Shown: in pieces, positions 1-10,606 of the stretch | Layout of the letters: the number at the start of each line of letters is the position of its first letter | Numbering within the stretch: position 1 is the stretch's first letter | Source: a virus | UHGV virus genome: UHGV-0084128 | Length of the DNA: 10,606 bases | Strand: one strand, 5' to 3' | Made by a program: the position numbers and the translations under genes | The notes under the pieces: generated by a model | What the model was told of the DNA's origin: nothing | Databases searched by the model: none | What the model saw: only the letters and a program-made list of their open reading frames with translations

Positions 1-180
1 CGAATGCCGGATACCAAAACAGCCGTTCTTGTTGCCGTGGAGTTTGACAGGAAAGGTGACTGGCGAATGAAATGGGCGACTTACATCCCGGGTCATCCTG
101 ACGCTAATGATGGGTGGATAATTCCTGGTGCGTCGTGGAAACCGTCACACTGGATGCCGCTACCAGAGCCTCCACTTTGA
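1..180 (+). CDS. 3' end of an early-left (ea-region) gene of unknown function; 5' end lies outside the window
   Basis: Frame 1 is open from nt 1 to TGA at 178-180 (…AVLVAVEFDRKGDWRMKWATYIPGHPDANDGWIIPGASWKPSHWMPLPEPPL*); same strand as xis/int downstream; no recognisable motif. Confidence 0.4.
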   Translation, partial: RMPDTKTAVLVAVEFDRKGDWRMKWATYIPGHPDANDGWIIPGASWKPSHWMPLPEPPL

Positions 181-276
181 AAGCGAAGCTTATACATATC
201 TTTTACATCAGCAATCTATTGTTAATCTCCAATCAATGTTACGTTGTCATCTCACTCATGCTTTGGAGGTAGTGAT

Positions 277-456
277 ATGTCTTGTCCAAAATGCGGTTCT
301 GGAAATATTGCAAAAGAAAAAACAATGCGTGGATGGTCTGGTGATTATGTGTGCTGCGATTGCGGATACAACGACTCTAAAGACGCATTTGGAGAGCGTG
401 GTAAAAACGAGTTTGTTAAAATTAATAAAGAACGCGAAGGCAACGAAAAAAGCTAA
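277..456 (+). CDS. Small zinc-ribbon protein (59 aa), function unknown
   Basis: ATG at 277 preceded by SD GGAGG (266-270); CPKC…CCDC cysteine pairs (CxxC-x19-CCxC) typical of a zinc ribbon; Lys/Glu-rich tail. The ORF-track TTG start at 244 is rejected in favour of the SD-associated ATG. Confidence 0.6.
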   Translation: MSCPKCGSGNIAKEKTMRGWSGDYVCCDCGYNDSKDAFGERGKNEFVKINKEREGNEKS

Positions 457-521
457 TTTATTTATTCATATATGAAAACAATGTAACCAATATTCGAATT
501 GAAGAACTGAAAGAACACCAA

Positions 522-545
522 GCCGCCTGATGGCGGTTTTTTATT
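522..545 (+). terminator. Rho-independent terminator downstream of the zinc-ribbon gene
   Basis: GC-rich hairpin GCCGCC-tgat-GGCGG followed by TTTTTTATT, immediately upstream of the next gene's SD. Confidence 0.55.
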
Positions 546-556
546 GGAGACAAGAA

Positions 557-901
557 ATGTCAGATTTGGCTATGAAGGTTTTGAAATGGCAATCGACTGG
601 CGATGTCGGCATCAGTAGCGCAACTCTTGCCTCAATCGCATGTGGACTGAAAAAGAATATCTATGGTCATCACTTCGGCGCTCCACATGACGCAGCAGAT
701 TTCCGACGATGCGTTGCACTTGTTGAGCAGATTCCAGAAATCAGAGATTCATTCGACAAGGTTGCAAAGCGCGTTCCGGCATTCAAAGGCATCCTCAACG
801 AATGGGATTCCCTCGTTGCTCTGTTGAAGTCTGAAATGAAGATACACGGAAACAAAGCACCAGAGACTTACAGAAGAATTAGCGAGTTACGCAAGGACTA
901 A
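557..901 (+). CDS. Hypothetical early-left protein (114 aa)
   Basis: ATG at 557 with SD GGAGA (546-550); ORF-track start at 530 would lie inside the terminator hairpin, so the internal ATG is preferred; no signal peptide or motif I can name. Confidence 0.6.
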   Translation: MSDLAMKVLKWQSTGDVGISSATLASIACGLKKNIYGHHFGAPHDAADFRRCVALVEQIPEIRDSFDKVAKRVPAFKGILNEWDSLVALLKSEMKIHGNKAPETYRRISELRKD

Positions 902-960
902 CCACAGCCTCACACTCGATGAGGCCAGTTCATTTCTCAAGATATCCAGACCTACCATCG

Positions 961-983
961 CCGCATCAATGCGGTTTTTTATT
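961..983 (+). terminator. Rho-independent terminator between the 114-aa gene and xis
   Basis: Hairpin CCGCA-tcaa-TGCGG followed by TTTTTTATT. Confidence 0.55.
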
Positions 984-990
984 GCCTGAT

Positions 991-1006
991 TTGCAGGTTC
1001 GATTCC
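991..1006. other. 16-nt segment TTGCAGGTTCGATTCC matching the T-arm of tRNA-Arg (argW)
   Basis: Exact 16/16 match to my recollection of E. coli argW nucleotides spanning the T-stem 5' half, T-loop and first two 3' T-stem bases; flanks do not continue the tRNA, so this is not a tRNA gene. Confidence 0.5.
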
Positions 1007-1025
1007 CTATTCGGAGATAGCACTC

Positions 1026-1226
1026 ATGCAACACGAACTACAGCCTGATTCACTGGTTGATTTGAAATTCATCATGGCTGATACTGGCTTTGGTAAAACC
1101 TTCATCTACGACCGGATTAAGTCTGGCGACCTGCCGAAAGCCAAAGTTATCCACGGACGCGCAAGATGGTTATATCGTGACCATTGTGAATTCAAAAATA
1201 AGCTCTTAAGCCGCGCCAATGGGTAA
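1026..1226 (+). CDS. xis: Excisionase / recombination directionality factor, AlpA/TorI family
   Basis: 66-aa protein MQHELQPDSLVDLKFIMADTGFGKTFIYDRIKSGDLPKAKVIHGRARWLYRDH…; winged-helix excisionase signature; SD GGAGA 8 nt upstream; sits directly upstream of attP and int. Matches my recollection of TorI of prophage KplE1. Confidence 0.85.
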   Translation: MQHELQPDSLVDLKFIMADTGFGKTFIYDRIKSGDLPKAKVIHGRARWLYRDHCEFKNKLLSRANG

Positions 1227-1242
1227 AATAGCGGGTAAAATA
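1221..1242 (+). repeat. Two direct copies of GGGTAAAATA (candidate Int arm-type or Xis binding sites), P-arm side of attP
   Basis: GGGTAAAATA-gc-GGGTAAAATA; the first copy overlaps the xis stop codon. Confidence 0.6.
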
Positions 1243-1299
1243 TTTTTCACATCTAAAAAACACCATTCCAATCAATCCCCTGCCTCGTCAAGTAGATGT

Positions 1300-1315
1300 C
1301 TGCAGGGGACACCAT
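1300..1315. other. Candidate attP core: match to the 3' terminal 15 nt of tRNA-Arg (argW), including CCA
   Basis: CTGCAGGGGACACCA(T) matches the 3' T-stem bases, acceptor 3' strand, discriminator and CCA of argW (from memory); lies between xis and int and is flanked on both sides by GGGTAAAA repeats. Confidence 0.6.
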
Positions 1316-1409
1316 TTATCAGTTCGCTACCATCCGTACCAGTCCGCAAAATCCCCTGAATATCAAGCCTTCCGTAGATTCACAGTTCGTCATGGTTCGC
1401 GTAAGATCG

Positions 1410-1439
1410 TTGACAGCCGCACTCCATGACGGGTAAAAA
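1410..1439 (+). promoter_or_regulatory. Candidate int promoter overlapping the arm-type repeats
   Basis: TTGACA (1410-1415), 18-nt spacer, TAAAAA (1434-1439); the -10 overlaps GGGTAAAA at 1431-1438, suggesting autoregulation. Weak -10, so low confidence. Confidence 0.3.
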
Positions 1440-1475
1440 GTGGATAAAATAATTTTACCCACCGGATTTTTACCC
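1431..1475. repeat. Four further copies of the GGGTAAAA motif (two direct, two inverted) at the int 5' end, P'-arm side of attP
   Basis: GGGTAAAA (1431-1438), GGATAAAA (1442-1449), TTTTACCC (1453-1460), TTTTACCC (1468-1475); the last abuts the int ATG. Confidence 0.6.
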
Positions 1476-2633
1476 ATGCTCACCGTTAAGCAGATTGAAG
1501 CAGCAAAGCCGAAAGAAAAACCATACCGCCTACTCGATGGTAATGGCCTGTACCTTTATGTCCCTGTATCCGGGAAAAAGGTATGGCAGCTTCGCTACAA
1601 GATTGACGGTAAGGAGAAAATCCTGACCGTCGGAAAATATCCGCTTATGACTTTGCAAGAGGCAAGGGATAAAGCATGGACTGCGAGGAAAGACATCTCG
1701 GTTGGCATCGATCCGGTAAAGGCGAAAAAGGCTTCGTCTAACAACAATTCATTTAGTGCGATTTACAAGGAGTGGTACGAGCACAAGAAGCAAGTCTGGT
1801 CAGTAGGCTATGCAACTGAACTTGCCAAAATGTTTGATGACGACATTTTACCCATCATCGGCGGCCTTGAAATTCAGGATATTGAGCCGATGCAACTGCT
1901 GGAAGTAATCCGCAGATTTGAAGATCGCGGCGCAATGGAGAGAGCCAACAAAGCCCGCAGAAGATGCGGCGAGGTTTTCCGTTACGCTATTGTTACTGGT
2001 AGGGCTAAATATAACCCGGCACCTGACCTTGCTGACGCCATGAAGGGATACCGCAAGAAGAACTTCCCGTTTCTTCCTGCAGACCAGATCCCGGCATTCA
2101 ACAAAGCACTGGCAACATTTTCAGGAAGTATCGTATCGCTCATTGCGACCAAAGTTTTACGCTACACAGCCCTAAGAACGAAAGAGCTTCGTTCCATGCA
2201 ATGGAAGAACGTCGATTTTGAAAACAGGATTATCACTATCGACGCCAGTGTGATGAAGGGACGCAAGATTCATGTTGTCCCGATGTCGGACCAGGTGGTT
2301 GAACTTCTCACTACGCTAAGCTCCATCACTAAACCAGTATCAGAGTTTGTTTTTGCCGGGCGCAACGATAAGAAGAAGCCAATCTGCGAGAACGCGGTAT
2401 TGCTTGTGATCAAACAAATCGGCTATGAGGGTCTGGAAAGCGGTCACGGATTCAGGCATGAATTCAGCACGATTATGAACGAGCACGAATGGCCTGCTGA
2501 TGCTATTGAAGTGCAACTGGCACATGCCAACGGCGGATCTGTGCGCGGGATTTACAACCATGCTCAGTATCTCGATAAGCGCAGAGAAATGATGCAGTGG
2601 TGGGCAGACTGGCTTGATGGGAATGTATCATAG
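1476..2633 (+). CDS. int: Tyrosine site-specific integrase, P4/IntS-like (385 aa)
   Basis: N-terminus MLTVKQIEAAKPKEKPYRLLDGNGLYLYV… typical of the P4-type integrase arm-binding domain; C-terminal catalytic motifs (…HGFRHEF…, …RGIYNHAQY…). ATG at 1476 preferred over the ORF-track GTG at 1440, giving the 385-aa length I recall for IntS. Confidence 0.95.
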   Translation: MLTVKQIEAAKPKEKPYRLLDGNGLYLYVPVSGKKVWQLRYKIDGKEKILTVGKYPLMTLQEARDKAWTARKDISVGIDPVKAKKASSNNNSFSAIYKEWYEHKKQVWSVGYATELAKMFDDDILPIIGGLEIQDIEPMQLLEVIRRFEDRGAMERANKARRRCGEVFRYAIVTGRAKYNPAPDLADAMKGYRKKNFPFLPADQIPAFNKALATFSGSIVSLIATKVLRYTALRTKELRSMQWKNVDFENRIITIDASVMKGRKIHVVPMSDQVVELLTTLSSITKPVSEFVFAGRNDKKKPICENAVLLVIKQIGYEGLESGHGFRHEFSTIMNEHEWPADAIEVQLAHANGGSVRGIYNHAQYLDKRREMMQWWADWLDGNVS

Positions 2634-2642
2634 GGAATTGGC

Positions 2643-2674
2643 GCAAAACCTTGCAAACCGATGCAAAGCTTTGC
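2643..2674. other. Three GCAAA repeats at 10-bp phasing ending in the 12-bp palindrome GCAAAGCTTTGC, in the convergent int/tailspike gap
   Basis: GCAAA at 2643, 2653 and 2663; perfect palindrome at 2663-2674 followed by a T-rich tract. Possible protein-binding site or weak convergent terminator. Confidence 0.25.
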
Positions 2675-2692
2675 GTGTGATATTTTTAACCA

Positions 2693-4825
2693 TCAAACTC
2701 CGGTTGTAATTGGAACCCAGTTATTTTTGCCTATAGCCGTGCAAAGATACTGAAATCCACTCGCCGTGTTAACATACACGGCACCAGGTTTGCCTGATAT
2801 AACCCCATTTGGGGTGCCATTACCTGAAATAAAAATGAAACCATTCTGGAAGGATACACTTTGAGTGTAATCACCTTGTCCTACCTCTCTAGCCATATCT
2901 CTAATGGCGCAGGCCCACGTACCCGCATTAGATATATTAGATATATTATCACCAGACAGCGGCGCAATAGCGATCATTGGGATTGAATTATCCCCACCAT
3001 ACCCCCGAATATTTGATATTTCTCTCTGCACAATTGTATCAGTGAGATCACGAATAAGTGGTACGGTTACTGTATCCTCACATATAAAATTTCTTATACA
3101 ATAGTCATCGACGGCAGCATTAGTTTCTATGTGGATTAAACCTTCTGATGTGGTATTGGATGCCCCACTATATCCACCAGTCCATTGAATACCGTCAAAG
3201 TTTAGATATTTAGCACCGCCAGTTATATATACATTACCGCCACCACCAATAACACGAAGATTTCTTACGTACACGCCAAAGAAACCTAGAACGTAAACTG
3301 CACGAGCGTGAAGCGACATATATTTAGCGTTATTTGCGTTATCAGACGTGCAATCCTCAATCACTGAATTACGTGCTTGTTGATGTTGCCCGGAAGGTAT
3401 TGTCTGTGAGTTTCGATGTTCAATTTGGAAACTGTAAACACAATCTTTTGCATAACAACGAATGAATCTGACACTTCTGGCGGGCATTGTAGTGGAGTGA
3501 CCTTTTTGTTGAAATCCAGTGATAACATTTTCAGCATAACAATCCATTACTGTGACGTTATAACTTCCTTCATCAATTTCAATTCCGTGTTGGTTATCAT
3601 TCCATACTTGAGATGGGTCATCGTTCCATACTCGGCATCTGTTTATAACTATATCGCTGCTGTTATGTGTGGTTATAAGGTCGTCAAGTTGCGTATTTCG
3701 TGCAGACACATCTTCAACCAGAATGTTATAGCTCCCCCCAACAGCATTGTTGTCGATATTACCATCATCAAAATAGTATCCAGCACAAATATCAATTCCG
3801 TGCTGTAGTCCACGCTGAACATACACGCGCTTGATAGAGCTATTCCTTACCGTAGATAGTAGAATGGTAGTACCCTGCGTTGCATCCATCCATGTTTCAG
3901 TTGGGTTTCTCGCCCTGTTGTTAGCATCAACACCCAGGTCTTCAATACTAATATCCGTATCGTAGTTTGTCCGGAATACCTTGTACTCGTATAGTTCATT
4001 CTGGATGCAGTTTTCAGTTATCGGCATCGAAGCAAGGGCAAGGATGGTTGTTTTCAGTTTTCCTGCACCGCGCAATCTAACGTGAGATGGTACTTTCAGT
4101 GCAGAGTTAATCCCGTAAGTACCTTCAGAAAGAATAAGCTCTTTCACCGTTGCCATTTTTGCCTCTTGCAGTGCTTTGTTCAATTTATCATGATAATCCG
4201 TTACTCCATCTGGAACAATTCCGTAATAATCAGCATACACTTTATTGCATATCCTTTTCCAACGCTTTCCACCAGGCGTGACAATTATCATTCCATCATC
4301 ATCTTCTGAAGTATTATCTGTTGAATCATACTCAAAAAAACCGCCACCGATACCAACACCATCACTATGCTCAATAACATTTATTAATTGACTTTCAATT
4401 GTTGGTTCTATTAGACGTAAATCATTAATATTTTTGCATCTCCCTATGTATTTAAAACCATCCGGTCCAATTAATCTCAACTCTAATTGGTCAGGGTTAT
4501 ATTTCAGAATGTTTGGGTAGTAAAATTGTTGCACTCCATACGCATCATAAACAGCCATAGAATGGCCTTGCACGGTTACAAACTTGGCAATCTGTCCGTT
4601 ATATACAGGGTAACCAGCAGCGTTAATGATGATTGGTTGCGATACAGGAACGTGAGAGCCGTCTTCGTTCTCTACATAAACCTGAATCCGGTTTTCAGGA
4701 TTTACAGGGTCAGTGTCAATTTTACCGATATAAATTTTGCCATTGGCTACGGCTTTAAAAGAACGCGCCATAGTGAAGAGTTGCGAAGGCATCGATACGA
4801 TCACATTGGCTGTAATGTCTGTCAT
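2693..4825 (-). CDS. 9: Tailspike protein (710 aa): P22-family head-binding domain plus a distinct receptor-binding/depolymerase domain
   Basis: First ~110 aa ([59 protein letters not shown]…) match the conserved P22/Sf6/HK620 tailspike N-terminal domain; the remainder is Gly/Asn/Ser/Thr-rich as expected for a beta-helix domain; SD GGAG upstream; 710 aa equals the HK620 tailspike length as I recall it. Confidence 0.9.
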
Positions 4826-4883
4826 TTAATTTGCTCCAGATACAAGGAATCACCGAAGCATGGCTACGATGAATTTTGGGCAT

Positions 4884-4906
4884 AAAAAAACCCAGCCGAA
4901 GCTGGG
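4884..4906 (-). terminator. Rho-independent terminator between ant and the tailspike gene
   Basis: On the minus strand: hairpin CCCAGC-ttcg-GCTGGG followed by TTTTTTT (plus-strand A7 at 4884-4890). Confidence 0.6.
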
Positions 4907-4925
4907 TCGTTGCGTTGGTTATCTG

Positions 4926-5828
4926 TCAGTAGTTATGTACTGAAGGAGGTAATTCTTTATTCTTAAGTCTCATCCATGCGGAAAGATTCGTTGGTCCGTC
5001 TGGCTCATTAATATCAACATCTCGTGTGTGATTGATTAAAACGTCTCTCGCCATTCCGATAACATACGAGAATTCATGGCCATAGTCGTAGCATCTGCCG
5101 GAATAGTTCGATTGAATTTGTTTTAGCGCCAGATACAGTTCGCGGAATAATGCCTGTGAGCGGTTGGCATAATCCCATAACCATACAAGGCTGTTTGCTT
5201 CTTTTGCAGAAAGCTCGTTGGTTTTCTTCTCTTGTTTGCCGATAAATTCACCTTCAAGCACTACCCTGTGGATGTACTCTACGGCTTGCGGTATCTGAGA
5301 TGCATCAAGCTCTTCAATACTTTCCACATTGAAACGCTGATGAATCATTGCATAAGCTTCTGGGTACATTAGATGCTTTTTGCTGACTAGCATATTTACA
5401 GCATCACGAAGCTGAGTCCTGTCATCAACAGATGTTTTCTTACGTGCATTTTCTGCCTTTCCCTTTGTCCAGTAGTCATGCAGTACAGTAAAGCATTCTT
5501 CCTGGTACTGAATCAGTTTATCACGGATGTCAGCACGAACTTTCTCAGGGTTGATGCTGAACAGCCATCCATTTAACTTCTTCAAAGGAAGGCAGAGTAG
5601 CTTACGAAGCTTCCCATCAGCGGCAACCATGTTCATATGAACACAGTTGAATTTGCTAATCTGCTTCATGAGTTTTGTTTGCTGCGTTGACCAGCTCATT
5701 CCAAGGTTTTCAACGATTGGCTTCATCGCAACATATGCAACTCCGGCAGCCATGGCGGTGATAATTTGCTGACCGTTGAATGGTACATAAGAGGTGTTCA
5801 CTGCTTCTAAAATTGCTATACTATTCAT
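4926..5828 (-). CDS. ant: Antirepressor Ant (300 aa)
   Basis: [26 protein letters not shown]… matches my recollection of the P22 Ant N-terminus; start at the internal ATG (5826-5828), which gives the 300-aa size expected for Ant, rather than the ORF-track start at 5894. Confidence 0.9.
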
Positions 5829-5896
5829 GTTGGTTTTTCTCCACGGATTTACTGACAACCGAAGCCCTGACTGTTCCCGCAGTTGGGGCTTCAACT
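5829..5896 (+). ncRNA. sar: Candidate sar antisense RNA complementary to the ant ribosome-binding region
   Basis: P22 immI encodes a ~68-nt antisense RNA across the arc-ant interval. Here a plausible -10 TATACT (5817-5822) with a weak -35 lies inside the ant 5' end, and a hairpin GAAGCCC…GGGGCTTC (5861-5892) sits at the 3' end. Boundaries are approximate. Confidence 0.45.
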
Positions 5897-6058
5897 TTAC
5901 GCGCCAATGCGCCCTTCCTTCTTAAAGCTTTCCATTACTCTCTGATAAATCTCAGAGTTAACAGACCGACCATTCTCTTCCGCCACCTTGCGGACCAAAT
6001 CCAATACTTCTTTAGGCCACCGCAAATTGAACTGCGGCATCTTGCTCATTCCTTTCAT
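5897..6058 (-). CDS. arc: Arc repressor (53 aa, ribbon-helix-helix)
   Basis: [53 protein letters not shown], near-identical to P22 Arc as I recall it; SD GAGGTG upstream; ORF-track N-terminal extension rejected. Confidence 0.95.
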
Positions 6059-6073
6059 ATTCACCTCACAATA

Positions 6074-6092
6074 TAGGTCCACCGTGGACCTA
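6074..6092. promoter_or_regulatory. Mnt operator (O_mnt)
   Basis: Near-perfect palindrome TAGGTCCACCGTGGACCTA located at the predicted Pant transcription start, as in P22. Confidence 0.8.
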
Positions 6093-6126
6093 TTGAGAAT
6101 ATAGTAGAGTGCTTCTATCATGTCAA
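6093..6126. promoter_or_regulatory. Divergent, overlapping promoters Pant (minus strand) and Pmnt (plus strand)
   Basis: Pant: -35 TTGACA (complement of 6121-6126), 17-nt spacer, -10 TATATT (complement of 6098-6103). Pmnt: -35 TTGAGA (6093-6098), 17-nt spacer, -10 TATCAT (6116-6121). Confidence 0.7.
6101..6121. promoter_or_regulatory. Arc operator (O_arc)
   Basis: ATAGTAGAGTGCTTCTATCAT is the reverse complement of the 21-bp P22 arc operator as I recall it; it lies in the Pant spacer and over the Pmnt -10. Confidence 0.8.
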
Positions 6127-6148
6127 TACACTAACTTGGAGTGATGGC

Positions 6149-6400
6149 ATGGCTAGAGATGATCCGCACTTTAACTTCCGTATGCCTATGGAAGTAAGGG
6201 AGAAATTAAAATTCAGGGCGGAGGCGAATGGGAGATCAATGAACTCCGAGTTGTTACAAATCGTCCAAGATGCTCTATCAAAACCATCGCCTGTGACTGG
6301 ATATCGCGACGATGCAGAACGACTCGCTGATGAGCAGTCAGAGCTTGTTAAGAAGATGGTGTTTGATACGCTGAAGGATTTGTACAAAAAACCCACCTGA
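6149..6400 (+). CDS. mnt: Mnt repressor (83 aa, ribbon-helix-helix)
   Basis: MARDDPHFNFRMPMEVREKLKFRAEANGRSMNSELLQIVQDALSKPSPVTGYRDDAERLADEQSELVKKMVFDTLKDLYKKPT, near-identical to P22 Mnt as I recall it; SD GGAG upstream; divergent from arc-ant. Confidence 0.95.
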   Translation: MARDDPHFNFRMPMEVREKLKFRAEANGRSMNSELLQIVQDALSKPSPVTGYRDDAERLADEQSELVKKMVFDTLKDLYKKPT

Positions 6401-6416
6401 AGGTGGGTCCTATTTA
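6386..6416. terminator. Bidirectional intrinsic terminator shared by convergent mnt and the lipoprotein gene
   Basis: AAAAAA-CCCACC-tgaa-GGTGGG-TCCTATTTATT; the hairpin contains the mnt stop codon; U-runs on both strands. Confidence 0.6.
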
Positions 6417-6836
6417 TTAGTCTTGCTTTGTTGATGGTATAAGAGATGCGTTTGCCTCTTTTGGCTTCAAGGTATACATCCCACCATTAAAAGGATCTAC
6501 AGCAAGCCAACCAATTAACCCACCAAACACAAGGTTTCCACCAATATACCAGCCATTAGCATTGGCTTTGATTGGCAGGGTAACTGGTTCGTACCCATCC
6601 TTTTCCATAGTGATCTGGTAGCTCTTTTTGCCAAAATAACTACCATCTGACTTGGCAAGAGTTACTCCTTGCGGGGTCTTACCTTGCGCAACAATCACGC
6701 CTGATTCGTCTTTTACCTTAAAGCTCGCACCGGAAGGATTGCTGTTCACTTGCACAAGCTGCGTTTCGTCACCAACAATAGTTGCGCACCCAGATAACAA
6801 TATAGCGCCAGCAACGACGCCAATAATCCTCTTCAT
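6417..6836 (-). CDS. Lipoprotein with a PEGA-like domain and a C-terminal Gly-rich hydrophobic segment (139 aa precursor)
   Basis: Signal peptide MKRIIGVVAGAILLSGC with lipobox LSGC; PEGA-like motifs (NPSGASF…GKTP…DGYEP); C-terminal WYIGGNLVFGGLIGWLAVDPFNGG. Start at the second ATG (6836) because it yields a canonical lipoprotein signal. Confidence 0.7.
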   Translation of the reverse strand: MKRIIGVVAGAILLSGCATIVGDETQLVQVNSNPSGASFKVKDESGVIVAQGKTPQGVTLAKSDGSYFGKKSYQITMEKDGYEPVTLPIKANANGWYIGGNLVFGGLIGWLAVDPFNGGMYTLKPKEANASLIPSTKQD

Positions 6837-6953
6837 ATCAATTTCCATATTTAAAAAACCGGAAACATCCTAATGACAAAACATTCAAATGTGAAGTAGG
6901 CAAAAGATGTTTACTTTTTTCATGGTATCCTGCTCAAAACTAAGGAGGTTGGC

Positions 6954-7343
6954 GTGAAGCAATTTCTTACTGCTATGTTCTTATTCATATCTTTTGGGGC
7001 TACAGCAGAGTGCTGGGTCGTTGGAGATATGCGCGGAATAAGCTATTCAGAACGAAATAATTTCCATCCGGAAGAAGATGGTTTTAGTGGAACATTCATC
7101 ATTAAGACAAACGGTGAAGATGCCAGCATCACATATTCTGGGACAGATGCGGGCGGCATGGCTTACAAAGCATTGTCTAAAAACTCCATCATAGGAATCG
7201 GCGCGAATGGCGAAACTCAACGCGTTATCGACTCATGGGTAATACATCCTACTGGAACAGTTTTAATGTCAAAAACCATTTCCGGTTATGGAAATATGGA
7301 TTCAACCAAAGCTTTTGTTGGAAAAGTAAAAAGAAAATGTTAG
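6954..7343 (+). CDS. Secreted or periplasmic protein of unknown function (129 aa precursor)
   Basis: GTG start with strong SD AGGAGG (6943-6948, 5-nt spacing); signal peptide MKQFLTAMFLFISFGATA with A-x-A cleavage site; mature protein has Cys at both ends; convergent with gene 16 and divergent from the lipoprotein gene. Confidence 0.65.
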   Translation: MKQFLTAMFLFISFGATAECWVVGDMRGISYSERNNFHPEEDGFSGTFIIKTNGEDASITYSGTDAGGMAYKALSKNSIIGIGANGETQRVIDSWVIHPTGTVLMSKTISGYGNMDSTKAFVGKVKRKC

Positions 7344-7367
7344 CGATTGAATCCAATTTCCCATACG

Positions 7368-9209
7368 TTACTGCTGTGTTGCCTCAGTAGCAAACAGCGG
7401 TCTGATGGCATTCGCAGCGTTATTTATCGCTCTTTCATAGGCTGGTGTTCCTGCTTTGGTGTTTGCCAAACGAAGAAGCATATTCCTTGCTGCTTTGGAC
7501 TCATACAAGCGCATCATTGCACCAAAACCAGCCTCAAGCCCCATTGATACGCCAAGGGTCGCAGTTGCGCCAATCGTCCTTATCCTGTTGGCTTGCGATT
7601 GCCCCGTCTGAGTTACTACATTTGCGGTGTCTGACCTTGCTGTTTGCTGTAGAACTTCATGAAGAGCATCAAGCTCTTTCATGTGCTTTCCAGAAAAAAT
7701 AGTGTTGTAAATTTCACCGCCTGACTGAGATTTCAGCTTATTAACTTCAGTGATGAACTTGGCTGGAGAGTCCCCGGCCTTTTCCGCTATTTTGCTGACG
7801 TAAGCTGCACGCATAGCATCTTTCCCCTTATCATCCAGTGCGCTCCAGATTCGTTTCACGTCAGATGGTTTTCTGCTTAATACAACGGTATTTATAAGTT
7901 CAGGACTGGCTTCACTGCTTGCCTTGTTGAGCTTGTTGGCAATGTTTTTATTAAGCACCTTATTATAAACGTTTGCATAATCGGAATTTGCTTTAAGGTA
8001 TTTTGCTGCGTCTGATGCACCGAGGTTTTTAGCAACTGCGTTACGAAGGTCTTTTGACATTGCATTCTCTACCATATTGGTAGCTGCTTTTGCCTGGTTG
8101 GGGAAGACCATAGCATCTCCCTGAACATTAGATCTAAATGCTGTTCTGTGCTGACGCAAGAGATCAAACGTAACATCCAAATCAGTTGCAGGGTTTGCTA
8201 ATTCTTCACGTAGGTTACGCAAGGATGTAAGCAGGCTTTGATTGGCAGACGTCCCAAGCCGTTCCTGTCTTGCGATCGCTGTATTCAGAGCATTCATGGT
8301 ATTTGTGGTATCAACTGCGGCATTACCCATTTTATTGGTGACGTCATTGATAACAGCGCCAGCGGCATCCTTCCGCCCCCTTAACGTGGTGGTCAGAGAT
8401 TTCACCACATCATCAGGGTTGTACTCACCAAAACGGTCAAAATAATTGCTTACCAGCTTACTCCGCGTTGCATATTGCTCTGCTCGCTTTGAGCCCGTCC
8501 CGAGCAAAGCCCCCTCGGCATCCTGAGTAAGGCCGCGAGTGAAAGCATTTTTCGGCGGGATAACATCAGATGTCATTGGTGTCACGCCCATCGATTCTGA
8601 TGTGGCAATTTTCTTCGCCACTTCTGGCGCAATATCACCTTTTATAGCCGTTATTCCACGCCCTATTCCCTTTGCTGCTGCGGAAAGAACACCCTGAGCG
8701 GCAAGGTTAACTCCGGCATTTTTAGCTGCATTTTGTGCGAAATCGCCTTTCTGATTTGCGGCCTCTGCCAGCGATCCAATAGCCATGCTTCCTGCCGTTC
8801 CAACTCCTGTAACTAAATACCCACCAATTGTTTCACCGGCTTGTGCGTATGGGTCTGTCGGTTTGTCTACTGGACGATAAACATCATCCAAAACTTTTGG
8901 CCCACCAAGCCCCTGACTGATTGCATTAATCAGACTTGCGCCACCCTGCAATACGTCAAATGGTATGTTTACCAGACCACGACCAGCCTGTTCTGCAATT
9001 TGCCCTGCACTTTGACCACCAGTGAGCCAATCGCCAGCTTGTTGCATCAATGATGGTTCTTCACGTACTGGTGCATTATTGGCCTGATTAACTGTTTGTT
9101 GCTGAACAACCTGACCAGCAAAATAATCATCAATGGCGGCTCCAATATCTTCCGTGCTCGTACCATCAGGGAAGGTAAATGTCTTACCGTTTGCAGTTAC
9201 TTTCATCAT
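7368..9209 (-). CDS. 16: DNA-ejection (injection) protein gp16 (613 aa)
   Basis: N-terminus [23 protein letters not shown]… as I recall for P22 gp16; Ala/Gly/Asn-rich; start codon overlaps the stop of the upstream gene. Confidence 0.8.
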
Positions 9210-10606
9210 TCCACCGTAAATTGAATGCCTGATTTTGAGGTATATGATCCAACCTGATTCCGTGGTTCTCCTGAAGGTGTCGAATCTTGTGCTGGCGCTG
9301 CGTCAGTATTCAATGACATATACCGCTTAACGGCACTCCCCAATGATTCACCTTTTTTAACATCCAACCCCAATATCTGACCGCCATTACGCGATTGTCC
9401 AGGATTGCCATTCGCGCTCATCCACTCAGCTTTAAACTCATTAAACTGCGCGTTTCGTCGCTCAAGGTTTGCCATTGCATCAAGCCATCTTGCGACCGTC
9501 TCAGGGTTATCCATGTCAGTTGGCGCACCCTGCCGAACGATCTCAACGTCTTTATCCGTTGCTGGGCCGGGAGGCAGGAATTTAAGAACCTGACTGTTAA
9601 CAAGGGCATTTTGGCGGATGCGCAAATCACGCAATGTCGTATCGCTTCCGGTAAGTTTTGCGAACATGTTCTGTGCGTTACCGAACAAACCTGTCGTTGG
9701 TTTTTCTGCTCTGAACTGTTGAGCAAGCGCACTCATAGAATTGGCTGAGTTTGATGATGCTGTGGCATTGTTTACAGCCGTCTCGATACCTTTTTCCATG
9801 TTTACTGACAGCTTAGGTGCTTCACTAATCAACTGCTGAGCCTTTTCCTGCGCTTGCTGCATCTTAAACCCGAACTCTTGCTGATCCAGAGCCAAGCGTT
9901 GTGCTGCGATATTGTGCCCAGTCATTGCTGACTGATAGGAAAGGTTTTGCCCTCTCGCCTGAAGTGCTTCACCAGCCTTATTGCTGCGGATTGTCTCTGC
10001 CAGCCTGCCTCGGTCAATTTCACGACCAGCCATCTTATCCTGAACAGCAAACGCCTTTTCTGGTCCAAGCGCACCGAGAGACATAGTAGTCAGCATGTGT
10101 GATAGCTGCTCTGGATTCTGGATACCTGTCTGAATCATCCAGTCAGCATTAGCACCAACGCGATTTAACCTGTCCTTGTTGTCAGTAATGAATTTACTGT
10201 AGGCTTCCGGTCCCTGAGAAAGAGCGACGTTAGCCCTCATGGCTAAATCGCCCATATCGTTGCGTTGCTGATCATTAAGACCAGAAAACGCCTGTTGTGC
10301 CTGTGCAACAAACGCTGGATTTTCCTGGGCAAACTTAAATAGTCCCGACGGATCACCAGAAGCCCATGCATCAGCGTGAACCTTATTGAACGCACTAATC
10401 GCTTTCTGTTGCTGTTCCTGATTGTAAATATCAGCAACTCCAGCCAGACCATGTAACGCGGTCAGACCAACGTTATTTGCACCTGAGCGAGCCAACTCAT
10501 TGTTTTCGCGGATCAGACCAAGCGTTGCGTTAATGTCGCTTGCCTTTGGCGCATTCTCATTTTGCGTACCGATGCCAGCCAGAAAACCACCAGAATTAAT
10601 ACCCTG
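9206..10606 (-). CDS. 20: DNA-ejection protein gp20; 5' end lies beyond the window
   Basis: Reading frame is open from the window edge (…[45 protein letters not shown]…) to TGA at 9206-9208; Ala/Gln-rich; sits immediately upstream of gene 16 as in P22. The ORF-track TTG start at 10495 is not the true start. Confidence 0.75.

Follow-up and report, generated by a model that had tools for sequence, protein, structure and literature searches.

The DNA analysed here (hereafter the window) is a stretch of 10,606 nucleotides from virus genome UHGV-0084128, the first 1,300 bases of which match phages HK620, HK633, HZ41, Sf101, HK022, 434 and many Stx phages at 95-99%, and also match thousands of E. 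coli prophages. The phage is HK620-like (P22-like, Lederbergvirus). The + strand of the window carries, in this order, the 3' part of a DUF551 gene, ORFs of 59 and 114 aa, a TorI-like xis, attP and an IntS-type integrase gene (Table 1), and the opposite strand beyond the integrase carries the tailspike, ant, arc/mnt-like and DNA-injection genes. The recombination module is of the type described for KplE1/HK620 (PMC2951348), and the position of attP between xis and int indicates that the window is the non-integrated (circular or virion) form of the phage. In the early-left (pL) operon the two small ORFs occupy the end farthest from the promoter. A preliminary description of the sequence had placed these ORFs in the early-left region upstream of xis, and the HK620-like gene order agrees with it on both points. 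Both ORFs are present as described and have good ribosome-binding sites (RBSs). The window holds no tRNA genes, and an Rfam search of positions 1-3000 returned no family at E <= 1.

Table 1. Features of the early-left end and the adjoining integration module of the window.
Feature	Position	Strand	Basis or remark
Upstream early-left gene, 3' end (HK620 hkaE / P22 eaA-like)	4..180	+	DUF551, PF04448 E 1.7e-14; HK620 annotation
eaG (HK620 hkaD, 'Eag protein'), 59 aa	277..456	+	phrog_2945; RBS GGAGG at 265-269
Dead remnant of lambda/434 orf55, last 16 codons (VTNIRIEELKEHQAA, then stop), 48 nt, non-coding	483..530	+	alignment with 434, HK620 and lambda
Terminator copy 1, AAGCCGCC-TGAT-GGCGGTTT + U6	520..545	+	identical to lambda t'I
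Cassette: RBS, ORF114, hairpin and terminator copy; 438 nt	546..983	+	absent from HK620; bounded by direct repeats
ORF114 (phage 434/HK022 ORF114; phrog_1229), 114 aa	557..901	+	RBS GGAGA at 546-550
Hairpin GCCTCA-N7-TGAGGC just past the ORF114 stop, without U-run, part of the cassette	907..925	+	conserved
Terminator copy 2, GCCGCA-TCAA-TGCGGT + U6	960..983	+	homologous to the feature annotated t'-I in 434
pI-type CII-dependent promoter, HK620 integration module	981..1019	+	homology to the HK620 'promoter: phage integration' feature
xis, TorI-like recombination directionality factor (HK620 hkaC)	1026..1226	+	HK620 annotation
Integrase, IntS / KplE1 type	1476..2633	+	phrog_1 E 3e-81; HK620 annotation

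The same description held that neither ORF could be assigned to a known family; sequence comparison places both in named ORF families. Full-length matches, both to the profile of the eaG family and to its named representatives, place the 59-aa ORF in that family: it aligns with phrog_2945 over residues 1-58 (E 1.7e-31), shares 98.6% DNA identity with the hkaD region of HK620, and its product is 73% identical in amino acids to Eag of Salmonella phage 22. The protein begins MSCPKCGSG and its RBS lies 7 nt 5' of the ATG. The fetched eaG sequences are too uniform for a test of selection, and the gene is counted as coding on the strength of this RBS and the conservation of the family. The 114-aa ORF matches phrog_1229 over residues 1-114 (E 7e-52) and is 97.4% identical in amino acids to ORF114 of phage 434 (M60848, the int-xis record of 1991); HK022, mEp043, Stx phages and Salmonella phage g341c carry it as well. 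From this full-length match it is identified as ORF114 of 434/HK022. Its dN/dS against phage 434 is 0.11, and against Salmonella phage SE22 pN is 0.26 with pS at 0.80, a value at which synonymous sites are saturated; ORF114 is a real coding gene under strong purifying selection. The view that the ORFs are spurious was rejected, and for ORF114 the selection statistics together with the structural model described below exclude it. An alternative start for ORF114 at the ATG at 530, used in many 123-aa database entries, was rejected because that codon lies inside the terminator stem and lacks an RBS.

Each gene had further been credited with a terminator of its own. Both hairpins are real, but they are two copies of a published element, t'I, rather than gene-specific terminators. 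Our terminator scan found 19 terminator-like sites in the window against 10.4 +/- 3.1 in shuffled sequences. Terminator 1 has a stem at 520-539 with 8 pairs, 5 of them GC, and a fold of -13.4 kcal/mol (z -2.5); terminator 2, with a stem at 960-975 of 6 pairs (4 GC) and a fold of -9.9 kcal/mol (z -1.4), is the weaker hairpin. Published records annotate both as terminators, and both are conserved; their interpretation as chance hairpins was rejected on these grounds. Positions 483-545 of the window are identical, up to the end of the terminator, to the lambda stretch GAACACCAAGCCGCCTGATGGCGGTTTTTT/CTTGCGTGTAATTGCGG that leads to the ATG of xis. In lambda the t'I hairpin and the orf55 (lambdap35) stop codon overlap, and the CII site of pI follows the hairpin directly; in the window the stop codon of the orf55 remnant sits in the loop of terminator 1, and no ORF is called there. 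Terminator 1 is therefore not eaG's own, having come with the remnant of lambda orf55. The T'I terminator was reportedly described by Benedik, Mascarenhas and Campbell in 1983, under the title 'The integrase promoter and T'I terminator in bacteriophages lambda and 434'. The second hairpin is labelled 't'-I' in one record of phage 434 (M60848) and 'terminator, PMID 6305007' in another (OL657226). The two copies in the window are paralogous direct repeats that agree at 21 of 25 nt (84%; 522-546 versus 960-984) with a start-to-start distance of 438 nt, and they share the exact 14-mer GCGGTTTTTTATTG (533-546 and 971-984), a match that chance alone would not be expected to give. Both sites are t'I elements, as judged from a hairpin and U-run on the strand transcribed from pL and from homology. 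The U-run of terminator 2 overlaps a TTGC of the pI CII site, which we mapped to TTGC-N5-TTGC at 982-994 through alignment to the 'cII protein' binding-site feature of HK620; copy 1 is so placed in lambda and HK620, whereas in the window it is not.

Alignment of the window with 434 and HK620 showed that HK620 is without exactly 438 nt, running from GGAGACAAGAAATG through ORF114 to GCCGCATCAATGCGGTTTTTTATTG. The terminator repeats stand as far apart as this indel is long, indicating that ORF114 and one terminator copy constitute an insertable and deletable unit; the apparent pattern of one terminator for each gene arises from two t'I copies that bracket this swappable cassette. The cassette is present at a coverage of at least 80% in 913 of 5,426 complete E. 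coli genomes (~17%). A survey of 80 IMG/VR prophage loci encoding ORF114 at 98-100% amino acid identity defined its boundaries. The U-run of an upstream terminator abuts the ORF114 RBS in all 80 loci, and in 51 of them this terminator, like that of the window, is of the lambda t'I type. The remaining 29 have a terminator of the tL4 type, the one preceding orf55 in lambda (tL4 region of 434); here the joint is at GGAGA, after TTTTATGGAGA, and in these 29 loci ORF114 occupies the exact place of lambda orf55. A downstream terminator is present in 62 loci. In 52 it is terminator 2, followed by a lambda-type pI/xis in 33 and an HK620-type one in 19, with the switch inside the U-run, and in 10 it is a different terminator (CCGCTATATGGCGG + U-run) that precedes a third type of xis. 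The other 18 loci are joined to three further module types and have no downstream terminator, showing that it is not obligatory. Altogether six types of downstream module occur among the 80 loci. The hairpin just past the ORF114 stop is kept in 68 of the 80, with substitutions mainly in its loop.

The location of these joints at terminator and RBS sequences indicates that ORF114 travels as a single-gene cassette. The cassette is gained, lost or swapped by recombination in the short sequences shared at terminator U-runs and RBSs, TTTTAT(T)GGAGA and the 14-mer common to both terminators. Recombination between the terminator copies can insert or delete it and in either case leaves a terminator abutting pI, the second copy serving to restore the terminator/pI junction. 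Such recombination at the joints explains the exact gap in HK620, the presence of the cassette in the orf55 slot of lambda, and its location 5' of at least six xis/int modules.

As for expression, a scan for sigma-70 consensus sites detected no promoter-like site on the + strand in positions 1-1000, and the end of terminator 1 is separated from the ATG of ORF114 by 11 nt, which together suggest that eaG and ORF114 are expressed from antiterminated pL transcripts only. A chain of terminators that makes the distal pL genes, xis and int dependent on antitermination is the standard lambdoid design. Read in this way, expression of both genes should depend on N-type antitermination: pL transcription antiterminated by N/gp24 would make Eag and ORF114 delayed-early products, like Xis, and unmodified polymerase should be halted by the terminators before it reaches pI and xis. 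A weak point for the termination proposal is the short stem (6 bp) and modest z-score of terminator 2.

Structure prediction, recommended by the preliminary description, yielded a ribbon for Eag and a confident fold for ORF114. Eag has cysteines at C3, C6, C26/C27 and C29, which form the four-cysteine ribbon pattern CPxCG...CxxC (C3-P-K-C6-G and C26/C27-D-C29-G). In the AF2 model residues 1-32 form a two-strand ribbon (pLDDT ~80) and the tail falls below 50, so the model supports a zinc ribbon for residues 1-32 only. The C-terminal tail is labile: Eag of the P22 type uses another frame, a change in the length of an A-run giving 65-aa and 59-aa forms. The AF2 model of ORF114 (pLDDT 93.3) is a soluble, all-alpha protein of seven helices. 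It has no solved structural relative and no fold likeness to DNA-binding or nuclease-inhibitor structures, and nothing significant was found for the sequence in Pfam, NCBIfam or PADLOC. Across 61 family members (~30-45% identity) the residues S20, P43, D45, D48, R51, C52 and W83 are invariant; they fall where helices 2 and 3 begin and within helices 3 and 6, positions that fit helix caps and core packing and suggest a binder rather than an enzyme. From the nature of these residues and the absence of an enzyme-like fold match, ORF114 is most likely a soluble helical-bundle protein that binds a host or phage macromolecule and is not catalytic, an assignment made with low confidence. The invariant Asp/Asp/Arg/Cys/Ser set could just as well form a site of catalysis or ligand binding. 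With similarly low confidence, Eag may be a small zinc-ribbon binder, and both proteins may be dispensable accessory proteins. Our literature search for phage eaG/Eag and ORF114 found no paper with functional data; the name 'Eag protein' occurs there for T6SS chaperones only. Taken as a whole, we consider it probable that the locus consists of a terminator-bounded ORF114 cassette inserted at t'I/pI and expressed, like eaG, by antiterminated pL transcription; the two genes may encode accessory proteins of a binder type.

The ORF114 family is large, and its distribution bears on what the protein may do. With clustering at 50% identity, an exhaustive profile search recovered 2,846 clusters at E <= 1e-3, 653 of which reached E <= 1e-10. 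By tblastn, 275 GenBank phage records contain a family member; among them are phages of Vibrio, Salmonella, Klebsiella, Yersinia (PY54), Mannheimia, Providencia and Arthrobacter. The genes next to the homologues differ among phages and include RdgC, RusA, exonucleases, HNH, Ea22 and tail genes. The homologues of Salmonella SE22 and Cronobacter ENT47670 lie directly 5' of int or xis-int, and the one in SE22 has a terminator upstream of it. In Mannheimia phage vB_MhS_1152AP2 the homologue (33% amino acid identity) stands between two intrinsic terminators, each followed by a U-run and GGA, and directly 5' of a small xis-like ORF and int, which is the same terminator-gene-terminator-xis-int layout. 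The contigs encoding divergent relatives are only 1-5 kb long, and searches with three divergent single family members found no IMG/VR loci. Pfam scans of the 61 family members and of 20 multidomain relatives detected nothing save one fusion to a CCA-adding enzyme; this fusion and one tandem duplication are both too thin to build on.

Several other functions can be weighed against the accessory-binder reading. One or both proteins could be anti-defence or host-takeover factors, with Eag as a Lar/Ral-like alleviator of type I restriction, in keeping with their position among early-left accessory genes. The Pfam, NCBIfam and PADLOC searches with Eag gave sub-threshold zinc-ribbon matches only, the top Pfam match being Lar_restr_allev (PF14354; E 7e-5), and BLASTP aligned Eag with Rac Lar/RalR at 30% identity over 54 aa; precomputed PF14354 tags occur on some close Eag homologues, and 'Lar-like' genes are found in the gene blocks containing ORF114 homologues in PY54 and Vibrio phage K250. 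Against this, Eag scores below the cut-offs of both families (23.4 bits versus 28.6 for PF14354, 14.9 versus 39.6 for TIGR03655), and hhalign of Eag with Lar returned a probability of 8% (E 0.0042) from two very shallow alignments. Furthermore, the RWNxR motif (R49, W50, N51, R53), invariant in 7 Lar relatives, is replaced at the aligned place in Eag by K-I-N-K-E. In view of these points and of the tail read in two frames, we do not assign Eag to the Lar family; that it might work like Lar, by analogy, is retained as a lead. ORF114, for its part, is without an informative homologue, fold match or conserved partner gene, and our literature search found no functional paper for the anti-defence reading; we regard it as a possible but minority explanation. 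A bolder version sees the ORF114 family as a novel class of effectors that have a new fold and target the host or counter its defences; in lambdoid phages it would be carried as a promoter-less cassette whose terminator hairpins double as recombination linkers. This version seems to us unlikely. ORF114 might instead assist in DNA recombination, repair or nuclease functions, for example as a nuclease modulator, since homologues lie beside RdgC in Klebsiella phage Carvaje and, in translational coupling, in Salmonella phage FSL SP-062, beside RusA in Vibrio phage K250, beside exonucleases in PY54 and beside an HNH endonuclease in Arthrobacter phage PhluffyCoco. These neighbours vary among phages, however, in regions that are general dumping grounds for small early genes; in lambdoid phages ORF114 is far from the Rec module, and its fold resembles no DNA-binding or nuclease-inhibitor structure, all of which makes such a role unlikely.

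The location of ORF114 directly 5' of xis/int, seen in SE22, ENT47670 and 1152AP2 as well as in E. coli lambdoid phages, where the modules are of at least six types, would also fit a service in integration or excision. This role is highly improbable: HK620 and lambda integrate without ORF114, the stretches viewed around the FSL SP-062 and Carvaje homologues contain no integrase, and the family occurs in PY54 and inside the tail module of Vibrio phage K73. FSL SP-062 we take to be a virulent, 9NA-type Nonanavirus, and PY54 is presumably a linear-plasmid prophage. The presence or absence of a terminator-bounded unit between collinear genomes, and the lone opposite-strand homologue within the K73 tail module, recall autonomous 'morons' that have their own promoter and terminator and are expressed from the prophage to the benefit of the lysogen. 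The 5' edge of the cassette, however, carries an RBS only, the sigma-70 scan gave no candidate for a promoter of either gene's own, and a promoter farther upstream would have to read through terminator 1 just ahead of the ORF114 ATG; we consider autonomous expression of this kind quite improbable. An action on tRNA or tRNA repair, to which the CCA-adding-enzyme fusion might point, is extremely improbable given that the fusion is a single case on a 1.9-kb contig from one sample and that the window is devoid of tRNA genes.

The architecture of the locus is ordinary lambdoid biology, and all of its parts (eaG, ORF114, t'I) are already in GenBank records. What the window clearly shows is a set of mosaic joints lying exactly in terminator-U-run/RBS sequences, so that terminators act as linkers for single-gene cassette swaps. 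In addition, ORF114 is a very common protein with thousands of relatives and with neither a Pfam entry nor a structural relative, making it a cheap candidate for anti-defence and toxicity screens and for structure determination. Were the new-effector reading true, ORF114 would be the founding member of a family spread across temperate and virulent phages of Proteobacteria and Actinobacteria.

The locus can be compared with several known systems. It shares with the lambda arrangement orf55-t'I-pI-xis an identical terminator 1 and preceding 48 nt, and t'I likewise stands at the end of the pL operon before the CII-dependent int promoter. It differs from lambda in that only a stub of 16 codons is left of orf55, behind eaG, in that the ORF114 cassette parts terminator 1 from pI, and in that pI, xis and int are of the HK620/KplE1 type. 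In 434/HK022 (ORF55-ORF114-t'-I-pI-xis; M60848, OL657226, X51962) ORF114, both terminators and the post-stop hairpin correspond to those of the window at 95-97% DNA identity, whereas 434 has upstream an intact ORF55, which ends in the stretch that forms the stub and terminator 1 in the window, and downstream a lambda-type pI/xis/int; the switch to the downstream module falls inside the terminator U-run (TTTTCTTGCGTG in 434, TTTTTTATTGCCTG in the window). HK620 (hkaD-pI-hkaC) is ~98.6% identical in eaG, the orf55 stub, terminator 1, pI, xis, attP and int, but it has no 438-nt cassette, and its terminator 1 leads straight into pI and the CII site. Rac Lar/RalR resembles Eag in its size (~60 aa), its CPxCG...CxxC zinc ribbon and its location near xis at the distal end of the early-left region, and differs in having the RWNxR helix, with Eag below both family thresholds; an antisense sRNA like RalA was not detected for eaG in the Rfam search of positions 1-3000. 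Lambdoid morons, known from HK97 and HK022, are discrete gene units that are present or absent between collinear genomes and end in an intrinsic terminator. The ORF114 cassette is likewise a discrete polymorphic unit with a terminal intrinsic terminator; unlike a moron, it is without a promoter of its own, has a terminator in front as well, and would rely on antiterminated transcription of the operon.

The hairpin that follows ORF114, the 114-aa protein of the early-left cassette, is retained in 68 of the 80 related prophage loci from IMG/VR (ORF114 at 98-100% amino acid identity), independent of the downstream sequence. Substitutions among these loci fall mainly in the loop, and one variant has both arms altered (CAGTCTCA...TGAGGACTG); the hairpin might act in RNA stability or processing. 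Further downstream, a direct repeat extends across the CII/pI site and the beginning of xis, and may be a pair of protein-binding sites or a chance occurrence.

Features of the window next to ORF114, at xis and near the immunity-I region
Feature	Coordinates	Strand	Description
Hairpin GCCTCA-N7-TGAGGC	907-925		Immediately 3' of the ORF114 stop codon; without a U-run
Direct repeat GCCTGATTTGCAGGTT / GCCTGATTCACTGGTT	984-999 and 1043-1058		13/16 nt identical
Gene for 143-aa putative lipoprotein	6417-6848	-	phrog_6823
Gene for 129-aa protein with N-terminal hydrophobic leader	6954-7343	+	phrog_2651

Beyond the repeat, xis, attP and int adjoin without interruption (window 1226-1476), and the module, of HK620/KplE1 type, is therefore present in its non-integrated state (phage or circular form). 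In this module, xis and int come to lie at opposite ends of the prophage and are transcribed separately (PMC2951348). The stretch that separates the DNA-injection genes from the arc/mnt/ant immunity-I region holds two divergent genes (phrog_6823 and phrog_2651) that resemble inserts of the lysogenic-conversion or moron type.

Eag, the 59-aa product of eaG, occurs in nature with its C-terminal tail in two reading frames (window 400-475, with an A-run near 403-407): the E. coli forms have 59 aa and a tail ending ...GKNEFVKINKEREGNEKS, and the P22-type forms have 65 aa and a tail ending ...GKTSLSELIRNAKATKKANLFIHI, which is the other frame of the window. Constraint on Eag appears to be limited to the zinc ribbon; several database entries carry frameshifts inside the ribbon too.

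Many database "proteins" consist of half of ORF114 fused to fragments of Kil, Erf, Ea22 or dATP/dGTP pyrophosphohydrolase, which suggests deletion joints within ORF114 in decaying prophages. Many ORF114 homologues are also entered at 123 aa, a length that results from calling the gene at the ATG at window 530, a codon within the stem of the terminator just 5' of ORF114. Among ORF114-family proteins, P0215 (558 aa; contig L096, 37-1713), known from one 1.9-kb metagenomic contig, carries the ORF114 domain as a C-terminal fusion to a phage CCA-adding enzyme, and P0102 (333 aa) contains two ORF114 domains in tandem. In Vibrio phage K73 (L012, 3872-4330), a lone ORF114-family gene, oriented against its surroundings on the opposite strand, is flanked by the tape-measure gene and other tail genes; this is a classic moron position, whereas in lambdoid phages ORF114 is carried in a promoter-less cassette.

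Follow-up and report, generated by a model that had tools for sequence, protein, structure and literature searches.

The window, that is, the whole 10,606-nt stretch of viral DNA analyzed here (UHGV virus genome UHGV-0084128), contains a 16-nt piece of the tRNA-Arg gene argW upstream of xis (block 1), and this piece lies in the xis 5' leader as a further, partial copy of the argW T-arm, distinct from the attP core. Block 1 is the E. coli-lineage form of a 10-14-nt box, CAGGTTCGATTYCC. We put the probability at roughly 0.55 that this box, which is additional to attP and selected in two families of argW modules, is a cis-regulatory element for the recombination directionality factor (RDF) encoded by xis. 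The leader box probably helps to control excisionase production, and it would do so by limiting or gating the expression of this factor, which decides on excision. Excision of KplE1, HK620 and Sf6 is thought to depend almost wholly on whether the RDF (TorI) is made.

The sequence-only reading of this DNA had proposed that two neighboring pieces of argW bracket xis, and alignment with the K-12 gene (GTCCTCTTAGTTAAATGGATATAACGAGCCCCTCCTAAGGGCTAATTGCAGGTTCGATTCCTGCAGGGGACACCA, taken from NZ_LR881938; L006:1301-1375) bore this out. Block 1 (TTGCAGGTTCGATTCC) matched E. coli argW positions 46-61 exactly and the downstream piece (block 2, CTGCAGGGGACACCA at 1300-1314) matched positions 61-75 exactly, the two having one C in common, at position 61. 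The 293 bp between them were correctly read as containing xis with its own Shine-Dalgarno (SD) sequence, and also include the P arm. The further claim that such a 16-nt match is tRNA-related and not due to chance held as well: by chance, a window this long would contain about 3e-4 exact 16-mer argW matches, and no shuffle regenerated the 16-mer even when two mismatches were tolerated. Each block is single-copy in the window. No tRNA genes were detected in the window by ARAGORN, and a search of Rfam (E up to 10) gave nothing relevant; among the leaders, those of the Serratia and Edwardsiella types alone form a T-arm hairpin. The two-block arrangement was also found in K-12 KplE1, HK620, Sf6 and IME10 (conservation of the upstream 16-mer in KplE1, Sf6 and HK620 had been suggested as a check, and the arrangement is identical in all three), in about a quarter of the complete E. 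coli genomes (1,399 of 5,426) and in all E. coli-type IMG/VR loci examined. The earlier remark that this split arrangement had not been described agrees with our literature search, in which neither the 14-mer nor the 16-mer string was found. The IntS-TorI studies consulted (PMC2951348, PMC3509656) make no mention of a T-arm box upstream of torI, and the box falls outside the KplE1 att fragments used in them.

Table 1. Features of the xis-attP-int region of the window
Feature	Position	Strand	Remarks
Intrinsic terminator, GCCGCATCAATGCGG + T-run	960..981	+	Ends upstream lambda/434-type ORF114-like gene
TTGC-N5-TTGC	982..994	+	cII-binding site of pI promoter according to the HK620 record
Block 1	991..1006	+	argW 46-61: T-stem 5' strand, T-loop, then CC
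T-arm box, CAGGTTCGATTCCC	994..1007	+	In xis leader; family consensus CAGGTTCGATTYCC, invariant GTTCGATTYCC
SD of xis, GGAGA	1014..1018	+	7 nt past the box; complementary to UUCC at box end
xis / torI / hkaC, 66-aa RDF	1026..1226	+	66/66 identical to K-12 TorI
P-arm integrase arm-type sites, GGGTAAAA x2	1221..1240	+	TAAA motif of arm sites (PMC2951348)
TCCCCTGC, inverted copy of core bases GCAGGGGA (1302-1309)	1276..1283	+	18 nt left of GCAGGGGA
Block 2 = attP core, CTGCAGGGGACACCAT	1300..1315	+	Last 15 nt of argW + T (PMC2951348)
TorI sites I1, I2 (CAGTTCGC, CAGTCCGC)	1320..1347	+	Mapped from coordinates in PMC2951348
TorI sites I3, I4, I5 (CAGTTCGT, TGGTTCGC, AAGATCGT)	1383..1410	+	Adjoin PintS -35 (PMC2951348)
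PintS promoter: TTGACA 1410-1415, TAAAAA 1434-1439	1410..1475	+	PMC2951348
intS, integrase, 385 aa	1476..2633	+	381/385 identical to K-12 IntS

The known IntS/TorI recombination module (KplE1-HK620-Sf6) is present in the window as its phage form, with the gene order xis - attP - int (Table 1). Compared with KplE1 (CPS-53), HK620 and Sf6, the core, TorI (identical), IntS (99%), the five TorI sites, the arm-type sites, PintS and the gene order were all the same, and no difference was observed in the module itself. Block 2 is the 16-bp attP core, the site of crossover with argW. The same 16 bp, common to the argW 3' end, form the attP core of KplE1, HK620 and Sf6 (PMC2951348), and the junctions of E. 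coli prophages end at block 2 (1314-1316). TorI sites have been published as 8-bp elements with the cores GTTCG, GTCCG or GATCG (PMC2951348); the five sites in the window form two blocks on the int side with the published spacing. The P' arm-type sites that overlap PintS are GGGTAAAA, GGATAAAA and two copies of TTTTACCC. The promoter PtorI was called uncharacterised in the same study (PMC2951348).

Two blocks that abut in argW with a 1-nt overlap might suggest, as the sequence-only reading proposed, that an xis cassette was inserted into an ancestral attP with 30 nt of contiguous argW homology and thereby split it. This view is largely refuted and we give it next to no weight. In relatives, the sequence beside the core is T-loop-like ([A/T]TTCGATGTA|TGCAGGGG) and matches 6-8 of 12 tRNA bases; thus, attP keeps its own degenerate T-loop, TTCGATGTA, next to the core, and nothing is missing from it. 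The upstream copies of Serratia and Pantoea type continue into CCTG and so repeat bases that the core already has. Moreover, the supposed insert holds the P-arm integrase sites, which are essential to attP, as well as the inverted arm TCCCCTGC, which covaries with the core in relatives (CCCCTACA/TGTAGGGG in L098 and TCCCTGCA/TGCAGGGA in L099). Relatives that lack the box have xis at the same place, and the tandem box copies described below would not be expected from an insertion. The contiguous argW form was found in none of 50,697 phage records and 5,426 E. coli genomes, in which all full-coverage matches were two-piece and spanned about 431 bp. Finally, excision in vitro reached about 80% with a 135-bp attR without block 1 (PMC2951348, PMC3509656); this fragment begins at approximately window position 1202. 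The only B-arm DNA of the attL substrate in these assays was GCTAATTGCAGGTTCGATTCC (PMC2951348, PMC3509656), which corresponds to block 1 plus 5 nt. On the basis of the absent contiguous form, the T-loop retained beside the core and the in vitro data (PMC2951348), the split attP was rejected.

The box lies about 19 nt upstream of the xis start codon, with a constant 7 nt between it and the SD, in prophages of E. coli, Citrobacter, Enterobacter, Serratia, Pantoea, Edwardsiella and Hafnia-like hosts. Among 16 lineages, the mean pairwise identity of the box was 0.90, compared with 0.86 for xis codon positions 1 and 2, 0.60 for codon position 3, 0.36 for the left flank and 0.35 for the spacer. When IMG/VR was searched for the box followed by an SD and ATG, 118 of the 120 matches were upstream of TorI-family genes and the other two were real tRNAs. 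A second family of argW-targeting modules, with an Int about 60% and an RDF 39% identical and with different arm sites, carried the box in 25 of approximately 39 distinct leaders. The 5' CAG is variable in this family, so that only GTTCGATTYCC remains invariant. One of its subgroups, which has TTACC instead of GTTCG in its P'-arm repeats, still carries the box, indicating that the box is tied to argW targeting and not to one RDF. Tandem box copies were present in three lineages (L130-132, L134 and L091), and the box was absent from Klebsiella phage Chronis and from L095, L097, L098, L296 and L316-321. On this comparative evidence, the box is under purifying selection in two related argW module families across Enterobacterales. 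Its conservation amid random flanks, together with its duplication and deletion, indicates from the alignments a selected yet dispensable cis element in the RDF leader, of tRNA origin or mimicry.

The leader was also found with differing RDF genes, the mosaic joint being at the ATG in L171, L183 and L219. It should be noted that the leader is a mosaic boundary unit, and horizontal exchange could account for part of the conservation of the box. The Edwardsiella and Hafnia-like boxes have ACAGG and their cores imply GCAGG; thus, box position -4 does not follow the host tRNA. The T-stem of the Proteus host tRNA is ACAGG/CCTGT (one host tRNA compared). No T-loop copy was found upstream of P4 vis, and a scan of IMG/VR for GGTTCGAATCC followed by an SD and ATG returned 102 real tRNAs, 18 undetected or degenerate tRNAs and no xis-like genes. 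Two other candidates were discarded: a 16-nt direct repeat (81%) between leader positions 984-999 and xis codons 6-11 (1043-1058), which is at chance level (about 0.6 pairs expected), and a long-range T-stem that would join 993-997 to 1299-1303 over the xis ORF, which is structurally meaningless.

The second explanation offered from the sequence was that block 1 is a scar, or a secondary recombination site, from an earlier integration event. In a fuller form, it would be a functionless leftover of an old aberrant excision or of secondary-site integration at argW, or else a site that Int still uses. One half of this idea, the origin from a tRNA, is plausible: the likeness to tRNA is clear, block 1 is located at a mosaic boundary formed by the left end of the conserved module, and several lineages do without it. 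As an account of what block 1 is now, however, we regard it as improbable. With the box 0.90 identical across lineages and the adjacent bases 0.35, the box is not decaying, and the purifying selection on it does not agree with a neutral relic. The 7 nt after the box match the overlap sequence TGCAGGG at only 1 of 7 positions. A chimeric query joining the argW 5' part, block 1 and xis had no full-length match in 5,426 E. coli genomes; by this search, none of them has a prophage junction at the upstream 16-mer, where junctions had been expected if it were used. Block 1 is also unnecessary for recombination in vitro (PMC2951348, PMC3509656). Block 1 probably takes no part in strand exchange.

A different function for this region is annotated in the HK620 and Sf6 records, in which a CII-activated pI promoter with TTGC repeats (982-994) and a cII site are placed here. 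Window positions 930-987 are homologous to the terminator and the true pI/CII site (TTGC-N6-TTGC) of phages 434 and HK022, and the terminator in the window is the homolog of the one preceding pI/xis in these phages. The terminator and first TTGC are therefore shared with lambda, 434 and HK022 at the same place relative to xis; in contrast to these phages, the T-arm box here stands in place of the -10 region and of the second TTGC, with N5 spacing instead of N6. K-12 and many others have TTAC for the first TTGC, no -10 element was found, a consensus scan detected no promoter at 980-1025, and other genera keep the box without the TTGC repeats. In addition, such a promoter would co-express xis at lysogenisation. 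The annotated promoter is thus very improbable, and the box finding corrects the pI/cII annotation in both reference records. A small hairpin has the TTGC halves as its arms (GCCTG at 984-988 and CAGGT at 994-998); for this hairpin, a compensatory CCTGT/ACAGG pair was observed in L148.

With regard to mechanism, we tentatively prefer the possibility that an IntS-family integrase binds the box as a mimic of the attB B arm. The core-binding and catalytic domains of the integrase would contact the box, which in most lineages could act jointly with a weak putative inverted half-site 7 bp away (GATTCC-N7-GAGATA; compare GATGTC-N7-GACACC in the core). This pair has a core-like 6-7-6 geometry, and each half matches the consensus at 4 of 6 positions. 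Occupancy of the box by integrase would then damp read-through transcription into xis. Such read-through into torI is reportedly under the control of Rho, as Menouni et al. are said to have found in 2013. A more specific form of this proposal, in which the attB arm has been deliberately copied over the xis ribosome-binding region and binding by the integrase, its specificity set by the same argW T-arm sequence, gates the RDF (an 'attB-arm mimic operator'), seems doubtful to us; it would explain why the box is retained in two families that have only the argW target in common. Several observations stand against integrase binding: a lone B-type half-site would be a weak integrase target, core-type sites are ill suited to direct tandem duplication, and the second family's box varies at the 5' CAG, with only GTTCGATTYCC constant. 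Viable phages and several lineages without the box also argue against an essential role.

The protein acting on the box might instead be TorI itself, the box being a putative TorI site for feedback control of xis. GTTCG, the TorI pentamer, occurs at 997-1001 on the + strand, as in I1-I5 (motif G[TA][TC]CG), the box of L151 (CAGTTCGA) resembles I1, direct tandem copies occur in three lineages, and PintS is already repressed by TorI. On the other hand, TorI sites carry C or T at the place where the box has an invariant A (its position 8), the conserved stretch runs on through ATTYCC, past an 8-bp site, and the box is kept where the P'-arm repeats are [CG][AG]TTACC and the RDF recognition helix differs. 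The leader would also offer one site only, compared with the five bound cooperatively by TorI. We consider an RDF operator rather unlikely, and less likely than either the B-arm mimic or control at the RNA level.

Control at the RNA level is a possibility that we rank nearly as likely as the B-arm mimic. Here the box would be the 5' arm of a predicted hairpin (GGUU-CG-AUUYCC / GGAGAU-RA-AACC) covering the xis SD: its UUCC would pair with the GGAG of the SD and its GGUU with AACC before the AUG, so that leaky read-through transcripts would be translated poorly into the RDF, and the likeness to tRNA would be an exapted scar. The fixed 7-nt distance between box and SD is consistent with such pairing, as is the movement of the leader between unlike RDF genes, to which it is joined at the ATG. 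The proposed hairpin was paired in 86.5% of cells, compared with at most 64.5% in slid controls, and the predicted probability of SD-box pairing was 0.6-1.0 in 10 of 12 lineages. The ATTTCC variant would form a perfect 6-bp helix with GGAGAT, and leaders of the Citrobacter type (z -3.2) and Pantoea type (z -2.3) folded significantly better than shuffles. However, seven of nine leaders, that of the window among them (z -0.9), folded no better than shuffles, no compensatory covariation was seen in the hand-drawn hairpin, and RNAalifold predicted no pairs in a consensus structure of the leaders. The AACC partner is lost in E. coli-type, L133, L130 and L091 leaders that keep the box, and a hairpin would leave unexplained both the tRNA identity and the invariant CG, which falls in a predicted internal loop.

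The box shares some properties with known systems. Identity blocks, the partial tRNA duplications at attR of tRNA-integrating elements that were reportedly described by Williams in 2002, are likewise tRNA 3'-part sequence carried by the element. In contrast to them, the box holds the tRNA part 5' of the crossover, present as a second and isolated copy; the element need not supply this part. Like the boundary sequences (bsq) found at mosaic joints in lambdoid and P22-like phages, the leader is situated where modules meet (the Sf6 record marks bsq2 here), and one leader precedes RDF genes that share just 39% identity, joined to them at the ATG. A bsq, however, accounts neither for the match with the target tRNA nor for conservation limited to 10-14 nt amid random flanks. 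Recombination proteins are known to regulate transcription via att sites, as for PintS (IntS and TorI), P4 Vis and P2 Cox. The candidate site in the xis leader differs from these in being a B-arm copy away from attP, and we know of no description of such an arrangement as a regulatory site.

Thus, a box identical to the argW T-arm, and conserved to the same degree as coding positions, stands directly before the start codon of the RDF, including in K-12, and this provides a concrete, mutable handle on torI control. If the preferred integrase reading were true, the box would represent a new means by which a prophage couples RDF expression to integrase occupancy, and a true attB-arm mimic operator would be a regulatory logic undescribed for temperate phages.

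K-12 argW, taken from a RefSeq chromosome, ends in ...TTGCAGGTTCGATTCCTGCAGGGGACACCA, in line with the sequence-only reading, and the two strings which that reading had matched to it were found where it had placed them, each occurring once in the window. The upstream string (block 1) corresponds to argW 46-61 and the downstream one (block 2) to argW 61-75, one C being common to both. In 10.6 kb the expected number of exact 16-mer matches to argW is about 3e-4, which bears out the claim that such a match was unlikely to arise by chance. The two-block arrangement, including the upstream 16-mer, is not peculiar to the phage of the window: it stands before torI in K-12, about 1,400 of the 5,426 complete E. 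coli genomes share it, and no E. coli-type IMG/VR locus lacks it. Some E. coli chromosomes (matches H41 and H93-H96; for example, NZ_CP100996, strain ET151) contain an uninterrupted phage-form xis-attP-int junction, which points to prophages in tandem at argW. The argW D-arm (positions 9-20) also occurs as the 12-mer AGTTAAATGGAT at 5567-5578 on the minus strand, within a minus-strand ORF; with unrelated flanks and an expectation of about 0.08 such matches, it is probably a chance match.

The phage of the window is P22-like, with IME10, HZ41, HK620 and Sf6 as close kin, and the window covers its immunity-distal end. Two terminator 'boundary' units, HK620-type (about 521-546, within 493-556) and 434/HK022-type (960-981, within 940-990), bracket the ORF114-like gene, which HK620 and Sf6 lack; situated between repeated GCGG-T-run-ATTG joints, this gene clearly illustrates mosaic insertion.

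Features of the xis-attP-intS region and its surroundings (window coordinates; TorI sites placed by transfer of the coordinates in PMC2951348)
Feature	Position	Strand	Remark
HK620-type terminator	about 521-546		leftmost of the features
ORF114-like gene, lambda/434-type	about 557-901		followed by its own terminator
434/HK022-type terminator of ORF114-like gene	960-981		
Block 1	991-1006		
xis/torI	1026-1226		product identical to K-12 TorI
attP			between xis/torI and intS
Block 2	1300-1314		
Five TorI sites	1320-1347 and 1383-1410	+	GTTCG, GTCCG, GTTCG, GTTCG, GATCG in order
intS	1476-2633		IntS 381/385 identical to K-12 IntS
Tailspike gene and other virion genes		-	right of intS

Block 2 is the 16-bp core CTGCAGGGGACACCAT of the KplE1/HK620/Sf6 module (PMC2951348), which is annotated in the HK620 and Sf6 records, and prophage junctions in E. 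coli genomes stop at 1314-1316. PintS and arm-type sites lie to the right of the TorI sites. An 8-nt inverted repeat, TCCCCTGC (1276-1283) and GCAGGGGA (1302-1309), surrounds the C side of the core; the 18 nt between its arms exceed a normal overlap region, and a third copy of the arm, TCCCCTG, is located in the P' arm (1352-1358). The core 3' end ACACCATT (1309-1316) has a direct copy in the P arm, 49 nt further upstream (1260-1267), which is not conserved in other genera.

One of the two explanations offered by the sequence-only reading was an ancestral attP with about 30 nt of contiguous argW homology, split by a xis cassette. This was rejected on the following grounds. First, the phage side of the core in relatives is [A/T]TTCGATGTA directly followed by TGCAGGGG, a degenerate T-loop adjoining the core in which 6-8 of 12 tRNA bases match (3 expected); the corresponding E. 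coli segment, GTAGATGTC, matches at 5 of 12 and has drifted further. Second, the Serratia- and Pantoea-type upstream copy runs on as ...GATTCCTG(A), bases that are also present in the core. Third, the 293-bp 'insert' is integral to attP rather than a cassette, because it holds the P-arm Int sites and the inverted arm TCCCCTGC, which in relatives covaries with the core (tRNA acceptor/T-stem sequence; CCCCTACA/TGTAGGGG in locus L098 and TCCCTGCA/TGCAGGGA in L099). Fourth, a synthetic query for the contiguous form (terminator-block1-block2-P') drew no match from either the 5,426 E. coli genomes or the 50,697 phage records. Finally, block 1 is dispensable for recombination, since a 135-bp attR starting inside the torI 3' end, at about 1202, gave about 80% excision in vitro (PMC2951348, PMC3509656). 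The suggestion that block 1 itself serves as a recombination site fared no better: the deletion junction argW5'-block1-xis, also searched with a synthetic query, was absent from the same genomes and phage records.

Block 1 is the E. coli form of a leader box, CAGGTTCGATT[C/T]CC, that was identified in Enterobacter, Citrobacter, Serratia, Pantoea, Edwardsiella and Hafnia-like prophages. In TorI-family loci of several genera its position is constant (GGAG follows after 7 nt and the ATG after about 18-19 nt), and its neighbors vary freely on the left (TTGC, TTCC, TGAC, TTTA or CCCA) and on the right (CTATTC, CAAACC, CTGTCC, CGGTAC or CATT). Over 16 lineage representatives, mean pairwise identity was 0.90 for the 13-mer box, 0.86 for xis codon positions 1+2 and 0.60 for position 3, compared with 0.36 and 0.35 for the flanks. 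These values show the box to be under purifying selection; thus, of the earlier alternative of a scar or secondary site, the tRNA relation stands and the decaying scar does not. A pattern scan of IMG/VR for box, SD and ATG yielded at least 120 matches; among the matches listed, 118 of 120 precede TorI-family genes, and the other 2 are real tRNAs with an integrase gene after them. Tandem box pairs occur in three independent lineages (L130-132, L134 and L091, with periods of 16, 13 and 13 nt, respectively). The box is missing from several lineages; in L095, L296 and L301 it has evidently been deleted between CCTGG and C[CT]GG, and in the isolate Klebsiella phage Chronis xis is translationally coupled to the upstream gene. 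The box is thus useful but not essential, given its tandem copies in some lineages and its loss from several others. Two contigs labeled as Actinomycetes and Parachlamydiaceae MAGs (L092, L106) carry enterobacterial TorI modules with the argW core, probably due to contamination or mis-binning. In Proteus hauseri (L104:3960-4067), int comes after tRNA-Arg(CCU), and xis and int converge. The T-stem of this tRNA reads ACAGG/CCTGT, and immediately behind the tRNA stand two CTCAGTTCGC repeats in tandem, which are TorI-type sites.

The IMG/VR scan also revealed a sister family of argW-targeting modules (L171, L183, L219, L281-L360), which shares with the TorI modules the argW target, an IntS-type integrase (Int about 60% identical to IntS) and the core CTGCAGGGGAC[A/G]CCA. 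Its RDF, starting MRELRDDSLIDMKFM..., is 39% identical to TorI, and its arm sites are GGGCATAA, versus GGGTAAAA in TorI modules. About 25 of the ~39 distinct leaders contained GTTCGATT[C/T]CC-spacer-GGAGAT...ATG; because the box varies here in its 5' CAG, its invariant part is GTTCGATTYCC. P'-arm repeats differ among subgroups (TTACC, GTTC[G/T] or GAAC[C/G]), a pattern that suggests RDF specificity diversifying on a constant core.

A box that is tRNA-like, fixed in position, conserved, dispensable for recombination and tied to argW-targeting modules may act as a regulator of RDF expression. How it would do so can be read in several ways. A tentative explanation is that it mimics the integrase B arm as a candidate copy of an IntS-type core site. 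The published attL substrate (PMC2951348, PMC3509656) has no B-arm DNA other than GCTAATTGCAGGTTCGATTCC, which is block 1 plus 5 nt, so the IntS B core-type site has to fall inside this segment. The box of all lineages has the B-type GATTCC instead of the attP C-type GATGTA/C, and in most lineages GATTCC-N7-GAGATA has the 6-7-6 layout seen in the core (GATGTC-TGCAGGG-GACACC); however, each half matches at just 4 of 6 positions, the site would be lone and weak, and the tandem duplications are direct. Slightly less probable is that the box covers the SD in the xis transcript. GGUU-CG-AUUYCC could pair with GGAGAU-RA-AACC, paired cells reached 86.5% (slid controls, at most 64.5%), and in most lineages the SD is predicted to pair with the box. 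On the other hand, no covariation was found, RNAalifold predicted no structure, only 2 of 9 leaders folded better than shuffles (z = -0.9 for that of the window), and the box is kept where its 3' partner is lost. That the box is an RDF operator appears unlikely: it contains the published TorI pentamer GTTCG, but it is kept in a sister-family subgroup (L297, L306, L312) whose P'-arm repeats are [CG][AG]TTACC rather than GTTCG, and which would therefore have a different RDF specificity. Similarly improbable is a box without present function. With regard to origin, the copy could derive from aberrant excision, a secondary-site event or decay of a larger tRNA segment, and, judging by the Serratia-type leader (TTCCAGGTTCGATTCCTG), the ancestral copy may have covered the entire T-arm.

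In the HK620 and Sf6 records, 981-1019 is annotated as a pI promoter whose cII site lies at 982-994. Window 930-987 is homologous to the 434/HK022 terminator and true TTGC-N6-TTGC pI site, but the TTGC spacing at 982-994 is N5 rather than N6, TTAC often replaces the first TTGC (as in K-12), no -10 element was detectable, and the TTGC repeats are missing from other genera that retain the box. The two TTGC halves are better read as the two sides of a short hairpin, GCCTG/CAGGT (984-998), in which L148 has a compensatory change (CCTGT/ACAGG). Leader positions 984-999, GCCTGATTTGCAGGTT, resemble xis codons 6-11, GCCTGATTCACTGGTT (1043-1058), at 13 of 16 positions, no more than chance would give in a region of this size.

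Previous studies of the KplE1/HK620/Sf6 module cover the core, the att sites and the TorI, IntS and IHF sites, and describe PtorI as uncharacterised (PMC2951348, PMC3509656); neither mentions a T-arm copy upstream of torI. None of the papers searched contains the 14- or 16-mer box strings, in agreement with the earlier remark that the split arrangement had not been seen described. Menouni et al. 2013 is said to report that torI is expressed through read-through transcription restrained by Rho, which fits with a leader element modulating read-through expression. The 16-mer represents the version, in this phage, of a previously undescribed box in the RDF leader of argW-targeting modules; the box is under selection and either derives from the tRNA or mimics it.

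Follow-up and report, generated by a model that had tools for sequence, protein, structure and literature searches.

The IntS/TorI attachment site between xis and int

Positions 1203–1499 of the 10,606-nucleotide viral DNA analysed here (the window) very probably form the attP of an IntS/TorI module targeting argW, in which six 8-mers act as Int arm-type sites laid over the int promoter. The repeats are the already characterised arm sites of the HK620/Sf6/KplE1 attachment site, and as such they are known, ordinary and well documented. Sequence anatomy, near-identity to these elements and conservation come from the present analysis; protein binding, the transcription start site and repression are taken from the literature on KplE1. 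Of 5426 complete E. coli genomes, 1901 (~35%) contain the module, mostly split into attL and attR. Recognising it permits an exact annotation of attP, core, arm sites, TorI sites and int promoter, and predicts integration at argW.

The window belongs to a P22-like podovirus and encodes ejection (DNA transfer) proteins, Ant and, on the minus strand, a 710-aa tailspike. Its xis-attP-int segment is matched at 96–98% by HK620, Sf6, IME10, HZ41, N7 and others; a single phage record covers at most 43% of the whole window, which is mosaic outside this segment. The two recombination genes are:

1026–1226, plus strand: xis, recombination directionality factor (RDF; TorI/HkaC orthologue, 66 aa), assigned from its open reading frame, its identity and PDB 1z4h
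1476–2633, plus strand: int, tyrosine integrase (IntS orthologue, 385 aa) with an N-terminal arm-DNA-binding domain, assigned from its identity and Pfam

All residues of Xis (66/66, 100%) are identical to those of both E. coli K-12 TorI and HK620 HkaC, and the protein matches PDB 1z4h, 'Tor inhibition protein' (E=6.6e-43). Its identity is settled by these two matches, despite a Pfam search that returned no hit for Xis at E<=0.001. Int shares 382 of its 385 residues with K-12 IntS and carries the Pfam domains Arm-DNA-bind_3 (PF13356, residues 2–86), Phage_int_M (PF22022) and Phage_integrase (PF00589).

An hkaB-like ORF at 1219–1359, annotated in HK620 and Sf6, spans the core. It is probably not a gene: in-frame stop codons break it twice in Erwinia phage EhrS49, and integration would split the frame.

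Core and extent of attP

As judged by alignment with E. coli K-12, the xis-int spacer consists of the attR and attL arms of KplE1, which meet at the 16-nt argW core. Positions 1000–1315 track attR, from torI to the core, and diverge beyond it, while positions 1300–1500 track attL, from the 3′ end of argW to intS. The segment common to the two alignments, where the switch takes place, is 1300–1315. Few differences separate the left arm from K-12 attR, and the stretch from the −35 box through the first int codons (1410–1500) is identical in the window, K-12, HK620 and Sf6. The corresponding features are:

1203–1499, no strand: attP extent, given by the phage-side ends of the KplE1 attR and attL substrates that recombine in vitro
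1300–1315, plus strand: attP core CTGCAGGGGACACCAT, an exact match to the 3′ end of tRNA-Arg argW and to the published 16-nt KplE1 core
1254–1282, plus strand: putative IHF-like element, an A6 tract followed by AATCAATCCCCTG, with one mismatch to WATCAANNNNTTR at 1270–1282

The same 16-nt sequence was reported as the KplE1 core (PMC2951348), and the HK620 and Sf6 records annotate this segment as attP core. No tRNA gene was found in a search of the window, as expected since attP carries only the 16-nt 3′ end of argW.

The outer limits of the site were set with published oligonucleotides. Primer attR-IHF2 (CTCTTAAGCCGCGCCAATGG) matches positions 1203–1222 and the reverse complement of primer attL-SpeI matches 1476–1499 (PMC3509656). 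The attR substrate active in vitro, of 135 bp, includes both P-arm repeats (PMC3509656). Because the in vitro substrates end at 1203 and 1499, a functional attP should be contained between these two positions, with all six copies included.

Excision of KplE1 in vitro requires IHF (PMC2951348). Scanning positions 1190–1500 with the IHF consensus gave two one-mismatch matches against ~0.6 expected, a count that is not statistically significant alone. On its sequence, the element at 1254–1282 is suggestive only of a host-factor site.

The arm-type repeats

The 8-mer GGGTAAAA occurs exactly six times in the 10,606-base window, against 0.26 expected from dinucleotide-preserving shuffles. Five of these exact copies fall within 1221–1478, on the plus strand at 1221, 1233 and 1431 and on the minus strand at 1453 and 1468. 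The remaining copy of this interval is a one-mismatch variant, GGATAAAA, on the plus strand at 1442–1449. The six sites are:

1221–1228, plus strand: putative arm-type repeat GGGTAAAA of the P arm (attR side); includes the xis stop; identical in K-12 attR, HK620 and Sf6; 7/8 positions invariant in Klebsiella and Erwinia phages
1233–1240, plus strand: putative arm-type repeat GGGTAAAA of the P arm; 12 bp past the first copy; 7/8 invariant, with GAGTAAAA in Klebsiella phages
1431–1438, plus strand: arm-type site P′1 (GGGTAAAA); overlaps the −10 box; 8/8 invariant
1442–1449, plus strand: arm-type site P′2 (variant GGATAAAA); includes the inferred transcription start; 5/8 invariant
1453–1460, minus strand: arm-type site P′3, inverted (TTTTACCC on the plus strand); 7/8 invariant
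1468–1475, minus strand: arm-type site P′4, inverted (TTTTACCC on the plus strand); abuts the int ATG; 8/8 invariant

A preliminary description of this DNA had counted six copies of the repeat. Six sites are indeed present, but only five are exact, the 1442 copy carrying its one mismatch. The arrangement proposed there, with two direct copies at the end of xis, two direct and two inverted copies before the int ATG, and an argW-like core between the two groups, is borne out by the positions and strands read from the sequence and by the location of CTGCAGGGGACACCAT. The repeats had also been described as overlapping the xis stop, the int promoter and the int start. This holds for the stop codon TAA (1224–1226), which lies inside the first repeat, and for the −10 box, but not for the int ATG (1476–1478), which the repeat at 1468–1475 directly adjoins without overlap. 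The second repeat begins 7 nt past the xis stop, a codon that the two P-arm sites straddle.

The suggestion that the 8-mers are Int arm-type sites is in agreement with PMC2951348, in which the TAAA sites P′1–P′4 are assigned to IntS on the identical attL. Three repeat blocks, the same as those of the window, are annotated as attP repeat_region in the HK620 record AF335538. We infer, from motif identity, conservation and the HK620 annotation, that the copies at 1221 and 1233 are Int sites as well. Earlier work of Panis et al., in J Biol Chem in 2007 and Virology in 2010, reportedly footprinted attR-side sites.

The further exact copy of GGGTAAAA lies outside 1221–1478, on the minus strand at 1846–1853 within int. 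It is annotated as an attP repeat in HK620, yet HK620 itself has TTTTACCT at that place and Klebsiella phage Chronis has TTCTGCCG. This copy most likely arose by chance in coding sequence.

Conservation was assessed in a six-sequence alignment with four Klebsiella and Erwinia phages, which are 76–78% identical over the region. These phages share the xis-spacer-int layout, and the positions and orientations of the repeats are kept. Within the six 8-mers 42 of 48 columns are invariant, versus 53 of 160 in the remaining spacer (Fisher p=1e-11; six-sequence alignment). The 1442 copy is the most variable: E. coli phages have GGATAAAA at this place, the other phages GAGTAAAA or GAGT-AAA, and the consensus of the repeat across relatives is about G-R-R-T-A-A-A. 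The GGG/CCC part of the motif is conserved equally with the A-tract. The core, the five GTTCG-type pentamers and the −35 box likewise stand out as conserved, and the P-arm segment TCAA..CCCCTGC, at the IHF-like element, is largely kept in the divergent phages.

The TorI sites

On the KplE1 attL, five TorI sites were reported in two blocks, with GTTCG, GATCG and GTCCG as the mutated pentamers (PMC2951348), and TorI binding to attL is also described in PMC3509656. Conversion of the published coordinates places both blocks downstream of the core and upstream of the −35 box:

1318–1345, plus strand: TorI binding block I1;2, with GTTCG at 1322–1326 and GTCCG at 1342–1346; converted from 2464409–2464436
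1381–1408, plus strand: TorI binding block I3;4;5, with GTTCG at 1385–1389, GTTCG at 1395–1399 and GATCG at 1405–1409; converted from 2464472–2464499

All five pentamers were found at the converted coordinates, and the last one abuts the −35 box. In the divergent phages, 5/5 and 4/5 positions are conserved in the pentamers of I1;2 and 5/5, 5/5 and 3/5 in those of I3;4;5. This GTTCG-type repeat had been missed in the preliminary description.

The 8-mers themselves had been proposed as possible Xis sites, in addition to or in place of Int sites. Short direct repeats spaced by roughly one helical turn are common as RDF sites, and the members of the pairs 1221/1233 and 1431/1442 lie 11–12 bp from each other. 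A reading of the 8-mers as excisionase (Xis/TorI) sites, not Int sites, is nevertheless highly improbable. The repeat used by TorI on the identical attL is the separate GTTCG/GTCCG/GATCG one, and TorI repression requires I4 and I5, which adjoin the −35 box, as judged by the loss of repression upon mutation of I4/I5 (PMC2951348). The same study assigns the TAAA-containing sites to IntS. Moreover, the GTTCG-type pentamers are independently conserved in the divergent phages.

The int promoter and its repression

The promoter lies downstream of the TorI blocks, and its upstream element is:

1410–1415, plus strand: −35 box TTGACA of the int promoter (PintS); identical to K-12 and identified in PMC2951348; 6/6 positions invariant in divergent phages

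An 18-nt spacer separates it from the −10 box TAAAAA (1434–1439), which overlaps the repeat at 1431–1438. Both boxes, already pointed out in the preliminary description at 1410 and 1434, were confirmed, and they are the same as those of the K-12 intS promoter (TTGACA / TAaAAa), which sits within the KplE1 attL (PMC2951348). An int promoter, pX, is annotated in the Sf6 record, and a 'prophage excision' promoter in that of HK620. The pair TTGACA-18-TAAAAA was not listed by a simple sigma-70 scan, which demands a T at −10 position 6, where TAAAAA has an A. The scan's own ATGACG-16-AATAAT (1426–1453) was rejected, its −10 lying downstream of the start mapped in KplE1.

This start was located by primer extension at a T and an A, positions 2464536/7 (PMC2951348). 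We converted it with a K-12-to-window offset of 2463091, derived from the cloned fragment that begins at 2464344, or −223 from the ATG, which puts the ATG at 2464567. The start then falls on T1445/A1446 of the window, 7 nt past the −10 box and inside the GGATAAAA copy.

In KplE1, the attL carries the four IntS arm-type sites P′1–P′4, all with TAAA, of which P′1 overlaps the −10 box, and an attL-gfp fusion was repressed ~5-fold by IntS and ~5-fold by TorI (PMC2951348). Single mutants of P′2, P′3 or P′4 still showed 4.0–5.2-fold repression by IntS, and mutations in P′1 were inseparable from inactivation of the promoter through its −10 box (PMC2951348). The site of autorepression is for these reasons still only inferred, even in the literature. 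Excision in vitro has a narrow optimum, 0.8–1.2 uM, and excess IntS inhibits it (PMC2951348).

The agreement with KplE1 IntS/TorI autoregulation noted in the preliminary description is upheld by the near-identical proteins, the identical attL and the published ~5-fold repression. Given the sequence identity to the tested KplE1 attL, Int and Xis binding and repression of the int promoter can be expected in the phage of the window.

Could the repeats instead be promoter or leader features, such as A-tracts, an UP-like element or a leader RNA hairpin, that take no part in recombination? In favour of this are their A/T-rich sequence, their overlap with the −10 box and the start, and the inverted pairs among them. 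This possibility is even more remote than that of excisionase sites, as two of the copies are found 200 bp farther upstream, where xis ends and on the other side of the core from the promoter, and the GGG/CCC part of the motif is conserved as much as the A-tract. A transcript starting at 1445/1446 would also leave P′1 out of the RNA. An RNA hairpin formed by the inverted copies in the int leader was rejected, since the predicted fold of the leader 1445–1510 (−3.9 kcal/mol, z=+0.92) is no more stable than that of shuffles. Functionless clustering by chance or composition is the least credible reading of all: the exact copy at 1846–1853 in int is not conserved and looks random, but six copies were reached in none of the 200 shuffles (0/200), and the repeats keep position and orientation at 76–78% identity while the flanking spacer diverges, a conservation that already refutes it.

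Proposed mode of action

We propose that the N-terminal domains of Int bind the two sites of the P arm and the four of the P′ arm, with the catalytic domains at the core. Int molecules would then bridge the arm sites to the core 1300–1315 in both integration and excision. IHF would bend the arms and, for excision, a cooperative TorI filament on the GTTCG-type repeat would also help. The int gene points away from the core and its promoter lies within the P′ arm. Int bound at P′1, and probably at the whole P′ cluster, would cover the −10 box and start region and block RNA polymerase, while TorI at I4/I5 would cover the −35 box and likewise block the promoter. The Int level would be kept low and narrow because Int and TorI both block the int promoter in the P′ arm. 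The IntS/TorI module is in this respect a textbook-level case, with an int promoter inside the attachment site and recombination proteins that double as repressors.

To our knowledge, the published regulation of int in this module was measured solely on attL. No terminator was predicted between xis and int in the window, and xis, with its upstream promoter, lies directly upstream of int. The full attP intasome could conceivably act as a roadblock to xis-to-int read-through and repress int more tightly than attL does, although we regard this as rather unlikely. In such a complex, IHF would loop the DNA so that P1 and P2 come to lie on the core and the P′ sites. If this were true, the supply of Int would differ between the free-phage and prophage states.

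Comparison with known systems

The site shows the features of the argW-targeting IntS/TorI module (KplE1/HK620/Sf6/CUS-3): the core, an IntS-type Int, a TorI-type winged-helix RDF, four P′ sites and five TorI sites. KplE1 (CPS-53) of E. coli K-12 has the same 16-nt core, an identical TorI and a 99% identical IntS. From the −35 box to the ATG the two are identical, with the four P′ copies, and the two attR-side copies and the five TorI sites are the same. In contrast to KplE1, the two halves are joined as attP in the phage of the window, and xis immediately precedes int on the same strand; in the KplE1 prophage, torI and intS are 10 kb apart. The two also differ by a few substitutions, among them 1329, 1397 and 1399 in the spacer and 1285–1288 on the P arm close to the core.

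HK620 (AF335538) and Sf6 (AF547987) share the gene order xis (hkaC and gene 18, respectively)-attP-int, and the region is 96–97% identical. The records of these phages annotate an attP core and an int promoter ('prophage excision' and pX) that are the same as those of the window.

The integrase of satellite phage P4 likewise binds at comparable positions and represses its own promoter, and integrase levels are lowered by the RDF, too. For the P4 RDF, Vis, the proposed target is the int mRNA, in contrast to TorI, which acts on DNA adjoining the −35 box.

The lambda attP shares with the present site a heterobivalent tyrosine integrase, arm-type sites on both arms, a separate RDF repeat, IHF dependence and a length of ~250–300 bp. 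It carries the arm sites P1, P2 and P′1–P′3, the Xis sites X1, X1.5 and X2, and the IHF sites H1, H2 and H′. The lambda-type complex layout is found in the window as repeats on both arms and a distinct GTTCG repeat, the IHF-like element being weak evidence. There are six arm sites in the phage of the window versus five in lambda, and motif and orientations differ. The RDF sites of the window's phage are on the int-proximal (attL) arm, in contrast to lambda. Finally, lambda int is transcribed from PI/PL without such autoregulation, whereas the int gene of the window has its own promoter inside the arm, an arrangement in which Int and the RDF would repress int directly.

A second family of repeats in attP

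Between the attP core and the -35 box of the int promoter, a second repeat family was found at 1318-1345 and 1381-1408, composed of three GTTCG copies, one GTCCG and one GATCG. These pentamers match I1-I5, the five TorI (Xis) sites described in PMC2951348, and alignment showed that they are conserved in the Klebsiella and Erwinia phages. The preliminary description, which dealt with the six 8-mers, does not include this family.

The other features considered in and around the module are the following.

960-975: terminator-like hairpin followed by a T run, directly upstream of xis (region 960-1019)
982-994: TTGC-N5-TTGC, after the hairpin
1219-1359, + strand: 46-codon ORF whose ATG start overlaps the first repeat and which spans the attP core
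1254-1282: IHF-like element, an A6 tract and then AATCAATCCCCTG, between the P-arm repeats (8-mers at 1221 and 1233) and the core
1846-1853, - strand: seventh copy of GGGTAAAA, within int
2693-4825, - strand: tailspike, 710 aa

The 1254-1282 element, in which AATCAATCCCCTG differs from WATCAANNNNTTR by a single mismatch, resembles an IHF site and is a candidate for one. It includes CCCCTGC, which is invariant across the divergent phages and whose reverse complement, GCAGGGG, occurs in the core. At 1293-1314, within the conserved core region, an imperfect inverted repeat, GATGTC / GACACC, lies on either side of TGCAGGG; judged by sequence and alignment, the two halves of the repeat resemble Int half-sites of the core type, separated by a 7-bp overlap region.

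The HK620 record carries an annotated attP repeat at the spot matching the 8-mer copy within int. This copy is not conserved, reading TTTTACCT in HK620 and TTCTGCCG in Klebsiella phage Chronis, and is probably a chance match within coding sequence. The ORF across the core, annotated as hkaB in HK620 and as gene 17 in Sf6, is interrupted by two in-frame stop codons in the Erwinia phage EhrS49 and would be cut in two on integration; it is probably not a real gene.

Possible transcription into int

In HK620, the TTGC-N5-TTGC element is annotated as a cII-binding site and a 'phage integration' promoter. Because no terminator was predicted between xis and int, this promoter could, in the attP state, allow read-through across xis into int.

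Tailspike

Residues 1 to ~110-130 match many tailspike families and the remainder only a few; the best of these few is phrog_8280, a tailspike that degrades colanic acid, with a match spanning residues 1-438. No close match to the tailspike part of the window was present in the phage collection, and this is therefore a mosaic receptor-binding module.

Uninterrupted attP in E. coli genomes

The torI-attP-intS arrangement was found uninterrupted, as opposed to split into attL and attR, in 17 complete E. coli genomes; examples are the hits in NZ_CP158430.1 (121542-121838) and NZ_CP081786.1 (1138-1434). Some of these copies are carried by plasmid-sized or phage-sized replicons (39 kb and 179 kb), and episomal or tandem copies are therefore suggested.

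Follow-up and report, generated by a model that had tools for sequence, protein, structure and literature searches.

In P22 the interval between gene 16 and mnt carries sieA, and the question raised by the locus described here is which genes stand at this place in a related genome, whether they belong together, and what they may do for the lysogen. The window, that is, the whole stretch of 10,606 nucleotides of the virus genome UHGV-0084128 that was analysed, represents the end of the late operon in a temperate P22-like phage (Lederbergvirus), according to its open reading frames, Pfam and Rfam matches. The minus strand carries gene 20 (gp20, Pfam Inj_translocase), the gene 16 ejection-protein homologue (7368–9209) and the gene of a tailspike with the P22 head-binding domain (2693–4825). 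The plus strand carries mnt (6149–6400) and the sar antisense RNA (5829–5896; Rfam RF00262, 95.6 bits), and the rest of immI, arc and ant, is located on the minus strand between the tailspike and the mnt region. With mnt, arc, sar and ant placed between gp16 and the tailspike, the locus has the location of the hypervariable accessory region between genes 16 and 9 published as the 'ant moron', the content of which is variable and dispensable for morphogenesis (PMC2629481). Among the otherwise syntenic relatives P22, epsilon34, Emek, ST-35, Gally and 720R6, the content of the slot differs.

Two divergent genes fill the slot in the window. The gene of a predicted outer-membrane lipoprotein of 139 aa (PHROG 6823) occupies 6417–6836 on the minus strand with its ATG at 6836, and a Hex-family gene encoding 129 aa (PHROG 2651) occupies 6954–7343 on the plus strand with a GTG start at 6954. 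They are separated by an AT-rich intergenic region of 117 bp (6837–6953, 33% G+C). The first-pass annotation, made from the sequence of the window, had placed a lipoprotein gene and a secreted-protein gene at exactly these coordinates, diverging from this spacer, and all of this holds. Both open reading frames are real genes, because they match the HMMs of their phage families at E = 2.9e-61 for the Hex-like protein and E = 6e-86 for the lipoprotein. Neither protein is an orphan: both belong to phage protein families, and the lipoprotein also belongs to a bacterial family of thousands. The bidirectional terminator said to bound the interval exists on the mnt side, where a hairpin between mnt and the lipoprotein gene (6391–6408) has folding energies of −12 kcal/mol (plus strand) and −14.5 kcal/mol (minus strand, where there is also a U6 run), and its counterpart carries a terminator annotation in epsilon34. 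On the other side, the Hex-like gene and gene 16 are convergent, and a search of the 24-bp gap between them found no terminator-like structure; the interval is therefore terminator-bounded at the mnt end only.

The Hex-like gene has AAGGAGG 5 nt ahead of its GTG. Residues 1–18 of the product (6954–7007) form a Sec signal peptide with a predicted cut at ATA/ECW, before Glu19, leaving a mature protein of 111 aa and approximately 12 kDa in which Cys20-Trp21 is invariant and Cys129 is conserved. Over its full length the protein aligns with 434 Hex at 27% identity (BLASTP, E = 3e-12), and 434 Hex and gp38 of the Shigella phage Sf6 match PHROG 2651 at 1.4e-58 and 6.7e-59, respectively. Searches of phage genomes with tblastn recovered almost identical genes from two Salmonella phages, Emek and ST-35, as well as full-length relatives of 27% identity situated directly downstream of cI in 434, lambda imm434, Sf6 (gene 38), HK446, HK633 and Sf101. 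By homology, the plus-strand gene is a member of the same family as 434 Hex and Sf6 gp38, and this relationship is solid. A profile search extends the family to 115 clusters, nearly all from Enterobacterales and none of them named. In all 54 aligned members, the signal peptide ends one residue ahead of the invariant Cys-Trp, and the C-terminal Cys is kept in at least 90% of them, a pattern which, as judged from the alignment, is typical of a periplasmic protein oxidised by DsbA. At E ≤ 0.1, Pfam and NCBIfam gave no match for any of the 54 members, the models of lipocalins and of MliC/PliC lysozyme inhibitors included. Close alleles of the window gene are nearly alike (dS about 0.01), too similar for an estimate of selection. 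The AF2 model of the protein is a small eight-stranded β-barrel with a pLDDT of 90.9. The fold matches are generic; soluble barrels among them are Cap15, the C-terminal domain of NHBA and the avidins.

A relative with published work is hex of 434, named for heterologous exclusion: as summarised in PMC3564112, Salmonella lysogenic for an imm434 phage excludes P22, an ability lost in hex mutants. The gene follows cI and is co-transcribed with it from PRM. When hex is deleted, lysogens are induced spontaneously 30 times as often, provided that the cells are recA+; in vitro, a fragment of Hex prevents the 434 and P22 repressors from being cleaved; and overproduced full-length Hex is lethal (PMC3564112). 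The authors proposed that Hex blocks RecA-stimulated repressor cleavage, a cytoplasmic role (PMC3564112). In the 434 Hex open reading frame (158 aa), however, the N-terminus of the active fragment, Glu43, coincides with a predicted signal-peptidase site, ANS/ECW. This feature of the reading frame indicates that 434 Hex would be an exported protein, in conflict with the published mechanism. Two points appear to be new here, namely the link, made by homology, between the slot occupant and Hex, and the predicted export of the Hex family as a whole.

The position of the Hex-like gene is that of sieA. In P22 the gene 16–mnt interval contains orf59a, a terminator and sieA with its promoter, and 22 bp separate the ends of sieA and gene 16. 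A block common to the upstream region of P22 sieA is located at 6907–6956 on the plus strand of the window, and within it lies a 33-bp sieA-type leader with the Shine-Dalgarno sequence and the GTG start (6924–6956, GGTATCCTGCTCAAAACTAAGGAGGTTGGCGTG). In P22 the annotated sieA promoter is immediately upstream of the 33-bp block, whose final codon is the sieA start. The leader, varying by one or two substitutions, stands before four different genes, namely P22 sieA, the Hex-like gene in Emek and ST-35, gene 14 of epsilon34 (hkcB-like) and a 109-aa hkcB-like variant. ST-35 matches P22 perfectly over the roughly 95 bp that lead up to the start codon and include the annotated sieA promoter, and over the start codon itself; past it, the sequence runs on as the Hex-like open reading frame. 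Since a common leader stands before different genes, unrelated open reading frames have been swapped precisely at the sieA start codon; on this alignment, the Hex-like reading frame replaces sieA at the start codon, correct to the nucleotide. The label 'sieA slot' used in the first-pass annotation was therefore apt, given the shared leader and start-codon position, and such an ORF-precise exchange behind the sieA leader appears to be new. The survey of P22-like phages and prophages that the annotation had recommended returned SieA, hkcB-like proteins, Hex-like proteins and a second lipoprotein as alternative occupants, and those other than the Hex-like protein are all envelope proteins: SieA in the inner membrane, the hkcB-like proteins with a TM anchor and a coiled coil, and the second lipoprotein.

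The spacer 6837–6953 is common to the window and epsilon34 as far as the GTG. In both, the likeness to P22 starts at 6907 and does not take in the −35 half of its sieA promoter. A consensus scan of the spacer gave no plus-strand promoter past its threshold. Because the −35 half is not shared and the scan gave no promoter, the Hex-like gene can only be presumed to be expressed in the lysogen.

The minus-strand gene starts with a lipoprotein signal peptide and lipobox (6786–6836, MKRIIGVVAGAILLSG/C). The lipobox LSGC corresponds to residues 14–17 and follows an N-terminal hydrophobic segment; Cys17 is invariant in the family alignment, and the residue at +2 is Ala, so that sorting to the outer membrane is predicted by the Lol rule. 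Export signals are thus present in both sequences, in agreement with the earlier description of both products as exported and non-structural. Neither protein has a polytopic TM topology; each has one N-terminal hydrophobic segment and a β-rich model. The lipoprotein corresponds to epsilon34 gene 15, for which matches among bacterial genes of unassigned function only were reported (PMC2629481), and has a 100% identical copy, GALLYPH_14, in the Gally prophage of E. coli LF82. Its gene is under strong purifying selection: the 77 copies comprise 49 alleles, with dN/dS of 0.00–0.07 at dS up to 0.34. The structure model, confident in its core, shows a β-sandwich of the transthyretin/PEGA-like type, and Pfam and NCBIfam gave a sub-threshold PEGA match only. 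A Gly-rich hydrophobic segment (residues 96–115, NGWYIGGN..FGGLIGW..VDP..G.MY) is highly conserved and has low model confidence. Further searches made for the interval gave no informative PDB sequence match and, with Foldseek against BFVD, nothing at E ≤ 0.001.

A predicted sigma-70 promoter for the lipoprotein gene is located at 6867–6895 on the minus strand (TTCACA-17-TAGGAT), and both hexamers and their spacing are kept in Gally. In public RNA-seq data for the LF82 lysogen, GALLYPH_14 is transcribed at log2(FPKM+5) values of 6.2/4.8 in LB stationary phase, 9.8–10.5 in DMEM, and 11.0 at 1 h and 9.4–9.5 at 6 h in macrophages (PMC9928086, tables S1/S4), which corresponds to about 20–70 FPKM in LB stationary phase versus about 900–2,000 FPKM in DMEM and macrophages. 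The adjacent injection-protein gene remains at 3.6–4.1 throughout (about 7–13 FPKM), and the transcription of GALLYPH_14 amounts to 50–200 times that of this neighbouring late gene (PMC9928086). As GALLYPH_14 is high while the injection gene is low, its transcription in the prophage is independent of the late operon. The rise in DMEM and macrophages may reflect host adaptation as well as defence, and it may also reflect growth phase alone; the authors of the Gally study did not class GALLYPH_14 as a moron in LB (PMC9928086).

Beyond the P22-like phages, an exhaustive HMMER search gave 5,714 representatives of the lipoprotein family at 50% identity (E ≤ 1e-3). Many of them have C-terminal extensions, none with a Pfam name, and the search returned no annotated domain partner in the family except for a single fusion to an OmpA barrel. 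The closer paralogues are inserted genes in siphophage tail clusters, always in the orientation of the tail genes: in HK97-like E. coli prophages, a paralogue of 68% identity separates the G/T chaperone genes from the tape-measure gene, the Proteus paralogue lies just upstream of the tape-measure gene, and the Pseudescherichia paralogue lies between the I and J homologues. A distant form of 168 aa has an ordinary chromosomal neighbourhood. The place between the G/T chaperone and tape-measure genes is the site of the gp15 moron of HK97. HK97 gp15, a superinfection-exclusion protein, is a small inner-membrane protein and not a lipoprotein, and its resemblance to the lipoprotein paralogue is positional only.

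Compared with characterised systems, each of the two genes shows a partial likeness. The Hex-like gene shares with P22 sieA its position, strand, 33-bp leader and GTG, together with a similar gap to gene 16 (22 bp in P22 and 24 bp in the window), and its product, like SieA, is non-structural and predicted to be located in the envelope. Unlike SieA, an inner-membrane protein with three TM segments, the Hex-like protein has a cleavable signal peptide only and a soluble barrel fold, and tblastn of P22 SieA against the window gave no homologue (best E = 8.4). With 434 Hex and Sf6 gp38, the window protein shares full-length homology, the signal peptide, the Cys-Trp mature N-terminus and the C-terminal Cys; the carriers are likewise temperate lambdoid or P22-like phages, with the gene beside a lysogeny repressor gene. 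In contrast to 434 hex, which lies directly after cI in the PRM operon, the window gene lies in immI at the sieA position, convergent with gene 16; its product belongs to a divergent subfamily, and the published activity of Hex is cytoplasmic. The cI-linked position was found in 76 of 80 Hex-family loci from IMG/VR (55 directly after cI on the same strand and 21 convergent with it), which puts these genes in regions expressed during lysogeny; the loci were all of subtypes other than that of the window, which the scan pattern excluded. T4 Spackle (Sp) is a periplasmic exclusion protein with a signal peptide, which blocks the entry apparatus of the superinfecting phage. Its mode of action is like the one proposed below for the Hex-like protein, but it has an unrelated, helical fold, is encoded by a lytic phage and targets the gp5 lysozyme, so that it serves as an analogy only. 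The 139-aa protein, for its part, resembles Cor of phi80, N15 and HK022 and Llp of T5 as a small phage-encoded lipoprotein with a lipobox and a predicted outer-membrane location, and its gene, like theirs, lies among tail or entry genes, where late expression is possible. Unlike Cor and Llp, its mature form is about twice as large and forms a PEGA-like sandwich. No homology to Cor was found, since the matches to NCBIfam Cor (E = 0.19) and PHROG 1119 (E = 0.0034) align residues 1–30 and 1–20, which are signal peptide only.

The divergent arrangement could suggest that the two genes form one two-component envelope system, in which the lipoprotein anchors or partners the periplasmic barrel under a shared regulatory region. 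Their adjacency, their divergence and the export of both products agree with this, as does the full 1.4-kb arrangement, which is 99.6–99.9% conserved in at least 43 complete E. coli genomes. The exact interval is carried, for example, by E. coli O111:H- 11128 and strain A35. However, the pairing is not obligate: each gene assorts independently of the other. Of the 5,426 complete E. coli genomes, 124 have the lipoprotein gene and 147 the Hex-like gene, against the at least 43 with both. In epsilon34 the lipoprotein gene is accompanied by an hkcB-like gene, in Gally and 720R6 by the gene of a second, unrelated lipoprotein (LLAGC); in Emek and ST-35 the Hex-like gene has different neighbours, and the lipoprotein gene is missing. 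Four or more partner types occur in 75 IMG/VR loci, of which about 20 have a Hex-like gene as the divergent partner of the lipoprotein gene, 17 the gene of a Gally-type lipoprotein and about 26 an hkcB-like gene (12, plus about 14 of the 109-aa variant), the remaining loci being without a partner call. In addition, most Hex-family genes lie beside cI and the lipoprotein paralogues lie in tail clusters, in either case with the other gene missing. Joint function is therefore most improbable. Of the accessory module proposed in the first-pass annotation, the accessory nature stands, the region being hypervariable, but co-inheritance does not, because the lipoprotein gene has at least three other partners and the Hex-like gene is also found in its absence. 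Even as a separate gene, the lipoprotein gene, and perhaps the Hex-like one too, might act solely in lysogenic conversion as a fitness gene, in the manner of Bor and Lom, with envelope changes that aid the host (stress, serum or macrophage survival) and leave superinfecting phages unaffected. The expression of GALLYPH_14, which in DMEM and inside macrophages exceeds the level of LB stationary cultures at least 16-fold (PMC9928086), points in this direction, and so do the roughly 5,700 clusters of the lipoprotein family at 50% identity, some of them in ordinary chromosomal contexts, and the fact that no PADLOC defence-system model matches either protein. Nevertheless, deletion of the whole of Gally left the macrophage survival of LF82 unchanged (PMC9928086), the Hex family is genetically tied to exclusion, as summarised in PMC3564112, the plus-strand gene sits at the sieA start codon, and the lipoprotein paralogues occur in tail clusters where exclusion genes such as HK97 gp15 are found; a pure fitness role is consequently rather unlikely.

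For the Hex-like protein itself, the published work would support a different function, that of a cytoplasmic guard which shields the repressor (C2 or Mnt) from RecA-stimulated cleavage and thereby stabilises lysogeny. This is consistent with the effect of the hex deletion on induction and the block of cleavage in vitro (PMC3564112), and with Hex-family genes adjoining repressor genes (cI and, here, mnt). It is, however, hard to reconcile with the canonical cleavable signal peptide in 54 of 54 members, with a Cys pair, invariant at Cys20 and at least 90% conserved at the C-terminus, that is typical of periplasmic proteins, or with the coincidence of Glu43 in 434 Hex and the predicted signal-peptidase site. 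Lethality upon overproduction, as seen with full-length Hex, is frequent with exported proteins, and Mnt is not known to be a RecA substrate. We regard such a guard as improbable. The eight-stranded model would formally allow an integral outer-membrane barrel of the OmpX, Lom or NspA type, but this is very improbable: the mature protein has only 111 aa, four predicted strands are 6 residues long and too short for a membrane span, the C-terminal aromatic residue is absent and the conserved C-terminal Cys pairs with the N-terminal one, and the soluble barrels score equally well. A spanin or lysis role was also considered for the interval and rejected, because no lysis cassette lies near it and the lipoprotein is not Rz1-like.

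The preferred reading, for and against which we see about equal chances, is that two separate accessory cassettes, rather than a single two-gene system, share the slot of this P22-like temperate phage, with the following roles. The Hex-like protein would be exported by Sec, with its signal peptide cut before Glu19, and would probably fold in the periplasm as a disulfide-closed eight-stranded β-barrel. Made in the lysogen, it would serve as a periplasmic superinfection-exclusion factor and as a functional stand-in for SieA, and its likeliest target would be the apparatus (ejection proteins or tail tip) by which incoming P22-like phages deliver DNA across the envelope. Interference with DNA delivery falls a little short of an even chance; it is the likeliest mode of action because the protein has a homologue implicated in P22 exclusion and carries export signals, because the sieA leader lies beside the ejection genes, and because SieA acts on ejection-protein function (PMC10883804). 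In a broader sense, superinfection exclusion is the best-supported candidate role for the Hex-like gene, and the suggestion of exclusion made for this locus gains homology support, for this gene, through the 434 Hex family. The comparison with Hex is limited by an identity of only 27%, a different genomic position and a different published mechanism. The lipoprotein gene would act through its own promoter and terminator, in the orientation of the late operon yet with prophage transcription independent of the late genes. Its product would alter the outer membrane or its periplasmic face, and might either mask a surface component used in phage entry or confer an envelope fitness trait, the two options being about equally likely.

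The locus is a real but fairly ordinary accessory-cassette site: the region is known as the hypervariable 'ant moron', both genes have been deposited as hypothetical proteins, and Hex is known. More generally, it is possible, though doubtful, that Hex-family proteins are periplasmic exclusion effectors that replace SieA ORF-for-ORF behind the same promoter-leader and halt P22-like phages on their way through the periplasm by binding ejection proteins or the tail tip. If true, the sieA leader would be a dedicated site for the exchange of alternative exclusion cassettes that act on the envelope and are linked to the ejection-protein genes. The published view of 434 Hex as a cytoplasmic anti-RecA factor would then need to be looked at again, given that the active fragment begins right at the predicted signal-peptidase site. 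Only one third of P22-like phages carry sieA (22 of 66; PMC10883804), and the slot supplies concrete candidates for its substitute; the Hex-like protein is one that is small, predicted to be periplasmic, placed behind the sieA leader and related to a genetically implicated protein. Meanwhile, the lipoprotein belongs to a bacterial family of thousands of unstudied members that phages have acquired repeatedly, and a phenotype of the phage copy would be the first functional handle on this family.

At the integration end of the window (1-2692), which also carries a Lar-like zinc-ribbon ORF (244-456), both an xis-like ORF (1026-1226) and the gene for an IntS-type integrase (1440-2633) run towards the tailspike gene, which is convergent with them across a gap of just 60 bp. 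Similarity to the window begins at about position 1300 in integrated E. coli prophages and at 483 in phage N7; hence, the window seems to be permuted as in the phage itself, with an intact attP lying near 1230-1440. The immI circuit, comprising mnt, arc, sar and ant, looks intact, because a complete sar antisense RNA (5829-5896; Rfam RF00262, 95.6 bits) is situated between arc and ant.

Among the cassettes at the sieA position, between mnt and gene 16, the 5' junction, consisting of the leader and the GTG start, is sharply conserved (window 6907-6956 compared with loci L001, L002, L003 and L023). However, the 3' junction with gene 16 shows no conservation between P22 and the window phage, and cassette exchange therefore seems to be anchored on the 5' side.

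In E. coli HK97-like prophages (L007-L011, about 6001-6414), a paralogue of the lipoprotein, 68% identical, is encoded between the tape-measure gene and the G/T tail chaperone genes, where HK97 has its gp15 exclusion moron. These prophages often have a porin gene separating the homologues of tail genes M and L. In prophage Gally of E. coli LF82, we compared the expression rows from GALLYPH_13 to GALLYPH_17 (PMC9928086, table S1). The tailspike gene and GALLYPH_17, which follow the lipoprotein gene in its own orientation, rise with it in DMEM and in macrophages, whereas the late genes upstream remain silent, which suggests read-through past the terminator from the lipoprotein promoter. Gally mnt is likewise raised, by up to 40-fold (PMC9928086, table S1).

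In the Hex-like gene of Salmonella phage ST-35 (L003:3675-3720), the terminal A-run is 1 nt shorter; this deletion changes the last residues from KRKC to ENVSD, so that the conserved C-terminal Cys is lost. Either the sequence is in error here or this allele has been inactivated. In E. coli A35 (L025:9876-10244), the gene is identical to that of the window, and the RefSeq (PGAP) model takes the internal Met8 as its start (122 aa), trimming the 5' end (window 6954-6975, plus strand). This start cuts the charged beginning off the signal peptide; thus, signal-peptide prediction run automatically on database entries may overlook the export signal.

The published 158-aa ORF of phage 434 hex (L005:1929-2405) contains a 24-residue N-terminal extension overlapping cI, and the family alignment favours the 134-aa start, which yields a signal peptide of canonical form. 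For sHex, the reported 'active fragment', the N-terminus is Glu43, and overproduced full-length Hex is lethal (PMC3564112). Glu43 corresponds exactly to the predicted signal-peptidase site, between ANS and ECW. 434 Hex is probably exported, and this is hard to reconcile with its acting directly on repressor and RecA in the cytoplasm.

What the first reader, a model, noticed from the sequence alone, without database searches (positions are those of the whole stretch)
6417..6836. Phage-encoded lipoprotein combining a PEGA-like domain with a Gly-rich hydrophobic C-terminus
The mature protein starts at the lipobox Cys and contains a stretch (VQVNSNPSGASFKVKDESGVIVAQGKTPQGVTLAKSDGSYFGKKSYQITMEKDGYEPVTLPI) that fits the PEGA-domain pattern, followed by WYIGGNLVFGGLIGWLAVDPFNGGMYTL, which could be a membrane-inserting or oligomerising segment. 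I do not recognise this combination from the characterised prophage lipoproteins (Bor, Cor, Llp). It could be a new class of phage-encoded surface or periplasmic effector.
Basis: partly seen in the sequence, partly recalled or inferred. Interest (0 to 1): 0.6.

Follow-up and report, generated by a model that had tools for sequence, protein, structure and literature searches.

The report
Prophage-expressed envelope lipoprotein, function unknown
This is a real gene in a P22-like E. coli phage for a small lipid-anchored envelope protein that a near-identical prophage copy expresses in the lysogen; it belongs to a very large bacterial family that nobody has characterised, so it is a good but ordinary candidate for a phage gene that changes its host's surface.

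Summary
Window 6417-6836 (minus strand) encodes a 139-aa protein with a signal peptide, the lipobox L-S-G-C, a beta-sandwich and a Gly-rich hydrophobic segment.

The domain combination is not a phage invention. It is the signature of a huge uncharacterised proteobacterial lipoprotein family (5,740 50%-identity clusters). The Gly-rich motif is its most conserved part.

The gene is already in the databases as epsilon34 gp15 and PHROG 6823, both of unknown function.

It sits in the variable segment between gene 16 and mnt of P22-like phages, which holds sieA in P22. Close relatives sit in lambdoid tail clusters, including the HK97 gp15 slot.

Published RNA-seq of the 98.6%-identical copy in the E. 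coli LF82 prophage Gally shows transcription independent of the late operon, roughly 60-100-fold above it in DMEM and macrophages.

Most likely it is a lysogenic-conversion lipoprotein acting at the outer membrane. Superinfection exclusion is slightly favoured over envelope stress protection; neither was tested. Interest is moderate.

The parts
6417..6836 (-). Coding sequence of the 139-aa prolipoprotein (stop codon 6417-6419)
   Evidence: ORF and translation. It is 97.9-98.6% identical to epsilon34 gp15, Gally GALLYPH_14 and vB_EcoP-720R6. PHROG 6823, E=6.8e-86. The start at 6836 is supported by the Gally alignment and by the RefSeq model WP_000821222.1, 420 nt.
6786..6836 (-). Signal peptide (residues 1-16, MKRIIGVVAGAILLSG) plus the lipidated Cys17 (6786-6788); lipobox L-S-G-C, +2 residue Ala
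   Evidence: Sequence. Cys, Ala+2 and Ile+4 are invariant in 35 relatives and at least 90% conserved in 73 diverse ones. Outer-membrane sorting is inferred from the E. coli +2 rule, not tested.
6558..6764 (-). PEGA-like / transthyretin-like beta-sandwich (residues 25-93), with the P-S-G-A, G-x-T-P and G-Y motifs
6471..6557 (-). Family-signature Gly-rich hydrophobic motif (residues 94-122, NGWYIGGNLVFGGLIGWLAVDPFNGGMYT; 8 Gly), predicted as one helix (95-112) plus a loop
   Evidence: Most conserved segment: 3.34 bits per column against 2.11 for the sandwich. N101, G109, D114, P115, G118 and M120 are invariant. Helix 95-112 has pLDDT about 69-81. Summed Hessa scale is +4.1 kcal/mol and Kyte-Doolittle mean 1.28, so it is not a classical stop-transfer helix. 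No Pfam model covers it. A partial NCBIfam LEPBI_I2678 match covers residues 72-137 in 143-aa numbering.
6420..6470 (-). C-terminal tail (residues 123-139); together with Y121-T122 it forms predicted strands 121-124 and 127-131
   Evidence: AlphaFold with the 73-sequence alignment gives pLDDT 88-96 for these strands. That they pack back onto the sandwich is my inference from confidence and chain connectivity, because no coordinates were available. Non-enterobacterial homologues carry a further roughly 30-aa extension that is absent here.
6867..6895 (-). Sigma-70-like promoter TTCACA-17 nt-TAGGAT, about 30 nt upstream of the start; weak GGAAA ribosome-binding box at 6842-6846
   Evidence: Consensus scan, 9 of 12 matches. 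Both hexamers and the spacing are conserved in epsilon34 and, as TTCACG-17-TAAGAT, in Gally, where the rest of the upstream region differs. Function is inferred; it is supported indirectly by independent transcription of the Gally copy.
6386..6408 (-). Intrinsic terminator directly after the stop codon (minus strand: ACCCACC-TTCA-GGTGGGT then TTTTT), shared back-to-back with the convergent mnt gene
   Evidence: Hairpin found by the scan, reported on the + strand. The minus-strand T-run was read from the sequence. The equivalent site is annotated as a rho-independent terminator after gene 15 in epsilon34.

Best explanation
The gene is a moron, that is, a lysogenic-conversion gene expressed from the prophage.

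Shown, or strongly predicted:
- It encodes a 139-aa prolipoprotein of a very large, uncharacterised proteobacterial family.
- The mature 123-aa protein has almost no tether after the lipid-modified Cys. The conserved sequence C-A-T-I-V-G leads straight into the fold.
- It has a PEGA-like beta-sandwich, one highly conserved Gly-rich hydrophobic helix, and two C-terminal strands that probably return to the sandwich.
- It is its own transcription unit, with a conserved sigma-70-like promoter and an intrinsic terminator.
- In a 98.6%-identical prophage copy it is transcribed independently of the late operon.

Inferred:
- There the lipid anchor and the Gly-rich helix hold the sandwich flat on, and partly in, the membrane, probably as an oligomer or bound to an outer-membrane protein.

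Committed guess at the pay-off: it interferes with entry of superinfecting phages at the outer-membrane or periplasmic step, by masking a receptor or obstructing the ejection or tape-measure conduit. This would be analogous to Cor, Llp and the mEp Lpp lipoproteins. I put about 0.35-0.4 on this functional step (this is the confidence given for the explanation as a whole). The anatomy and the moron status I put above 0.9.
For: Anatomy:
- Lipobox and invariant Cys.
- Beta-sandwich.
- Conserved helix.

Independent unit:
- Promoter-like site conserved in Gally despite different flanks.
- Terminator.

Expression (PMC9928086, S1/S4 tables). Values are log2(5+fpkm):
- GALLYPH_14 in stationary LB: 6.2 and 4.8.
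- In the bacteria-only B1/B6 samples (DMEM according to the S1 caption): 9.8-10.5.
- In macrophages: 9.4-11.0, with log2FC 3.84 and q=1.4e-31.
- The adjacent late gene GALLYPH_12 stays at 3.6-4.2 throughout.

Moron behaviour:
- Present in only 3 distinct phages (4 records) among 50,697 phage records and in 126 of 5,426 complete E. coli genomes, always chromosomal.
- It lies in the variable gene 16-mnt segment, the 'ant moron' that holds sieA in P22.
- Relatives at 68-80% identity sit in lambdoid tail clusters. P0061 lies between the tail chaperone gene T and the tape-measure gene. That is the slot of the HK97 gp15 exclusion moron (PMC3594210).
- Other copies lie between gpI and gpJ, between K and I, or next to the tape-measure gene.
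- The P22-like and lambdoid copies form one clade.

Precedent: lipoproteins encoded inside structural clusters of mEpimmI coliphages were shown to exclude phages (PMC11893012).
Against: - No exclusion phenotype is known for any member.
- There is no PADLOC hit.
- There is no homology to Cor, Llp, SieA, HK97 gp15 or, at tblastn level, to any lipoprotein in the phage collection, which may or may not hold the mEp genomes.
- Many members are chromosomal genes in conserved non-phage contexts. The phage copies keep every invariant residue and show no accelerated divergence. This suggests they do the ancestral envelope job rather than a phage-specific one.
- Expression is low in stationary LB, 3.3-fold over background and below the authors' moron cut-off. 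It is high in DMEM and macrophages, a pattern the authors also note for Bor.
- Position in a moron hot spot is weak evidence, because lom and bor also sit in late regions.
- In P22 the gene that abuts gene 16 in sieA's orientation corresponds to the neighbouring 129-aa ORF, not to this one.
Confidence: 0.38

Rival explanations
1. Envelope-stabilising or host-adaptation factor. The lipoprotein does for E. coli what its chromosomal relatives do in other proteobacteria. With its lipid anchor and Gly-rich helix it organises or stabilises the outer membrane or its proteins under stress, such as low Mg2+, antimicrobial peptides, serum or the macrophage vacuole. It would work like SlyB/YfgH, with a Bor-like benefit to the lysogen, and phage exclusion would be at most a side effect.
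For: - Strong expression in DMEM and inside macrophages against low expression in stationary LB.
- The same study notes DMEM induction of the prophage lipoprotein Bor.
- The family is chromosomal and syntenic in Erwinia/Pantoea, Photorhabdus (next to murJ), Pasteurellaceae and Lonsdalea.
- Phage copies retain all invariant residues.
- E. coli has no core copy, so the prophage adds a new envelope component.
- There is precedent for outer-membrane lipoproteins with membrane-embedded Gly-rich helices that protect the membrane: SlyB and YfgH (preprint 10.64898/2025.12.22.696046).
Against: - No Pfam glycine-zipper family matches.
- Only one helix is predicted, not a hairpin, and the domain order is reversed relative to SlyB.
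- No phenotype data exist.
- The LB-versus-DMEM difference could simply be growth phase.
Confidence: 0.3
2. Different topology. The Gly-rich segment is a true transmembrane helix that stops transfer, so the protein stays in the inner membrane with the sandwich in the periplasm and the last roughly 20 residues in the cytoplasm. It would then act on the inner-membrane step of DNA entry, as SieA and HK97 gp15 do.
For: - The helix is 18 residues long and flanked by Trp/Tyr.
- SieA and gp15, which occupy equivalent genomic slots, are inner-membrane proteins.
- Long-form relatives have a conserved charged tail that could be cytoplasmic.
Against: - The summed Hessa scale is +4.1 kcal/mol, against +0.1 for the signal-peptide core, and the Kyte-Doolittle mean is 1.28.
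- The helix contains Asn and five Gly.
- The residues after it are predicted with high confidence as strands (pLDDT 88-96), most simply read as packing on the sandwich and so on the same side of the membrane.
- There is no positive-inside bias after the helix (sequence).
Confidence: 0.1
3. Passenger with no selected role in E. coli: a mobile bacterial gene cassette that happens to be tolerated in moron hot spots.
For: - Low prevalence, about 2.4% of complete E. coli genomes.
- Found in non-conserved chromosomal spots, including an insert splitting an ABC-transporter operon in L014.
- The authors of the LF82 study did not score it as a moron in LB.
Against: - Sequence conservation is strong across phage copies, with intact ORFs in 123 of 126 E. 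coli genomes at 90-100% nucleotide identity.
- It has been captured independently at several different positions in different phage types.
- The promoter core is conserved.
- Transcription is high.
Confidence: 0.12
4. Lytic-cycle function: an outer-membrane spanin-like lysis component or a virion or assembly protein.
For: It is a lipoprotein on the late-operon strand, between ejection-protein and tailspike genes.
Against: - It is absent from P22 and from almost all sequenced relatives, so it is dispensable.
- It is transcribed when late genes are silent.
- It has its own terminator.
- It is not overlapped by or paired with an i-spanin gene.
- Chromosomal homologues lie outside phages.
Confidence: 0.03

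Closest known systems
Salmonella phage epsilon34 gene 15 product / PHROG 6823 / RefSeq WP_000821222.1 / Gally GALLYPH_14
   Same: The same protein at 97.9-98.6% identity, at the same position next to mnt.
   Different: Nothing material. All are annotated as hypothetical or 'peptidase associated/transthyretin-like domain-containing protein', and no function has been assigned (PMC2629481).
Pfam PEGA domain (PF08308), transthyretin-like / carboxypeptidase-regulatory / CnaB beta-sandwiches
   Same: The motif pattern P-x-G-A ... G-x-T-P ... G-Y, and the predicted fold.
   Different: It scores below the Pfam cut-off. It has a roughly 10-residue insertion (SDGSYFGKKS). It is fused to a conserved Gly-rich helix that no Pfam model describes. 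PEGA itself has no established function; only 18 papers in the library mention it.
SlyB and YfgH, outer-membrane lipoproteins with membrane-embedded glycine-zipper helices
   Same: A small lipoprotein made of a Gly-rich hydrophobic helix plus a small beta domain; stress-linked expression; a plausible oligomeric, membrane-embedded mode of action (what I say about SlyB's structure is from my own knowledge).
Phage exclusion lipoproteins Cor (phi80/N15/HK022), Llp (T5), Lpp021/Lpp010 (mEpimmI phages)
   Same: A small lipoprotein encoded in or beside the virion-structure genes of a temperate phage and expressed in the lysogen. This is the functional class I favour.
   Different: No homology beyond the signal peptide. 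It is about twice the size of the Cor PHROG profile (78 positions), with a different fold. Exclusion has not been tested. Unlike them, it has thousands of chromosomal relatives.
P22 SieA and HK97 gp15 (moron-encoded exclusion proteins)
   Same: They occupy the same variable genomic slots: the gene 16-mnt segment, and the slot between tail chaperone and tape-measure gene. Like gp15, which derives from YebO, this protein appears to derive from a chromosomal envelope-protein family.
   Different: SieA and gp15 are integral inner-membrane proteins without a lipobox. They are unrelated in sequence. In P22, sieA has the orientation and position of the neighbouring 129-aa ORF rather than of this gene.
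Lambda Bor
   Same: A prophage-expressed outer-membrane lipoprotein, induced in DMEM in the same LF82 data set.
   Different: No Pfam Lambda_Bor hit; different size and architecture.

Membership tests
Bacterial lipoprotein (Lgt/Lsp substrate) | N-terminal signal peptide with a basic n-region and a hydrophobic core | tested here: met
   MKR + IIGVVAGAILL. The signal-peptide core is the only 19-residue window with a summed Hessa value near 0.
Bacterial lipoprotein (Lgt/Lsp substrate) | Lipobox [LVI][ASTVI][GAS]C with a conserved Cys | tested here: met
   L-S-G-C at residues 14-17. The Cys is invariant in 35 of 35 relatives and at least 90% conserved in 73.
Bacterial lipoprotein (Lgt/Lsp substrate) | Actual acylation and signal peptidase II cleavage; outer-membrane localisation | not testable with these tools
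   Only the +2 rule can be read: Ala at +2, conserved, which predicts Lol export in E. coli.
Pfam PEGA (PF08308) | Score at or above the gathering threshold (20.8 bits) | tested here: not met
   17.5-17.6 bits, E about 0.004.
Pfam PEGA (PF08308) | Homologues of the query recognised by the model | tested here: inconclusive
   25 of 73 diverse relatives match at E<=0.01, best 5e-9. This supports a divergent branch of the PEGA/transthyretin-like clan rather than clean membership.
Pfam PEGA (PF08308) | Transthyretin-like beta-sandwich fold | tested here: met
Glycine-zipper outer-membrane lipoproteins (SlyB/YfgH; Pfam Rick_17kDa_Anti, Gly-zipper_Omp/OmpA/YMGG) | Match to a glycine-zipper profile | tested here: not met
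   No such family at E<=1 for the query or at E<=0.01 in any of 73 relatives.
Glycine-zipper outer-membrane lipoproteins (SlyB/YfgH; Pfam Rick_17kDa_Anti, Gly-zipper_Omp/OmpA/YMGG) | Two-helix membrane hairpin with repeated GxxxG, N-terminal to the beta domain | tested here: not met
   A single helix, 95-112, C-terminal to the sandwich. There is only one clean GxxxG, G105-G109 in 139-aa numbering.
Moron (autonomous prophage-expressed accessory gene) | Own promoter and terminator | tested here: met
   Promoter-like site conserved across different flanks. Intrinsic terminator. These are sequence predictions only.
Moron (autonomous prophage-expressed accessory gene) | Transcribed from the repressed prophage independently of lytic genes | tested here: met
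   Published RNA-seq for the 98.6%-identical Gally copy: 9.4-11.0 against 3.6-4.2 log2 units for the adjacent late gene (PMC9928086 S1/S4). In stationary LB it is only 3.3-fold over background, below the authors' 5-fold cut-off. Not measured for this exact phage.
Moron (autonomous prophage-expressed accessory gene) | Present or absent among otherwise similar phages ('more DNA') | tested here: met
   P22 has orf59a and sieA in this segment instead. Only epsilon34, Gally and vB_EcoP-720R6 carry the gene among 50,697 phage records.
Moron (autonomous prophage-expressed accessory gene) | Base composition different from its neighbours | tested here: not met
   GC is 0.41-0.45 across the gene and its flanks.
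Superinfection-exclusion proteins (Cor, Llp, SieA, HK97 gp15) | Homology to a characterised exclusion protein | tested here: not met
   The Cor PHROG match covers the signal peptide only. No PADLOC hit. No other phage-collection hits.
Superinfection-exclusion proteins (Cor, Llp, SieA, HK97 gp15) | Blocks infection by incoming phage when expressed | not testable with these tools
   No published test was found.

The most novel reading that the evidence does not exclude
The family, defined by a tetherless lipid anchor, a PEGA-like sandwich and an invariant Gly-rich helix (N-G-W-Y..G-N..F-G-G-L-I-G..V-D-P..G.M), would be a previously unrecognised class of membrane-embedded outer-membrane lipoproteins, distinct from SlyB/YfgH. 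Temperate podophages and siphophages of Enterobacterales would have captured it repeatedly because it remodels the outer membrane in a way that both broadly blocks incoming phages and protects the lysogen in host environments such as the macrophage vacuole of adherent-invasive E. coli.
Probability: 0.15. Interest if true: 0.7.

Novelty: new member of a known kind. Interest (0 to 1): 0.4.

Why it matters
Four reasons, if a function is found:
1. It would annotate thousands of 'hypothetical lipoprotein' genes across Proteobacteria.
2. It would give the conserved C-terminal module, which currently has no Pfam model, a meaning.
3. It would explain why unrelated temperate phages keep picking the gene up.
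4. It would show what the most highly transcribed right-arm gene of the LF82 prophage Gally contributes during macrophage infection. Gally was reported as frequent in E. coli associated with Crohn's disease and as 'devoid of morons'.

A new exclusion lipoprotein would also matter for phage-therapy host-range prediction in E. coli and Salmonella.

As it stands, this is a sound, testable candidate rather than a surprise.

Tried and rejected
- **Direct sequence search of PDB chains, with the single sequence and with the profile.** Only chance-level or generic sandwich matches: RNA polymerase beta' at E 0.16 and a collagen adhesin at E 0.02.
- **Foldseek against the PDB with the better model.** No match at E<=1e-3.
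- **BFVD viral structures.** One unnamed 123-aa viral relative (A0A6G5YEA5, E=3.7e-11); otherwise generic.
- **afdb50 library.** Not available.
- **PADLOC.** No hit for this protein, its neighbour or three relatives.
- **NCBIfam.** Only a partial, far-sub-threshold match to the uncharacterised LEPBI_I2678 family, plus a signal-peptide match.
- **JGI's 'YceK' label on some relatives.** Rejected as a probable signal-peptide or lipobox artefact. This is my judgement; no YceK match appeared in the Pfam or NCBIfam scans.
- **C-terminal sorting signals** (GlyGly-CTERM, PEP-CTERM, sortase-like). Rejected because the motif is internal and is followed by conserved structured residues, 46 more in long forms.
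- **Spanin or virion role.** Rejected; see the rival explanations.
- **Conserved operon partner across taxa.** None found. Neighbours differ between lineages, so context gives no functional clue.
- **The search for related loci with the diverse alignment.** Failed for lack of a conserved word; the closer alignment worked.
- **Supplement search for the RNA-seq legend.** Timed out. The meaning of B1/B6 as DMEM rests on the S1 caption.
- **Literature searches.** No paper on the function of this protein or family was found.
Full report
**What is in the sequence**

The window is the right arm of a P22-like (Lederbergvirus) phage of E. coli. In order it carries:
- an AlpA-like xis and a P4-type integrase (1026-2633, +);
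- the tailspike (2693-4825, -);
- ant, arc (-) and mnt (6149-6400, +);
- the gene under study (6417-6836, -);
- a divergent 129-aa secreted ORF (6954-7343, +);
- the ejection-protein genes 16 and 20 (7368-10495, -).

RefSeq and other sources use the 139-aa form. In phage Gally the upstream ATG does not exist, while the 6836 ATG and a GGAAA box are conserved.

The product starts MKRIIGVVAGAILLSG-C17-ATIVGD. This is a textbook signal peptide and lipobox with Ala at +2. Both peptide stretches quoted in the finding are present.

**Is it real?**

Yes, on four counts:
- The word-indexed search found 602 homologues.
- An exhaustive profile search of 1.84 billion cluster representatives found 5,740 at E<=1e-3 and 2,115 at E<=1e-10.
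- The lipid-acceptor Cys, the following A-T-I, and a string of residues in the C-terminal motif are invariant or nearly so.
- A 98.6%-identical copy is transcribed.

**Domain anatomy**

*The sandwich.*
- Pfam PEGA matches residues 28-93 at 17.5 bits (E=0.004), just under the 20.8-bit gathering score.
- Scanning 73 diverse relatives one by one, 25 hit PEGA at E<=0.01, the best at 5e-9. Nothing else recurs.
- AlphaFold2 with the 73-sequence alignment gives mean pLDDT 87.5 and pTM 0.77, with a six-strand sandwich at residues 25-93 (pLDDT 90-98).
- PGAP now names the protein 'peptidase associated/transthyretin-like domain-containing protein'.
- 'PEGA-like' is therefore correct at fold and superfamily level, but the sequence is not a clean Pfam member.

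*The Gly-rich segment.*
- Residues 94-122 (NGWYIGGNLVFGGLIGWLAVDPFNGGMYT) are the best conserved part of the protein: 3.34 bits per column against 2.11 for the sandwich.
- N101, G109, D114, P115, G118 and M120 are invariant.
- No Pfam model covers the segment. NCBIfam shows only a partial match to the uncharacterised Leptospira LEPBI_I2678 family.
- The model makes it one 18-residue helix (95-112, pLDDT about 70-80), then a loop and two confident strands (121-124 and 127-131, pLDDT 88-96).
- I could not inspect coordinates. That these strands return to the sandwich is my inference.
- On crude scales the helix is not a stop-transfer segment. The summed Hessa value is +4.1 kcal/mol, against +0.1 for the signal-peptide core, and the Kyte-Doolittle mean is 1.28.
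- No solved structure resembles the whole architecture.

**The family**

The 'combination' is not a phage fusion. It is the constant signature of the family.
- Members outside Enterobacterales, in Halomonadaceae, Oceanospirillum, Nitrosomonas, Gallionellaceae, Mariprofundus, Pseudomonas and Acinetobacter, have a fixed mature length of about 151 aa, with an extra tail '..ISIVLLxDVPxxLRxxM..'.
- Enterobacterial and phage forms are 121-124 aa mature.

I called ORFs in 80 loci from one genome per species, clustered the neighbours and annotated representatives with Pfam. No partner gene is shared across lineages, so this is a stand-alone envelope lipoprotein gene. The contexts found were:
- In Erwinia/Pantoea the gene sits in a conserved chromosomal block, in the order nrdE, nrdI and (in part of the loci) nrdH; DUF883; an unannotated ORF; amino-acid permease; homocysteine methyltransferase; the gene; GNAT acetyltransferase; Tsx. 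This block was found in 14 loci.
- In Photorhabdus it lies between rimJ-like and murJ.
- In Pasteurellaceae it follows accBC, panF and an outer-membrane beta-barrel gene.
- In Lonsdalea and Chromohalobacter it lies next to an EAL-domain gene.

**Association with phages**

Among 50,697 phage records only epsilon34, Gally and vB_EcoP-720R6 carry the gene. All three are P22-like, with the gene beside mnt.

In P22 the same gene 16-mnt segment holds orf59a and sieA. Strictly, sieA has the position and orientation of the neighbouring 129-aa ORF, not of this gene.

Relatives occur in lambdoid siphophage prophages at several different places:
- between the tail chaperone gene T and the tape-measure gene in E. 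coli (P0061, 68% identity);
- directly upstream of the tape-measure gene in Proteus;
- between gpI and gpJ, between K and I, or next to the tape-measure gene in Pseudescherichia, Phytobacter and others.

The chaperone/tape-measure slot is exactly where the founding moron, HK97 gene 15, lies. HK97 gp15 is an exclusion protein that itself derives from a chromosomal family, YebO (PMC3594210).

In a neighbour-joining tree the P22-like copy groups with the lambdoid tail-cluster copies and with chromosomal copies from Rosenbergiella, Tatumella and an Erwiniaceae isolate. These last lie in unrelated, non-phage contexts. The cassette has therefore moved between phage types and chromosomes.

In E. coli it is accessory. 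The allele is in 126 of 5,426 complete genomes, and the P0061 type in 5 more, always on the chromosome.

**Transcription**

Upstream lies a sigma-70-like site, TTCACA-17-TAGGAT (6895-6867). Its hexamers and spacing are kept in Gally as TTCACG-17-TAAGAT, although the surrounding sequence is different.

Directly after the stop codon is a hairpin with a T-run on the minus strand, shared with convergent mnt and annotated as a terminator in epsilon34. GC content does not differ from the flanks.

Published RNA-seq of E. coli LF82 (PMC9928086, tables S1/S4) gives the following for GALLYPH_14 (LF82_139), in log2(5+fpkm):

| Condition | Values |
|---|---|
| Stationary LB | 6.22 / 4.79 |
| Bacteria-only samples B1, B6 (DMEM according to the S1 caption) | 9.82 / 10.19 and 10.49 / 10.24 |
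| Macrophages, 1 h | 11.03 / 11.0 |
| Macrophages, 6 h | 9.39 / 9.5 |

The log2 fold change for 6-h macrophages against LB is 3.84, with q=1.4e-31. The adjacent late gene (gp16 homologue) stays at 3.6-4.2 in every condition.

The authors called Gally 'devoid of morons' because in LB the gene reached only 3.3-fold over background, below their 5-fold cut-off. Their own tables show that it is the most highly transcribed gene of the prophage's right arm in the other conditions, and that it is uncoupled from the late operon.

The Gally promoter context is only partly the same as in the window, so the transfer is an inference. Epsilon34 shares the window's upstream region almost exactly.

**How it probably works**

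Shown or strongly predicted:
- it is a lipoprotein;
- it has essentially no tether, because the conserved C-A-T-I-V-G leads straight into the first strand;
- it has a PEGA-like sandwich, a conserved hydrophobic Gly-rich helix and a structured C-terminus;
- it is an autonomous transcription unit, expressed from the prophage.

Inferred:
- the helix dips into the membrane or mediates oligomerisation or binding to an outer-membrane protein, so that the sandwich lies on the membrane surface.

For the biological pay-off I slightly favour exclusion of superinfecting phages at the outer-membrane or periplasmic step (about 0.35-0.4). The reasons:
- Most characterised non-lysis phage lipoproteins do this. 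Examples are Cor and Llp, and the Lpp021 and Lpp010 lipoproteins of mEpimmI phages, which are encoded inside the structural cluster (PMC11893012).
- The gene recurs in slots used by SieA and HK97 gp15.

The main rival (about 0.3) is an envelope-stabilising or host-adaptation role, like SlyB/YfgH or Bor. It is favoured by three observations:
- the many chromosomal, syntenic relatives;
- the lack of divergence in the phage copies;
- the DMEM and macrophage expression pattern.

Less likely are an inner-membrane bitopic topology (0.1), a neutral passenger (0.12), or a lysis or virion role (0.03).

**Comparison with what is known, and verdict**

The protein is already catalogued (epsilon34 gp15, PHROG 6823, WP_000821222.1) but has never been characterised. 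I found no paper on its function.
- It is not a member of the Cor, Llp or Bor families, nor of the glycine-zipper lipoproteins, because their defining profiles were tested and not met.
- It is a divergent relative of PEGA.
- It meets three of the four moron criteria I could test. Base composition is the exception.

I rate it a new, uncharacterised member of a known kind, the prophage moron lipoprotein, of moderate interest.

Noticed in passing
window 6954-7343 (+): A 129-aa ORF with an N-terminal signal peptide (PHROG 2651, no Pfam or NCBIfam hit) is transcribed divergently from the lipoprotein gene and abuts gene 16. This is the position and orientation that sieA has in P22. The slot is variable: epsilon34 has an hkcB-like gene, and Gally has a different 171-aa gene (GALLYPH_13) that is co-induced in DMEM and macrophages, from about 6.1 to 10.3 log2 units.
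   Followed up: partly
window 1026-2692: An AlpA-like xis (1026-1226) and a P4-type integrase (1440-2633, +) converge on the tailspike gene (2693-4825, -). The window is therefore in phage or attP form rather than an integrated prophage end. Near-identical right arms in E. coli chromosomes end next to torT, the torS-torT site discussed for Gally.
   Followed up: no
L014:4819-7783 (Erwiniaceae bacterium CAU 1747): The 80%-identical chromosomal copy lies in a roughly 3-kb stretch of small ORFs. This stretch separates an OppC-like permease gene from a second permease gene and a family-5 solute-binding-protein gene, as if a mobile cassette had split an opp/dpp-like operon.
   Followed up: partly
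L027, L032, L036 (Photorhabdus), just upstream of the 186-aa homologue: An 'ORF' cluster made of the repeated peptide HCRTGSLE looks like a translated CRISPR-type repeat array next to the lipoprotein gene. The Photorhabdus homologues also carry a long repetitive DPNK tail.
   Followed up: no
L003-L007 (E. coli ED1a-type lambdoid prophage): The tail gene cluster holds several inserted accessory genes besides the lipoprotein. There is a porin gene between gpM and gpL. In all but L005 there is also an Arc-like repressor and a Bro-N/P22 antirepressor gene after gpL, with a ClpP-like protease gene as well in L003, L004 and L007.
   Followed up: no
PMC9928086 tables S1/S4 versus its text: The paper states that prophage Gally carries no morons. 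Its own RNA-seq tables show GALLYPH_13 and GALLYPH_14 far above the late genes in DMEM and macrophages. The conclusion depended on using stationary LB only, with a 5-fold cut-off.
   Followed up: yes
family-wide: Mature length is strikingly fixed. It is 151 aa in most non-enterobacterial members, which have a conserved C-terminal 'hVLLxDVPxxLRxxM' tail, and 121-124 aa in most enterobacterial and phage members, which lack it. Photorhabdus (169-177 aa) and the Pasteurellaceae (118-143 aa) are exceptions. The tail may be a separate functional module.
   Followed up: partly

Follow-up and report, generated by a model that had tools for sequence, protein, structure and literature searches.

A Hex-family protein with a Sec signal peptide, encoded at the gene 16 junction of a P22-like phage, is a candidate periplasmic superinfection-exclusion factor

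Introduction

What might a temperate phage do with a small exported protein that is encoded beside its DNA ejection genes, on the strand opposite to the late operon? This question was raised by an open reading frame (ORF) at 6954–7343 of virus genome UHGV-0084128, a stretch of 10,606 nucleotides that is referred to as the window throughout. A preliminary description had presented the product as a secreted protein of unknown function that is expressed from its own promoter, and had named the adjacent lipoprotein as a potential partner. Small exported envelope proteins such as Sim of P1, Llp of T5, Cor of phi80 and N15, and Sp of T4 block the entry of superinfecting phages, and Cor and Llp among them are lipoproteins. 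The reading frame, protein family, predicted structure and genomic settings of the ORF were analysed computationally, and a function is proposed that is weighed against three other explanations.

Results

The ORF converges on gene 16 in a P22-like genome

The window corresponds to the right arm of a temperate P22-like phage (Lederbergvirus-type), with the following features.

1440–2633, + strand: integrase
2693–4825, − strand: tailspike gene
4926–5894, − strand: antirepressor gene (ant)
5829–5896, + strand: sar antisense RNA of immI (Rfam match, 95.6 bits)
5897–6121, − strand: arc
6149–6400, + strand (same strand as the ORF): mnt, Arc/Mnt repressor (Pfam Arc and Repressor_Mnt)
6391–6408: GC-rich hairpin, located between mnt and the lipoprotein gene and labelled in epsilon34 as a rho-independent terminator
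6417–6848, − strand: lipoprotein gene (lipobox LLSGC, weak PEGA-like domain, phrog_6823; equivalent of epsilon34 gp15)
6849–6953: 105-nt spacer from which the lipoprotein gene and the ORF diverge
6941–6949, + strand: Shine-Dalgarno (SD) sequence TAAGGAGGT, read directly, 4 nt ahead of the start codon
6954–7343, + strand: Hex-family (phrog_2651) coding sequence, 129-aa precursor, GTG start, TAG stop (ORF list, phrog_2651 match)
6954–7007, + strand: Sec (SPase I) signal peptide MKQFLTAMFLFISFGATA, predicted cut after A18 (sequence features, family statistics)
7008–7340, + strand: mature 111-aa protein, predicted closed up-and-down beta-barrel
7344–7367: 24-nt spacer between the stops of the ORF and gene 16
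7368–9209, − strand: gene 16, DNA ejection protein, convergent neighbour (PGAP "P22-gp16 family phage DNA ejection protein" in an identical E. coli locus)
9206–10495, − strand: gene 20

The sar RNA, arc, mnt and ant are all present, which indicates that the immI region is intact. The ORF has 129 codons followed by TAG at 7341–7343 (ORF list), and the stop of gene 16 at 7368 lies 24 nt from its own stop. The convergence with gene 16 and the orientation against the late operon, both described before, were thus borne out. A terminator-like hairpin was not found in the spacer at 7344–7367, the fold of which was unexceptional (z −1.6).

The ORF is a real gene that starts at GTG 6954

The comparison set consisted of the window and 82 related loci (80 IMG/VR viral contigs, phage Emek and the E. 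coli A35 prophage). The reading frame was intact in all 83 copies, which represent 37 distinct sequences, and pairwise dN/dS in the mature region was 0.06–0.10; the ORF is a real gene under purifying selection. It was present in 147 of 5426 complete E. coli genomes, where every copy is chromosomal and annotated as "hypothetical protein", and the Salmonella phages Emek and ST-35 also carry it.

A 9-nt match to the anti-SD sequence, TAAGGAGGT at 6941–6949, is followed by TGGC (4 nt) and then by GTG at 6954. This combination of a perfect SD with a GTG start, already remarked on in the preliminary description, was kept in about 70 of the 83 loci; in a second allele the codon homologous to GTG 6954 is ATG. 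The homologues at 62% and 46% identity all start with M-K/E/R followed by a hydrophobic core. The conserved SD-GTG pair, the ATG of the second allele and the N-termini of the homologues together favour GTG 6954 as the start. The PGAP start in an identical E. coli prophage, ATG 6975 (122 aa), was rejected because it removes the n-region, the homologues keep a Met-Lys/Arg n-region upstream of it, and the SD serves the GTG. The annotation of start sites in this family is inconsistent between databases (6975 against 6954 in the window; 8126–8494 in locus L003); the Emek record uses the 129-aa reading and the PHROG profile starts near residue 14.

The precursor carries a Sec signal peptide and paired cysteines that are conserved in the family

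The precursor begins with MKQFLTAMFLFISFGATA and continues with ECW. It has K2 in the n-region, a hydrophobic core of 12 residues and Ala at −3 and −1 of the predicted cut (A-T-A before E), which gives a signal peptide of 18 aa and a mature chain of 111 aa with ~12.0 kDa and a pI of 7.0. Thus, of the "secreted 110-aa protein" put forward earlier, the secretion signal held, and the length of the mature chain has to be corrected to 111 aa. Among 108 aligned family members, position −1 of the inferred cleavage site was A/S/G/T in 100, position −3 was A/S/V/T in 91 and K/R occurred in the n-region in 106, so that the earlier assignment of a classical Sec signal with an A-x-A site is matched by an SPase-I-type signal peptide whose sites are kept family-wide.

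Cys20 (7011–7013) is the second residue of the mature chain and Cys129 (7338–7340) is the last. A Cys at mature +2 was present in 108/108 members and a C-terminal Cys in 107/108; when cysteines after residue 13 were counted in 106 members, 39 had two, 50 had four, and the number was even in most. In the divergent homologues (62% and 46% identity) both cysteines and the signal peptide are retained, the latter with a diverged sequence. The signal peptides, the residues at the cleavage sites and the cysteine counts of the family are the marks of an exported, disulfide-bonded protein, in agreement with the earlier suggestion that the terminal cysteines could form a disulfide in the periplasm. We infer from these features that the ORF protein is periplasmic and that Cys20 and Cys129 are joined.

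A lipoprotein reading was rejected, as the lipobox [LVI][ASTVI][GAS]C is absent and the cleavage region is A-T-A-E-C, with Glu before Cys; the residue preceding the +2 Cys across the family is mostly E/S/Q/D/N. In this respect the ORF protein differs from the lipoproteins Cor and Llp.

The ORF protein belongs to the family of phage 434 Hex

The ORF protein matched phrog_2651 (E 2.9e-61) in PHROGs, and Hex of phage 434 matched the same group (E 1.4e-58). In BLASTP the two proteins aligned end-to-end with 27% identity over 133 columns (pairwise E 3e-12). When the mature part was used in a relaxed tblastn, full-length matches of ~30% identity were obtained to Sf6 gene 38 and to the gene directly after cI in 434, lambda-imm434, Sf101, HK446, HK633, Huey and Chlobot. 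In 434 this post-cI gene, annotated "repressor protection protein", is hex, and Hex is Sf6 gp38. The Hex sequence (434 hex at L004 2375–2851) consists of MIRIAALLSILLTTSANS before the cleavage site and a mature part that runs from ECW to FVGDVVGTCNQ. A signal peptide, an E-C-W mature start, an ETW/DSW motif and a C-terminal FVGxVxxxC are therefore common to Hex and the ORF protein, and the ORF protein has the architecture of the family as a whole (signal peptide, Cys at mature position 2 with an aromatic residue, C-terminal FVGxVxGxC). The phages that encode them are temperate and either lambdoid or P22-like, and each gene is placed and oriented as cargo expressed in lysogens typically is. The two proteins differ in that their identity is only ~27–30%, and in that hex lies directly after cI (PRM operon of imm434 phages), whereas the ORF adjoins gene 16 within the region of immI and sieA.

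An exhaustive profile search of 1.84 billion representatives gave 126 clusters at E ≤ 1e-3 and 41 at E ≤ 1e-10, nearly all of 120–145 aa. Almost all of them have x-C-W and a C-terminal Cys besides a signal peptide. The search recovered a Hex-like protein (P0049, E 6e-13) and a truncated Hex (P0142). A profile search of genome contigs with the close alignment gave a single locus, and an index-limited family search added few proteins. The ORF protein had no match at E ≤ 1 in Pfam and none in the NCBIfam and PADLOC scans, and a Pfam scan of 109 relatives gave no meaningful match (E ≤ 0.01), the family being without a Pfam model. PDB sequence searches with the close and family profiles (E ≤ 10) returned noise only, and tblastn at E ≤ 10 detected no similarity to the ORF protein beyond Hex homologues. 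Thus, the ORF protein is no orphan; it adds a member, at a genomic position new for the family, to the known but poorly understood 434 Hex/phrog_2651 family. The preliminary description, in calling its function unknown, had overlooked a characterised relative. Both the assignment to the Hex family and the localisation are very probable.

Published data on Hex are compatible with a secreted protein

According to the account of the work of Susskind and Botstein given in PMC3564112, Salmonella lysogenic for lambda-imm434 excludes P22 and lysogens of hex− prophages do not, a phenotype termed "heterologous exclusion". The same paper (Shkilnyj et al, 2013; PMC3564112) found that a hex− lambda-imm434 prophage is induced ~30-fold more frequently in recA+ cells, an effect absent in recA−, and that a fragment of Hex (sHex) inhibits RecA-stimulated cleavage of the 434 and P22 repressors in vitro. 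A cytoplasmic activity was proposed there for Hex; a 158-aa reading was used, export was not considered and the paper makes no mention of a signal peptide. Over-expression of full-length Hex was lethal, which was left unexplained (PMC3564112).

When the 158-aa reading was translated, Glu43, at which sHex starts by mass spectrometry, was found to be the residue that follows ...TTSANS, i.e., the first residue after a predicted signal-peptidase site (between ANS and E). The fragment ends at Asn103 and corresponds to residues 19–79 of the 134-aa Hex, about half of the predicted barrel. The Glu43 start, the half-barrel span and the lethality of the full-length protein fit a secreted protein. Given these data on sHex and the export marks of Hex, the exclusion phenotype was weighted above the cytoplasmic mechanism. 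Nothing emerged from literature searches on a periplasmic reading of Hex, on "repressor protection protein" or on the RefSeq protein accession.

The predicted fold is a small closed beta-barrel

AlphaFold2 with the family alignment gave a model with a pLDDT of 94.2 and a pTM of 0.83, in which a detached N-terminal helix (the signal peptide) is followed by nine strands that form a small closed up-and-down barrel; a shallower alignment gave the same topology. In the model, the first strand has Cys20 at its start and the last one has Cys129 at its end, and a Cys20–Cys129 disulfide that closes the barrel is plausible. The residues conserved in the family (C, W, G, ETW, FVG) look structural.

Foldseek against PDB and BFVD gave no match at E ≤ 0.001. 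The best fold matches were weak (E ≥ 0.016, TM ~0.4–0.5), and those at the top included FABP/CRABP, avidins and nitrobindin as well as the outer-membrane barrels NspA, OmpW and PagL. The Cap15 barrel domain, the NHBA C-domain, the MliC/PliC-like PhiA, avidins, FABPs and NspA/OmpW are small 8-stranded barrels whose likeness to the ORF protein is one of fold class only; they differ from it in sequence (identity 4–14%), share no motifs with it and have no Pfam link to it. The predicted fold class is thus clear, and it points to no function or partner. Of the homology and fold searches that the preliminary description had advised, the former found the family (phrog_2651/Hex) and the latter gave generic matches only.

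The ORF occupies the slot used for sieA in P22

Measured from the ORF start, the 3′ end of gene 16 is at +414 in the great majority of the 82 related loci, and the ORF/gene 16 junction is constant although the identity of the gene 16 3′ end ranges from 82% to 100%. The upstream side is variable; only 30–47 nt, SD included, travel with the ORF, and beyond this linked segment the neighbours represent at least 15 contexts. In P22 the order is mnt(+), orf59a(+), sieA(+), 22 nt and gene 16(−). The ORF and P22 sieA therefore share slot and orientation: each converges on gene 16 as the nearest gene to its stop and lies downstream of mnt, with gaps of 24 and 22 nt, respectively. Both are prophage cargo. 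The two proteins are unrelated: SieA is a polytopic inner-membrane protein, whereas the ORF protein is predicted to be a secreted beta-barrel with one cleavable hydrophobic segment. A tblastn with P22 SieA matched only P22 itself among the loci compared, and neither the window nor the related loci gave a match. SieA acts on gp16/gp20, and the gp20/gp16 conduit has been proposed as the target of its interference (PMC10883804).

Many contexts have the ORF at the end of a string of genes on one strand, with an Mnt-type repressor at its head (mnt-cargo-ORF), for example mnt-orf94-orf149-ORF, mnt-orf239-orf182-ORF and, with the ATG allele, a tight mnt-orf111-ORF operon. In this ATG-start allele (L076 4593–4928; L077–L087) a second small secreted protein is encoded between mnt and the Hex-like gene; it has 111 aa, starts with MRFLSLFLLAVVSSSSA, belongs to phrog_3870, and its start overlaps the mnt stop. 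The arrangement suggests a compact lysogenic operon of two exported proteins.

One distant member was found at a P2-like prophage end, where a tail-fibre gene and an integrase fragment adjoin it, another in an AlpA/KilA-N-BstA/DUF927 element, and a third between two integrases. In Rahnella (L088–L090, ~3844–5743 and 8001–8402) the distant member is convergent with a tail-fibre gene that bears a P22-type Head_binding domain, and the same P2-like prophage carries variable defence-like cargo between tail genes (GmrSD_N/FRG, or RelA_SpoT/ParA-like). The settings of close and distant members together characterise the family as cargo of temperate phages and integrative elements, and its genes tend to lie in regions of lysogenic transcription, following cI in imm434 phages and mnt in P22-like ones.

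Expression of the ORF and the lipoprotein gene upstream

Consensus and relaxed scans of 6849–6953 for a sigma-70-like site on the + strand found none with at least 8/12 matches, the best having 7/12. The only promoter-like site, TTCACA-17-TAGGAT (6895 to 6867), is on the − strand and would serve the lipoprotein gene. If a promoter lay within the conserved 47 nt, transcription would start inside the SD. The proposal that the ORF has its own promoter therefore found no backing: the 105-nt spacer is without a + strand site of at least 8/12, only 30–47 nt are linked to the ORF, and relatives lie in mnt-led strings. In related phages mnt is probably the head of a lysogenic transcription unit, and Hex is co-transcribed in the PRM-cI-hex operon of 434. 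The ORF is on the mnt strand, but in the window the − strand lipoprotein cassette and the hairpin intervene. Two options remain for expression here: the spacer may hold a weak or activated promoter, or transcripts from Pmnt may read through the 6391–6408 hairpin and the antisense lipoprotein gene. From the orientation of the ORF and the arrangements in its relatives, we infer that it is expressed in the lysogen.

The lipoprotein gene is located upstream of the ORF in only 23/83 loci, and a dedicated pairing of the two products was rejected for this reason; the lipoprotein gene is an independent cassette between mnt and the ORF. With its own − strand promoter-like site and a terminator hairpin, the gene looks like a self-contained moron on the late-operon strand. 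The lipoprotein has the lipobox LLSGC with Ala at +2 and a PEGA-like domain (E 0.004); a weak "Cor" match covers its signal peptide only.

Discussion

We propose, with a probability of about one half, that the ORF protein is a lysogen-expressed periplasmic superinfection-exclusion factor, by analogy with Hex and SieA. A 129-aa precursor would be exported by Sec and cut after Ala18, and the mature product would be a soluble barrel of 111 aa with its first and last strands tied by the Cys20–Cys129 disulfide. The ORF is temperate-phage cargo in the slot on the gene 16 side that P22 uses for sieA and, being transcribed against the late operon like mnt, would be made in the lysogen. The protein could then act on incoming phages (above all P22-like ones) in the periplasm, no later than when their DNA passes the envelope, and a possible route is interference with the ejection-protein conduit or with another envelope-penetration function of the virion. 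For a periplasmic protein in the sieA slot beside the ejection-protein genes, an envelope block to superinfecting phage is the most economical hypothesis. The inhibitor or immunity-type role in the lysogen that had been suggested before is plausible. Several points stand against exclusion. The phenotype is carried over to the ORF subfamily by analogy, at an identity to Hex of ~27–30%, and the sole biochemistry on Hex proposes a cytoplasmic activity that blocks RecA-stimulated repressor cleavage and not an envelope block (PMC3564112). In addition, the ORF is without a recognisable + strand promoter and is separated from mnt by the − strand cassette and hairpin, the generic fold points to no partner, and PADLOC gave no match.

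The published mechanism of Hex leads to another explanation, in which the protein, or a cytoplasmic fraction of it, binds the prophage repressor, blocks its RecA-stimulated autocleavage and lowers spontaneous induction. The ~30-fold higher induction of hex− prophages, its recA dependence and the in vitro inhibition for 434 and P22 repressors (PMC3564112) are in its favour, as is the origin of the window from a P22-like phage. We consider such stabilisation of lysogeny improbable for the ORF protein, since the signal peptide, SPase-I site and paired cysteines place the mature protein across the inner membrane from RecA and repressor, and the active sHex (19–79 of 134 aa) is only about half of the predicted barrel. 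Furthermore, members occur in elements with unrelated immunity, such as the P2-like prophage end and the integrase islands, and the ORF is linked to gene 16 and not to the repressor. A periplasmic location would also suit a protein that benefits the host and raises lysogen fitness as an inhibitor of, or immunity protein against, lysozyme or an exogenous envelope enzyme or toxin (MliC/PliC-, Ivy- or T6SS-immunity-like). The fold class is compatible with this role, which we regard as unlikely, though less so than stabilisation of lysogeny: neither the ORF protein nor its 109 relatives have a match to Pfam MliC or another family, the profile-versus-PDB searches (E ≤ 10) contained no inhibitor or MliC/PliC chain, and in the structural matches soluble and membrane barrels score alike. 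Moreover, phage exclusion is the only phenotype recorded for any family member.

The appearance of FABP/CRABP, avidins, nitrobindin, NspA, OmpW and PagL among the top fold matches, and a phage record that labels a Hex homologue "PagP", could instead be taken to indicate a calycin-like periplasmic ligand carrier or a miniature outer-membrane barrel in place of a protein-protein inhibitor. All of these matches are weak (Foldseek E ≥ 0.016, TM ~0.4–0.5) and the conserved residues look structural. For a membrane barrel, 111 mature residues are short for eight membrane-spanning strands, and barrels of the OmpX/PagP/NspA type have membrane-spanning strands and an aromatic C-terminal beta-signal, whereas the ORF protein ends in KVKRKC and many relatives add polar residues after the Cys. 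We consider a carrier or an outer-membrane barrel improbable.

An extension of the exclusion reading to the whole family is more tentative than the reading for the ORF itself. It is possible that Hex-family proteins are soluble periplasmic exclusion factors, and that one of them replaced SieA at the gene 16 junction and blocks the ejection conduit or another envelope-penetration function from the periplasm. If so, they would be a new class of protein for superinfection exclusion in enterobacterial temperate phages, and confirmation would add a soluble periplasmic player to the prophage blocks on DNA delivery by short-tailed phages. Hex, the sole characterised member, bears every mark of export, in conflict with its published cytoplasmic mechanism; were the periplasmic reading true, the RecA/repressor mechanism of 434 Hex would need re-examination, and its phenotypes could be indirect. 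The link to Hex and the sieA slot, and the family-wide evidence for export, are added here, and this link gives a testable function to the "hypothetical protein" of 147/5426 complete E. coli genomes.

Other observations on the window

The end of the integrase (2633) and the end of the tailspike gene (2693) are separated by a gap of only 59 nt, and the tailspike gene of the prophage integrated in E. coli A35 borders host torT instead of the integrase. The window therefore reads across attP and represents an excised or virion form of the genome, not an integrated prophage. The longest ORFs of ant (TTG start, 322 aa) and arc (74 aa) both probably start too far upstream; their Pfam domains begin at residues 36 and 25, respectively, and in the identical E. 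coli locus ant has 300 aa and arc 53 aa.
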